NCBI GenBank assembly: GCA_951406725.2
Contig: OX597830.1
Span: 64,418,001-64,482,000, forward strand
Direction of reading: 5' to 3'
Length of the DNA: 64,000 bases
Origin: Octopus vulgaris
Lineage: Eukaryota
A model generated the notes under the pieces. That model was not told where the DNA came from. It did no database searches and saw only the letters and a list, made by a program, of their open reading frames with translations. The position numbers were made by a program, and so were the translations under genes. This document shows, piece by piece, positions 1-64,000 of the stretch (the first letter of the stretch is position 1; every line of letters begins with the position of its first letter).

Positions 1-72
1 TATATATATGATTGTATTGGTATGCGTGCCTATTTAATACACTTTGGTATTTGTGTGTATTGTGTATGTTTA

Positions 73-148
<76 letters not shown>

Positions 149-609
149 CATACATACATAATACATATATATATACATACATACATACATACATACATAA
201 TACATATAAAAATGCGTGTGTGTGTATGTATATATATGTTTGTATGAGTGCGTGTGTGTGTGCACGCGCGCGTGCATACCCTTATACGTATTTATAGACA
301 CACATACCGAAACATATGCTTATCCACGAAAACACATACATACATTCGTATATACATATATATATACACACAATACGTACATGCATATAAATATATATAT
401 ATGCATATATACATATACATACATATTATACACACCTACAAATATAAGCTGTGTGTGTGTCTAAACGATGGGAACAGAGACAGATGGCACCTAGAGACAA
501 GACAAGGTCATATAAGTAAAGGATAACACAAGCGAAAAGGCAAGAGAAACAAATCACAAAGAAAAGAGAAAAAAAACTGATGAAAACAAACAAAAACAAT
601 TGAAGTCTG

Positions 610-705
610 AAAGCACTGGCAGCCATCTTTGATGTGGCAGATTTTTCCTTTGATTGGTGGCGCCGCCACTCGTGTATTTCATAAACTACCACGACACGTG
701 GTGAA
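610..705. promoter_or_regulatory. Possible promoter-like motif cluster (YY1-like, CCAAT, E-box)
   Basis: GCAGCCATCTTT (YY1-like), GATTGG (CCAAT on minus), GGCGCC and CACGTG within 90 bp of unique sequence; no transcript evidence. Confidence 0.25.
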
Positions 706-825
706 AGACCAGATGTCAAAACAGATTCGGTGTCAAATCGAACCATATGGAAGAAGACTGGCAGAATATATTCTGTGTTTCCTGGTGTTTTAAGGATGGT
801 GAGGCGCGTTGTGGGTGGGTGCGTG

Positions 826-1491
826 GTGGTGGTGGTGGTGGTGGTGGTGGTGATTAATTTGATGGTGGTGGTTCTTGTGTTATACGTGTTGGTGCTCAGT
901 GGGGTGGTGTTGGTGGTGGTGGTAGTGGTAGTGGTGGTGGTGATGGTAGTGGTGGTGGTGGTGGTGGTGGTGGTGGTTGCAGTTGTGGTGATATTGGTGT
1001 TATGTGTGTTGTTATTGTTGGTGGTGGTTTCAGAGCTATATTGATTGTTGTGGTTGTGGTGGTAGTGGTGGTAATCGCTTTAGGGCAACGTGTGGTTGTG
1101 TGTGTTGTGATGATGATGATGACGATGATGATAAGCATCATGAAGATATTGATGCGAATGGTGATGAGGATGATGATGATGATGATGATAACGAAGTTGA
1201 TGATTACGATGATCATAAGGAACATAATGGTGATGGTAACGACTACAACAACGACGACGATGATGATGATGGTTATGGTAACGATGATGGTAACGATGAT
1301 GATGACGAGGGTGGCGATGAAGAAGATATGATGACGATAACGAAGAGGATAAGGATGATGATGATGATGATGATGATTATGACGACGATGATGAAGAAGA
1401 CGGTGATGGTGACGAATACGATAACATAGATGATCATAATTATGATGATGATGACGAGAATGGCGATGAAGATATGATGATAATAACGAAG

Positions 1492-1540
<49 letters not shown>

Positions 1541-1690
1541 CGACGTCGACGACGATGACGACGACGTCGACGACGATGACGACGACGTCGACGACGACGA
1601 CGACGATGAAGACGGAGATGACGACGATAACGAAGACGACGATGATGATGATGTCGACTATGATGATAACGATGATGGTGATAAAGAGAA
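826..1690. repeat. (GGT)n/(GAT)n/(GAC)n low-complexity tract
   Basis: Direct inspection; it produces the poly-V/M/D/H ORFs. Confidence 0.95.
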
Positions 1691-2069
1691 CAGGACAATG
1701 TTTCTTGGCGCTGGAGATGACGTCGTTGTTAATAGTGAAAGTGGCGGTGGTGCTGGGGTGGGGGAGTAATGACAATAACGAATTTGATATAGTTTTAACA
1801 GGAGTGTTAATTAAACGGAGCCGTCATAACAGGCGATGTAAACACTCCTCGCTTGAGTGAGTCAAGCAACGCGTCGGGTCTCCTAAGTTCTCCATTGACA
1901 GCAAACCACAGTAGCCAAAGAGAAGCGTTAGGCCCCTAGAAACGAGGGTTATCCGGGTAACTGCTTACTATGCTCATGCCTTCGAACGGCAATGGTATTG
2001 TCATCAAACATCACGCAAATACGTGACTTTAAAAGATAGGATTGGTTTTACAAGTATGTATGCGCATGT

Positions 2070-2187
<118 letters not shown>

Positions 2188-2346
2188 AGATATATATATC
2201 GTATACACTGACATATACACACGCATATACCTGCTTGTATCTATGAGTGATATATTTCTGTCTATATATATCGACTGGAATCGAAACCACGATCTCGCAA
2301 TAGTGAATGAATGCAATACACTAAACATTAAGCCATGCCATGTACA

Positions 2347-2408
<62 letters not shown>

Positions 2409-2894
2409 CATATATTTATAGACATATATATATATACACACATTTATTTATAGACACACACACACACACACATATATATATATGCATATACAAATATACA
2501 TATATATACACATATATATACATACATATATGTATATGTATATATATCTATATTTATATAAAAACATAAACACACTCATACATACACACAGATACATATA
2601 TATGTATGTATGCTCACTCGCACAAAAAAAAAAAAACAAAACACACACACACACAAACACATGTAAGCGAAACGCACCTGAAGATCCAAAAGCGTTTTGA
2701 GCGTGTGAGATTTTGAGTAATGGAATTGTGAATAATTAAACTGTATACTTCCATATAGATACTCCTACACAACGTATTGAGTGCTTCTTTATTCTTTATT
2801 TTATAGAAGTAAACCAAACCACTTCTCTTTTCCTACATCCCACTAAGACTCTGTCTCTCATTCGCTACCTATGTACATTTATCTGTATATATGG

Positions 2895-2966
<72 letters not shown>

Positions 2967-3172
2967 TACATAACATAAAAATATACACACGTGGCATATA
3001 TACATATAAACAATACACATACAGGAATGTACCAATCACTTTTGTTGTACAGATTAGTCACGTTGATAACGTGTCAGTGTAGATAATGTGTCTCATTGTC
3101 TCTCTCTCTGTTTGCATGTGTGTTTGTATGTGTGTATGTATTTATGTATGTATTTATGTATGTATGCATGTA

Positions 3173-3268
<96 letters not shown>

Positions 3269-3364
3269 AATGTGCGTATGCCTGTCTGTGTGTTTGAACT
3301 TACAAAACCAAAACATATACGGAAGTTTCGGACGAAACACAACTTCCTGGCTACGTACGTATAA

Positions 3365-3410
<46 letters not shown>

Positions 3411-3922
3411 CACACACACACACACACGCACGCACACACTTCCCTATATAACATACATGCTTACATATATACCCACAGAAATTAGAGGGTAAATTCATTT
3501 TAACAATTGCGAGCACTTTCGGTCGAAGCCTTAACTTAGGACTCTGGCTGCGGTTAATTGATTGGGTGTGAAATATGCGAATCCGTTTCCTTTGATGTTA
3601 CTTTGAAAACCCAAGTCAGTTCCAGAATTTTGTGCAAATCCCGTAATACATAGCCCCGTATACCTATCATGATACAAACATATGAACATCTATTCACAAG
3701 ATACTCAAACTATAAATTTCCGCTGTATTTCATTCTATATAGACATTGTATAGCTAGAGTGTGTGCCACCCGGGCCGAGACTTCGGTTTACCGACCCACC
3801 CCCGGGCCCACACGAAAAGTACTTTTCTTATAGCAGACCCAAAAGTGGTGCTGCGTTCAATCATATAATATAAATAATATATATAAATATATATGTAAAT
3901 ATATGTGTATATCTACATATAA

Positions 3923-3986
<64 letters not shown>

Positions 3987-4579
3987 TTCTTTATTACCCA
4001 CAAGGGGCTAAACATAGAGGGGACAAACAAGAACAGACATAGGTATTAAGTCGATTACATCGACACCAGTGCGTAACTGGTACTTAATTTATCGACCCCG
4101 AAAGGATGAAAGGCAAAGTCGACCTCGGCGGAATTTGAACTCCCAACGTAACGACAGACGAAATACCGGTAAGCATTTCGCCCGGCATGCTAACGATTCT
4201 GCCAACTTGCCGCATTTTATAGCTAAGCAATGGGGATGTATACAAACCAACACCGGTTACCTGCTTTGTAGGAGGACATCTAGGTACTTATTTTATCGTT
4301 AGCTTTTGCGGAACCTCGAGATTAAGGGGACGTAAATACAAGAACAGTGGTGGTCAAGCGGTGGGGATACAGACACAAAGCCATAAATACATACATACAC
4401 ACACACGTGCATATGACGGGTTCCTTTCAGTTTCTGTCCACAAAATCATAAGGTTTCAGTCGGCCCGAAACTATAGTGGAAGATATTTGCCCAAGGTGGT
4501 ACAGAGTGGGACTGAACCTGGAACCATGTGGTGGGGAAGCAAACTTCTTAACACACAGCTACGCCAATATATATATATG

Positions 4580-4629
<50 letters not shown>

Positions 4630-4632
<3 letters not shown>

Positions 4633-4785
4633 ACGGGAAGCTTTATGAAAATAAACAAAAGACGAAGGCAGGTGGAAAACAAACGAACAATTGTATTAGT
4701 ATGGCGCTCAGGAAATATAAATAAAATTTTCTTTAACGTTTCGAGCCTACGCTCTTCAACAGAAAGATACACAGAGAGAGAAAAA
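4630..4785 (-). mobile_element. Copy of the same Penelope-like repeat, variant hammerhead motif at 4731-4766
   Basis: Minus strand CTTT-CTGTTGA-A-GAGC-gtag-GCTC-GAAACGTT-AAAG, then ttcctgagcgccatactaatac; embedded in TA-rich microsatellite. Confidence 0.7.
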
Positions 4786-4899
4786 CACATACATATATAT
4801 ACACATATATATACACATACATATATATACACATATATATATACATACATATATCTACATATGAATATACATATATACATATATATATACACATATATC

Positions 4900-4943
<44 letters not shown>

Positions 4944-4973
4944 TCTACATATATATATATATCATATATCTAC

Positions 4974-5084
<111 letters not shown>

Positions 5085-5103
5085 TATATACATATATATA
5101 CAC

Positions 5104-5153
<50 letters not shown>

Positions 5154-5648
5154 TTATATATATATATACATATATATATATAGATATAAGAAAAGGGAGA
5201 GAAAAAGAGAGAGAGGGAGGGAGAAAGAGCATGAGAGAAAGAGAGAGGAAAAGAGGGAGGGAAAAAGAGAAGCCGTGTGGACCCCTTATAGCTACATCAG
5301 ACTTTAAACTAACTAACCCCATTTCATTTCATCAATTCTATAACCCTGTCTCGGAGGTTTGGTTTACACTAAGTACTAGATATAGTTGGGTGGATATAGT
5401 TTCAGGGTTCATGAAAAATATGGGAATAGGTGAGGGTGAGTGGACGAGTGTGCTTGCGTGTGTGTGTGTGTGAAAGTGTATGTTGTGTGTGTATGTAAGT
5501 ATGTGTGTATGTGTGCGTAAGCAGGTACACAGTAGTATATGTCTATGTGGACATGCGCCGATGTCTTTGCTGTATTCATGTATAATTGGGCTTATCTATG
5601 TATATATGTATGTATGTAAGTATGTATGTTTGTATGTATGTATGTATG

Positions 5649-5694
<46 letters not shown>

Positions 5695-6306
5695 CCTATC
5701 TGTATGTATGTATATATATATATAATATAAATAATATATAAATATATGCATATAAACATATATGTACATACCTACATATATATGTATATATACATGCATA
5801 TATGGGTAGAGGACATAAAAAAAAAGCGTTACACACAATGAGAAACGAAAGCATGAAAGCGAAACCAGAAAACGAACTATTTTTCGAACAACGAAAAAAC
5901 AACAATAGAGAAACGAGACATGCAACATAAAGAATATTCCCCTTCATCAGTTGTCCCTGTTTCATCTACTCCCCGTTTCGATATAGATCCCTGTGTCTAG
6001 CGTACATTTATGTATCGATTCAACAATGTAATATCTACCCTCCTCCTCCTCCTCATCATCATCATCAACATCATCTTTATACATGTATGTATGCATTCCC
6101 GTATGTTCACACGCACACACACACATTCACGCACACACACATACATATGTATGTATATAATATGTATGCATACGTACTCATATACATGTGTAAATAATAC
6201 ACATGTATACACACGCATATGCATGTGTATATATATATATATATATACCTTGGACAAGTATCTTCTACTATAGTCTCGGGCGGACCAACTAAACTAAAAA
6301 AGCCCG

Positions 6307-6369
<63 letters not shown>

Positions 6370-6864
6370 TTGTGTTTGTACACCCCACCATCGTTTGACA
6401 ACCAATGCTGGTGTGTTTACGTACCCGTAACTTAGCGGTTCGGCAAAAGAGTCCGATAGAATAAGTTCTAGGCTCACAAAGAATAAGTCCTGGCGTCAGT
6501 TTGTTCGACTAACGCAAAATACCCAGCCTGGTGCACGCTAATTTTTACGAGCAGACCGTTCAGTTGATTGGCTGAATGGAACACTTCATCATCATCATTG
6601 TTCGACCGTGGTCGAGACTATCATAGTCTTTTCAAATGGCTAATAATGTGTGCGCGCGCCACTACTACACACATTGGAAAGCATTGTACAACCAAGTACT
6701 AAAGAAGATCTTTCCTCCTCCATGTAACAAAGCTGTTCCCGCTGGATGTCAACCCAGTATTTCTAAGCTACGGACCCAGTGATTTATTGTAAGGTTATCT
6801 CCATAGCAGATTGCCTTCACTACGGCTAAGGAGCCCTTTCTACCCCATATTAAAAATACCTTAA

Positions 6865-7085
6865 CCCTTTCGTTATTGTATTTCTGTTGAGATGCTCTGT
6901 GTTTCTTTCAATTACTTTAAATATAACAAAGAATTTAGTAAAATAACTAAGTTATCATTCAGCTAGTGTTAGGAACATAACTTGCGACTTAAGGTTTCGT
7001 GGAATATTTTAATTCAAAACTTATGAAAACAAGACATTTGTACTCAGAGCCAGAGGTGGTTTCAGCTGGGTTGGTATCAAAAGGG
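6865..7085. mobile_element. piggyBac-type MITE, copy 1
   Basis: TTAA|CCCTTT...AAAGGG|TTAA termini with TTAA target duplication. Confidence 0.85.
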
Positions 7086-7105
7086 TTAAATTAATCATTT
7101 GTTAA

Positions 7106-7327
7106 CCCTTTTGTTACCATATTTCTGTTGAGATGCTCTGTGTTTCTTTCAATTACTTTAAATATAAACAAAGAATTCAGTAAAATAACTTAGTTATCAT
7201 TCAGCTAGTGTTAGGAACATAAATTATGACTAAGGTTTGGTGGAAGATTTTATTTCAGAACTTATGAAAACAAGACATTTGTACTATAGAGCCAGAGGCA
7301 GTTTCAGTCGGGTTAGTAATGAAAGAG
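7106..7327. mobile_element. piggyBac-type MITE, copy 2 (tandem, same orientation)
   Basis: TTAA|CCCTTT...AAAGAG|TTAA; internally collinear with copy 1. Confidence 0.85.
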
Positions 7328-8691
7328 TTAAGTTATTTCAACAGGGTGGAGATAGTCATATAGATTGTTGATAGGGTGTTTCCACAGTTAGTCTTTCCCA
7401 TGTGTATACATATGTGGTTATATAAGATAAATTTTTTTCAAAGAACTAATTTTGATATTAAGTGTTACTCGTTAATATGAAAACACAGAATAGTTAATTA
7501 ATATTTTTAGAGAGATTGATTTCCCGCAGATATCTCGGTAATATGGTTGGTGTCTTGTATGAAAGCGTTTGTGTGGAAGTACATAAGTTACATCTTTCAG
7601 AGAATGATTTCCCACGAAGAGATGGCCATGAGGCATTTGCTTTGCAACCACATGGTTTGGGGGCAGAGTCCCATTAACAGCACCCTAGGCAATTGCCTTC
7701 TGTTCCTAGGCTGACCAATGCCTTGTGGGTAAATTTGTATGAATGTGTTTGACCTCGCTAGCGCTGGGCCCATGTCAAAAGCACCCAGTACACTTTGTAA
7801 AGTGGTTGCTATTAGGAAGGGCCTCCAGCAATAGAAACCATGCCATAGCAGACAGTAGAGCTGGGTGCAATCCCCTGGCTTGCATGTCAAAAACCGTTCA
7901 ACACATGCCAGCATGGAAAACAGATGTTGAATGAGGATGATGGTCAGTCACAACACTTACCGTCGCAACTGACGGAGTACCATTTAGCGGAAAATATGTC
8001 AGCGCAAAGTCCTACCAACAAAATGCACATAGAGTCTCATTCTTTTCAAATATGTAATATATTTTCCTAGCAATTATAAATCAAAAACTCCCTCTAGCGA
8101 ATATTTGAAATCTAAAAAAAAGAAAAAAACAATCAACGAAGAAGAATATGATCGTATATAATTAAGATAATTACTAACAAGCGAAAATTTATCTTTGCCA
8201 GCAGAAGCACAAATCCATTGACGTGATCAAACACCGCCTCTTACCACTCCCTTCATCTCATTCGCCGCAACACATCATCCTATTGTCCTCTCTCCCTCAT
8301 CCGCCTCCCCTCCACACACCTCTTTTTCTTCGTCCATGTTCACCTCTCTTACCCGTTCTTACCAAAGAAGACCATTCACTGACCTACTCCATCATGCACC
8401 ACTGCAACAACCAAAAACATCCACAGCCACCATCGTCGCCATTATTCCACCACCCGGAACTAATGCTTTTTTTTTGTTTGTCTGTTTGTTTGTTTGTCTG
8501 TTTTAATTTTTGTCTCTTGTTTGTTTCTCCCCCATCCCCACCCCCCACCCCGAATAGTCATGGCACGTGTCATGCTTCTTATTTAGTTTAAGAAGCGGTG
8601 ATAGACTTCAGTGGTGGCGGTCGTAGTCAGGTTTCTTCTTCATCAAACCAGGCCTCCTAGTTTACACTGTACAGATATACATACATATATG

Positions 8692-8765
<74 letters not shown>

Positions 8766-9034
8766 TATATATATAGTAGCTGCTTTCTCGCATACGAGTA
8801 AAGCCATTGCTAGAAAGAATCACTGAAAAGAGTCATTGATGATGCAATGTAAGATGCTTGTATGACTCTTGAGTCCGGCCAAAGATTTGCTCATTCCATT
8901 GCATAATGCACATCTGTGCTGGCTGGCAGAAGAGCCAAGTGCTACAGTATGAAGTTGTTTGACATGCTTTTTCAGTCCTCCAACTGAAAGCACACCTTAC
9001 CACGGGTTGCACATGTTCTTTTGTGAACAATTGT

Positions 9035-9378
9035 TGTGACCCCCTTCGGTCAGGCACTGACCATGGGTTTGCACCTAGAGAGTTACCCTCTGAGGCGCAA
9101 GTCTGGGCAAGGTTGTTTTTTATGGAAGACCAGCAGTCACCCATGCATACCAGCCTCCCCTCTCCACGTCACCGATGTTGTCCAAGGGAAAGGCAAAGGG
9201 GCCGATACAGCTTGGCACCTGTGACGTCGCAACTCATTTCTACAGCTGAGTGAACTGGAGCAACGTGAAATAAAGTGTCTTGCTCAAGAACACAACACGC
9301 AGCCCGGTCCGGGATTCGAGCTCACAACCTCACGATCGTAAGCTCGACGCTCTAACCACTGAGCCACGCGCCTTCACT
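9035..9378 (-). mobile_element. tRNA-derived SINE family D (V-domain-like)
   Basis: Minus strand GAAGGCGCGTGGCTCAGTGGTTAGAGCG..GAGCTCGAATCCC, then TTCTTGAGCAAGACACTT..TGCTCCAGTTCACTCAGCTGTA. Partial copies at 32130-32262(-) and 39575-39685(-). Confidence 0.8.
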
Positions 9379-9544
9379 TGTGAACTATAGCCGTATCATA
9401 ATTTACAAGGGGTTCATTCCTGTGAGTTTCCTGAAGACCTGCATGACTCCAGCATTTCCTCCCACAAATCGGACACATAAAAAGCAACACTCCCTCATTT
9501 TCCACAGGTTCATTCTTTCTAACCCTTGTGCTTCTCTCACCTAA

Positions 9545-9950
9545 TCAACAACTGGAACGCCTCTGAGTCAGAGCAATTCTGAGGCAGTCCTTGAACCTCA
9601 TTTTGAGTTTATATGCTGGTCTCCTACCATATTCCAATTCACCATTCAAAAGTTGCTTACGAAGTCTTTCATCATTCATTCCCACCAGATTCCCGCACCA
9701 CCTCAAACGACTTAGCAGAAACATAGATTCTACACTCCTACTATCAGTTCTCTCAAGTACCTCCATATCACTGATTGCCATTTTTCAATTCATCCCAAGA
9801 ATTTTCCAAAGACAATATTGATAATAGACGATATTGATAATAGACGATATTGATGCCTTAAATGTCAACGATAAACAACGCATGTCTCACCTCCAGAGAG
9901 CGACGATGGCAGAACATATGTGCTATAAGACCTAACTTTAATTTAGAAAG
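9545..9950 (-). mobile_element. RTE-clade LINE 3' fragment (degenerate)
   Basis: ISDMEVLERT..SVESM...RLRWCGNLVGMNDERLRKQLLNGELEYGRRP..KLKMRFKDCLR is the typical post-RT region of RTE elements; an upstream VLPS..GET remnant is present with stops. Confidence 0.85.
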
Positions 9951-10009
9951 ATATTCTATATATACATAAATATAAACGCATACACAGGCACACAGACACA
10001 CACACACAC

Positions 10010-10107
<98 letters not shown>

Positions 10108-10124
10108 TATATATATTATATATT

Positions 10125-10445
10125 TGTGTTAGGACTCCTCTGTGTTGGGGGTCATCTTTACCTTGTTACCTCCCCTACTTTCCCTCTCCTGTCTGACCTC
10201 TCTGTCCGGCACTAGTCGCCATGATAGATCGTTAGCCACTTTTTCTCTCCTTGATTTTTTCTCTCCTTGTTTTTTTCTCTCCTTGATTTTTTCTCTCCTT
10301 GTTTTTTTCTGTGTACCTTTCTGTAGAAGAGCGTAGGCTCGAAACGTAAAAGACATTTTCTATTCCTGAGCGTTATACTAATACATCTGTTTGTTTTGTA
10401 CACCACTTGTCTTCGTCTTTTGTTTTTTTTTTCGTAAACTTTCCC

Positions 10446-10450
<5 letters not shown>
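10125..10450 (+). mobile_element. Short Penelope-like non-autonomous repeat in a (TA)n tract, with a variant hammerhead motif at 10317-10352
   Basis: CTTT-CTGTAGA-A-GAGC-gtag-GCTC-GAAACGTA-AAAG followed by ttcctgagcg..tactaataca..tgtttg; homologous to 4630-4785 (-) and 54440-54645 (+); (TA)n on both sides. Confidence 0.7.
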
Positions 10451-10491
<41 letters not shown>

Positions 10492-11135
10492 ACTCGATCG
10501 TCTGAAACGTACATAATAAATACATTCAAAATATCAATACTTGGTTTCACTTAATCTTATAAGGTGTATAGTGAAAAAGGATCATACCTGGAGGGTTACG
10601 CATTGGTATTTCAACAGCAACTGGAACGAGAAAAGAAGACACTGAAATTTTGTCACATCTGATCTTCGAAGGAAATATTACTTTTGTTCTGTGTTGTATA
10701 CGCACGCACATACATACACATATGCGAACACAGACACAAACACACAAATACGTATATATTAGCGTGTAGTAAGTACACAAATAGAAACGCACGCACACAC
10801 ACACACATTGATGATAGAAATAAACAATTCACAAATATAGTGAGGTTATTTTTGACTGATTTAGCAAATTGCTCGATAAAAATGTGAACGTTCCAGTGCA
10901 GAGTAATAAAGAACATTAGACAATACAATTATATTATAATATAATATAATATAATATAATATAATATAATATATTATAACATAATTATATTGTAATATAT
11001 TATACTAAAAGCTATTACAGTATATAAAAATGGTTGAGGTGAAATTATTAATGACAATAATAGCAACGTATATTTTGAAATAAATGTACGCACACACACA
11101 CATATATATATATACACACATGTATACATAAATAC

Positions 11136-11214
<79 letters not shown>

Positions 11215-11419
11215 ATTATATGTGTATATTTGAATATATATTTCTTTTTTGTTTGTGTATATATGTATATATACGTAAATATGTATATATATATATATGT
11301 ATGAATATATATATATACACATACATACAAACATATATATATATTTATATATACACACACACATACACACACACATACACACACAGCAATACACATGTGT
11401 ATGCGCATATATTGGATGT

Positions 11420-11460
<41 letters not shown>

Positions 11461-12392
11461 GCTACGCACTCATACACACCACTATATAGACGTAAATAAA
11501 ACAGCAAATTTTTCAATCCACGCCATCTTCCAAAGAAAGTAGTTCGGGAGATAGGTAGATAGATGGGTAAATAGGCATATAGGTATGTAGGGAGATACGG
11601 AGGCAGGCAGGTAGGTAGGTAGGTAGGTAGATAGGTTGGTAGGTAGGTAGGTAGGTAGGTAGGTAGGTAGGTATGTAGATAGGTAGGCAGACAGGTAGAT
11701 ATGTAGGTAGGTAGGAAGGTAGGTAAGTAGGTAGGAAGGAAGAAAGGAAGGAAGGTAGATTGGGAGGTGGGTAACTCTTTGGCGGTAATGTATGGCTTAG
11801 GTTTTGACACAATCTCCAGATCGGCTAAAAATTCCTGAGTGATCTTACGTAGTCGTGTGATCGTAAATATCTGTTGAAACACCTTAACACCTGCTTGAAG
11901 CCAGTACCTGGAGTCAATGAACGAGGTTGCTACGCACGCATATGTACACGCATACACACGTACACATACACCCACACATAAACACACAGACACATACACA
12001 TACAAAATGTGTGCCAGTATAAATGTCTGCTGATAGATATAAACGCACACACATACATATGTATTGATGCATAAATTTACACACACACACACATATATAT
12101 ATATATACACGTTTATAGATATATATATATATATGTACATACATACATACGTATACATGTATATATATATAATATATATACATTATGTATATATATATAT
12201 ATATATACATATATATACATACATACCTATACATGTATATATATACATACATACCTATACATGTATATATATAATATATATACATTATGTATATATATAT
12301 ATATATACATACATTATGTATGTATATATATATACATACATTATGTATGTATATATATCTATACATTATGTATATATATATGTGTGTGTGTG

Positions 12393-12432
<40 letters not shown>

Positions 12433-12872
12433 AGAGAGAGAGAGAGAGAGAGAGAGGGGGAGAGATTTACACATACACATACGTACTTATATACATCGCC
12501 ATAGTAACATGGTGAAGGAATCCCTTTAAAATGTAACACTAAAAGCCAGTACTTCTCACAATTAACAGCGCACTTTCTGCGATGTTGTTATAATTAATGC
12601 GCTGCCAACGTCTTCCATAACCTCACTATATAGTTGTTGTGTGATGAGCAGTGTGTGTCTGTTAGCACCATCTGCTTCTGATAAAGTGCTATGATGTAAC
12701 ACAAGGGCCAGCTATCGGGTGTGAATCGAGAGAGAAAGAGAGAGAGAGAGAGGGGGGGTGAGAGAGAGTGGGTGAGAGAGAAAGAAAGGCGACGATAGAA
12801 AGAGGATGAGAGGGTTATTCATATATCTGAGTGTATATATACACGCATATATGTATATATATATATACACAC

Positions 12873-12965
<93 letters not shown>

Positions 12966-13027
12966 CGTATATATATATATATATACATACGTATATATGT
13001 ATATATATATATACATACGTATATATG

Positions 13028-13113
<86 letters not shown>

Positions 13114-13199
13114 CAGAGACAGAGAGACTTAGAGAGACTGATTGGATAATGTAGGTAGTAGCGAGAAGAATGTGAGGGGCGGAGAGTTGTGCATTAGAG

Positions 13200-13276
<77 letters not shown>

Positions 13277-13766
13277 GTGTGTGTGTGTGTGCACACGAAG
13301 TGGATAAGAATATAGACAAACAGATAGAAAGATATTTAGATGGTAATATTTGATGGTTTGAAGGAGAAAAATGGTGTAAAATATTTGACACAAAGATTAA
13401 TAGCCAATGCACACAGATTCAAACACACACCATACACACACACACACACACACACACACAGGCACACATACACGCGCATACATGCGTGCGCGGGCACGCG
13501 TCAGCGTATTTGGATTCAGCGATCATCATCGTATTTCTCGCCGCCATCGTCATCGTCTTCACCGCCATCATAATCCCTACCTCTATATGGATGTGTATAC
13601 GCTTATGATGACGATGACACAGATGCTGCTGATGCCGACTACAACGTCGTTAGATGATGATGACGGACATGATGACGGACACGATGACGACCACGACGAC
13701 GATGACGACCACGACGATGATGACGGTGTTGACGATTTCAATTACGACGACGACGATGTTGAGGGC

Positions 13767-13798
<32 letters not shown>

Positions 13799-14178
13799 GA
13801 AGGATGATAACGAAGAGGAGTAGGAGGAGAAGGAGATGTATACTGCTGATGAAGAAGAGGTGAAGAAGGATGAAACTGTGCGTGAAAAAGCTTTGGAACT
13901 TTCATTCATTCAAAAACATTCTCTCAAATGTTAAAGATCAAGACATTTATATCGTACTTTTTTTTTTTTTTTTACATTTGAATTTAACTTCCAGCAAAAA
14001 AGAGAAAAAAAAAACACATACAAAAAATATAATAAAGCAACAAAAAATAACAAAAGTCCTACCCAGATGGTTATACAAATGCCATGATTTCAATATCGGA
14101 AATAAACACAGTTAGGTCAAACTTGGACATGATTAAACCTTGAGGTTACATCACGAAATTTTGGAGGGCTGTCAGTGG

Positions 14179-14526
14179 AATCGCACGGGCTAGGATCGAT
14201 TACCTTTGGCGCAACGAAGCTTCCTCTCGCGAGTGCGCCCTCTTAACTGTCGATGAGACCAGGTGAATACTGGCTGTGATGGAAACGGGTAAATAAGATT
14301 CAGGTTTCGAAATCCAGTGAGGAAGCATGCGAAATGTCCACAATATCCGAGGAAGGCTGTAGGCAGGGCAAGTTACCCACTCCCAGCACTGGGAGGTAGT
14401 GACGAAAAATAACGACGCGGGACTCAGTCGAGGTTCCGCAATCGGAATGAGTACACTTCAAATCCGTTAACGAGGATCGACCGGAGGGCACGACTGGTGC
14501 CAGCAGCCGTAGCAACTCAAGCTCCG
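14179..14526 (+). pseudogene. Decayed 18S rRNA fragment (about 350 nt from the 5' third of SSU rRNA)
   Basis: Collinear SSU motifs: aactgtcgatg, ccgaggaaggc, ttacccactccc..gggaggtagtgacgaaaaataac, ggaatgagtacactt.aaatcc.ttaacgaggatc, ggagggca.g.ctggtgccagcagccg. Many substitutions fall in normally invariant positions, and no other rDNA flanks it. Confidence 0.9.
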
Positions 14527-14647
14527 TAATTATTGCAAACAGTTACGTTCATCGTGATTCATTTTTGTTACACAACGTTGTTTTATACTTTAGGAATCAC
14601 TGCAGAAGACGATCGTTAGATCTGTTCATGGCTCGGATAGATAAATA

Positions 14648-14955
14648 TACATTATTTACATTTAACGGTTATTTGTCCTCATCTTGTTTCTTGTTAACAC
14701 AACGTTTCTCCTGATATACCCTCCAGCCTTCATCAGGTGTCTTGGGGAAATTTTGAACCTGGGTGCTCATTCCTAAGTTATTTTTCGATGTTATTATTAT
14801 TATTTTTATTATTTAGGTCATTGACTGGAATCGAACTCGGAATCTTGGGGTTAGTAGCCCGCGTCCTTAACCACTACACCATATGCCCGTGGGCGTACTG
14901 GTTAAGGGCGCGGGCTACTAACCCCAAGATTCCGAGTTCGATTTCAGGCAGTGAT

Positions 14956-15053
<98 letters not shown>

Positions 15054-15242
15054 TAATAATAATAACAACATCGAAAAATAACTTAGGAATGAGAACCCAG
15101 GTTCGAAATTTCTCCAAGACACCTGATGAAAGCTGGAGGGTATATCAACCGAAATGTTGTGTTAACAACAAACAAGATGAGGACAGATATCCGTCAAATG
15201 TAAATAATGTACATAATTCCTCATCTCTTTAATATAGAACTG
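14648..15242. mobile_element. Head-to-head fold-back element; each arm is a tRNA-like head + (AAT)n + hammerhead-bearing Penelope-type tail
   Basis: 14648-14888 is the reverse complement of 14891-15211 apart from (AAT)n length and point changes; centre GCCC-GT-GGGC. A-box-like TAGTGGTTAAGG, B-box-like GAGTTCGATT, and hammerhead cores at 14697-14740 (-) and 15119-15162 (+). Confidence 0.85.
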
Positions 15243-15472
15243 GATTGAGAGATATAGTCGTGGATCATGACAGTGGACGGTTACTCCACTCCAAAATTCC
15301 AACCCGAACCACAAAAGCTTGTAGCGGACAACTGCAGAAGAATTTGATCTAAGATTTAAATACTTTGTGTAGAGTTCAACTATTTACGTTCTCATCCTTG
15401 TAGACATTTCTCGTTTGGAAAAAAATACATAGTTAGGAACTAATGGTCAAATACGAAAATGATTTCGTATTA

Positions 15473-15855
15473 TCTCTCTCTATATAAACGGCAGTTTGTC
15501 TGTGTGTGTGTCTGTGTGTCTGTTAGGTTGTACCCTCACCCTGACCACCGCTTTCAACCGATTCTGATGAAACTTGATACACACATAGCCCAATGTCATA
15601 ATTCAAAGCTAACGCAGCGAAAATTTTGAAAAGTTCCCCCAGTTCTGAAAAAAATCGATAAATTCGACATGGGGTCGAGAATCAGAAACACAAACCACAG
15701 ACTGTCTAGGGGACGCAACTCGACCTTTTAACTCTCAAAAAAAATTTACCATCATTTTTTTCCCATTTTTTTGCTATTTTTTTGCAATAACTTTCTAAAA
15801 ATGCTTTATAGTTATTTCCCTTACAAACCCGAGCAACGCCGGGTGATACTGCTAG
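15473..15855 (+). mobile_element. Non-autonomous Helitron
   Basis: 5' A|TC(TC)nTATATAA, internal GTCT/GTGT microsatellite, accgattctgatgaaacttg motif, 3' hairpin ACCCG-agcaacgc-CGGGT shortly before the terminal CTAG|T; no TSD. Confidence 0.85.
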
Positions 15856-16356
15856 TTGGAGATAAAAGATATGATAAAATAAGCACTAAGACCAGCGTTA
15901 GGACTCAGTCCAGTCTGTGTTATATTTGACAATATACATATGCATGCCTCAAAAAATCATTTATACGTGCATAAAATGTATAAGTATGCGCATGCGTATA
16001 GCTCACATATGTGTAAAAATGCTTTAAAAATATATATTTATGTATAAAAAAAACCAGTATTCACATGCATAAGAAAGTTGAACAAAACTTCCATTTTGTA
16101 TTAACAGCGATCGTAGAAGCCAAATCATGCCAAACAGGAGTTGGAAAATGGTAAAAGGCAAAAACGAAAGGTGGGTAAAAAGATGAAGAGAGAGAGAGAG
16201 ATAGAGGTAGGGAGAGAGAGAGAGGGTGTTGAAATGAAATATAGAGAGTAGGAGTAATGGGTAAGAGTGAAGGAGAAGACGGGTTAGTATTCTTATGATT
16301 GTGCAAAAGGTGATTGGCATACAAAAAATAAAAAGGTGGAGCCCTGATCAATGAAG

Positions 16357-16397
<41 letters not shown>

Positions 16398-16457
16398 AAT
16401 ACATAATACACACATAGATACACATAATACATATACATACATACATATATAAATATG

Positions 16458-16672
<215 letters not shown>

Positions 16673-16775
16673 ATATTATATATATATATATATTATATAT
16701 ATATATGTATTACGTAAATATATGTGTGTGTGTATTATATATTGTATATATATATATATATATGTATTATGTATT

Positions 16776-16816
<41 letters not shown>

Positions 16817-17282
16817 TAAATCCGTAAATAACGCTTGCCAAAACTAGAACCAAAACAAAAAAAAAAAAGCCAAAAATAAATGAGAGGATATCTTAAAAAG
16901 CTGAAGGCAACCTGTAGCTTCGTACGACTGATTGATGAGTAAATATTCGTAAACCGACTGTATCTGAATTCAATAAGTATATTTGGAGAAATCAAATCAA
17001 AGCAGAAGTTAAGCATTTTCATTTGCATGACTGGAAAATATTCTTGCACAATAATATTTCGGTTTCTACTCATATTGTGCTCCGTCCACCTAAACGGACC
17101 TATCTCATTATATGTTTATTTATGCACATATGATTATGTATGTCCGGGACTGCTATAAAAGAGGAAGACGTCATGTGTCTTGCTCTTTTACTGTAGGTCC
17201 GGACTGACTAATACCTTGTGAGTGGATTTGGTAGACGGAAGACCGTTATATACTTACTTGTGTATGTGTGCGTGTGTGTGTG

Positions 17283-17343
<61 letters not shown>

Positions 17344-17529
17344 TCTATTCATTGTTAGCTTGTCCCCTCTCAACCGTTGGTTTATTTACGTCCGCGTAAC
17401 ATAGTGGTTCGACAGAAGTAAGCGTTAGAATTATCAGATTTAAAACAATAAGTATTAGAATCGATTCTTTCGATTACTAAACCCTTCAAGACGGTGCACC
17501 AGCATGGCCGAAGTCCATATATATATACG

Positions 17530-17595
<66 letters not shown>

Positions 17596-17947
17596 CGTTT
17601 TTCAGCATGTAAAATTTTCGACCAAGAAATCTGCCTGGACACACAACCGTCTTAAAGAAAAACTGTCGTCCATCTTCGTTAGTAATCGATCACACAATTT
17701 TGCTTTGAGCCGCCAGCGATGGAGACCGCTGGCGGACTTGGTCGGCTGTATGCACAGTGATGTATCAGGGACCACTAGCCTGAGATGACCGCAGCCTCAT
17801 CAAGGAAAAGCATAAAGCAGCTGCGTACTCTGAGAACCAAAGGAATTAATATCTAATTACTAATCTATCAATGATTATTTTATGTTGTTCTATATCATGC
17901 ATTGAGTCATCTATCGTTTGCACGAATAAACATGGATATAAGTATGC

Positions 17948-17979
<32 letters not shown>

Positions 17980-18137
17980 ATGTATTTGCAGGGGTACCTA
18001 TATGCGTAAGTATGTATAAACCGCGCAAAAAGTGGGTCATTCTGTATATAAAACTAAAGAAACGAAACAAGGTAAAGTAAATATTTCTGTTTCCCCATCT
18101 GTCTGGTTTCTTTTTCTTCCATGTATGTGTGTATGTA

Positions 18138-18172
<35 letters not shown>

Positions 18173-18329
18173 GTGTGTGTGTATGTATGTGTGTGTGTGT
18201 ATGTACGTATATGCTTATATATGCATATATATACATACATACATATATATACATATATATATACATATATACATATATACATGTATATATATACATATAT
18301 ACTCACACACACATATATATATGTATATA

Positions 18330-18560
<231 letters not shown>

Positions 18561-18670
18561 ATACTTTTTCGAATTTGTGTGAATGTGTATAGAATAATAT
18601 ATATGTTGAATAAAGTTAAAACATATTCTAGTTTGCACGTTTTGTAAAATTTTTGTTATGGTATTTCAAC

Positions 18671-18710
18671 AAAATTATCGCTTTCATACGTAGTGTATTC
18701 ATCAGATTTC
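18671..18710 (-). ncRNA. Minimal type I hammerhead ribozyme, near-intact
   Basis: Minus strand reads AAAT-CTGATGA-ATAC-actac-GTAT-GAAA-GCGA-TA-ATTT. Stem III is one substitution away from the palindrome AGCGCT. Confidence 0.7.
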
Positions 18711-19095
18711 AAATGTGTCAATTGAGTTCTTGACAACTTTAGCATCTCAAGGAAAGCTCCAACCAGCTGAATATTTTGAATACCTTTTTGACCAATCCGC
18801 ATGCTCTTAAACATCACGGTTTCCTAGGCGTATCGATATTCTGTAACTTCTTTTATATATCTTAATCCACATCATTGACTGGTCGTTATATAATCGATGC
18901 TATTTCCGTTCAGAACAGGTTTGAACATTTTAATACACCATTTTTTTATAACGTGCAAACCAGACTATGTTTTAACTTTATTCAACTTATATAAACTTAG
19001 ATAAACTTAGATATGTTTCGACCAAAGATTGGTCCAGGCCATGTCTAACTTAATAGCACCACCTGATAGGATTATTCGAATCCTGTTTAAGTCAA

Positions 19096-19148
<53 letters not shown>

Positions 19149-19313
19149 GTATATATGTATGTATAGATGAGTGTGTGTGTATGTGTGCGTGCGTGTATGT
19201 GTGTTTATCTGTCTACGTGTTAGCCTCCTTTTCGACCGTCATAGTTGTAAGCGGGTAAGGTAGCAAGAGGTAGTCGCTGTTCTCTGGCAATAAATATATC
19301 TTTGAAAACTCAC

Positions 19314-19880
19314 CCTCACAAGTTTTGAATACCAAAATATCTTTTATCGAATCCAATGCATCAAAGACATCGACACGAAAGACGAAGTTTATATCCGGGT
19401 CACTGGCGATTTGCTTCAATTCTTTGTAATCAGCGTCCTTTCCGATACCTATAGCGAACACATAGATACCTGCCTGGTGAGTGAGACGAGATTCTCGAAC
19501 CGTATTGTTGTAATCTCTGGACTGGCCGTCGGTCAAAACGACCATAATTTGGGCCACTCCTTTACGTGCCAGTGGTCCCTGGAAACCGTTCTCTCTCACA
19601 TATTTAATGGCCTTAGCCGTATCTGTCTCTCCACCAGTCAAATAGATTTCCGGCCGAGAAAGGATCTCGTTCACTTTGCTTTTATTATAGGAACCAAGAC
19701 TCATTACTGGTTGTACCTTGTCGCTGAAGGTAACCAAACCGATCTTCGCGTTACTGTTTTCTGTATTGAAAAGATCCATTACATGTTCCACAAACGATAG
19801 TTCTTTCTTAAAATCAGGTTGCCATATACTACTGGAAGAATCTAGTAGAAAGTATACGTCAGCTGGCTTGCCTCCACACT
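19314..19880 (-). CDS. Internal exon encoding vWA domain 2 of the same gene (or a tandem paralog)
   Basis: Acceptor ttattactAG|AG TGT GGA and donor TGT GAG G|GTGAGT; 567 nt, phase 1-1. ECGGKPADVYFLLDSSSSIW...GGETDTAKAI...IMVVLTDGQSRD...GIYVFAIGIG...ELKQIASDP...KTCE has an intact MIDAS and flanking cysteines. Confidence 0.95.
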
Positions 19881-20310
19881 CTAGTAATAATAAAAATAAA
19901 AAAAAAATACAAGTGAAAGTACAAAGTTTATTTTCTTTAGTATTAGAGAGTAAGTAACAAAGGGGGGTAATTAAGGAAGGGATGTTCTGTTGTCGAAAGA
20001 TGGGGGAATATACTATTCTTTCTTTCATATATGTGAGTACTGAGAGAAGTAGCATATAATGGCCTTCCCAGCTCGAATGCATGGATTCATAAATATCTCT
20101 GTAGCAGATTTTGACTCAGGATCTTCTAAGTAGGTAGTCTTTTTTGAGAAAGATACCCAAAGTGCTTTCCATTTATCGTAAGCTCAGAGCTCAACATATT
20201 ACCGTCTCCTGTGATCATTGGTTAACGACAATACTTTAAAAAATCAAGACACTACGGTGAATATACCGTCGTCATCTTATGGCAACGGGATGAGTTGTCT
20301 TTAGAACAGC

Positions 20311-20354
<44 letters not shown>

Positions 20355-20715
20355 TATATATATATATATACGATCGTTTTTATGTTCAGTTATAATGAAA
20401 ACAGTTTTACATTAATCTGATTGGTCACTCTATACTTTTGTCGAGTACAAATTTATTGTTCTTAAACAAGAATGTTGTTGACAGTGACTTCGAGGTTTCG
20501 GTCAGTTAAGCCATCTTGGGATTGCGATGCACTGAAGGTAATCTTGGTTTTATATTATCTCCGTTCAGTTAAAATCTTCCTCAGATGTGTGCGTTTGGGT
20601 GGAGCGATAATTAGGTTTTAGAGTGGGTCGTTTATATATATATATATATATATATATAATCAACCATTTATTTGAGATCGAAAAGGAAGTCCATCCATGA
20701 GAACGATGAACATTG

Positions 20716-20787
<72 letters not shown>

Positions 20788-21466
20788 GCGTGTTGTCTCT
20801 ACATTATTAATGTGAAGCGAGGGTGAAGCCAAGTTAAGTTTCTAAATTGGTGTCGGTGAGTACATGAGAAATACAAATGGAAAAAGAAGTGACATTTTAG
20901 TGAGTCTAAGATGAAGTAGCTACGGGTACAATGGTTTAATTTATTAGAGTAGAGAGGTCACACAGAAAGGATTTTGAAGCGCCCGGTGCACTAACAATTA
21001 ATTTGTTTAAAGAAGTGACATGATATGATAGAAGCGTTAGAGTGAGAAGTGGTCGTGGTTACCCTATGACGTAACCTTAGCAAGTAAAAGTTACTAGTTT
21101 TTATAAAGGTTGTTAGAGAGGTAGGATCGGTTTGGACAAAAAAGGGAGAGGGAACTTGAGGAAAAATTTCGGGGATGTTGTAAATTCAAAGGTCAGAAGA
21201 AAAATAGAGGAAATGTGACTTTTGTTTTACACATAGGATCTTTTAAAGTACTTTTTTTTGGTGCCTTTTGTCTTTTTTTTTTTAACGTTCCGGATATATT
21301 ATCTCTGTATCTTCTTTACACATATATAGACATCGGAATAGATGCAGCGACGTCAAAACACACACATACACACACACACACTCACAGTCACAGACCGACA
21401 TGCATATACGGATGTATGAATGCATACTTGCATGCACAGGGCCACACACTCATACACACAAACATT

Positions 21467-21530
<64 letters not shown>

Positions 21531-22959
21531 TATTTAAGGACTATACTGCTGTTAGCATCCATACTGTGGTTTCACACGAAAGTGAGTGACTATAATATCG
21601 ACCAGGTGGGAAAGAGAAGTAATTGTCTGACGAGCGCCATATACAGGTCACAGACAAAAAACCATGGCATGAGTTTCATGAAACCACGAAACCATTGTAC
21701 GAGTTCAACAGATCAGTTACTAAATATTGATAAACATGTACCCGGCTCTGTATTAGTCCCTGCGAATGTAATACAATCACTTAAACACTTATGCATTAAA
21801 CACGTACACATACACACATATAAACTCGCGCATGCGTATGTATGAGACATACGTAAAAATATGCATCAACACCGATATGTAACGCCAGGTAACCGAAATG
21901 CACAAAGGGCAACATTTCTCTTCTTTCACCTGCGTTTATGTTTACCATCTTTTTACGGTTTATAAATTAAGAAGAACATAAATGTCTGTTTAAAAAAAAA
22001 CACACGAAAATGTTAATAGAACATAACCTACACGTGTTTACAGAACACGCCTGTTAAAAGAACATACATACGCGAGTTAACAGAACGCATCTATATGTGT
22101 TAACCAAACATACATGTGTTAACAAGGCACGCACGTGTGTTAAAAGAAACCACATGTGTAGGCACGCACGTGTGTTAAAAGAAACCACATGTGTAAATTA
22201 ACGGAATAGAAACACTCATGTGTTAGTATGAGAAACATAGATGCGTTAACGGAACACAGATACCTGAGTTGATTAAAAAATATACAAACGTTAGTCAGTG
22301 GACAACCCATATATAGTACATATATAAAAGTTGACAGAACATACATACGTGCACATAAACACAAATACAAACACATACATAGAAATAGACGGTACAAAAA
22401 TAGAATTAATAAATGCAAGATGAAAAAGAAAACATAATCAAGCAAATAAATAATCTTTATGCACATACATAAATATAGCAACGACCGTCATATATCAAAG
22501 ATGTACATCAATATATCTTAATGAAGATCAACACGTGTCATTTAAATAAAGAAAACACTGTTATAGCTAGACAAAATATAACAAATAAATGAATAAATAA
22601 ATAGATAAAATATACGGATATGACAATAGCTCCCAAAAGGAATGACAAAGCAAGGCTGGAATTATAGAATTAAAAGAAGATGGAAGGCGGGAAGGTTTTA
22701 TTCAAGGCATGCTGTTAATATATATGATTAAATCTTTTGGCAGTAAGAGTAATCCAGAGAAGGTGGAGATACGTGGTATTTCCTGGTTGGCCCCAGGAGG
22801 TTAAACGCCCACCTCCCCCTATTGTGAGAAGTTTGTCATTCAGAAATCCTGCTCGTTTTTATTTTGTTGTTTTTCATGGCTTTTTGTTTCCCCCATATTC
22901 TATTCTGTAATCACCCTCGCCATATTTGAAATTTGTATTTGTAATAACTAATAAAAATT

Positions 22960-24495
22960 GCTTCCAGTTAAGGCACATGGTCAGAAGGGAGGATGTCAGC
23001 CGATTACATCGGGTCTCCAGTACACAGCAGGTACTTATTTTATCGACTCTGAAGAATGAAAAGCAAAGTTGTCCCCCGCGAAATTTGAACTGAGTTGGTA
23101 AAAAAGCAGAAAAAAAAAAGCCGTTAAGCATATTTATTTGACGTGCTGACAATTCTATCAGTTCGCGGCCTGAATAATAATTCTTTCTATAGGGTGTTCA
23201 AGAAGTCTCTCCGCAGTAAGTATTTCATTGCAAAATATATTAGACTTTACAAGGCTTTAAAAGACTTTATAAGAGGTGTTGAAAGTGTCGTCTTTCATTT
23301 TCAATACATAAGTTGACTCTTCTAAAAAAAAAGTTGACTCTTCTAAAATACATAAGTTGATTCTTCTAAAACAATGTTGACTCTTCTAAAAAAAAAGTTG
23401 ACTCTTCTAAAATACATAAGTTGATTCTTCTAAAACAATGTTGACTCTTCTAAAATACCTAAGTTGACTCTTATGAAAAAAGTTGACGCTTCTAAAACAC
23501 ATAAGTTGATTCTTCCAAAAATAAGTTGACTCTTCTAAAATACATAAGTTGACTCTTCTAAAAAGAAGTTGACTCTTCAAAAAAAAAATTGACTCTTCTA
23601 AAATACATAAATTGATTCTTCTAAACAAAGTTGACTCTTCTAAAAAAATTCACTGTGAAGAGACTTTTTGAACACCCTATACTATTCGTACAAAGCCTGA
23701 AATATTGGGGGAGGGGCAGGGCTAGTCAAGTGCATCCACTCCAATTTTTGACTGGTACTTGTTTTATCGACCCCAAAAAGATGAAAGGTAAAGTCGATCT
23801 CGAAGGAAATTTGAACTCGCAAGAAACGCCGCTAAGCAGTTTGTCCGGCATGTTAACGGTTCTGCCAGCTCGCTGCCTTTTTGCTATGATGAGTTCAAAG
23901 TTTGGCAAAAGGCCTGAAATGTTGGGGGAGGAGGTAAGTCTAAGTCGATGACATCGACCTCAGTATGCAACTGGTACTTATTTAATCGAACCGAAAGGAT
24001 AAACGGTCAGAATTTGAACTCAGAACATAAAGGCAGACGAAAAGCCGCTAAGCCAGGTACGCTAACGATTTTGCCAGCTCACCACCTTAACTCTTTGAGC
24101 TCGTTACGCCAGTTTACCGGTGGATGGCTGACTTTTCTCTATATCGTAGCACTATTCTACCGGTGGAGTGCATCTGCACTAAAGTACGACGATTTATTTT
24201 TATCCAATCAGAATGCTGTGATTGATACTAAGCCAATTTTCAGCTTATTTTGCTCAGGAAGGAGCAAAGGTTCAGGAGGTCAGGGCTTGAGGGGTTAATG
24301 GTAATATTGATTTCAAAATTTTGGCACAAAACAGCAATTTTGGCCGGAGAGGTAAGTAGATTACATCGACCAAGAACTCAACTTATTTTGTCGACCCCGA
24401 AAGGATGAATGGCAATTTCAACTCAGAATGCAAATAGCCGGAAGAAACACCGCTAAATATTTTGTCCGGCGTGCTAACAGTTCTGCCAGCTCTTA
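22960..24495 (-). mobile_element. Cluster of about 4 diverged family A SINE copies (minus), interrupted by the mariner-type MITE
   Basis: Recurrent ggtacttattttatcgacccc-gaaaggatgaa..aatttgaactc..ctgccagctc at about 23000-23170, 23730-23880, 23930-24085 and 24340-24495. Confidence 0.8.
23190..23679. mobile_element. Tc1/mariner-type MITE with an internal 18-23 bp minisatellite
   Basis: TA|TAGGGTGTTCAAGAAGTCTCTCCGCAGT ... ACTGTGAAGAGACTTTTTGAACACCCTA|TA (about 28-bp imperfect TIR, TA TSD); repeated AAGTTGACTCTTCTAAAA at 23308-23645. Confidence 0.85.
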
Positions 24496-24816
24496 GACTT
24501 AATAATAATGATGATGATGATGATGATAATTATGGTGCGTGTTGTTTAGAAGAACAGAAGGAGACAATAGCCTGAGTTCATTGGAGACCATATGAGAAGA
24601 AGAAAACAAAGCCTTGTGCACTTGGTGACTATCTGGGAATATGTAAAGAAGAAACGAGGGAAGGCAGAGTGAGAAAATACTCGATGGCCTTATCAGGTGG
24701 TTTCAACAGAAAGTGACCCAGTAACGTATTTAGTTGTGTGGTTGTGTGGTTGGGTTGCGACAATGGGGAAGTGGGGACTGTAATCGCCAATGCCTGAAGG
24801 TATGACACCACATGAA

Positions 24817-24857
<41 letters not shown>

Positions 24858-24954
24858 TGAAAAACAAAGAAAATGAAGAAACTGACGTATAGACATCAGT
24901 TTATTCAAAAGATATTCCAAACATCCCTTAAAGGATTATAGGTCCTTGGCTTGG

Positions 24955-25055
<101 letters not shown>

Positions 25056-25061
25056 CATATA

Positions 25062-25470
25062 GGCGCAGGAGTGGCTGTGTGGTAAGTAGCTTGTTTACCA
25101 ACCACATGGTTCCGAGTTCAGTCCACTGCGTGGCACCTTGGGCAAGTGTCTTCTACTATAGCCTCGGGCCGACCAAAGCTTTGTGAGTGGATTTGGTAGA
25201 CGGAAACTGAAAGAAGCCTGTCGTATATATGTATATATATAAATGCGTGTGTGTGTTTGTGTGTCTGTGTTTGTCCCCCTAGCATTGCTTGACAACCGAT
25301 GCTGGTGTGTTTATGTCCCCGTTACTTAGCGGTTCGGCAAAAGAGACCGATAAGAATAAGTACTGGGCTTACAAAAAAGAATAAGTCCCGGGGTCGAGTT
25401 GCTCGATTAAAGGCGGTGCTCCAGCATGGCTGCAGTCAAATGACTGAAACAAGTAAAAGAGTAAAGAGTA
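25062..25470 (+). mobile_element. tRNA-derived SINE family B (CORE-like central domain), full-length copy
   Basis: Head GGCGCAGGAGTGGCTGTGTGGTAAG..GAGTTCAGTCC, CORE-like ACCTTGGGCAAGT, internal TA/TG microsatellite and tail GGTGCTCCAGCATGGC..GACTGAAACAAGTAAAAGAGTA. Other copies at about 4300-4565(-), 6247-6510(+), 7615-7760(+), 17190-17515(+), 42598-42930(+) and 53990-54125(-). Confidence 0.85.
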
Positions 25471-26155
25471 TATAGACACACACTCTTACACGTATATGCT
25501 ACCATGTATTTCGTTATGTTTGATATCAAGTACCGTCAGCCATGCCAACCCGAGATGCACGCTGATTAACGTGACCGCTTGGCATGCGTTCCATGAGTAT
25601 CCGATTAATGCCGATTTGTGAAGTTTGTCGCATGTAGAACGAATTTTGTCATCGACCAGGCCTAAGCTGAAGATCACCCCGTGGTAATTTTTTCTCTGTC
25701 TATTGGCTATTGGCTCTGTCTTATTGGCTATTGTTTTAAATGCTGCGTGGTGCACACGACTTGATAATCTCTTGGCATACACACCTTCCTATTTAGTTAA
25801 GCCATCATCGACGTGTTCACGATCCACTCGTAAAGAAAATTAAGGTGGAAATCGAGGTGTAGTACTGAAAGGTGGGTCAAAGTAGGGAGCACAGCCCGAG
25901 TAAATGGGCCTTCAGGAAATACAGCTGGGACAGAATATCTGCTTTTAGGAATTACGGATGTGTAATGATCCTTAGACGGTCCTTGGTGCCCCTCCCGATA
26001 TCATGGCCCTTTCCCCTGTTGTCATTCCATTATCAGTTGCTGTTGTTTCATTTACTTTACCCATTGTGGATCCCAACCACTGTTTCGTATTTTATTTAAA
26101 TACTGTTTATGAAGTCTTGGACTTTTACGGCACCATAAAAGAAAGATTATTATTA

Positions 26156-26211
<56 letters not shown>

Positions 26212-26212
26212 G

Positions 26213-27290
26213 GGCAGTTCTGAGTTCAAATTCAGCCGAGGTATTCTTCGCCTTTCATCCTTTCAAGGTCGATAACATAAGTACCAGCTGAGTACAGAGG
26301 TCGATGTAATCGACTTAACCCCCCTCCCCCACCACAAGAACTTTGAAACTATTATTATAAGGATGGTCTATTTGCAGAATCGCTGGAGCGTCGAACAAAA
26401 TGTTTTATGATATTTCCTTCTCTTTATGTTCTTAATTCCAGTATAGCAGAGGTCAGCTTTCCCCTTTCATCCTTTTGAGGTCGATAAAATAAAGTATTAA
26501 CAAGTACTGAGGGTCAATGTAATCAATCAGTCCCTTCCTTTAAAATTTTTGTTGGACTTGGGCATAAATTTGAGACCATTATAACACGACTAACTGGCAG
26601 AATCGTTAATATGCCGGACAAAATGCTTAGCGGTATTTTTTCCCAACTCATTAGGTTCTGAGTACAAATTCCTCTGAGATTAACTTGGCCTTTCCTCCTT
26701 TCGGGGTCGATACATTAAGTACCAGTAAAATACTGGGGTCGATTTAATCGACTAGTCCCCTCCCCACAAAATTTGAGTCCTTGTGCTTATAGTAGAAAGG
26801 ATTATTATTATTATCTTTGAGGCGGCAAGCTGGCAGAAACGTTAGCACGCCGGGCAAAATGCTTAGCGGTATTTCGTCCGCCTTTACGTTCTGAGTTCAA
26901 ATTTAGCCAAAGTCAACTTTGCTTTTTATTTTTTCGGGGTCAATTAAATAAGTTCCAACTACGCACTGGGGTGATCGTAATCGACTTAATCCCCTTCCCC
27001 AAGTTGCCATTCTGGCAAAAAATTCAAATCATCATCATCATCATCATTATTATTAGTATTATTATTATTATTTAGTCGGCGAGCTGACAATAGTTAATCA
27101 CGCTGGACGAAATGCATAGCGGCATTTCGTCCGTCATTACGCTCTGAGTTCAAATTCCGCCGAGGTCGACTTTGCCTTTTATCCTTTCGGTTTCGATAAA
27201 CTAAGTACCATTTACGCATTGATGTCGATGTAATCGACTCATCCCCTTCCCTCAAAATTGTTGCTCTTGAGGTAAAACTTGAAACCATTA
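26213..27290 (+). mobile_element. Tandem array of 5 family A SINE copies (plus), mostly separated by short (ATT)n
   Basis: Units start at about 26213, 26370, 26590, 26820 and 27076; each has ttctgagttcaaatt..cctttcatcctttcggggtcgata..agtaccag. Confidence 0.85.
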
Positions 27291-27807
27291 TTATTATTAT
27301 TGTAATTAGCATGTGTACAAAACCCAGGTCTTTGCGATTCTCCTTCATATTTCTTGTAAGGAATGGCGTGTTTATACATAATTTCATTGCTAAAGAAAAC
27401 AGAGTCAAAAACACAGAAAGCTGCAGTCTTGGCATTCATTTGTGCTACATTATAGTTAATTATCTCCAAGCCATTCTTTAGCTGTAATTAAGATTTGCTG
27501 ATTAAAAGCAAACGAACAAACAAACAAAAAAAAAGGAAGAAAATGAAACTGAAAATAAAAAATAAAAAATAAAACAGAAAAGTAAAAAAAAAAAAAAGCA
27601 ACAATGCAAAACAAACAGACAAAAAAATAAAGCAACAATAAAAAAAAAAAAATGAAGATTATTTTCTGCTGCAAATATGAAAAGGAAGCTGCAAATGAGA
27701 GCAGCCGACCGTTTCAACGAACCGACAAACCAGACAACCGACCGGTCGAGTTACTAGCTAAACAACGGAAGTTATCTCCCCCTCTTCACCTTTGTGTACG
27801 TCTGTAT

Positions 27808-27871
<64 letters not shown>

Positions 27872-28027
27872 GCATGTATGTATATATATATGCACATACA
27901 TACATATATACACTCATGGCCTACAAGCAGGCAAAATATAACACTGCGTAAAAATAAGTACGAATTCCGTTTGAAACTATGATGATTGCACGAAAATAGT
28001 CAGCAATAACATCTAGCATGTACTAGC

Positions 28028-28118
<91 letters not shown>

Positions 28119-28145
28119 TAATAATAATAATAAATAATAATAATA

Positions 28146-28700
28146 TGCCCTGATGCAGTACCAGGCAGTGGCTCTCATGGCTTCTGATCTTAACTGATTG
28201 GAAGTGTTATCATGTACATTGTTTTGTCTTGGTATAAAAGATGGGCTACAGCAAATATTCTGCTCAATACCACAGATTTGCTTGTCAGTTGTTTGACCTT
28301 AACCAGTTGAGCATGTCCCTTAGTGGCTGACGATATGTGCATCTCTGATCACGAGCGGAAGTAGTGGGGGAGCATCATAGCCATGTGTTGAGAGGGATTC
28401 TATGGAGTTTGAATAATTCACCTCTGGAAACATAGGTGTTTCGTTCAACATCCTTAAACAACCCTTATTCAAGAACCTTTTGAGTGGGATGGGTTACTCG
28501 ACCAGAAGAAAATTCTAACTGGGCCCCACCTGCAAGGTCATGTGCTGTTTATCTTGATATGAGATCACTATGTCGTGCATATATGGTTGTGATGCATGTG
28601 CCTGGTGTACCCTTATCAGACGAGTAGTCATGATGAGTATACTGATCTTCGTATATTTTACCCCAGTGTCACTTTGATGGCATGCTCTGCTCGCTCACTC
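28146..28700. mobile_element. Unclassified ~555-bp element inserted in an (AAT)n tract
   Basis: Complex sequence bounded exactly by (AAT)n on both sides; no ORF and no TIR visible. Confidence 0.5.
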
Positions 28701-29213
28701 AATAATAATAATAATAACAAGGATAAGTTAACAGAATCTTAGTTGTCAGATTCTATCTTCCTGTACAATATATAATTGCTAATCATAAATAACATCCATA
28801 ATAAAATGCCCAACTTGCTGTTACTTGAAGTCTTTGGTTAAGCTTTGGAACAGCGGCTCATACAACACAATGAAGTAATAACGTACAATGATGATTTCAA
28901 ATCTTGGCACAAGCCCAGCAATTACGTGTGAGGGCGGGGGTAAATTGATTACATCGACCCTAGTATCCAACTGGCATTTATTTAATCAACCCGGAAAAGA
29001 AGAAAGGCCAACTCGACCTCGGCGGTTTCTGGACTCAGAGCATAACGACGGACGACGTGACTGCGATTCTATAATCATCATAATGACGTTTCAAGTTTTG
29101 GCCAAAGGCCAGAAAATTTAGTGGGAGGTGGTCAGTCGGAACCATCGACGCCAGTACTTGACTGGTTCTTTGTTTCGTAGACACTGAGAGGATGAAAGGC
29201 AAAGTTGATTCAC

Positions 29214-29329
29214 CTCTGTGTGTCTCTTAGTTTGTCTGTTAGATCTGCTTCTCTGGAAGGAGTCGACTGTGGTCAGACCTGGATAGGGATGGGTCCCGTC
29301 AAGCTTAGATACATTGTATTTCATGACGG
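29214..29329 (-). CDS. Candidate linker exon between the two vWA exons
   Basis: Acceptor ttgtgttgcttttAG|CC and donor GAG|GTGAAT; unique, non-repetitive 116 nt, open in phase 1 (AVMKYNVSKLDGTHPYPGLTTVDSFQRSRSNRQTKRHTE). It exits in phase 0, so it needs another exon or an alternative acceptor. Confidence 0.4.
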
Positions 29330-30036
29330 CTAAAAGCAACACAACAAATACAGTCGTAATAGTTGAGAAACCAAAGCAAAAATATAAAGCAAACTAAAGC
29401 GAATAAACCAAAGGAATAAAGCAAGTGTAGGAAGTGAAGCATTAACACAAATGTGAAGATAAAGCATTCGCATAGATAAACACAATAAAAAGAAACGTAA
29501 TCGTGATCTCCAACATAACATGGAGGCTGTGTTAGAACAAAGAATTCTGCGTTATTTTGTTTGAGAGAAACTCGGAAAAGGACTCGTCGCGCATAAAAGC
29601 ACTCGAAATTATATACGAAATAATTTCGATATAATTCCGCGTGCTTCCATGCACTACGAGATATTTTCTCTCGAGGTAAATAACGCAGGGTTTTGTGTTC
29701 TAACAAAACTTTCACGTTAAGTTGGAGATCAAGACTAGCTAAAGGTATGAAAACTGCTTTTGTCGTTATGAAACAATAATTTTTTAAATGCGCTCTCGTT
29801 GAGTGGGGATCATCAGCGGTGCTGGGTATAAATGTAAGGTCTTACTCTGTTTCGATTTCCTGTTGGAATACACAATCGATGGATCGATATCACTTCGGGG
29901 TTTGTCTCGTCTGATTGGAACTGAAAGAAAGAATTATAGAATTAATACTGACAGTTGGATTGTGGTGTAAGTACGTGTCGTAGTAACTTATGGTATAATT
30001 ATAAACAGGGCAAATTATGAAAAAAACTGACGAACA

Positions 30037-30079
30037 ACCTTAATCGATTTTCGAACCTTATTGGGTTCTCATCAGAGGT
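30037..30079 (-). ncRNA. Minimal type I hammerhead ribozyme (complete core)
   Basis: Minus strand reads ACCT-CTGATGA-GAACC-caataa-GGTTC-GAAA-ATCGAT-TA-AGGT: stem I ACCT/AGGT, 5-bp stem II, palindromic stem III (AATCGATT), UUA cleavage triplet. Confidence 0.85.
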
Positions 30080-32309
30080 GTCTACATCATTCTGACAGTC
30101 TCCAGAGAAACAAGCAACCAACTGTTTATATACTCAACAAATGCAGCAGTTACTCTATGATGGAGTCCCTAATTTGCACACTGAAAGTGTTCAACACTCT
30201 ATGACACCCGTATGTTGTGAATTTGGTTAAAAGTGTCTATGTCGTAACTATTGGATAATTGGTGTTGTGAAAGTGGTGTTGTACCTGTGTGTTAGTTGCG
30301 TGTGTTGTCGAGCAATATGTACCGTAAGTATGTAGTAGTTTTGTTTAAAAACAATGAAAAAAAGGCGATGCATACCCTGCGTGCAGATATTTTTTTCACA
30401 AACTATAGTGTCGCTTGCAATGCGTTGCCTATCCATGTTTTTTAATAGAACTAAACTAAGCTTTTTTTTTTTTAGGTATTACCGTTATAAGTATTTATAC
30501 TCCGGTGAAACCCTTGAATCCATCACTGTGTACAGACACACACAGACAGATTCGCATATCTATGTATATATTTATGTATATATGAACCTACGCGCATAGT
30601 TATAGGTACTCCATGGTCGATACACACGCAGGCGAGGGTCGATTCATATGTAAAAGAAAGTGAACAAAATAATATGACCACATTCTTATCGGGAAATTTG
30701 TTAGTTCGATTTAAAATTTTGTTCATCATTTCGAGCCACTCACCCCATGAGTATTTCTACCAAATGTGGTGAAAATCCGTTCTGCCGTTTTCCAGTAAAT
30801 TTGCAAAAACACAGACAAACAGGCAAAGACGAGTTATTACAATACCCTACTTTCGTTCACTCGTGTAGAGTAAAAAAAAAAAAGAAAGATATTGTAACTG
30901 GATGCCAGTTGTGTATTTGTTGTTGCAAAGCGGCAGGTTGGCAGAATCGTTAGCACGCCCGGGTTAAATGCTTAGCGGCATTTCGTCTGTCTCTACGTTC
31001 TGAGTTCTGCCAGCTCGTCGCATTTTACTGTTGAAATATTAAATACATTTATGAAGTCTATGAATGAATGTTACCATGAAATATATATCGTAATGCTAGA
31101 AATATGAGGTGCAAATGTCATGGTGAAATGAATGTCGTAAATATCTTAGCTCAATGTCACTCCACCACCACGACCATCACCACAGACCAGAAATAATTAT
31201 AACATTACTTACCCCCACCACTACACTTTTACATTGAATCGACAACACCCTGTCTCTACATAAATGTCAAGGGATGAAGATTTTTTTATTTACTTTACTT
31301 AGTAGAGGAGAAAAGAGCGTCGTCATGACCCCACTTCAGGGTCTTCATTGTTAATGAACAGACGGGAGCAAGTTTCGGCTTCACTGATAAGAACAGAACA
31401 GTTTGCTGCGAAAGACACGCATAGGATAGGTAGTGATGTTAAAAAAAAGGGGGCAACTGATTGGATATCACATCATCACGTGATCGACCAGACTACTGGA
31501 TGTTGTAATAAATCGCTGTTCTTTTTTAAGTATCACCATTATAAGGATTTATTGTTTGTCCCTTCATAAGGGCCGGTCTTCCGGCCTCCTTGGCGTATAG
31601 CTTCCCCACCTGGACGGGACACCGGTCCGTCGCAGGTAAGCTGCATGAGGAAAGAGTGAGAGAAAGTTGTGGCGAAAGAGTCAGCAGAAGTCCGCCATTA
31701 CTTTCTACCGGAGCCGCGTGGAGCTCAGGTGTTTCGCTCATAAAAACACACACATCACCCGGTCTGAGATTCGAACCCACGAACCCTCGACCGCGAGTCC
31801 GCGACTCTAACCACTAGGCCATGTGCCTCCACATAAGTATTTATACTCCGGGGAAATTAAGAAATCAACTCGTAAATAAACGAAACCCTCGAATCCATCA
31901 CTGTACAAACACATGCACACACACGCAAACGCATGCACACACATACACACAGATCGCGTATCTGTGTATATATTTATGTATGTACCTACGCGCATAGGTA
32001 CTCCATGATCTGTACACACGCAGGCGCAATGCACTTGGCATAGTTTTAGCTTTCGAATAATGCCACCCTGTTGACTAGGCAAACAGGCCAATATCCTCCC
32101 CCCTCCTGATCGGAAAGCTATTCTGTCGCAGAGTTTCTCATTTACAGCTGTGTGGACTGGAGCAACGTGTGAAGGACACAACGCGCCGCTCAATTCAGGA
32201 ATCGAACCTACGATCTAGCGTTCATGAGTGCAATACACTAACCACTAGGCTACTCACCTCCACAATTAAATATACCTCTTACTAAATTAAATATACCCAA
32301 GATTCAGTC

Positions 32310-32368
<59 letters not shown>

Positions 32369-32544
32369 GTCTGTCTGTCTGTCTATCTACATACGTGTGA
32401 ATATATACGTATGTGATACAGAAGATGGGAAAAGCTGTACAATCACCTGTGGGATTCGAACTTAGAGTCTGTCGTTAACTGTAGAGCTCTGCTAACCACT
32501 GCACCAAAGCGACATTAGAACCAGCCAGTGATCATACTGGTTTC

Positions 32545-33130
32545 GTATTTTGGCACAAGGCCAGCAATTTCGGGGGAAGGAGGAAGCCGATTACATCGAC
32601 CTCAGTGCTCAACTGGTACTTATTTTATAGACTCCGAAAGAATAAAAGGAAAAGCCGACCTCGGTCAAATTTGAACTGAGAACCTAAGGTCGGAGGAAAT
32701 GCCACTAAGCATCTCACCCGGCGCCGTAACGATTCTGCCAGCTCGCCGCCTTTACCAGCCTTCATATTAACGGCAAGCTGGCAAAATCGTTAGCACGCCG
32801 GGCGGAATGCTTCGCGCTATGTCGTCTGCCACTATGATCTGAGTTCAAATTCCGCCGAAGTCGACTTTGTCTTTCATCCTTTCGGGGTCGATAAATTAGG
32901 TATTAGTTGCGTACTGGATTCGATCTAATCGACTGCCCCCCCCTCCACTTATTTCGGGTCTTGTACCTAGAGTAGAAAAGAATCGTTAGCAACGTCGAAC
33001 AAAATGCTTAACGGCATTCCGAGTTCAAATCGGGCCGAGGTCAATATTGCCTTTTATTCTTTCGGGGACGATAAAATAAAATACTAGTCAAGTACTGAAG
33101 TTCTATGCAATCGACTTGTTCTGCATCCAC
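32545..33130. mobile_element. Head-to-head family A SINEs (32545-32751 minus; 32771-32982 and 32980-33130 plus)
   Basis: taacgattctgccagctcgccgcc lies about 20 nt from cggcaagctggcaaaatcgttag, and the bodies are complementary. Confidence 0.85.
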
Positions 33131-33671
33131 TCAAAATTGGAGGCCTTAATCCCTGCAACAGATAGGCATCCCTATGCTAGTGAATGTTCTGATTTCGGTC
33201 ATATGTATGTGGAAAGTAGCCACATACCTTGAGTGTCCTAGAGCCTAAGAAAAAAATAAAAACAAAAAATAACTAGTTGGACTGAAAGAAACAACTTAAT
33301 TTGGCCTTACAGAATATGATCGATTAGTTTAGACTTACAGTCTTGCACTTAGTAAATGTTATGTCATGCCAAGTTTGTTTTTTAAAGTTATGTGATGAAT
33401 CAGTCTTAGTAAACGGACACCTAAACTGCTAAGGTTCGAATGACAAAGGTTAACTCGAAATGTCTTTTAGCGTCATTTCTCCGTTTCTACGAGGTGTGTG
33501 CGTGTAAGGGTGTACATTTATATGATGTCTGTGTATATAGGTATGCGCATAACTATACATATACATATATAAATATGTATGTATGTATAAATATGTATGT
33601 ATATATATATATATATATATATATAATTGTATACCTATATATCTATATAGGTATGTGTGTGCGTATGTATA

Positions 33672-33714
<43 letters not shown>

Positions 33715-34502
33715 GCACACACACACATTTACATGCGTAAATGCATGCATAATATAGACATACATACACACACGCACGTGCACATGCAAGCACAAACACA
33801 CACATATTGCTTCTTGTTGAATCAGCAGAAATTTACACGCGCATATATATATAAATATGCGTGTTTGAGTTTATGTGAATATATATGTGTGTGTGTGTGT
33901 ATGTGTGTGTGTGTGTTTGTATGTATGTAGTTATGCATTATTTTATGGTTATATAGAAGTACATTTATGTACTACTATCTACAGGTCAGTCTCTATAAGT
34001 CTTTCTGATTTACTCTCAGCCAATCAACCTTTCTTCACCCCACACTCATGTGTTCCAATATTTCTGTAACATATCTATCTAGCTATTTCCATTCATGTCT
34101 TTATATTGCTGAAAACTGCTGATGATTTATTGCAGATTGACTCCGAGTTTCTCGTGGGCTGAAATGGAATGAATAAGGAATTTCGAACGAATAAATAAAC
34201 TCTACTATCAGGTATTGAGTACTGTTTCACGTTTCTACATAAAAACATACACTGAATTTATTCATTTTTTCCCCCGAGGCTTGTACTCATTCTCGTTTTG
34301 CCTTGTCGCCACGTTGTGAACATTCATCTCCGGACGAACATACATACATACATACATACATACAATTATATATATAACGACATCACGTTATCGACTAGAT
34401 TATCGTATGTTGTTATACATCGCTGGTCACAATGCGCTTCGCATTGTTTTAGCTTTCGAATGGCGCCATCCCTCTAGCTAGGTGTGCAGGCCAATATGTG
34501 CT

Positions 34503-34536
<34 letters not shown>

Positions 34537-35310
34537 TGTGTGTATGCCTGCGCACACATATATGTATACATGCATAAGTAAGTCAAATACAATGGATCTG
34601 TGTCTGTGTGTCAGCGTAAGGTAATAATGGTTTCCTCTGAAGAACTGCCGTGGACCTGCACTATGAACACTTATTGCAGAGGATGCAAATATCCACAATG
34701 GGGAAACATGCGTAGGGAAGAAATGATATGAACTGCATCTAGCGTTGCTCTGTATATCACAGCCGGTGATGGTAATCAGTACAGTACAAACAACATGGTT
34801 TTACTGGAAGCAGACAGGGTAGGGATATTTTATACGGGGCTCTAAATTCACCATCAGCAATTTTATATCTACCTGTACACAAATATACATGTATGTATAT
34901 ATGTATGTATGTGTGTATATGTGTATGTGTGTGTATGTATGTATGTATGTATGTATGTATGTATGTATGTATGTATGTATGTATGTATGTATGTATGTAT
35001 GTGTGTGTGTATGTATGTATGTATGTATGTGTGTGTATGTATGTAAGTATGTATGTATGTGTGTGTATGTGTGTATGTATGTATGTGTATATGTATGTGT
35101 GTGTGTATGTGTGTGTGTGTATGTATATTAGTCATTTAGTTTATTATAAGATTTCTTACCAATAGAGAAAGAACCAGATTCTAACCCAGATCGAAGGTTC
35201 CTTCATTGGAACATCAACAGGGTGTTTTGTACGTATGTATGTATGTATGTATGTATGTATGTATGTATGTATGTATGTATGTATGTATGTATGTGTCTAA
35301 GTATGTATGT

Positions 35311-36098
35311 ATGTCATTATTCAGTTTTATTTCAAGATTTCTTATCAATAGAGAAAGAACCGGTTTCTATCCTAGATCTAAGACTACATGGAAAGAATTT
35401 CAACAACATCAACAGGCTCCTTCATTGGAATTTCAACATCAAATTTTGCGTGCATGAATGTGTGTACGTATGTATCTATGTCATTATTCAGTCAGTTTCA
35501 TTTCAAGATTTCTTATCAATAGAGAAAGAACCGGTTTCTATCCTAGATCTAAGACTACATGGAAAGAATTTCAACAACATCAACAGGCTCCTTCATTGGA
35601 ATTTCAACATCAAATTTTGCGTGCATGAATGTGCGTACGTATGTATCTATGTCATTATTCAGTCAGTTTCATTTCAAGATTTCTTACCCATAGTGAAAGA
35701 GCCGGTTTCTATCCTAGATCTAAGACTCCATGGAAAGAATTTCAACAACATCAACAGGCTCCTTCATTGGAATTTCAACATCAAATTTTGCGTGCATGAA
35801 TGTGTGTACGTATGTATCTATGTCATTATTCAGTCAGTTTCATTTCAAGATTTCTTACCCATAGTGAAAGAACCGGTTTCTATCCTAGATCTAAGACTAC
35901 ATGGAAAGAATTTCAACAACATCAACAGGCTCCTTCATTGGAATTTCAACATCAAATTTTGCGTGCATGAATGTGTGTACGTATGTATCTATGTCATTAT
36001 TCAGTCAGTTTCATTTCAAGATTTCTTATCAATAGTGAAAGAGCCGGTTTCTATCCTAGATCTAAGACTACATGGAAAGAATTTCAACAACATCAACA
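35311..36098. repeat. 171-bp tandem repeat, about 4.6 copies
   Basis: atgtcattattcag recurs at 35311, 35478, 35649, 35820 and 35991 (spacing 167, then 171); units are nearly identical. A diverged partial unit lies at about 35130-35225. Confidence 0.95.
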
Positions 36099-36099
36099 G

Positions 36100-36364
36100 C
36101 GCATATTTGAATGTATATGTTTATATGTGAGGGATCTGGAGGCAGTGCACGTGCACATTTATATGTTTCGCTTTTTGTATATAATTTTTATGCATATAAT
36201 AGTTGCCATTCTGGTCATGTATATATACACTTAAATGCTAAACTTTTTGAGAGTTTTACAAATTTTTACAGTTCCACTGATGGCTTGTATCTGCAATGTT
36301 CTAATAAGCTTTTTCCTCTCTGGTTTTGGGAAGCCTAATTTCTCAAGGTTGACCTTTAGGCAGT
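36100..36364 (-). mobile_element. 5'-truncated RLE-type non-LTR retrotransposon (R4/Dong-like): ORF C-terminus plus 3' UTR
   Basis: LKVNLEKLGFPKPERKKLIRTLQIQAISGTVKICKTLKKFSI* (stop at 36231) resembles the LxxLG...LQ..A..GT..I..K.. C-terminus of R4/Dong ORFs. The 5' end abuts (CATA)n. Confidence 0.6.
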
Positions 36365-36496
36365 GTGTATGTATGTATGTATGTATGTATGTATGTATGT
36401 ATGTATGTATGTATGTATGTATGTATGTATGAGTGTGTGTGTGTGTGTGTGTGTATGTGTGGTTGTGTGTGTGATTAGATAACACTATATACTCAC

Positions 36497-37078
36497 CTTT
36501 GCACGTTTCCCTGGCCACCTTCCGTTTAATCGAATTAAGAATTGAATAGTTATCCACTGTGAACACGTGATTCCGAGGCGGTGATGAAGCTATCATCTCT
36601 AGTTCATGTTTATCTACGCCTGCTCCGACGCCGATGGCAAAAATTTGAATGCCTTCGTAATGCGCCCGTGCTGCTTCAGTTCGTGTAGCTTTTGGGTCCT
36701 GTGACAATCCATCCGTGATTACCACAACGATTTTATCCGAATAGGTTCGTCCTCCGTTGCGAACGGTGAACATCTGTCGGCGTATATATTCGAGGGCCTT
36801 GTGGGTGTAAGTTCCCCCGGGGGAGTACTGGGTGATCCGCATAACGGCTTTTTTTAGTTGATGCTTGTGAAAGTAGTCACGCAGGTTAAAGTGAACAGTG
36901 ATGTTCTCGCTATACGTTACTACAGCAACATGGAAGTCACTTTGTTTGGTACCAATGGGGAATTGTTCTACGACATTCACCACAAATTGTAACTGCTTCT
37001 GGAAATGGACCGGCCAAATACTGTAAGACGCGTCTAAAGCGAAGACAATGTCTGCTCCTTGTTTTCCGCACGAAAGAC
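36497..37078 (-). CDS. Internal exon encoding vWA domain 1 of a secreted multi-vWA extracellular-matrix protein (collagen VI/XII/matrilin-like)
   Basis: Minus-strand acceptor ctttcgtttcAG|GT CTT TCG TGC and donor AAA G|GTGAGT; 582 nt, phase 1-1. Translation LSCGKQGADIVFALDASYSIW...GGTYTHKAL...KIVVVITDGLSQD...GIQIFAIGVG...ELEMIASSP..NHVFTVDNY...ETCK has the DxSxS/T/D MIDAS residues and flanking cysteines. Confidence 0.95.
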
Positions 37079-37168
37079 CTGAAACGAAAGAATCATGTAA
37101 ATATAAAACAAAACACGGTACGTGTGTCTATTGTCTATTAAATACATTATAGTGGTTGCATTTTGTGG

Positions 37169-37594
37169 GTCATTATGCCAATAATAAACACACACACTGG
37201 TTCAATTTCACTTCATTATTTATAGGGTTGATTACTCTTCATTGTCATACATGATGTATCTAAGATTATATCAACGTGTTCTTAGTTTTTAAGAAGGAAA
37301 GCATGCAATTGGTGGGATGCGTGGCTGCTATTTCTAGCAAGCCGAGTGAGCAATTAGAGATTAGTTATTTAGCCAACTAACTAATCGATCAGTCAGTTAA
37401 CCAATCGAACACTTGGAAGAGTGAATATCACTAATGATATTGCAAATGGCGACGAAAGGACTTTGTCAAACGATTGATTGATTAACCGACTGATGAGGCA
37501 AATAATCGATTTGTTAATTGGTTAAATAACTAATCAACTAATAACAAAGAAGTGAAATCGAATCAGTGCGTGTGTATGTTAGTGGCGTAATGAC
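37169..37594. repeat. Nested imperfect inverted repeats (outer 37169-37214/37549-37594; inner 37360-37407/37471-37534)
   Basis: gtcattatgccaa..cacactggttcaatttcacttc pairs with gaagtgaaatcgaatcagtg..tggcgtaatgac; ttagttatttagccaactaactaatcgat pairs with atcgatttgttaattggttaaataactaa. Confidence 0.75.
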
Positions 37595-37907
37595 GTCAAG
37601 AAACTTACAAACCTAATACAAAACATTATATTGAATTGTCAAATTCGTTCTTTTCATTCCAACGTTATTTGAATTAACTCGGAAAATATTTCTATCGTAG
37701 ATTTTCATGCTTTTCTTTCTTTTTTTTTTTGTAAATCTATTCTTCATCAACACTTTTTATGGTTTTTGGAATCTGAATGTATTTTATCTCCTTTCAGACA
37801 CAACGAAAAATAACGATTAAAAAGGGGTTGGGGTGGAAGAAGCACGAATTTAGTTGACAATGAAATAAATACGAAGTTGTGGCACTCATTCTTTTCTTAA
37901 TGATATC

Positions 37908-38139
37908 TATTTCTTTACTACTCACAGGGGGCTAAACACAGACGGGATAAACAAGGACAGACAAACGGATTAAGTCGATTATATCGATCCCAGTGCGTAA
38001 CTGGTACTTAATTTAGCGACCCCGAAAGGATGAAAGGCAAAGTCGACCTCGGTGGAATTTGAACTCAGAACGTAACGGCAGACGAAATACGGCTACGCAT
38101 TTCGCCCGACGTGCTAACGTTTCTGCCAGCTCACCGCCT
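37908..38139 (-). mobile_element. tRNA-derived SINE family A (GGCGGCGAGCTGGCAGAA head), full copy
   Basis: B-box GAGTTCAAATTCC and conserved GCCTTTCATCCTTTCGGGGTCG.TAAATTAAGTACCAGT domain. Close copies at 3986-4213(-) and 58197-58412(-); fragments at 28900-29210(-), 30930-31010(+), 59300-59660(-) and 63910-64000(+). Confidence 0.9.
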
Positions 38140-38513
38140 TCTTTTCTTAATGATATCACTGACGTTACGTTAGAGAAGGGACGTGTCAACACCAGGGATC
38201 GAAACACAGAAAAAAGCTATCGAATCAACGAAAGAGCTTCCACATATATATTGATTTATTCTGCTTGATTAACAGCCAAATCTCCCCCAAATACAACATT
38301 GCTCTCTTGAAGCGAAGAAAATATTGGGAAAATGTCATGGAGAGAAGAGGATAGAGGAGAGTCACGGTTTGATTACTCTTCATTGTCATGCATGATGCAT
38401 CTAAGACTACATCGCCCAATGTGTTCTTCGTTTTTTAAGAAGGATAGTATGCAATTGGTGGGATGCGTGGCTGCTATTTCTAGTAAGCTGAGTGAGCAAT
38501 TAGAGGTTACGTC

Positions 38514-38595
<82 letters not shown>

Positions 38596-38631
38596 GTCTA
38601 TCTATCTATCTATCTATTTGTCTGTCTGTGA

Positions 38632-38666
<35 letters not shown>

Positions 38667-38983
38667 TCTATATATTTCTGCCAAAATACGTTGTGAAAAA
38701 AGCATACACTCGTAGAATAACAAATGAAATGCTTATAAGAATCGTCTCTCGTTAACAGCAACAGTGGAATCGCTCTTATTGAAGATGATATGGTTAAGAT
38801 GGTTTATGTAAGTTCGATTAAGAAGAGAGAGAGAGAAGGAGAGAGAGAGAAACAGACAGACAGATGAAGAGACAGTGGGGAAAGAGAACAGGTAAAGAGA
38901 ATTGAAGTGAGAGTTAGAGAGTGTGTGTAGAGCGACGTAAGTAGTGTGTAGAGCGACGTAAGTAGGTAACGATGTGTACCGAC

Positions 38984-39011
38984 CTGTTGATAATCCCACC
39001 AGCAGAGACAT
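38984..39011 (-). CDS. Candidate 28-nt exon (MSLLVGLSTG), possible signal-peptide portion of the vWA gene
   Basis: Pyrimidine-rich acceptor tcttatcttttacAG|ATG and donor ACAG|GTCGGT in phase 1. It would join in frame to give MSLLVGLSTG-LSCGKQGAD. The donor is not a perfect consensus. Confidence 0.45.
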
Positions 39012-40100
39012 CTGTAAAAGATAAGATAGAACACAAAGATAAGATATAATGAAAAGCTAAGATGAGTTTAAGATAAGTTTAAGATAAGATACAATGTTAC
39101 AGATCAAGATAACATATAAATTACGAGCAAAACGTGTTGGATGGGAAGAAAAATTGATTAACTGCATTTAAAAACAGAAAGAAGAAAACTGATTATAATG
39201 GTAAATCATACGAAATGAAATAAATGTACTTTAAACAACCTTAGTTTAAAATATCATTACGTATACAATTTGTTTTTATAATGTACAGACATTTTAGAAA
39301 TATTTTTTAATGATGTATATACACCTGCAAAACGGCACGAGCTGTAATACTTAGTTTCAGAGAAACTTCTCAAAGAAACTTTTGTGTTAAAAACACAAGA
39401 GTTCACTCAGAACGAATATCACGGAATAATCGTCACCGAAGAGACCGATCAATGTCGAAACGCCAGTTTTTTTGCAGATTCGTATTTCCCCTTTGCCGAA
39501 AAGGGGGATTTGTATCTAAAGAAGAAAAATGTAAAAAAAAAAACAGCTGTTGGGGGGGGGGGGCGGAAGTCTTAACGAAGTGTTTTGCTCAGAAACAAAA
39601 CACATCACCCGGTCCGGGAATCGAAACCGTAATCCTACGATCGTGCGTGCAACGCCTTAACCACTACTAGGCCACGTGCCTTCACCAGCTTACATAACAC
39701 CATTACAAATTTACAAGTATGATCTATGTTTTTACACACACAAACATATATACACACACGTAAATATGTTTATTCACAAATAACATCACATTTTACGCAC
39801 TGAACGTCTATTTTGGTAATTTCATCAAAGCTAGAAGATAGGAAACAAGCAAAGTTATTGTTAGAAAACAATACATCACCGAAAAGAGAAGCCCTTCTTT
39901 GCACCCTCCACCCTGCCACCGGCACCACCAAAACCACCACCGACGCCACCACTAACATCGCCATCAACTCCTCCACCACTGCCCTAACCATCTCCACTAC
40001 CACAAGGATTACATTACAGTCTACTTCCACCACTGCCACCGGTTCCACCACCGACACCGCTCCCACTATCTCTATTACATCACACTGTACCACCACCACC

Positions 40101-40132
<32 letters not shown>

Positions 40133-41750
40133 CACCATCACTGCCACTACCACCACCACTATCACCACCGCCGCCTCTATTTCTACCAACAACAATGCCA
40201 CCACAATCGGCACCCGTCCCAGCATCACCGCTACCACCGTCACCACCAACCCTATCATAAACACTACAGCGCCACCACTAAATTTCTAACATCTACTCCG
40301 CCCTGCTGAAGCCTTCATTTTGGTCACGTTTGTTCAAGAGCTAAACGAACAGCAAACTGCAGTAATTTTTTTTTATCTACTTGAACGAAGATATAATGGA
40401 AGCGGTTTCAAATTACTTGCGTTAATGCTCTTTTATGATTCCTGCAAATTAGAAACAACAATAAAAGCGACAAGAATAACAATGCAATCTAATTTTTGCC
40501 ATCGTCTTTTTATAAATCGCACTTACATACACACATTAAAACATATTGACGTTCAAATACTCACACACTGCCGTTCTCTCAAGCGCCAACTTCAATGAAA
40601 AACCTCATCCACAACCATTGACACAACCCTCTCATAAGCATAGTCTTTTTACACGCTGATGGCTCCAGTAGTTTTATCTGTAAAGTGAAGTGTTTGTTCT
40701 ATCTTACGATCTCGCCTATTAACAATGATGGCGAATTCTTTGTCGGTTGACGCGTAAATTTTCTCATAGTAAGCCGTAGTGAACTAGGGAATTCTTTGCT
40801 AAATTTCTTTCGTTGAAACATTTTCTTATCACTGGAAATAATTCCTCCGCAGACATGAAACAAGCAGATGGCTTCTTACATGTGATCGCTCTCAAGTGTT
40901 GAATTATGTCTGGCTTTCAATCAAATGTTAAACATAAACACATCAAATTGGCTACATTAAGACTATCTTCAGCACAAGTTTTCGTTTTTAGATTTTTTTT
41001 TTCTTTATGAGGTATAGATAGAGGATCTGAAGAGACAAATATTTGATTGCACAAATACACAACTGATCTGACACACGCACAAAAAGGAAAAGATGAGGTA
41101 AATAAAACAAGAACTTACGGACACTCGTATGAAGAAATACATATGATAGCATGAATGTACATGTAAGTCTGTACGTATGCATCCATATCTATAACCTATA
41201 TAGTAGCTTATAAACAGGGTAAATTTATTTATTTCTCCCTCAACGAATATCGTACCTGATCGGGTTCCCAGTAAAAGTGTCTACATCAGTTTAACCAATA
41301 CTAAAATATGAGCAGCCGATTTGTTTATATACTAAACAAACCCAGTAAGCACAGAAAACTGGAGGTTCTAATTTGCATACCCTTAATGGGATCGCTGGTT
41401 CAAATTTCAGACCGGGTGATGTGTGTATGTGTTTATGAGCGAAACACCCAAGCTCCACGCGGCTCTGGCAAATGGTAAAGGTGAACTTATGCTGACTCGT
41501 CCGCCACTACTTTCTCTCACTCTTTCTTCCAGCATCTAACAGCTTACCAGGTGGGGAACCTATACGCCAATGAAACAGTGAAACCGGGAAAGCGGTCCAT
41601 ATGAGCCAAGCATCGCCCGATAAGGCACAAACAACAACATGTATAACATGCACACATCAGTACACGCATACACATGTATCTACAAACGAACAAGCGCGCG
41701 CACACACAAAATATATTTATACTTATATCTCGTATATTAGTCCTACAGAT

Positions 41751-42136
41751 GTGGAGGCACAATGGCCCAGTGGTTAGGGCAGCGGACTCGCGGTCATAGG
41801 ATCGCGGTTTCGATTCCCAGACCGGGCGTTGCGAGTGTTTATTGAGCGAAAACACCTAAAGCTCCACGAGGCTCCGACAGGGGATGATGGTGATCCCTGC
41901 TGCACTCTTTCACCACAACTTTCTCTCACTCTTACTTCCTGTTTCTGTTGTACCTGTATTTCAAAGGGCCGGCCTTGTCACTCTCTGTGTCACGCTGAAT
42001 ATCCCCGAGAACTACGTTAAGGGTACACGTGTCTGTGGAGTGCTCAGCCACTTACACGTTAATTTCACGAGCAGGCTGTTCCGTTGATTCGGATCAACCG
42101 GAACCCTCGTCGTCGTAACCGACGGAGTGCTTCCAT
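41751..42136 (+). mobile_element. tRNA-derived SINE family C, full-length copy with probable target duplication
   Basis: Head GGAGGCACAATGGCCCAGTGGTTAGGGCAGCGGAC..GGTTTCGATTCCC; agtcctacagat occurs on both flanks (41739-41750 and 42139-42150). Copies sharing the head at 31560-31832(-), 41395-41630(+), 42960-43145(-) and 51830-52018(-). Confidence 0.85.
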
Positions 42137-42757
42137 CAAGTCCTACAGATACACACACAATCAGCAATGTGCTATCACGCATGAAACGCTACCGCCAATT
42201 TTAGGGCTCATTATTTGATACTACTTTAAACTCCTATAATTCGACATAAATACAGTCACAACATCGAAGGATAAGCTGGATTATAGAATACGAGCCACGT
42301 TACATTATGAGAAATGCAGAAGTCTCTATGGATATTTTTCATGCTTTTACACACACGTGTTTCAATGAATTACACATGTCATCAGTAATGTGTGTTTTTT
42401 CGCTTTTCCTATTATATGTATGTTATTTTTATACAATCATGTTCTTAACAGTGACTTCGAAGTCACTGTCAAGAGCGGTTCTTGTATAAGGATATTAAAT
42501 TTGTACTCTACAAAAGTATAGGGTAACTCATCAGATGAATGAAAAATTGTATATATTTTTTTTTGTTTATTAGAACTGGATACAAAAACAATCATTCGCT
42601 GGCATGGCTGTGTGGTAAGAAGCTTGCCTCCCAGCCAGATGGTTCCGGGTTCAGTCCCACTGTATGGTACCTTGGGTAAATGTCTTCTACTATAACCTTG
42701 GGTCGATCAAAGCTTTCTGAAAGGATTTGGTGGACGGAAACTGAAAGAAGCCCATCG

Positions 42758-42816
<59 letters not shown>

Positions 42817-43187
42817 CTTTGCGTCTTGTCAACCGGTGTGGGTGTGTTTACGTCCCTGTAACTTAGCATTTTGGCAAACGACACCGATAAAATAAGTACA
42901 AGGCGGTGCTCCAGCATGGCCGTCAAATGAGTGAAGTAAAGGGGTAACAGAAAAAAAACAGAGAGTGAAAGAAAGTTGTGGCGAAAGAGTGCAGCAGGGG
43001 TCGCCACCATCTCCTGCCGGAGCCTCGTGGAGCTTATAGGTGTTTTCGCTCAATAAACACACAGAGCACCCGTTCTGGGAATCGAAGTCGCGATCCTTCG
43101 ACCGAGAGTCCGCTGATCTAACCACTGGGCCATTGCGCCTCCACTGAATTCAGTTGAGAGAGAAGAAACTAGTCGAGATGTTCAAGT

Positions 43188-43242
<55 letters not shown>

Positions 43243-43440
43243 GGGGAGAGAGTCATGCTGTTGAAGCATGCAGGGTGATTGCATAGCTAAGCTAAATGTA
43301 TATCTCTTTAATGTACACATGTAAATTTATTTACAAACTGATTAGCCTGAGACACGCTGTTTCGACTGACATTAATACGAAACGTACAGACATATACACA
43401 CGCATACACACACATATATGTGCATGTTCGAAAAACATCA

Positions 43441-43538
<98 letters not shown>

Positions 43539-44008
43539 TGTGTAATGATATATGTTTGTAGCTATAGTATATGCGTGTATATATACACATCAGTATATAG
43601 ATACAATAATACGTAACTACATATACATTTGTATATGTATATATACACATATACTTATGTATGCTAGTGTAACTTCATTTACATAAACGTAATTTTGTGT
43701 ATATATGTAGCTATGTTTATACATACGTACACGTATACATATACATAAATACATACCTACATGCATATACATACATTTACATACATATACACATGTATAT
43801 GTATATACATATATAAATACATACATATACGTATATATGTGTGTATATACACATATACACACATATATATATATACATATCTACATACATATGTGTACAT
43901 ATATATATATATACATATACACGTATATGTATATATATGTATATACATATACACATATATGTACATATATATATATATACACATATATGTGTACACATAT
44001 ATATATAC

Positions 44009-44071
<63 letters not shown>

Positions 44072-44489
44072 TTTATATATATATATATATATAAATACAC
44101 ATATATGTGTAGATATATATATATACACATATATGTGTAGATATATATATACATACATATACACATTTATGTATAAAATATATATATACATACATATACA
44201 CATATATGTATAAAATATATACATATATATATATATACACACACATATATATATATACACATACACACACATTCAGACGCACTAATACCACTGCCTCCGT
44301 CTCCGTCTTACATTAAACGTCTTACTGCTCTCCCCATCCCCTCACCCACCAAAGAAGACATAACACCCCCAACAGACCCCTAAACCCCCACACTCCTTGT
44401 TGTCACCTTCCCACCCACCCACCTAGCTTACTGGGTCGGCAGTCGTGGGAAAACGGTAGATGGTGACAGTCAATCACTACACATTCCAC

Positions 44490-45235
44490 TGGTAGTAGTA
44501 GTAGTAGTAGTAGTAGTAGTTGTAGTAGAAATTTTAGTAGTGGTGGTGGTAGTAGTTGTGGTAGTAATGGTGGTAGTAGTGGTGGTGATGGCAGTAGTGG
44601 TAGTGACGGTAGTGGTGGTGGTGATAGTGGAGTCGATGGTGGTGGTAGTGATGATGATAGTAGTGGTGGTGGTGGAGGGATAGTGGTGGTGGTGGTGATA
44701 GTGGAGTCGATGGTGGTGGTAGTGATGATGATAGTAGTGGTGGTGGTGGAGGGATAGTGGTGGTGGTGGTGGTGATAGTGGAGTCGATGGTGGTGGTATT
44801 GATGATGATAGTAGTGGTGGTGGTGGAGGGATAGTGGTGGTGGTGGTGGTGATAGTGGAGTCGATGGTGGTGGTGATTGATGATGATAGTAGTGGTGGTG
44901 GTAATAGTTGTGGTGATGGTGGTGGCAGTGGTAGTGTTGGTGTCGATGGTTATGTTAGCAGTGGTGGCGGTAGTGGAGGTGGTAGTGCTGGAGGTGGTAC
45001 TGCTTGTGGTGATAGTCGTGGTGATGGTGATGGTAGTGGTGGTGGTGGTAGTGCTGGTGGCGATGGTTATGTTAGTCGTGGTGATGGTGGTGGTAGTTGT
45101 GATGATGGTGGTAGCGATGCTTGTGAGAGTAGTGGATAAAGGTAATCGTGGCGGTAGTAGTAGAAGTAGTAGCTAAAATTACAGTAGTAGTAGTAGTTGT
45201 AGTAGTAGTAGTAGTAGTAGTAGTAGTAATTGTAG
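44490..45235. repeat. (GGT/AGT)n tract containing a ~74-bp unit repeated about 4 times (44610-44900)
   Basis: gatagtggagtcgatggtggtggt recurs at about 44623, 44697, 44774 and 44851. Confidence 0.9.
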
Positions 45236-45546
45236 TCGCGGTGGCGGCGGCGGCGTTGCCTGTATTGTGGATGGATGTCTCCTAATGCTTCTACCATTCC
45301 TATGTCAACTAAGTGACAATGGAATGAACACCACGAAATCACATCTATCTTTTCTCGTTAACCCCTGGACCTTTTCTTCATCAAAATCTTCTAATTACAT
45401 TGGCCGACAAACAATTTCGGGTGGACTAGAAACCATTTCAGATATGATTTCAAAACTGCCTTCCGTCTTATTTCAGCAGACAACAACGTTAACAGTTTCT
45501 GTTTTTGACATGACAGCAATTATTTCATATATATATTTATACATTT

Positions 45547-45589
<43 letters not shown>

Positions 45590-45654
45590 TTCATATATAT
45601 ACATTTCATATATATATATATATTTACATTTCATATATATATATATATATTTAC

Positions 45655-45696
<42 letters not shown>

Positions 45697-45747
45697 TACA
45701 TTTCATATATATATATATACATTTCATATATATATATATATATACGC

Positions 45748-45825
<78 letters not shown>

Positions 45826-45833
45826 TACATTTC

Positions 45834-45867
<34 letters not shown>

Positions 45868-46167
45868 ATATTTCATATCTATATATTTTATATGTGTATT
45901 TATTTATGCATTTATATATATATGCACATATATATATGTATATATATATATATATATACATTTGTACACATACATCTACACACACACACACATATGTGTG
46001 TATTTGCAATATTTTATATGTTTCAAAATATTTTCTTAGAGCATTGACATTTAATCTGTATTCATGATATATGCAAAAGTAATTTAGATCTTTTCTGCTA
46101 TGTTTATAATCGTACTTTTGCAACTTAGACGCAACAACCAACTGAACATATAGCACCCATCCATCAA

Positions 46168-46216
<49 letters not shown>

Positions 46217-46331
46217 TCATATATACGTAACTTGCTTTATGTCGAACTAATGACAGACGTGCTCAATAGATATCATAAAACATGATTTTTATTGATACTG
46301 AACAGTTTGTTTTCCATGATAATCACATTGG

Positions 46332-46408
<77 letters not shown>

Positions 46409-47619
46409 AACGTACTTCAGTTGCATAGAGTAATTGAAAGAGCAAGTAGGCACCAGGTGGGGGTCTACTCTATCTGTAGAAGGAGATAACACGACTATTC
46501 CTACAGAATGAAGCAACCAAGATTTTCTTTCTCTCATATTATGGGGAGAAGAAAGTAATAGTTGCGACTGCTAAGGGAAGCAAATGTGCTGAAACAATTC
46601 TTGTAATTTCGTGAAATCTCTTCAAACATTTGACGATGGTCAAATCGTTGTATGTATGGTTTGGTGTCTGTTCCACTACATCTGCGAAAGGTTACTAATA
46701 TGAAATAAGAGGTTGAAACTAATGTCAACATCCCAAAGAGTATATCGGAAAGCAAACACGAAGAAAGCGCTCTGAGAACTTTATCAGAAATAAAAGAAAG
46801 TATGGATATTTTTTATTAAAATATGCAACCGGTTTCAATAATTAAAATAGACGATTTAGTCATCTTGAAATATATGGGAAGATAAATTGAAATCAAATTA
46901 AATTACACTAGATCAATCTTGATTGATATTAGCTACTCTTAACCATTCCTGCTACTGCTGCTACTATGACCCAGAAACTATGAGAAGGAAACGAAATTTC
47001 AGCACCATGTTGTAAAACTGAAGTTAGTGGATAGTATAAGACGTTTTATTTCAAGAAAAAAATTAGATGCCGTAATCGAGCGATGAGCAAGGAAAACACT
47101 TCCCTCACGATATTCTTGCCATGGAAACAGGACACCAAGAACTCTGGAATGAAGAAATAGTGATTGACTGTTATCCGATACTACATCTCGTCGACCCTGA
47201 CCAAGTTTAGAATTTAAATCATAGCCACGACACATTTAAATTTAAAAACGAGTATAATGTATGTTCTTCTATTACATGTGAAGCCAAATGAATTTTATGA
47301 AAATGGGCGTAAAATTAATGAAGCATAAATTAATTACATGCCCGGTTTCTGTCCAAATTGCATTTCAAACATTATTTAATATACATTGATTTATTTAATA
47401 GATCTTAATTTATATAATAAGACTTAATTATTAATAAAAAAAAAAAACAGCCATATTTCAAAAACTAGACGTGCTGCGCTTGGGATATTTAAAATGGATT
47501 TAGAGCTAGCCTCCGAACATGTTTAGAAAACAGCTAACATAATCCCCGATGAAAGAGATATTTATTTTGTAGACCAGCGTTATCATAATCATAATGTTCA
47601 TGCTGATAATGGTGATCAT

Positions 47620-47651
<32 letters not shown>

Positions 47652-48022
47652 CAATGATCATCACCACCGCCACCACCACCAGCGCCATCACCAACACAAT
47701 CACTACCGCCATCATTACGACGACGACGACGTCTATCGCTACCATTATCACCATCATCATCACCAACAATCATCATCAAGGTTATCATTATCACCACCAG
47801 GACCTCCATAATCTCCACAGTCCCCCTCCACCACCTCCTTCACCTTCACAACCATCACAGGCACTTCAAGTTTCCTCTCCAACATCATCACAACCATCAT
47901 CATCAGCACCAGCACCACCACCACTCGTTGCCACGGTCGTTGTTTTCAAATGAACGATGGACAATTAGAAAATATTAATGACAAGACCATAATTATAAAT
48001 AATAATAATAATAATAATAATG

Positions 48023-48061
<39 letters not shown>

Positions 48062-49059
48062 GTAATAATTGCAATAAATCAATAATTGCCGATAAACCTA
48101 TGCGTATAATTTATTAATGAGGTTTGCCAACGATGTCAAGGCCATAATCCCATTTCTATTAACCTCGGATGGTGTCAGTGTAAACTTCCGTTACGTCACC
48201 ACGTCTCTAACCTCAGAGAAGAAAGGTGAATGGGGGCATCGAAGTTTCAATTCCGCACCCCTGCTGTATAATTATGGAGGTGGGGTGGGGGGCTGCTGTT
48301 GTTGTTGTAGGAGGAGGAGGAGGAGGAGGAGAGGAGAAGGAGGAAGAGGAGTAGGAGGAGAAGTTGAAGAAGTAAAGATAAGAAGAAGAAGAAGAAGAAG
48401 AAGCAGAAGAAGAAGAAGAAGAAGAAGAAGAAGAAAAAGAAGAAGAAGTAATAACAACAAGGAAGAAAGAGGAATAGGAGAAGGAAACGACAAAGAGGAA
48501 AAAGATGAAGATGGAGATGGAGATGAAAAAGGAGGAGGAGGAGGAGGAACCGAAGAACAAATAGAATTAGAACAAGAAAGATGGAGACGAAGAAGGTGAA
48601 AAAGAAGAACGAGACGGAGAAAAAAGGGGAGGTAAGGAGCAGGGGGAGTAGAAAAAGAAGAAAAGAAGAAAAAGCAAAAGATGAAAAAAAGGAGAAGAAA
48701 AACGTAGAAAATAGAGGAAAAAAAAAAGAGGTGGAGAAGAAGAAACGAGGGAAAAAACGAGGAGGAGAAAAAGAGATATGAAGAAGCGAGAGAAAAAGTA
48801 CGAAAAAAGTTTAAAAAAAAAAAAATACAACAATAATAACAACGATAATAACAACAACAAGAAACAAACCAAACAAATACGAATGCAGAGAAGCCGTCTG
48901 ATTCCCCCTGGGCTAAACATGGGTTCACAGCGAGAAGTAAGGATGTTTATACACAGCTAATATATTAATTTATTCCCAGTCTGGCTCTTTGCATAAATTA
49001 TCGTTGAGGAAGGATTTTAACGCTGTGGCTGTGTCTACCAGGCTGGTGGTGGCGGGGAT

Positions 49060-50050
49060 TTGTGAGTGTGTGTATGAGTGTGTATTTGTGTGTGTGTGTG
49101 TGTATTATTGCATGTGTATTTGTGTGTCTCTGTCAATATTTGTGTGTGTATGTGTATTTGTGCGTGTGTGTGTTTATTATTGTATGTGCATGTGTGTGTC
49201 TGTGTATATTTGGGTGTGTATGTGTATTTGTGCGTATGTGTGTGTATTATTTTATGTGTATGTATGTGTATTTGTGTGTATCGGTGTGTGTCTGTCAATA
49301 TTTGTGTATGTGCATTTGTGCGGATGTGAGTGTATTATTGTATGTGTATGTGTGTGTATTTGTGTGTATGTGTGTGTATTATTGTATGTGTTGTGTGTGT
49401 ATTTGTGTGTGTCAATGTGTGTCTCTGTCTCTGAATATTTGTGTGTTATGTGTATTTGTGTGTATGTATGTGTGTATTATTGCATGTATGTATTATTGTA
49501 TGTGTATGTGTGTGTATTTGTGTGTGTCAATGTGTGTCTGTGAATATTTGTGTGTGTATGTGTATTTGTGTGTATGTGTGTGTGTTATTGTATGTGTGTA
49601 TGTGTGTGTATTTGTGTGTGTCGATCTGTGTCTGCGAATATTTGTGTGTGTATGTGTATTTGTGCGTATGTGTGTGTATTATTGTATGTGTGTGTGTGTG
49701 TGTATTTGTGTGTGTAGGTGTGTGTCTCTGAATATTTGTGTGTATATGTGTATTTGTGTATATGTATGTGTATTTGTGTGTGTCGATGTGTGTCTGTGAA
49801 TATTTGTGTGTGTATGTGTATTTGTGCGTATGTGTGTGTGTATTATTGTATGTATTTGTGTGTGTAGGTGTGTCTCTGTGAATATTTGTGTGTATATGTG
49901 TATTTGTGTGTATGTGTGCGCATTACTGTATGTGTATGTGTGTGTGTGTCGGTGATTGTATGTGTATTTGTGTGCGCAGGTGTATGTGTATTTGTGCGTG
50001 AGTATGCATGCGTGCATGTATGTGTGTGTACGCATTTGTGTGTGCAAATG
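49060..50050. repeat. Degenerate TG-rich minisatellite
   Basis: Recurring tgtatttgtgtg / gtattattgtatg / ctgtgaatatttgtg modules. Confidence 0.9.
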
Positions 50051-51363
50051 CATATATGTACTTCCATTTTTCTGTGTATTTGTATGCATTTGTCTGAGTG
50101 TTATTTGCATAATAACCTATGACATTATACGTAATGTGCATTTCTGCACTTAAGTGTAAAATGGCCGAAAAGCTAAGATAAGTTCGCCTCGCAATCACGA
50201 CGTCCTGTGTTCAATTTCACAACAAGGCTCTCTTGTTCGCTTAAGAATGTTTTTTTCCAAATCACACTTTGAAGAATTTAAGACATGATTTGAAAGGAAT
50301 TTAAACAGCCGAATCCACAATAAATTCCAGCGTAGAAGAAGAACACTTCGTTTTACACCGGTAAACAGGTACGATTAGCAACAACAAGCATAATTGCTTA
50401 TTTCAGTTGATAGATGGCGTTGCGATGCAGCTCGATAAACAAACGAAGAAGTGATAGAAGAAAGAGACAAAGAGAGAGAAGGAGAATAAGAGAGAGAGAG
50501 AGAGAGAGAGAAGGAGAATAAGAGAGAGAGAGAGAAGGAAAATAAGAGAGAGAGAGAAGGAGAATAAGAGAGAGAGAGAGAAGGAGAATAAGAGAGAGAG
50601 AGAGATTGTGGGATGTTTGAGGGAATGGTGGCATGAGAGAGTGACGGAGGCGGCGATGGCGGTGGAGAGATGCGAAGGGGACTTGAGCAGGGTGGATGGC
50701 GGAAGACGGGAGACAGTGACACCCTGAATTGAGAAAGTCCCCCTTCCACCTCACTTCATCTTGCTCCCCCCTCCCTTCCTCCCCCTCCTCTTGCGTAAAA
50801 GGACACCGTTGTAACAACAGGTGTATATAGTGCTAGGTAAACAAAGGGTGATGGGGTGAGGAGAGAAAATAAGTAGTAGTGGTGGTGGTAGAGGTAGTAG
50901 TAGTAGTAGCAGTGGCGGTGGTTGTGGTGGTAGTAGTAGTGGCGGCGGTAGTGGTGGTGGTGGTAGTAGTAATAGTAGGGGTGGTGGTGGACGTGAGGGG
51001 AAAGCGCCGTCAGGGCCAGTAGCGATAATATTTGTATTGTTGTTTGTGTTGTTTTAGCCTTGAATTTGACGGAATTTAAAAAAAAAAGAATTTTATGATC
51101 AAAGACGTTTCAATCGTGACTATACCATTTTTTTTTTCATTTTGAGACAGTTTATCCAGTTTGTGTCCTTCATTTCTGACAGATTTTACCTTCTGTTTCT
51201 AGCAAATCGCGCAACCACATAAGATACTCTCTTGTGGTCCATAGTGGACAATGTTGTTGTTGTTTGTAGCGGTAGCGGCGGTAGTGGTGGTGATCGTGAT
51301 CGTTACTTTCTTCTTCTTCTTCTTCTTCTTCTTCTTCTTCTTCTTCTTCTTCTTCTTCTTCTT

Positions 51364-51394
<31 letters not shown>

Positions 51395-51448
51395 TTCGTC
51401 TTCTTCTTCGTCTTCTTCTTCTTCTTCTTCTTCTTCTTCTTCTTCCTC

Positions 51449-51483
<35 letters not shown>

Positions 51484-52999
51484 CTTCTTCTTCTTCTTCT
51501 TCTTCTTCTTCTTCTTCTTCTTCTTCTTCTTCTTCTTCTTCTTCTTCTTCCAATCAGGACTCACGCCATTAGCCACAAGGAATAATCTCTAATTCGAGCC
51601 TTCTCTAAGCTCCTAAGAATGCGTGTGGCAACTGGAAGATCCACCCAGCACACGCGATAGTCTGGCGGTTGCACGGGCGCGAAAGCTACGTGGTTATCCT
51701 CATTCTGTAAACGGTGGCTTTTAACGGATGGAGAGCTGAGCCATTCTGGGGTACAAAGGATTCGTAATCTAGACTAGGGTCTGAAAGTTTACCACACCAT
51801 AGTGTTCCTCTGTTTTGTGGCTGAAGTAGGAAGAGAGGGTGAGAGAAAGTTGTGGTGAAAGAGTACAGCGGGGTTCACCACCCCACTCTGCCTGAGACTC
51901 ATGGAGCTTAGATGCTTTTGCTCAATAAACACTCACAATGCCCGGTCTGGGTATCGAAACCGCGTTCTTACGACAGCAAGTCCGCTGCCCTAAACCATTG
52001 GGCCATTGCGCCTCCACTGTTGCTTTTGTTGTTGTTGTTGTTAAGCAACAAGATTGGTAAGTGTGATTAGGTGATGGTTTAGGGCTTAGGGGCAGGAGAC
52101 CCCAGACCTTGGAAAAAAAAAACTTTGGTCGTCTTGATGTAGTCGAGGGCCCTTCGTTGACGCCCGACACCACTGGGAGGTGGACCTCGAAGCCGCTGGA
52201 AATGGTGACCTCCAGGTCCAAATTCTTGAACGGCTGCTGTTGTTGGTGTTGATGGTGGTGCCGTCATCTTTATCATCGCTAATATCGTCGGCGTAGTAAA
52301 TTTCCTTTGATCTGCATTCCGCCTCTATTTATTATGATAGATGTTACAGGTGATCACAATTGGCATTGTTATTGCTGTTCTTGCAGACGGTGTCGCAGAC
52401 GCCGTTGTTGTTATGGAAGTAATTGTTTGTTTAGCAAAAAGCAGTTCCATGTATTTGCCTATTGATTCATCGCGGCATTGTTCTCTTGAGAAAATACACC
52501 ACGTTAAGTGGTAAGTATACACCACCAAACCCACGCCTTAGTTCCTTACACAACACCGTCTCCTACATACAATGGTCGACAGATATAGGCACAGATGTAG
52601 GTAGGCGACCGCGCGCGCGCGCACACACACACACACACATACATACATACATACATACATACATACATACATACACGCAAGTACAAATGTATTTACAAAT
52701 GTATATTTTTTATATTTACACACGTACACCGCACATACACACACAAGTATTTATTTTTATATATTTATATATAGACGGGTGTGCTCATTCACATATGTAT
52801 ATATATGTGTGTGTGTGTATGTGTGCATGTGTGTGTATGTGTGCATATGTATATAGACATATGTGTTTATGTGTATATATATATGAGTGTGTGTGTATAT
52901 ATGTGTGTGTGTGTATATATGTGTGTGCGTGTGTGAGAGTGTGTTTAAATACATTTGCGTATTTGTATATTTATATATAATATATTTGTATTCTTTTAC

Positions 53000-53550
53000 T
53001 ATTTTACTCTTTTACTTGTTTCAGTCATTTGACTGCGGCCATGCTGGAGCATCGGTTGTCAAGCGATGTTGGGGGGGACGAACATATACACACACATACA
53101 TATATATATGGATATATCCGACGGGCTTCTTTCAGTTTCCGTCAACCATATCCACTCACAAGGCTTTGTTCGGCCCGAGGCTATTGTAGAAGACACTTGC
53201 CCAAGGTGCCACGCAGTGGGACTGAACCCGGAACCATGTGGTTGATAAGCAAGCTACTTACCACACAGCCACTCCTGCGCCTGTATGTGTATATGTGTGT
53301 ATGTGTATGTGTGTGTGTATATATGTGTGTGTGTGTGTATATATTTGTGTGTGAGCGTTTGTTCCCCCACCACCATCTCTTGACAACCGATGCTGGTGTG
53401 TTTACGTCCCCGTAGTCTAGCGGTTCGGCAAAAGTGGCCAATAGAATAAATACTAGGCTTACAACGAATGAGTCCTGAGGTGGATTTGTTCGACTAAAGG
53501 CGGTGCTCCAGCATGGTCGCAGTCAAATGGCTGAAGCAAATAAGAGTAAA
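53000..53550. mobile_element. SINE family B pair: minus copy 53000-53282 and plus 3' half 53345-53550
   Basis: tttcagtcatttgactgcggccatgctggagca at 53020 is complementary to tgctccagcatggtcgcagtcaaatggctgaa at 53505. Confidence 0.8.
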
Positions 53551-53555
53551 ATAGT

Positions 53556-53588
<33 letters not shown>

Positions 53589-54125
53589 CACACACATATA
53601 TATTCTTTTACGTGTTCCAGTCATTTGACTGCGGCCATGCTGTGTGCCTGTGGGTGGAATTGAGATCAGTTGCGTGCGAGTAGAACTATATACGGGCGCG
53701 TATATGTGTAAGTATACATAGACAGCGTGTATAATGTGTACAGAAAATGTTAACAGATATTTTGATATCTGCTTCTAAACTGTGGAGTCATGTACAACAC
53801 TTCTTTTCGCACGAAAAGTGAACATGTGTAGACACGTGTCGTGAGTGGTTACATATGTACTTTTACACAAGGCATTATTCGTTAATCCAACAGCTAAAAT
53901 AGCGTAGGCATGATGGCTATTTCGTTAAGGGGCTCGCTTTACAGTCAAGCAATTTCAGGTTCAGTCCCATCGTGCCATACCTTAGGCATCATATCCACTC
54001 ACAAGGCTTTGTTCGGTCAGAGGCTATAGTAGAAGACATTTGCCCAAGGTGCCACGCAGTGGGACTGAACCCGGAACCATGTGGTTGATAAGCAAGCTAC
54101 TTACCACACAGTTACTCCTGCGCCA

Positions 54126-54173
<48 letters not shown>

Positions 54174-54227
54174 GTGTGTGTGTGTGTGTGTGTGTATGTG
54201 TAAGTATTTCATTTATGTCTTACGTAT

Positions 54228-54288
54228 TTATCGCTGAGGAGGGGAAAATTCTTATGAATTAACCCCGAAATTGGGACCAATACGGTAA
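54228..54288 (+). ncRNA. Type I hammerhead ribozyme (complete core, extended stem II)
   Basis: TTATCG-CTGAGGA-GGGG-aa-AATTC-ttat-GAATT-aa-CCCC-GAAA-TTGG-ga-CCAA-TA-CGGTAA. All three stems pair (one G-U in stem I); predicted cleavage after A54282. Confidence 0.85.
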
Positions 54289-54439
54289 TAACGGATATTT
54301 TTAGAAATTTCTATCGGCTTGTTTCGAGACGCTTAAATTATAATGGTTATTGACAATTTTGTCTTTTTCGGCATATTTGGCATTAGAATTTTTCTTTTGC
54401 CTTTATTTTATATATATATATATATTTTTTTTTTCAAAA

Positions 54440-54643
54440 TGTGACCTCGTGTGTACCGTTGGCGATTTTTTTTCCTCTGTCTTCCCTTCTCTGGATCTTT
54501 CCTTCTCCTATGCTTCCGACGAAGAGCTCCGCTCGAAACGTTAAACCCTTCTTCTTCCCTTCTTTCCTGAGCGTCCAATAATACTATATTTGTTCCACGT
54601 CCTCGCGTTGTTGTGTTATTTTGTGTTTTCTTGTTTGGATTAG

Positions 54644-54645
<2 letters not shown>
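54440..54645 (+). mobile_element. Related Penelope-like repeat, hammerhead motif at 54512-54546
   Basis: CCGACGA-A-GAGC-tcc-GCTC-GAAACGTT then ttcctgagcgtccaataatac; ends in (TA)n. The core has a U4-to-C change. Confidence 0.65.
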
Positions 54646-54732
<87 letters not shown>

Positions 54733-55059
54733 CCACCGTTCAATGAATGCCTAATGAGTAAAATCGGAAGACAAAAAACTCTGTGGAAGCCGGTTGCCTT
54801 TGCTCTGCTGAATAATTGTAACGTGACCTATCCTGCTAGAGCTAAATAATCAACGAATTGTCTCGTGGATATAAAGAAAATGCACAGGAAAACAACAGGA
54901 AAAAGGCTGATGCTTTAGATCAGTGTTTCTTAACCATTTTGTTTATCTACGGACATCTTTGATTTTTATTTTACTCGGACGGACTCTCTTAGGCGTTCGC
55001 TGTTTAAATATCAAATATCGTGTTATATATTTATAATTACAATAGGGAGAGAGATTTCT

Positions 55060-55264
55060 TTACTTGTTTCAGTCATTTGACTGCGGTCATGCTGGAGCAC
55101 CGCCTTTTAGTCGAGCAAATCGACCCCAGGACTTATTCTTTGTAAGCCTAGTACTTATTCTATCGGTTTCTTTAGCCGAGCCGCTAGGTTACGGGACCGT
55201 AAACACACTAGCTTCGATTGTTACGCAATGATGGTTGGAGGGACAAACACAGACACAAAAACAT

Positions 55265-55299
<35 letters not shown>

Positions 55300-55302
55300 C
55301 AT

Positions 55303-55349
<47 letters not shown>

Positions 55350-55507
55350 CGACGGGCTTCTTTCAGTTTCCTCCTGCCAAATCCACTCACGAGGCTTTGG
55401 TCAGCCCGAGGTTATGCAGAAGACACTTGCCCAAGGTAACACGCAGTGGGGCTGAACCCGGAAACATGTAGTTGGGAAGCAAGCTTCTCACCAAACAGCC
55501 ACTCCTG
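55060..55507 (-). mobile_element. SINE family B, full-length copy
   Basis: Reverse complement of the 25062-25470 element from head to tail. Confidence 0.85.
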
Positions 55508-55899
55508 TATAAAATATTATTTTATTATTCTATCAGTTTCAGCTGGAAGCTGTGGCCATGCTGGGGCACCGCCATTAAAATAGTTTCCTGTATTGTAGAG
55601 GTATAAGAAGTTTATTGCACCCAATATCTTATGCGGACTCCAACCGCAACATGGACCTCGAATGAGTTCCAATACTTTAGATGAACCGGTGTTGGTTTGT
55701 TTACGTCCCCGTGAGACCCGGTATGAAATAGTGCAGATATTAACTATGGTAAGAAGATAGTTTTCTAGTGTGCTGCTACTAGTGTTGTTTGTATTAGTGA
55801 CGGTGGTGGTAGAAGTAGTCTTAGTGGTCTTGGTGGAGTAGGTAGTAACGGTGAGGGTGTTGATGAGGGTGTGGTGAGGATGCGGGTGGTGGGAAAGTC

Positions 55900-56220
55900 A
55901 TTGACGGTTGTAGTAGTAGTAGTAGTAGTAGTAGTAGTGATTATGGTGGGGCTGGTGATGTCACTGGTAACAATTTTAGTGGCCGTGATATCGGTGGTGG
56001 TAGTGGTGGTGGCGGTGATGGCGGTGGCGGAGTGGTGGTGATGATGGTTTTAATAAGAGGAGTAATACCATCGGAGTATGTGATGGTAATAGTAGTCGTA
56101 GTAGTAGTATCAGCAGCAGATGCGGTAGAAGTGGTAGTAAAGTTTGTGGTGGTGAAATTTGTAGTAGTAGTAATAGTAGAGGTAGTGGCAGTAGTAGTTG
56201 CAGCAGCAGTAGTAGTAGTC

Positions 56221-56280
<60 letters not shown>

Positions 56281-56386
56281 ATTGTGGTAGTAGTGTTGAT
56301 AACAATAGGTGTTTTTGGTGGTTGTTGCTGCAGCAGCAGCAGTTGTAGTAGTAGTAGTATTAGTAATGGTGGTGGTAGTGAGTGAT

Positions 56387-56456
<70 letters not shown>

Positions 56457-56531
56457 CAGTAGTAGTTGCAGCAGCAGCAGTAGTAGTCGTAGTAGTGTTG
56501 ATAACAATAGGTGTCTTTGGTGGTTGTTGCT

Positions 56532-56562
<31 letters not shown>

Positions 56563-56595
56563 TAGTAGCAGTAGTAATAGTAGTAGTAGTAGTAA

Positions 56596-56630
<35 letters not shown>

Positions 56631-56985
56631 ATGGTGGTGGTGGAGGTAGTGACAGTGGTTGTGGTGGTGATTGATGTAGTATTGGTAGCAGCAGCAGCAG
56701 CAGCAGGTTGTGAAGCTAGCTGTGTCAGGGATCATACTGGGTTGCGGGGTTGTCGGAGGTGGGGACGGCAAACAAATCGAGGTGGGGGTAGGTGTGAGGC
56801 AGTTGTCATAACAACATGCACCGCACCTCTGTTCTCTTTCGTGGGTGCATTTTTATGGACTTAAGGGTTAGGAATAGAGTAAATAAATAAATAAATAAAT
56901 AGATAATAAAAACAAAATTGAAAACTTGACCCCCTAATCCGTTCACACTTAACACACCTCCAGCCTTCCCCATAAATGCACGTGT

Positions 56986-57027
<42 letters not shown>

Positions 57028-57252
57028 GTATATGGCCGAAACAAAAGAATATATATATATATACACATATATGTATATACACACATATATATATATATAT
57101 ATACACATATATGTATATACACACATATATATATATATATACACATATATACACATATATATACACATATATATACATACACATATATACATACACATAT
57201 ATATATATACATATATATATATACATACATATATACATACATATATACATAC

Positions 57253-57283
<31 letters not shown>

Positions 57284-57399
57284 CATAATATATATATACA
57301 TATATATATACATATATATATACATATACATATACATATATATATACATATACATATACATATATATATACATATATATATGCATATATATATATACGC

Positions 57400-57430
<31 letters not shown>

Positions 57431-57433
57431 CAT

Positions 57434-57496
<63 letters not shown>

Positions 57497-57537
57497 GTTT
57501 AAATATATATATATATTGGCTATACTGGCAATATGAC

Positions 57538-57581
<44 letters not shown>

Positions 57582-57790
57582 TATGCAGAGAGAGAGAGAG
57601 AGAGGGAGGGAGAGAGAGGGGAGAGAGGGAGAGAGATACACACATATATATATATACATACACACACGCATACATATGTATATACACACACACACATATA
57701 TATATAATATGTATAAACGTATACATAGCCAATCATATACGTATACACGCTCAATTACTCCACTATACATACACATACTCTTACTTTCTA
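55900..57790. repeat. Compound microsatellite block: (AGT/GGT/AGC)n, then (TA/CATA)n
   Basis: Direct inspection. Confidence 0.9.
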
Positions 57791-57799
57791 TCTCAATAT

Positions 57800-57836
<37 letters not shown>

Positions 57837-58479
57837 CGAAAAGGGTATATATAGATCACGCGCAAACGCACACATGCGCTCATTCCCCAGCACCGTATAT
57901 ATACGTCCAAACATTACAACTGAAAGAATTCAACACCCCTTGAAGCAATTATGAAGCAATTTAGCTGTAATCTGTATTTTTTGTTTTTTAACTCTCATGT
58001 TACACAACTTTTCAAACTGGTTTTATGCTTGTCTTTGTGTTGTTTTTAGTTTTTGCTTTTAATGGTACGTCAGGGTGAAAAAAAAATATTAAAAAGCATT
58101 CATTGTAGTATTTTCATACACTCTTTTGTATTTCAGTTTCGAACCTCAGCGAGATCACTGTTACCAATCTGGGACCCGTCGTATTATCGGGTACCTATTT
58201 CTTTACTACCCACAGAGAGAACAAACAAGGACAGACAAACGGAATAAATCGATTATATCGACTCCAGTGCGTAACTGGTACTTAATTTATCGACCCCGAA
58301 AGGATGAAAGGCAAAGTCGACCTCGGCGGAATTTGAACTCAGAACGTAACGGCAGAAGAAATACGGCTAAGCATTTCGTCCTGCGTGCTAACATTTCTGC
58401 CAGCTCGCCGCCTTGTCGTATTATCGGGTACCACATCATGCCTTTGAGATATTCGTCTACAGCCTGTTATTCTCTATTT

Positions 58480-58915
58480 CCATGAGTTCGTTTGTTAAAC
58501 TCCCCACTTCCCTCTGCATTATGCTGTATGAAGACAATCTGATGTTTCCAGTTCATTCTCAGATGATGTCTGTTCCCAAACGTCTTTTACGACATTTTCC
58601 TCTCTTCCTTTCTAAACTTCCTGTGGGAATGGTCTCAGAACAATGACTTGTAGCGCATTGTATGTCCAAAATATACTAGTTTTGTGAGATTGATTCTCGA
58701 CAATAGACTTGCAGCTTTTCTAGTACTGCAACATTTGTTATTCTGTTTTAGCAGGTTAATCTGCTAAATCCTCGGAGATCAGTAACTCAAAAGCTTCTGT
58801 TTTCATATCTATTATTGCATACATAGACCAAGTTTCTGCCTTGTAGGGGAAAACTGGCATAACATAACACTTTACTAGCCTGAATTTTAGGTGTAGTTTT
58901 GTCTTTTGAGGTGAA
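58480..58915 (-). mobile_element. RTE-clade LINE fragment (degenerate)
   Basis: KFRLVKCYVMPVFPYKAETWS...EAFEL, then a frameshifted L.YFGH.MR remnant; both are characteristic RTE C-terminal motifs. Confidence 0.8.
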
Positions 58916-59462
58916 GAAAGACCTTTATGAATATCCCTCTGTATGACAAGATCAGAAATGAGAACCTCCGGCGTGCTGGACTGCTTTCTATGATGGAAAT
59001 CCTCGCTGATAGGAATTAACTTTGCTTGGGTCACGTACACAGGATGAACAACAGAAGACTTCCCCGACAATTCCATTATTCTTAACTATGCAAGGTTAAA
59101 ATAACCACGGAAAAAAACCTAGATTGAGATTCGAAGATACTGCAAAAAGAATATGAAGCGGAAAGGAATTGAAGATGTAAATGGTAAACTGAAGCGAAAA
59201 ACCGAACAGAATGGAAAAAGCTTATCAAGTCATGCCAAAGTCACGAACAGTTATAGTCGCGACACCAGAATGCAAAGAATAATAATAATACTTTCTACAG
59301 GGATAGAGGTTAAATCGATTGCATCGACCCCGGTACCCAACTGGTACTTATTGTATCGACACCGAAAGGACGGAAGGAAAAGTCAACCCCGGCGGAATTT
59401 GAACTCAGAATGCGAAGACAGGCAAAATGCCGGCGTGCTAATGATTGTGCCAGTTCGCTACC

Positions 59463-59527
<65 letters not shown>

Positions 59528-59864
59528 CTTTTCTACTCTAGCTAGAAGGCCCGAAGTTTCTGGGGAGGGGGCAGTCGATTAGATCGACTCCAGTACGCAA
59601 CTGGTACTTAGATTATCGACCCCGAAAGAATGAAAGTCAAAGTCGACCTCGGCGGAATTATTGAATTCATTTCAAACAACTAATGTCCGTACTCCAAAAT
59701 TTTCTTGTTTTGTGTTTATTAGATTCAAGTCGGGATAAATTTTGTCAAAAGAAAATGGTACTGGGGGCAAAAAAAAATAATAATAATAAAACAGCATAAA
59801 TTATGATAATGAGCTTGTTCTTTTAGCCATAATCCTTCATTTTGCTAGGAGAATCCGACTTCAC

Positions 59865-59957
<93 letters not shown>

Positions 59958-60903
59958 ATATATGTATATTTATATATATATATATATGTATACATATATG
60001 TGTATATATACATATATGTATACATATATGTGTATATATACATCTTAGCATAGTTGTGTATAAAGATTAGACACTTGTTTATTTACAAACACACATATAT
60101 ATATATATACATATATATACATATATATATATATGTATATATATACATTATATATACATACATGTATATACATTATATACATGTGTATACATATATGTGT
60201 GCATATATTATATATATGTATATATAGATGCATACATGATATATACATACATACATTCATATATATACATATACGCACACAGATACACACAGCAATATGA
60301 ATTTTTCATCAGTTTAACGACCCTCTTAATTTTTATTAAATAAAGCAATGTCTGCTCCCTTTCAAACTTCACAGCCCACCCCCAATGAATCCAGTGAGAC
60401 CCTCCTCCTTACGTTATCCCTCTCCCCTTGCTGTGAATAACATTGATATAAGACAGTTAAACACCATGTCCCATTTGCGAATATAAAACTTCTAAACCTT
60501 CAGACTTGCAATTAAAAAATACTTCCCGCAATATATCACGTCGCCTAGAACAGAGCTTCCCAAGATTTTTCACGTTGGCAACCGACACACTTTTTAAAAA
60601 TAAAATATTTCGTGGCACATAAATTAAGTTTCGTTAACGATTAAATATCAAATCAACTTCTTTCAGTCACGTGTCTTAATTGCATACAGAGTTTGTCAGA
60701 TTTCAAGTATATTTCACAGCCACATTTTCGTAAAAGAAAAAAAAAAAATGATTATTTTTGACTTAATTGTGTAACACATGTACAGATTATCGCTGACACA
60801 GTGTGGCAAGCTTACGGTTACAACGGGTCACCTCGTTTTTACCTCTTAACATAGCTGCATACATTTATTAAACACTTAACGAGATATATTACATAGCCTA
60901 GAG

Positions 60904-61160
60904 CAGAGCTTTCCAACATTTTTACATTGGCGACACACTTTTTTAAAAATAAAAGTTTTCGCGACATTAATTAGGCATTTTTTAGCGATCAAATATTTCA
61001 TCATCTGTTTCTAGTCACGTGTCTAATTGTATATAAAGTCTTTTTTTTTTAAATCTCAAATATATTTCATAGCCACATTTTAAAAAATGAATTTAATTAG
61101 ATTTGACTTAATTGCACGGCGCACCTAGAGATAATTGCCGACACAGTTTGGAAAGATCTG
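60904..61160. mobile_element. hAT-type MITE; a diverged tandem copy lies at about 60551-60812
   Basis: TIRs CAGAGCTTTCCAAC / GTTTGGAAAGATCTG with imperfect 8-bp flanks gcctagag/gcctacgg; the block 60543-60895 is collinear with 60896-61250. Confidence 0.65.
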
Positions 61161-61518
61161 GCCTACGGTAACAACAGGTCACCTCGTTTCTTCATCTTAG
61201 CATAGTTGTGTATATAGAATAAACACTTGTTTCTTTACAAACACAGACATTAGTGCAAAATTAAAGAAACACCCGAAGGAACATTCCAGAGTTTGATATA
61301 TATAATAGGGTTAGATTATCGGATTAACATAAATTATATAAAAGCTTCTTACGTATGGAGGCTGATTCAATTTAAATAATCTTTATATATATATATAAAT
61401 AAATGAAAGAATGGAGTCGAACGAAGATGTTAACAAAATTCCTTTACTCTCGACATATGTTTCGGTTAAACGAATTTTCCATGCTGACGATAAACATAGG
61501 ATAATTCATTCACCTACT

Positions 61519-61592
<74 letters not shown>

Positions 61593-62039
61593 AATTGCTC
61601 TGTCGGGACAACGTTCTTGATCCCTTTTTCAGATCTTCCGTAACAAGTGAGGGGGAAGAAAGGAAAAGTTATTGCTGGACCAATTCTCTGAAGGCTTGCA
61701 ACAAAGTGGACTCCGTTAAAAAATACCAAAATACCCGCGAGGTTAAACAGGTAGACAAATAGGTTAAACCTAGCATCCAGTAGTTTAATGGTGGGTGGTG
61801 GATGTTGTATACAGTTACGTCCCTTTACATTCCGAATTTCAAATCCCATCCAGTCCACTATGCTCCATATCTTTCACCTTTCAAAGATCGATCACAGAAC
61901 TGGGTTTGAGCTACGAGGGAGAACCACAACTTGGTTTAACGATATGCTAAACATAAAAGCAAATCTCCCTCAAATATAAAATATTCCGTTTATAAAGTAT
62001 CCCTGTGCTTATCTATCAGTCTATCTATTTATATCTCTA

Positions 62040-62114
<75 letters not shown>

Positions 62115-62309
62115 ATCTATCTATTTATATCTCTATATCTATATCTATCTAATTATATCTCTATCTCTATATCTATCTATTTATATATCTATATCTATCT
62201 ATTTATATCTCTATATCTATCTATTTATATCTCTATATCTATCTATCTATCTATCTATCTATTTATATCTATCTATCTATCTATTTATATCTATCTATCT
62301 ATCTATTTA

Positions 62310-62437
<128 letters not shown>

Positions 62438-63800
62438 GCTCTCTCTCTCTTTCTCTCTCTTTCCCTCTCTCTATCTATCTATATGTGTATGACAATTATT
62501 TTGTTCCCTAGTGAAACTAATTTATTCCCTCTTCCGATATATGTATACATTTTCACTCCAAACTTATGAATGGCGCCGTAAATGGGAGGGCACGAGAGTG
62601 TGTCGCGGACGGAGGTGTGGTGTGAGGATTCCTCCCCACCACACCTATCTTACCCTACCCTGCCCTACCCCACTCCATGACAGTTTCTTACGGCAGGGGG
62701 AATGGTGAGGATGTGTGCATCCAACAAGCGACTCAAGAATTAGTCAACTAAGTTAAATGTCAACGAGGCGTAGGGGGGGAGCGAAAATAGGGTGGGGGAT
62801 TGAGAGGATGACGGGGGGAAACAAAACATGCAACTCCTTTGTAGTCGTTCCTTGCTTTCTTCCTTCCTTCCTTTCATCCCCGTCTCTCTCTCCCTCTCTT
62901 TCTCTGCATCCATAATTGCCTCCTTTTCCTTTGTAGATTCGCATCAAACTTCATCTTTACGCAAAAACCGACAAGGAACTCCCTGTATTAGCGGGTCTTC
63001 AAACATTTTTAAAATTCACCTATGGACCCGTTTGATTCCTATTTTATTCGGGTGGACCCTCACAGCCATTCGATGTCTAAAATCTCCTACCATATTTTTA
63101 TAATTAAAATATTTGGAATTATAATAAAAAATTGTTAAAATATTTTGTATGTTGTAGAAATGTAACTCGTTTATTGCACAAATTTTAACAACAAAACTCT
63201 ATGTGCTCCCGCCCAAGGGCCATATGGAGGCCTAAGGGTCATATAGACCACTAAGGGTCATATGAACCCCTTAAAGAAGGAAATTTTAGAATCATCTGCC
63301 AAAAACCTCCTTTAAACCCCGATTTTACATATTTAAAAAATATAAAAATAGAACACATTTGATGATTTAATCATAGATATATCACAAATAAGACGGAGAA
63401 GGTCATGGTTGGAAGGTCTCTAATCATAGCCAAGACCTGAATAATCACGGCTCATTTGAGGTCTAAAGAAAAGCAACACCCACACACGCTTGTTCACACG
63501 CATACATTCATACGTATACATACTCACACCCATACTGGTGCACCCAAGCACGCTTACACTCATACGTACACATCAAGACATGCATACACACACACACACA
63601 CACACAAAACACACATATACATACACATGCACATTGAACAGAAGTCAATGGTGACCCAGGCAGTGAAAATCAACACCTTGATATAGAGAAGTATTGTTTT
63701 ATTCGGGGTGGAAATCTACCCAGGTAATACAAGTAGATTTTACGTGCACTCTATAACACTAAACAATGTGTTGTTACAGTTCGGATTAATTCGTTCTGTC

Positions 63801-63843
<43 letters not shown>

Positions 63844-64000
63844 CGATGCGTGCATGTGTGTGGAAATATGTGTGTGTTTTCTCAGTATCTTAGTGAAAAT
63901 GGTGTTGGATGGGCAGAATCGTTTGAGCGTCCGATAAAATGTGTTTGTCCCCGCTCTTTGCGTTCTGTTTTTCCAATCCCGCTGAGGTTGACTTGTCCGA

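What the first reader, a model, noticed from the sequence alone, without database searches (positions are those of the whole stretch)
14648..15242. Fold-back element joining a tRNA-like Pol III head to a hammerhead-bearing Penelope-type tail: candidate PLE-mobilised 'ribozyme SINE'
Seen: two arms head-to-head around GCCC-GT-GGGC. Each arm reads GGGCATATGGTGTAGTGGTTAAGG.CGCGGGCTACTAACCCCAAGATTCCGAGTTCGATT (A box, anticodon-like arm, B box; the right arm lacks 7 nt), then (AAT)n of very different length, then about 60 nt, then a hammerhead. Each arm's hammerhead has different defects, but their consensus is intact: ACAC-CTGATGA-A-GGCTG-loop-CAGCC-GAAACGTT-GTGT. Known: minimal type I hammerheads with palindromic stem III mark Penelope-like element (PLE) terminal repeats, and PLEs often insert as inverted repeats; classical SINEs borrow LINE 3' tails instead. 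Inference: this is a tRNA-headed non-autonomous retroelement using PLE machinery and ribozyme processing, with divergent Pol III promoters and a hairpin of about 240 bp if read through. I do not know this architecture as a described class.
Basis: partly seen in the sequence, partly recalled or inferred. Interest (0 to 1): 0.85.

Follow-up and report, generated by a model that had tools for sequence, protein, structure and literature searches.

The report
Penelope retrotransposon with tRNA-type promoter
The hairpin is a decayed head-to-head pair of terminal repeats of a Penelope-type jumping gene that itself carries a tRNA-derived piece; most short copies begin just before that piece, so it likely served as an RNA polymerase III promoter, which is not the promoter type described for such elements.

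Summary
The inverted repeat, A/B boxes, (AAT)n and hammerhead consensus are real. But the unit is not a stand-alone SINE that borrowed a tail. It is the whole pseudo-LTR of an autonomous Poseidon-type Penelope-like element (PLE): the head follows the GIY-YIG stop in 29 of 30 endonuclease copies, and the hammerhead 'tail' is the first ~50 codons of the ORF. The fold-back, the one-sided ~30-nt extension (31 of 34 pairs) and ~12-bp target duplications (21 of 34) are ordinary PLE insertion marks. The ribozyme shows no sign of cutting the copied RNA. What is unusual: a tRNA-derived A/B module sits inside the autonomous element's repeat; 30 of 34 arms that reach it stop within -10..+8 of one base 13 nt before the A box; the 2.4-kb unit has no T4 run in its majority sequence (weak, P 0.08-0.15); and an unrelated PLE has the same layout (L299). 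Likely reading: a Pol III-type start site yields repeat-only, SINE-like copies. Pol III use is untested.

The parts
14645..14894 (-). Left arm: pseudo-LTR copy from unit base +1 to tail position 146 (short form, ends in the AATGTAAAT repeats)
   Evidence: 75/80 and 137/146 identical to family majority
14815..14894 (-). tRNA-derived head of left arm; +1 (14894) is the family's preferred 5' end
14871..14881 (-). A box (intact)
   Evidence: sequence
14828..14836 (-). B box (intact)
   Evidence: sequence
14791..14814 (-). (AAT)n linker, short
14645..14790 (-). Start of the PLE ORF (likely ATG at 14770) overlapping the hammerhead
14696..14741 (-). Minimal type I hammerhead, stem II broken by two changes
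14885..14894 (.). Head-to-head junction; 10-nt near-palindrome at the unit start, 3-nt GGC overlap with right arm
14892..15242 (+). Right arm: pseudo-LTR copy from unit base +15 to tail position 180 (long form)
   Evidence: 62/66 and 166/180 identical to family majority
14892..14957 (+). Truncated head; A box broken, B box 14936-14943
14958..15068 (+). (AAT)n linker, expanded
15089..15242 (+). First codons of the PLE ORF (a stop at codon 48 in this copy); residues 8-27 match the N-terminus of relative P0003
   Evidence: 10/20 identical, E 8e-4
15118..15163 (+). Minimal type I hammerhead, three changes in stem II and core; predicted cut after 15158
15215..15242 (+). One-sided ~30-nt extension, the PLE 'tail'
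14635..14648 (+). Possible decayed target duplication, left copy (11 of 14 match; below my threshold)
   Evidence: read by eye
15242..15255 (+). Possible decayed target duplication, right copy
   Evidence: read by eye

Best explanation
The hairpin is a decayed, ORF-less insertion of two pseudo-LTR copies of a Poseidon-type Penelope-like retrotransposon whose own terminal repeat begins with a tRNA-derived A/B-box module that likely acted as an internal RNA polymerase III promoter. Shown: the autonomous unit reads ORF (RT, C-terminal GIY-YIG) - stop - 25 nt - head - (AAT)n - hammerhead/ORF start; short copies mostly begin 13 nt upstream of the A box; pairs have one long and one short arm inside one ~12-bp target duplication. 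Inferred: RNA starts at that base; the PLE protein primes reverse transcription inside the RNA at two sites ~30 nt apart just past the hammerhead (as shown for Anolis PAc), so priming near the RNA's 5' end gives repeat-only cDNAs; the two nicked target strands each prime one cDNA (one per start site), and the two cDNAs are joined head to head at the terminal palindrome or at 2-5-nt overlaps. The hammerhead rides along uncut. Whether the RNA with this start was a short Pol III transcript or the 5' end of the full-length RNA is open. Odds by step: PLE pseudo-LTR 0.97; a real RNA 5' end at +1 0.85; made by Pol III 0.65.
For: Head after the endonuclease stop in 29 of 30 and tail in 28 of 30 protein-selected loci. 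Tail runs straight into the ORF N-terminus in L162 and in 23 of 30 N-terminus-selected loci; relative P0003 (55% identity) has the homologous N-terminal peptide. 38 of 58 tail-selected insertions have an inverted partner, 31 of 34 scorable pairs are long+short, 21 of 34 have a target duplication against 5 of 300 mismatched flank pairs. 30 of 34 arms reaching the head start stop at -10..+8, against 5-19% expected from background truncation; genome-wide 289 of 1858 exact head starts carry the ORF-side 10-mer, about 26% after a decay factor of 0.59; RNA reads and contigs show loose ends at the same base (393, 306, 309 reads; 58 contigs). Arms ending at +1 are also joined to arbitrary inner sites (L065, L071, L084, L020), so the end does not need palindrome self-pairing. 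In ORF-bearing insertions the partner arm runs past +1 in 6 of 8 cases that reach it (L147 left out as a separate insertion), so the two classes differ in template. Head aligns over full tRNA length with genome tRNA genes, best 44-46 of 72, z 7-8.5, with perfect A and B boxes 34 nt apart. Second, unrelated PLE L299 has A/B boxes + short AAT run + hammerhead in its repeat (chance rate 0.2 per 282 kb).
Against: No transcript end seen: RNA-seq of three runs shows no place where many molecules begin or end, and both strands are covered alike. Pol III itself was not tested. 5' ends are spread over ~18 nt, not one base. Stems of the head are decayed; no Rfam tRNA hit. Palindromes at pseudo-LTR 5' ends and fold-back junctions are known in rotifer PLEs and read there as self-priming (passages of PMC3846280), and 328 loci are exact fold-backs here. 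The only PLE promoter I read about, in Drosophila Penelope, has Inr/DPE motifs (passages of PMC2377424). 2 of 6 full-length copies that reach the 5' head run on upstream into the previous unit. The window's own target duplication is weak (11 of 14).
Confidence: 0.65

Rival explanations
1. Ordinary truncated PLE debris: a tRNA or SINE head once landed in the repeat and rides along without function; the pile-up at +1 comes from the 10-nt palindrome (self-priming or cDNA pairing) or from a Pol II start that happens to lie there.
For: 328 exact palindromic fold-backs; short fold-back remnants (AT, TAT, CATAT) before +1 in many copies; palindromes at PLE repeat starts are described; tRNA stems decayed; no RNA ends seen.
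Against: Ends at +1..+8 are also joined to flanks or inner sites without using the palindrome; both boxes and their spacing stayed perfect in the master while stems decayed; +1 lies 13 nt before the A box, the usual place for a type 2 Pol III start (general knowledge); a second PLE has the same layout.
Confidence: 0.25
2. One reading: a free-standing, non-autonomous tRNA-headed SINE with its own master copies that borrows PLE enzymes and is processed by its ribozyme.
For: Most copies are repeat-only and start at the head; roughly 34,000 arms (6963 exact 31-mers, 24 of 117 sampled arms exact) against 4651 endonuclease and 265 N-terminus candidates; the repeat has no T4 on its sense strand, so solo copies could be re-transcribed.
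Against: Head is part of the autonomous element; 52 head-start and 56 ORF-linked copies share the majority and the same linked variant pair, with no fixed difference; 181 arms run through the predicted cut site and the 79 inner starts do not peak there; no covariation in 17 hammerheads.
Confidence: 0.1

Closest known systems
Penelope/Poseidon clade of PLEs, e.g. Anolis PAc (PMC11167929, read parts 1-2 of 4: results and start of methods; PMC8557442, passages; PMC3846280, passages)
   Same: One ORF with RT and C-terminal GIY-YIG; pseudo-LTR that includes the ORF start; hammerhead over the first codons; inverted 5' copy; one-sided 30-40-nt tail; short target duplications; hammerhead cutting not needed for insertion
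   Different: Repeat begins with a tRNA-derived A/B module and an (AAT)n linker; none of the passages I read mentions this
Minimal hammerheads of metazoan PLEs (PMC4209133, read parts 1-2 of 4)
   Same: Core with no loop 3, palindromic ACGU for dimer folding, extra base before stem II; dual motifs on opposite strands 100-700 bp apart are noted there
   Different: Nothing in the ribozyme itself
Schistosoma Sm-alpha/Sj-alpha SINE-like elements (passages of PMC2770079; original papers not read)
   Same: tRNA-derived, high-copy, hammerhead-bearing short element
   Different: No autonomous partner sharing the head is named in the passages; here the hammerhead is the minimal PLE type and head and ribozyme both belong to the autonomous element
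TRIMp3: Cassandra, Helenus, Ajax (passages of PMC10886601)
   Same: Small-RNA-derived Pol III promoter inside a terminal repeat; decayed structure with kept boxes
   Different: Those are non-autonomous LTR elements; the author argues their autonomous partners must use Pol II and not share the repeat. Here the autonomous element carries the module
Animal non-LTR retrozymes (bioRxiv 10.64898/2026.07.22.740005, read parts 1-3 of 5; supplements closed)
   Same: Non-coding, hammerhead-bearing derivatives of PLE pseudo-LTRs
   Different: Defined as tandem arrays with a hammerhead per unit; these copies are solo or inverted and tRNA-headed

Membership tests
EN+ PLE, Penelope/Poseidon type | Single ORF with RT and C-terminal GIY-YIG endonuclease | tested here: met
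   569-aa open frame in L151; RVT_1 E 2.7e-6; 2923 relatives at E<=1e-20. GIY-YIG read from the motif by eye
EN+ PLE, Penelope/Poseidon type | Pseudo-LTR at both ends, overlapping the ORF start | tested here: met
   L162, L271, L280, L287
EN+ PLE, Penelope/Poseidon type | Inverted 5' copy and one-sided 30-40-nt tail | tested here: met
   38 of 58 inverted; 31 of 34 long+short
EN+ PLE, Penelope/Poseidon type | Minimal hammerhead in the pseudo-LTR | tested here: met
   Majority core intact; 21 of 195 arms fully intact
EN+ PLE, Penelope/Poseidon type | Target site duplication | tested here: met
   21 of 34 pairs versus 5 of 300 controls; weak for the window copy
EN+ PLE, Penelope/Poseidon type | Placement with named Poseidon elements in an RT tree | not tested
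   No named reference was on hand; tree uses unnamed relatives. Clade label rests on recalled motifs (no Cys-rich linker before the endonuclease) and on the PAc-like ORF start
tRNA-derived SINE (SINE2) | tRNA-derived head with A and B boxes | tested here: met
   (25 distinct tRNA genes of six isotypes compared; z 2.5-8.5); not found by Rfam or ARAGORN
tRNA-derived SINE (SINE2) | Head absent from the autonomous partner, only the 3' part shared | tested here: not met
   29 of 30 partner copies carry the head
tRNA-derived SINE (SINE2) | Own source lineage distinct from the partner | tested here: not met
   No fixed difference between 52 short and 56 ORF-linked copies; small sample
tRNA-derived SINE (SINE2) | Transcription by Pol III | not testable with these tools
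   Only indirect: 5'-end pile-up; RNA-seq gave no ends
Non-LTR retrozyme | Tandem array with a hammerhead in each unit | tested here: not met
   Copies are solo or inverted in 58 sampled insertions, with a few partial tandems
Non-LTR retrozyme | Self-cleavage and circular RNA | tested here: inconclusive
   No end pile-up at the cut site in genomic copies or RNA reads; no in vitro test

The most novel reading that the evidence does not exclude
An autonomous, protein-coding retrotransposon that captured a tRNA-type promoter and is copied from Pol III transcripts over its whole 2.7-kb length (its majority sequence has no T4 terminator), throwing off tens of thousands of SINE-like repeat-only copies as a by-product; the same design arose again in a second, distant Poseidon lineage (L299). 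It would be a SINE and its parent in one element.
Probability: 0.25. Interest if true: 0.85.

Novelty: new variant of a known kind. Interest (0 to 1): 0.55.

Why it matters
Protein-coding retrotransposons are assumed to use Pol II (or Pol I co-transcription), with Pol III left to SINEs. A PLE whose own repeat holds a working tRNA-type promoter would blur that line, show a direct route to SINE birth that needs no head-tail fusion, and give a marked RNA start that helps test how PLE inverted pairs form. It also warns that many 'unclassified SINE' entries in animal repeat libraries may be PLE repeat stubs. If the module is only a passenger, the locus is ordinary PLE debris.

Tried and rejected
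Two other abundant PLE families of the genome were tested as partners and do not share the tail: a Neptune-like family (only the query's own locus L031 of 30) and a 781-aa family (0 of 30); neither has A/B boxes in its repeat. Rfam found neither hammerhead nor tRNA in the window or in L071 and L299. Hammerhead covariation: none in 17 near-identical copies, uninformative for a one-master family. Cut-site ends: no peak. Run search: no RNA holder listed on record; three raw RNA runs of a same-label organism were laid and gave depth on both strands and no molecule ends, consistent with read-through of old copies and not decisive. T4 avoidance: 0 runs in the 2434-nt majority, but P 0.076 (dinucleotide shuffle), 0.145 (synonymous shuffle of 1698 nt), 0.008 (composition-weighted codons); several LINE frames are also low; L299 has 0 in 1695 nt of RT-EN (lowest with L315 of 47) but 2 in its first 200 coding bases. 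Common origin of the module in this family and L299: not supported, two changes needed and heads not alignable (z 1.8; FastTree only). Donor tRNA: not resolved, serine tRNAs were not in the sample. A secondary cluster of starts at +7 could be tRNA-type 5' processing but is explained as well by GGG overlaps.

Full report
Observation. The window holds two inverted arms, 14645-14894 (minus) and 14892-15242 (plus), 90-91% complementary outside an (AAT)n run of unequal length. Each has a head with A and B boxes, the AAT linker, about 55 nt, and a minimal type I hammerhead. Against the family majority the left arm covers head 1-80 (75/80) and tail 1-146 (137/146); the right arm covers head 15-80 (62/66) and tail 1-180 (166/180). 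So the '7-nt deletion' is the junction: the left arm is complete to unit base +1 and meets the right arm at +15 through a shared GGC. The right A box is broken. Both hammerheads have broken stem II pairs and neither folds as a hammerhead alone, whereas the intact copy L002 forms stems I and II. Rfam and ARAGORN call nothing here.

It is a large family. The tail gave 4398 candidates in the 2.8-Gb genome G000, the 40 scored being 94-100% identical. One exact 31-mer occurs 6963 times, control 0; 24 of 117 sampled arms carry it exactly, which suggests roughly 34,000 arms. Non-CpG divergence from the majority is 4-5%. Public runs of five organism labels hold it.

The parent. Several head-selected loci had, upstream of the head, a shared stretch that translates as the end of a GIY-YIG endonuclease. 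With that peptide as query (4651 candidates, 150 scored, best 30 fetched, one the query's own locus), the head followed about 25 nt after the stop in 29 of 30 and the hammerhead tail in 28 of 30. L151 holds a 569-aa RT-endonuclease frame. L162 is nearly full length and shows the tail running straight on into the ORF N-terminus; so do 23 of 30 loci selected on the N-terminus. The full-length relative P0003 (55% identity) begins with the homologous peptide (window residues 8-27 match 10/20, E 8e-4). This is the layout reported for Anolis PAc, whose ORF starts at the hammerhead (PMC11167929). Two other PLE families do not share the tail.

Insertion marks. Of 58 independent tail-selected insertions (60 loci, two seen twice), 38 have an inverted partner; of 34 pairs with both ends scorable, 31 have one arm with and one without a ~30-nt extension; 21 of 34 have a target duplication of about 9-13 bp, against 5 of 300 mismatched flank pairs. 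Inverted 5' copies and a one-sided 30-40-nt tail are standard PLE marks (passages of PMC8557442 and PMC3846280), and the tail was traced to two internal RT start sites in PAc. The fold-back is therefore not new.

The ribozyme. The majority core is intact and 21 of 195 arms keep core and both stems; the one subfamily change in the core is at the free position 7. 181 arms run through the predicted cut site and 79 inner starts show no peak there; 17 copies show no covariation. The copied RNA was uncut, as for PAc in vitro.

What is unusual. (a) The head aligns over full tRNA length with the genome's own tRNA genes (best 44-46 of 72, z 7-8.5; 25 distinct genes of six isotypes) and keeps perfect boxes 34 nt apart while its stems have decayed. 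(b) 5' ends pile up at its start: of 61 head-bearing arms in the tail-selected loci, 34 reach +8 or further and 30 of these stop at -10..+8, where 5-19% would be expected. In 28 independent head-start loci 18 stop there and 10 run on (my reading). Genome-wide, 289 of 1858 exact head starts carry the ORF-side 10-mer, about a quarter after decay correction, and 328 loci are exact palindromic fold-backs. Reads laid on L132 show loose ends at the same base and depth falling by about half. +1 lies 13 nt before the A box. Arms ending at +1 are also joined to arbitrary inner sites, which argues for a true template end. In ORF-bearing insertions the partner arm passes +1 in 6 of 8 cases, so both arms of an insertion tend to come from one kind of template. 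(c) Short and ORF-linked copies share the majority and the linked variants; no private SINE lineage appears in 52 versus 56 copies. (d) The majority of the 2.43-kb unit has no T4 run, but only weakly so (P 0.076 and 0.145; 0.008 under a looser null). (e) Among 79 metagenome loci of related PLEs, one, L299 (38% identity), has A/B boxes, a short AAT run and a hammerhead in its repeat, and no T4 in 1695 nt of RT-endonuclease, though two early in the ORF. It is not sister to this family; two changes are needed (FastTree), so it is a likely independent case, n = 1.

Mechanism. Shown: the architecture and the end statistics. Inferred: an RNA begins at +1, most simply by Pol III; the PLE protein binds the ORF-start region and primes internally at two sites; priming near the 5' end of that RNA yields repeat-only cDNAs; two staggered nicks prime two cDNAs, one long and one short, which are joined head to head at the terminal palindrome or short overlaps, leaving a ~12-bp duplication. 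A short Pol III RNA and the 5' end of a full-length RNA both fit; of 6 full-length copies reaching the 5' head, 2 start at +5, 2 inside the head and 2 upstream. How an uncapped RNA would be translated is unexplained.

Against. No RNA start was observed; Pol III is untested; the palindrome could account for part of the pile-up; Drosophila Penelope uses an Inr/DPE promoter in its repeat.

Known relatives and novelty. tRNA-derived, hammerhead-bearing short elements are known from Schistosoma, non-coding pLTR derivatives as retrozymes, and Pol III modules in terminal repeats from non-autonomous TRIMs. Ten searches of the open library listed no tRNA-headed repeat of an autonomous PLE; repeat databases and closed supplements could not be seen. 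Earlier scan notes mention tRNA-bearing PLE-type repeats and 5'-end pile-ups in other genomes; these are unchecked leads. Verdict: member of the EN+ PLEs, not a classical SINE; a new variant because of the promoter-like module. Interest 0.55.

Noticed in passing
window 14170-14526 (+): Decayed piece of 18S rRNA gene (Rfam E 2e-35), 81% identical to the genome's own rDNA units in an 18-kb tandem on C20; ends ~120 nt left of the element and seems unrelated.
   Followed up: partly
L190, L192, L200 upstream of 1500 in element orientation; also L019, L029, L183: The (AAT)n linker is a landing site for other elements, including what read as R4/Dong-type LINE 3' ends (label recalled), which splits head from tail.
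   Followed up: no
L299 1971-2250 (JGI1357J11328_10009043): Intact 2791-bp tandem PLE unit with A/B boxes, AAT run and hammerhead in its repeat; a stem-loop with a UUUU loop at 2219-2234 could end short Pol III transcripts.
   Followed up: partly
L032-L060, L291-L295: Very abundant Neptune-like PLE family (12,375 candidates, many long open frames) whose hammerhead-like motif has U in place of A5 of the core.
   Followed up: partly
L092-L120: Second young PLE family with many 781-aa frames and ~90-nt tandem repeats bearing CCAAT- and CRE-like motifs in its 3' region (read by eye).
   Followed up: no
family tail positions 63-82: Junctions avoid hammerhead stem II: 1 of 79 inner starts in 20 nt, against about 4 per 5 nt elsewhere.
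   Followed up: no
family ORF, endonuclease: The second GIY-YIG motif reads YKG in this family and in most of its nearest relatives.
   Followed up: no
window 15480-15860: Another dispersed repeat, 93-95% identical to copies in L003, L043, L213, L220.
   Followed up: no
window minus strand near 31770-32510: Three further A/B-box heads of other tRNA-derived repeats within about 700 nt.
   Followed up: no
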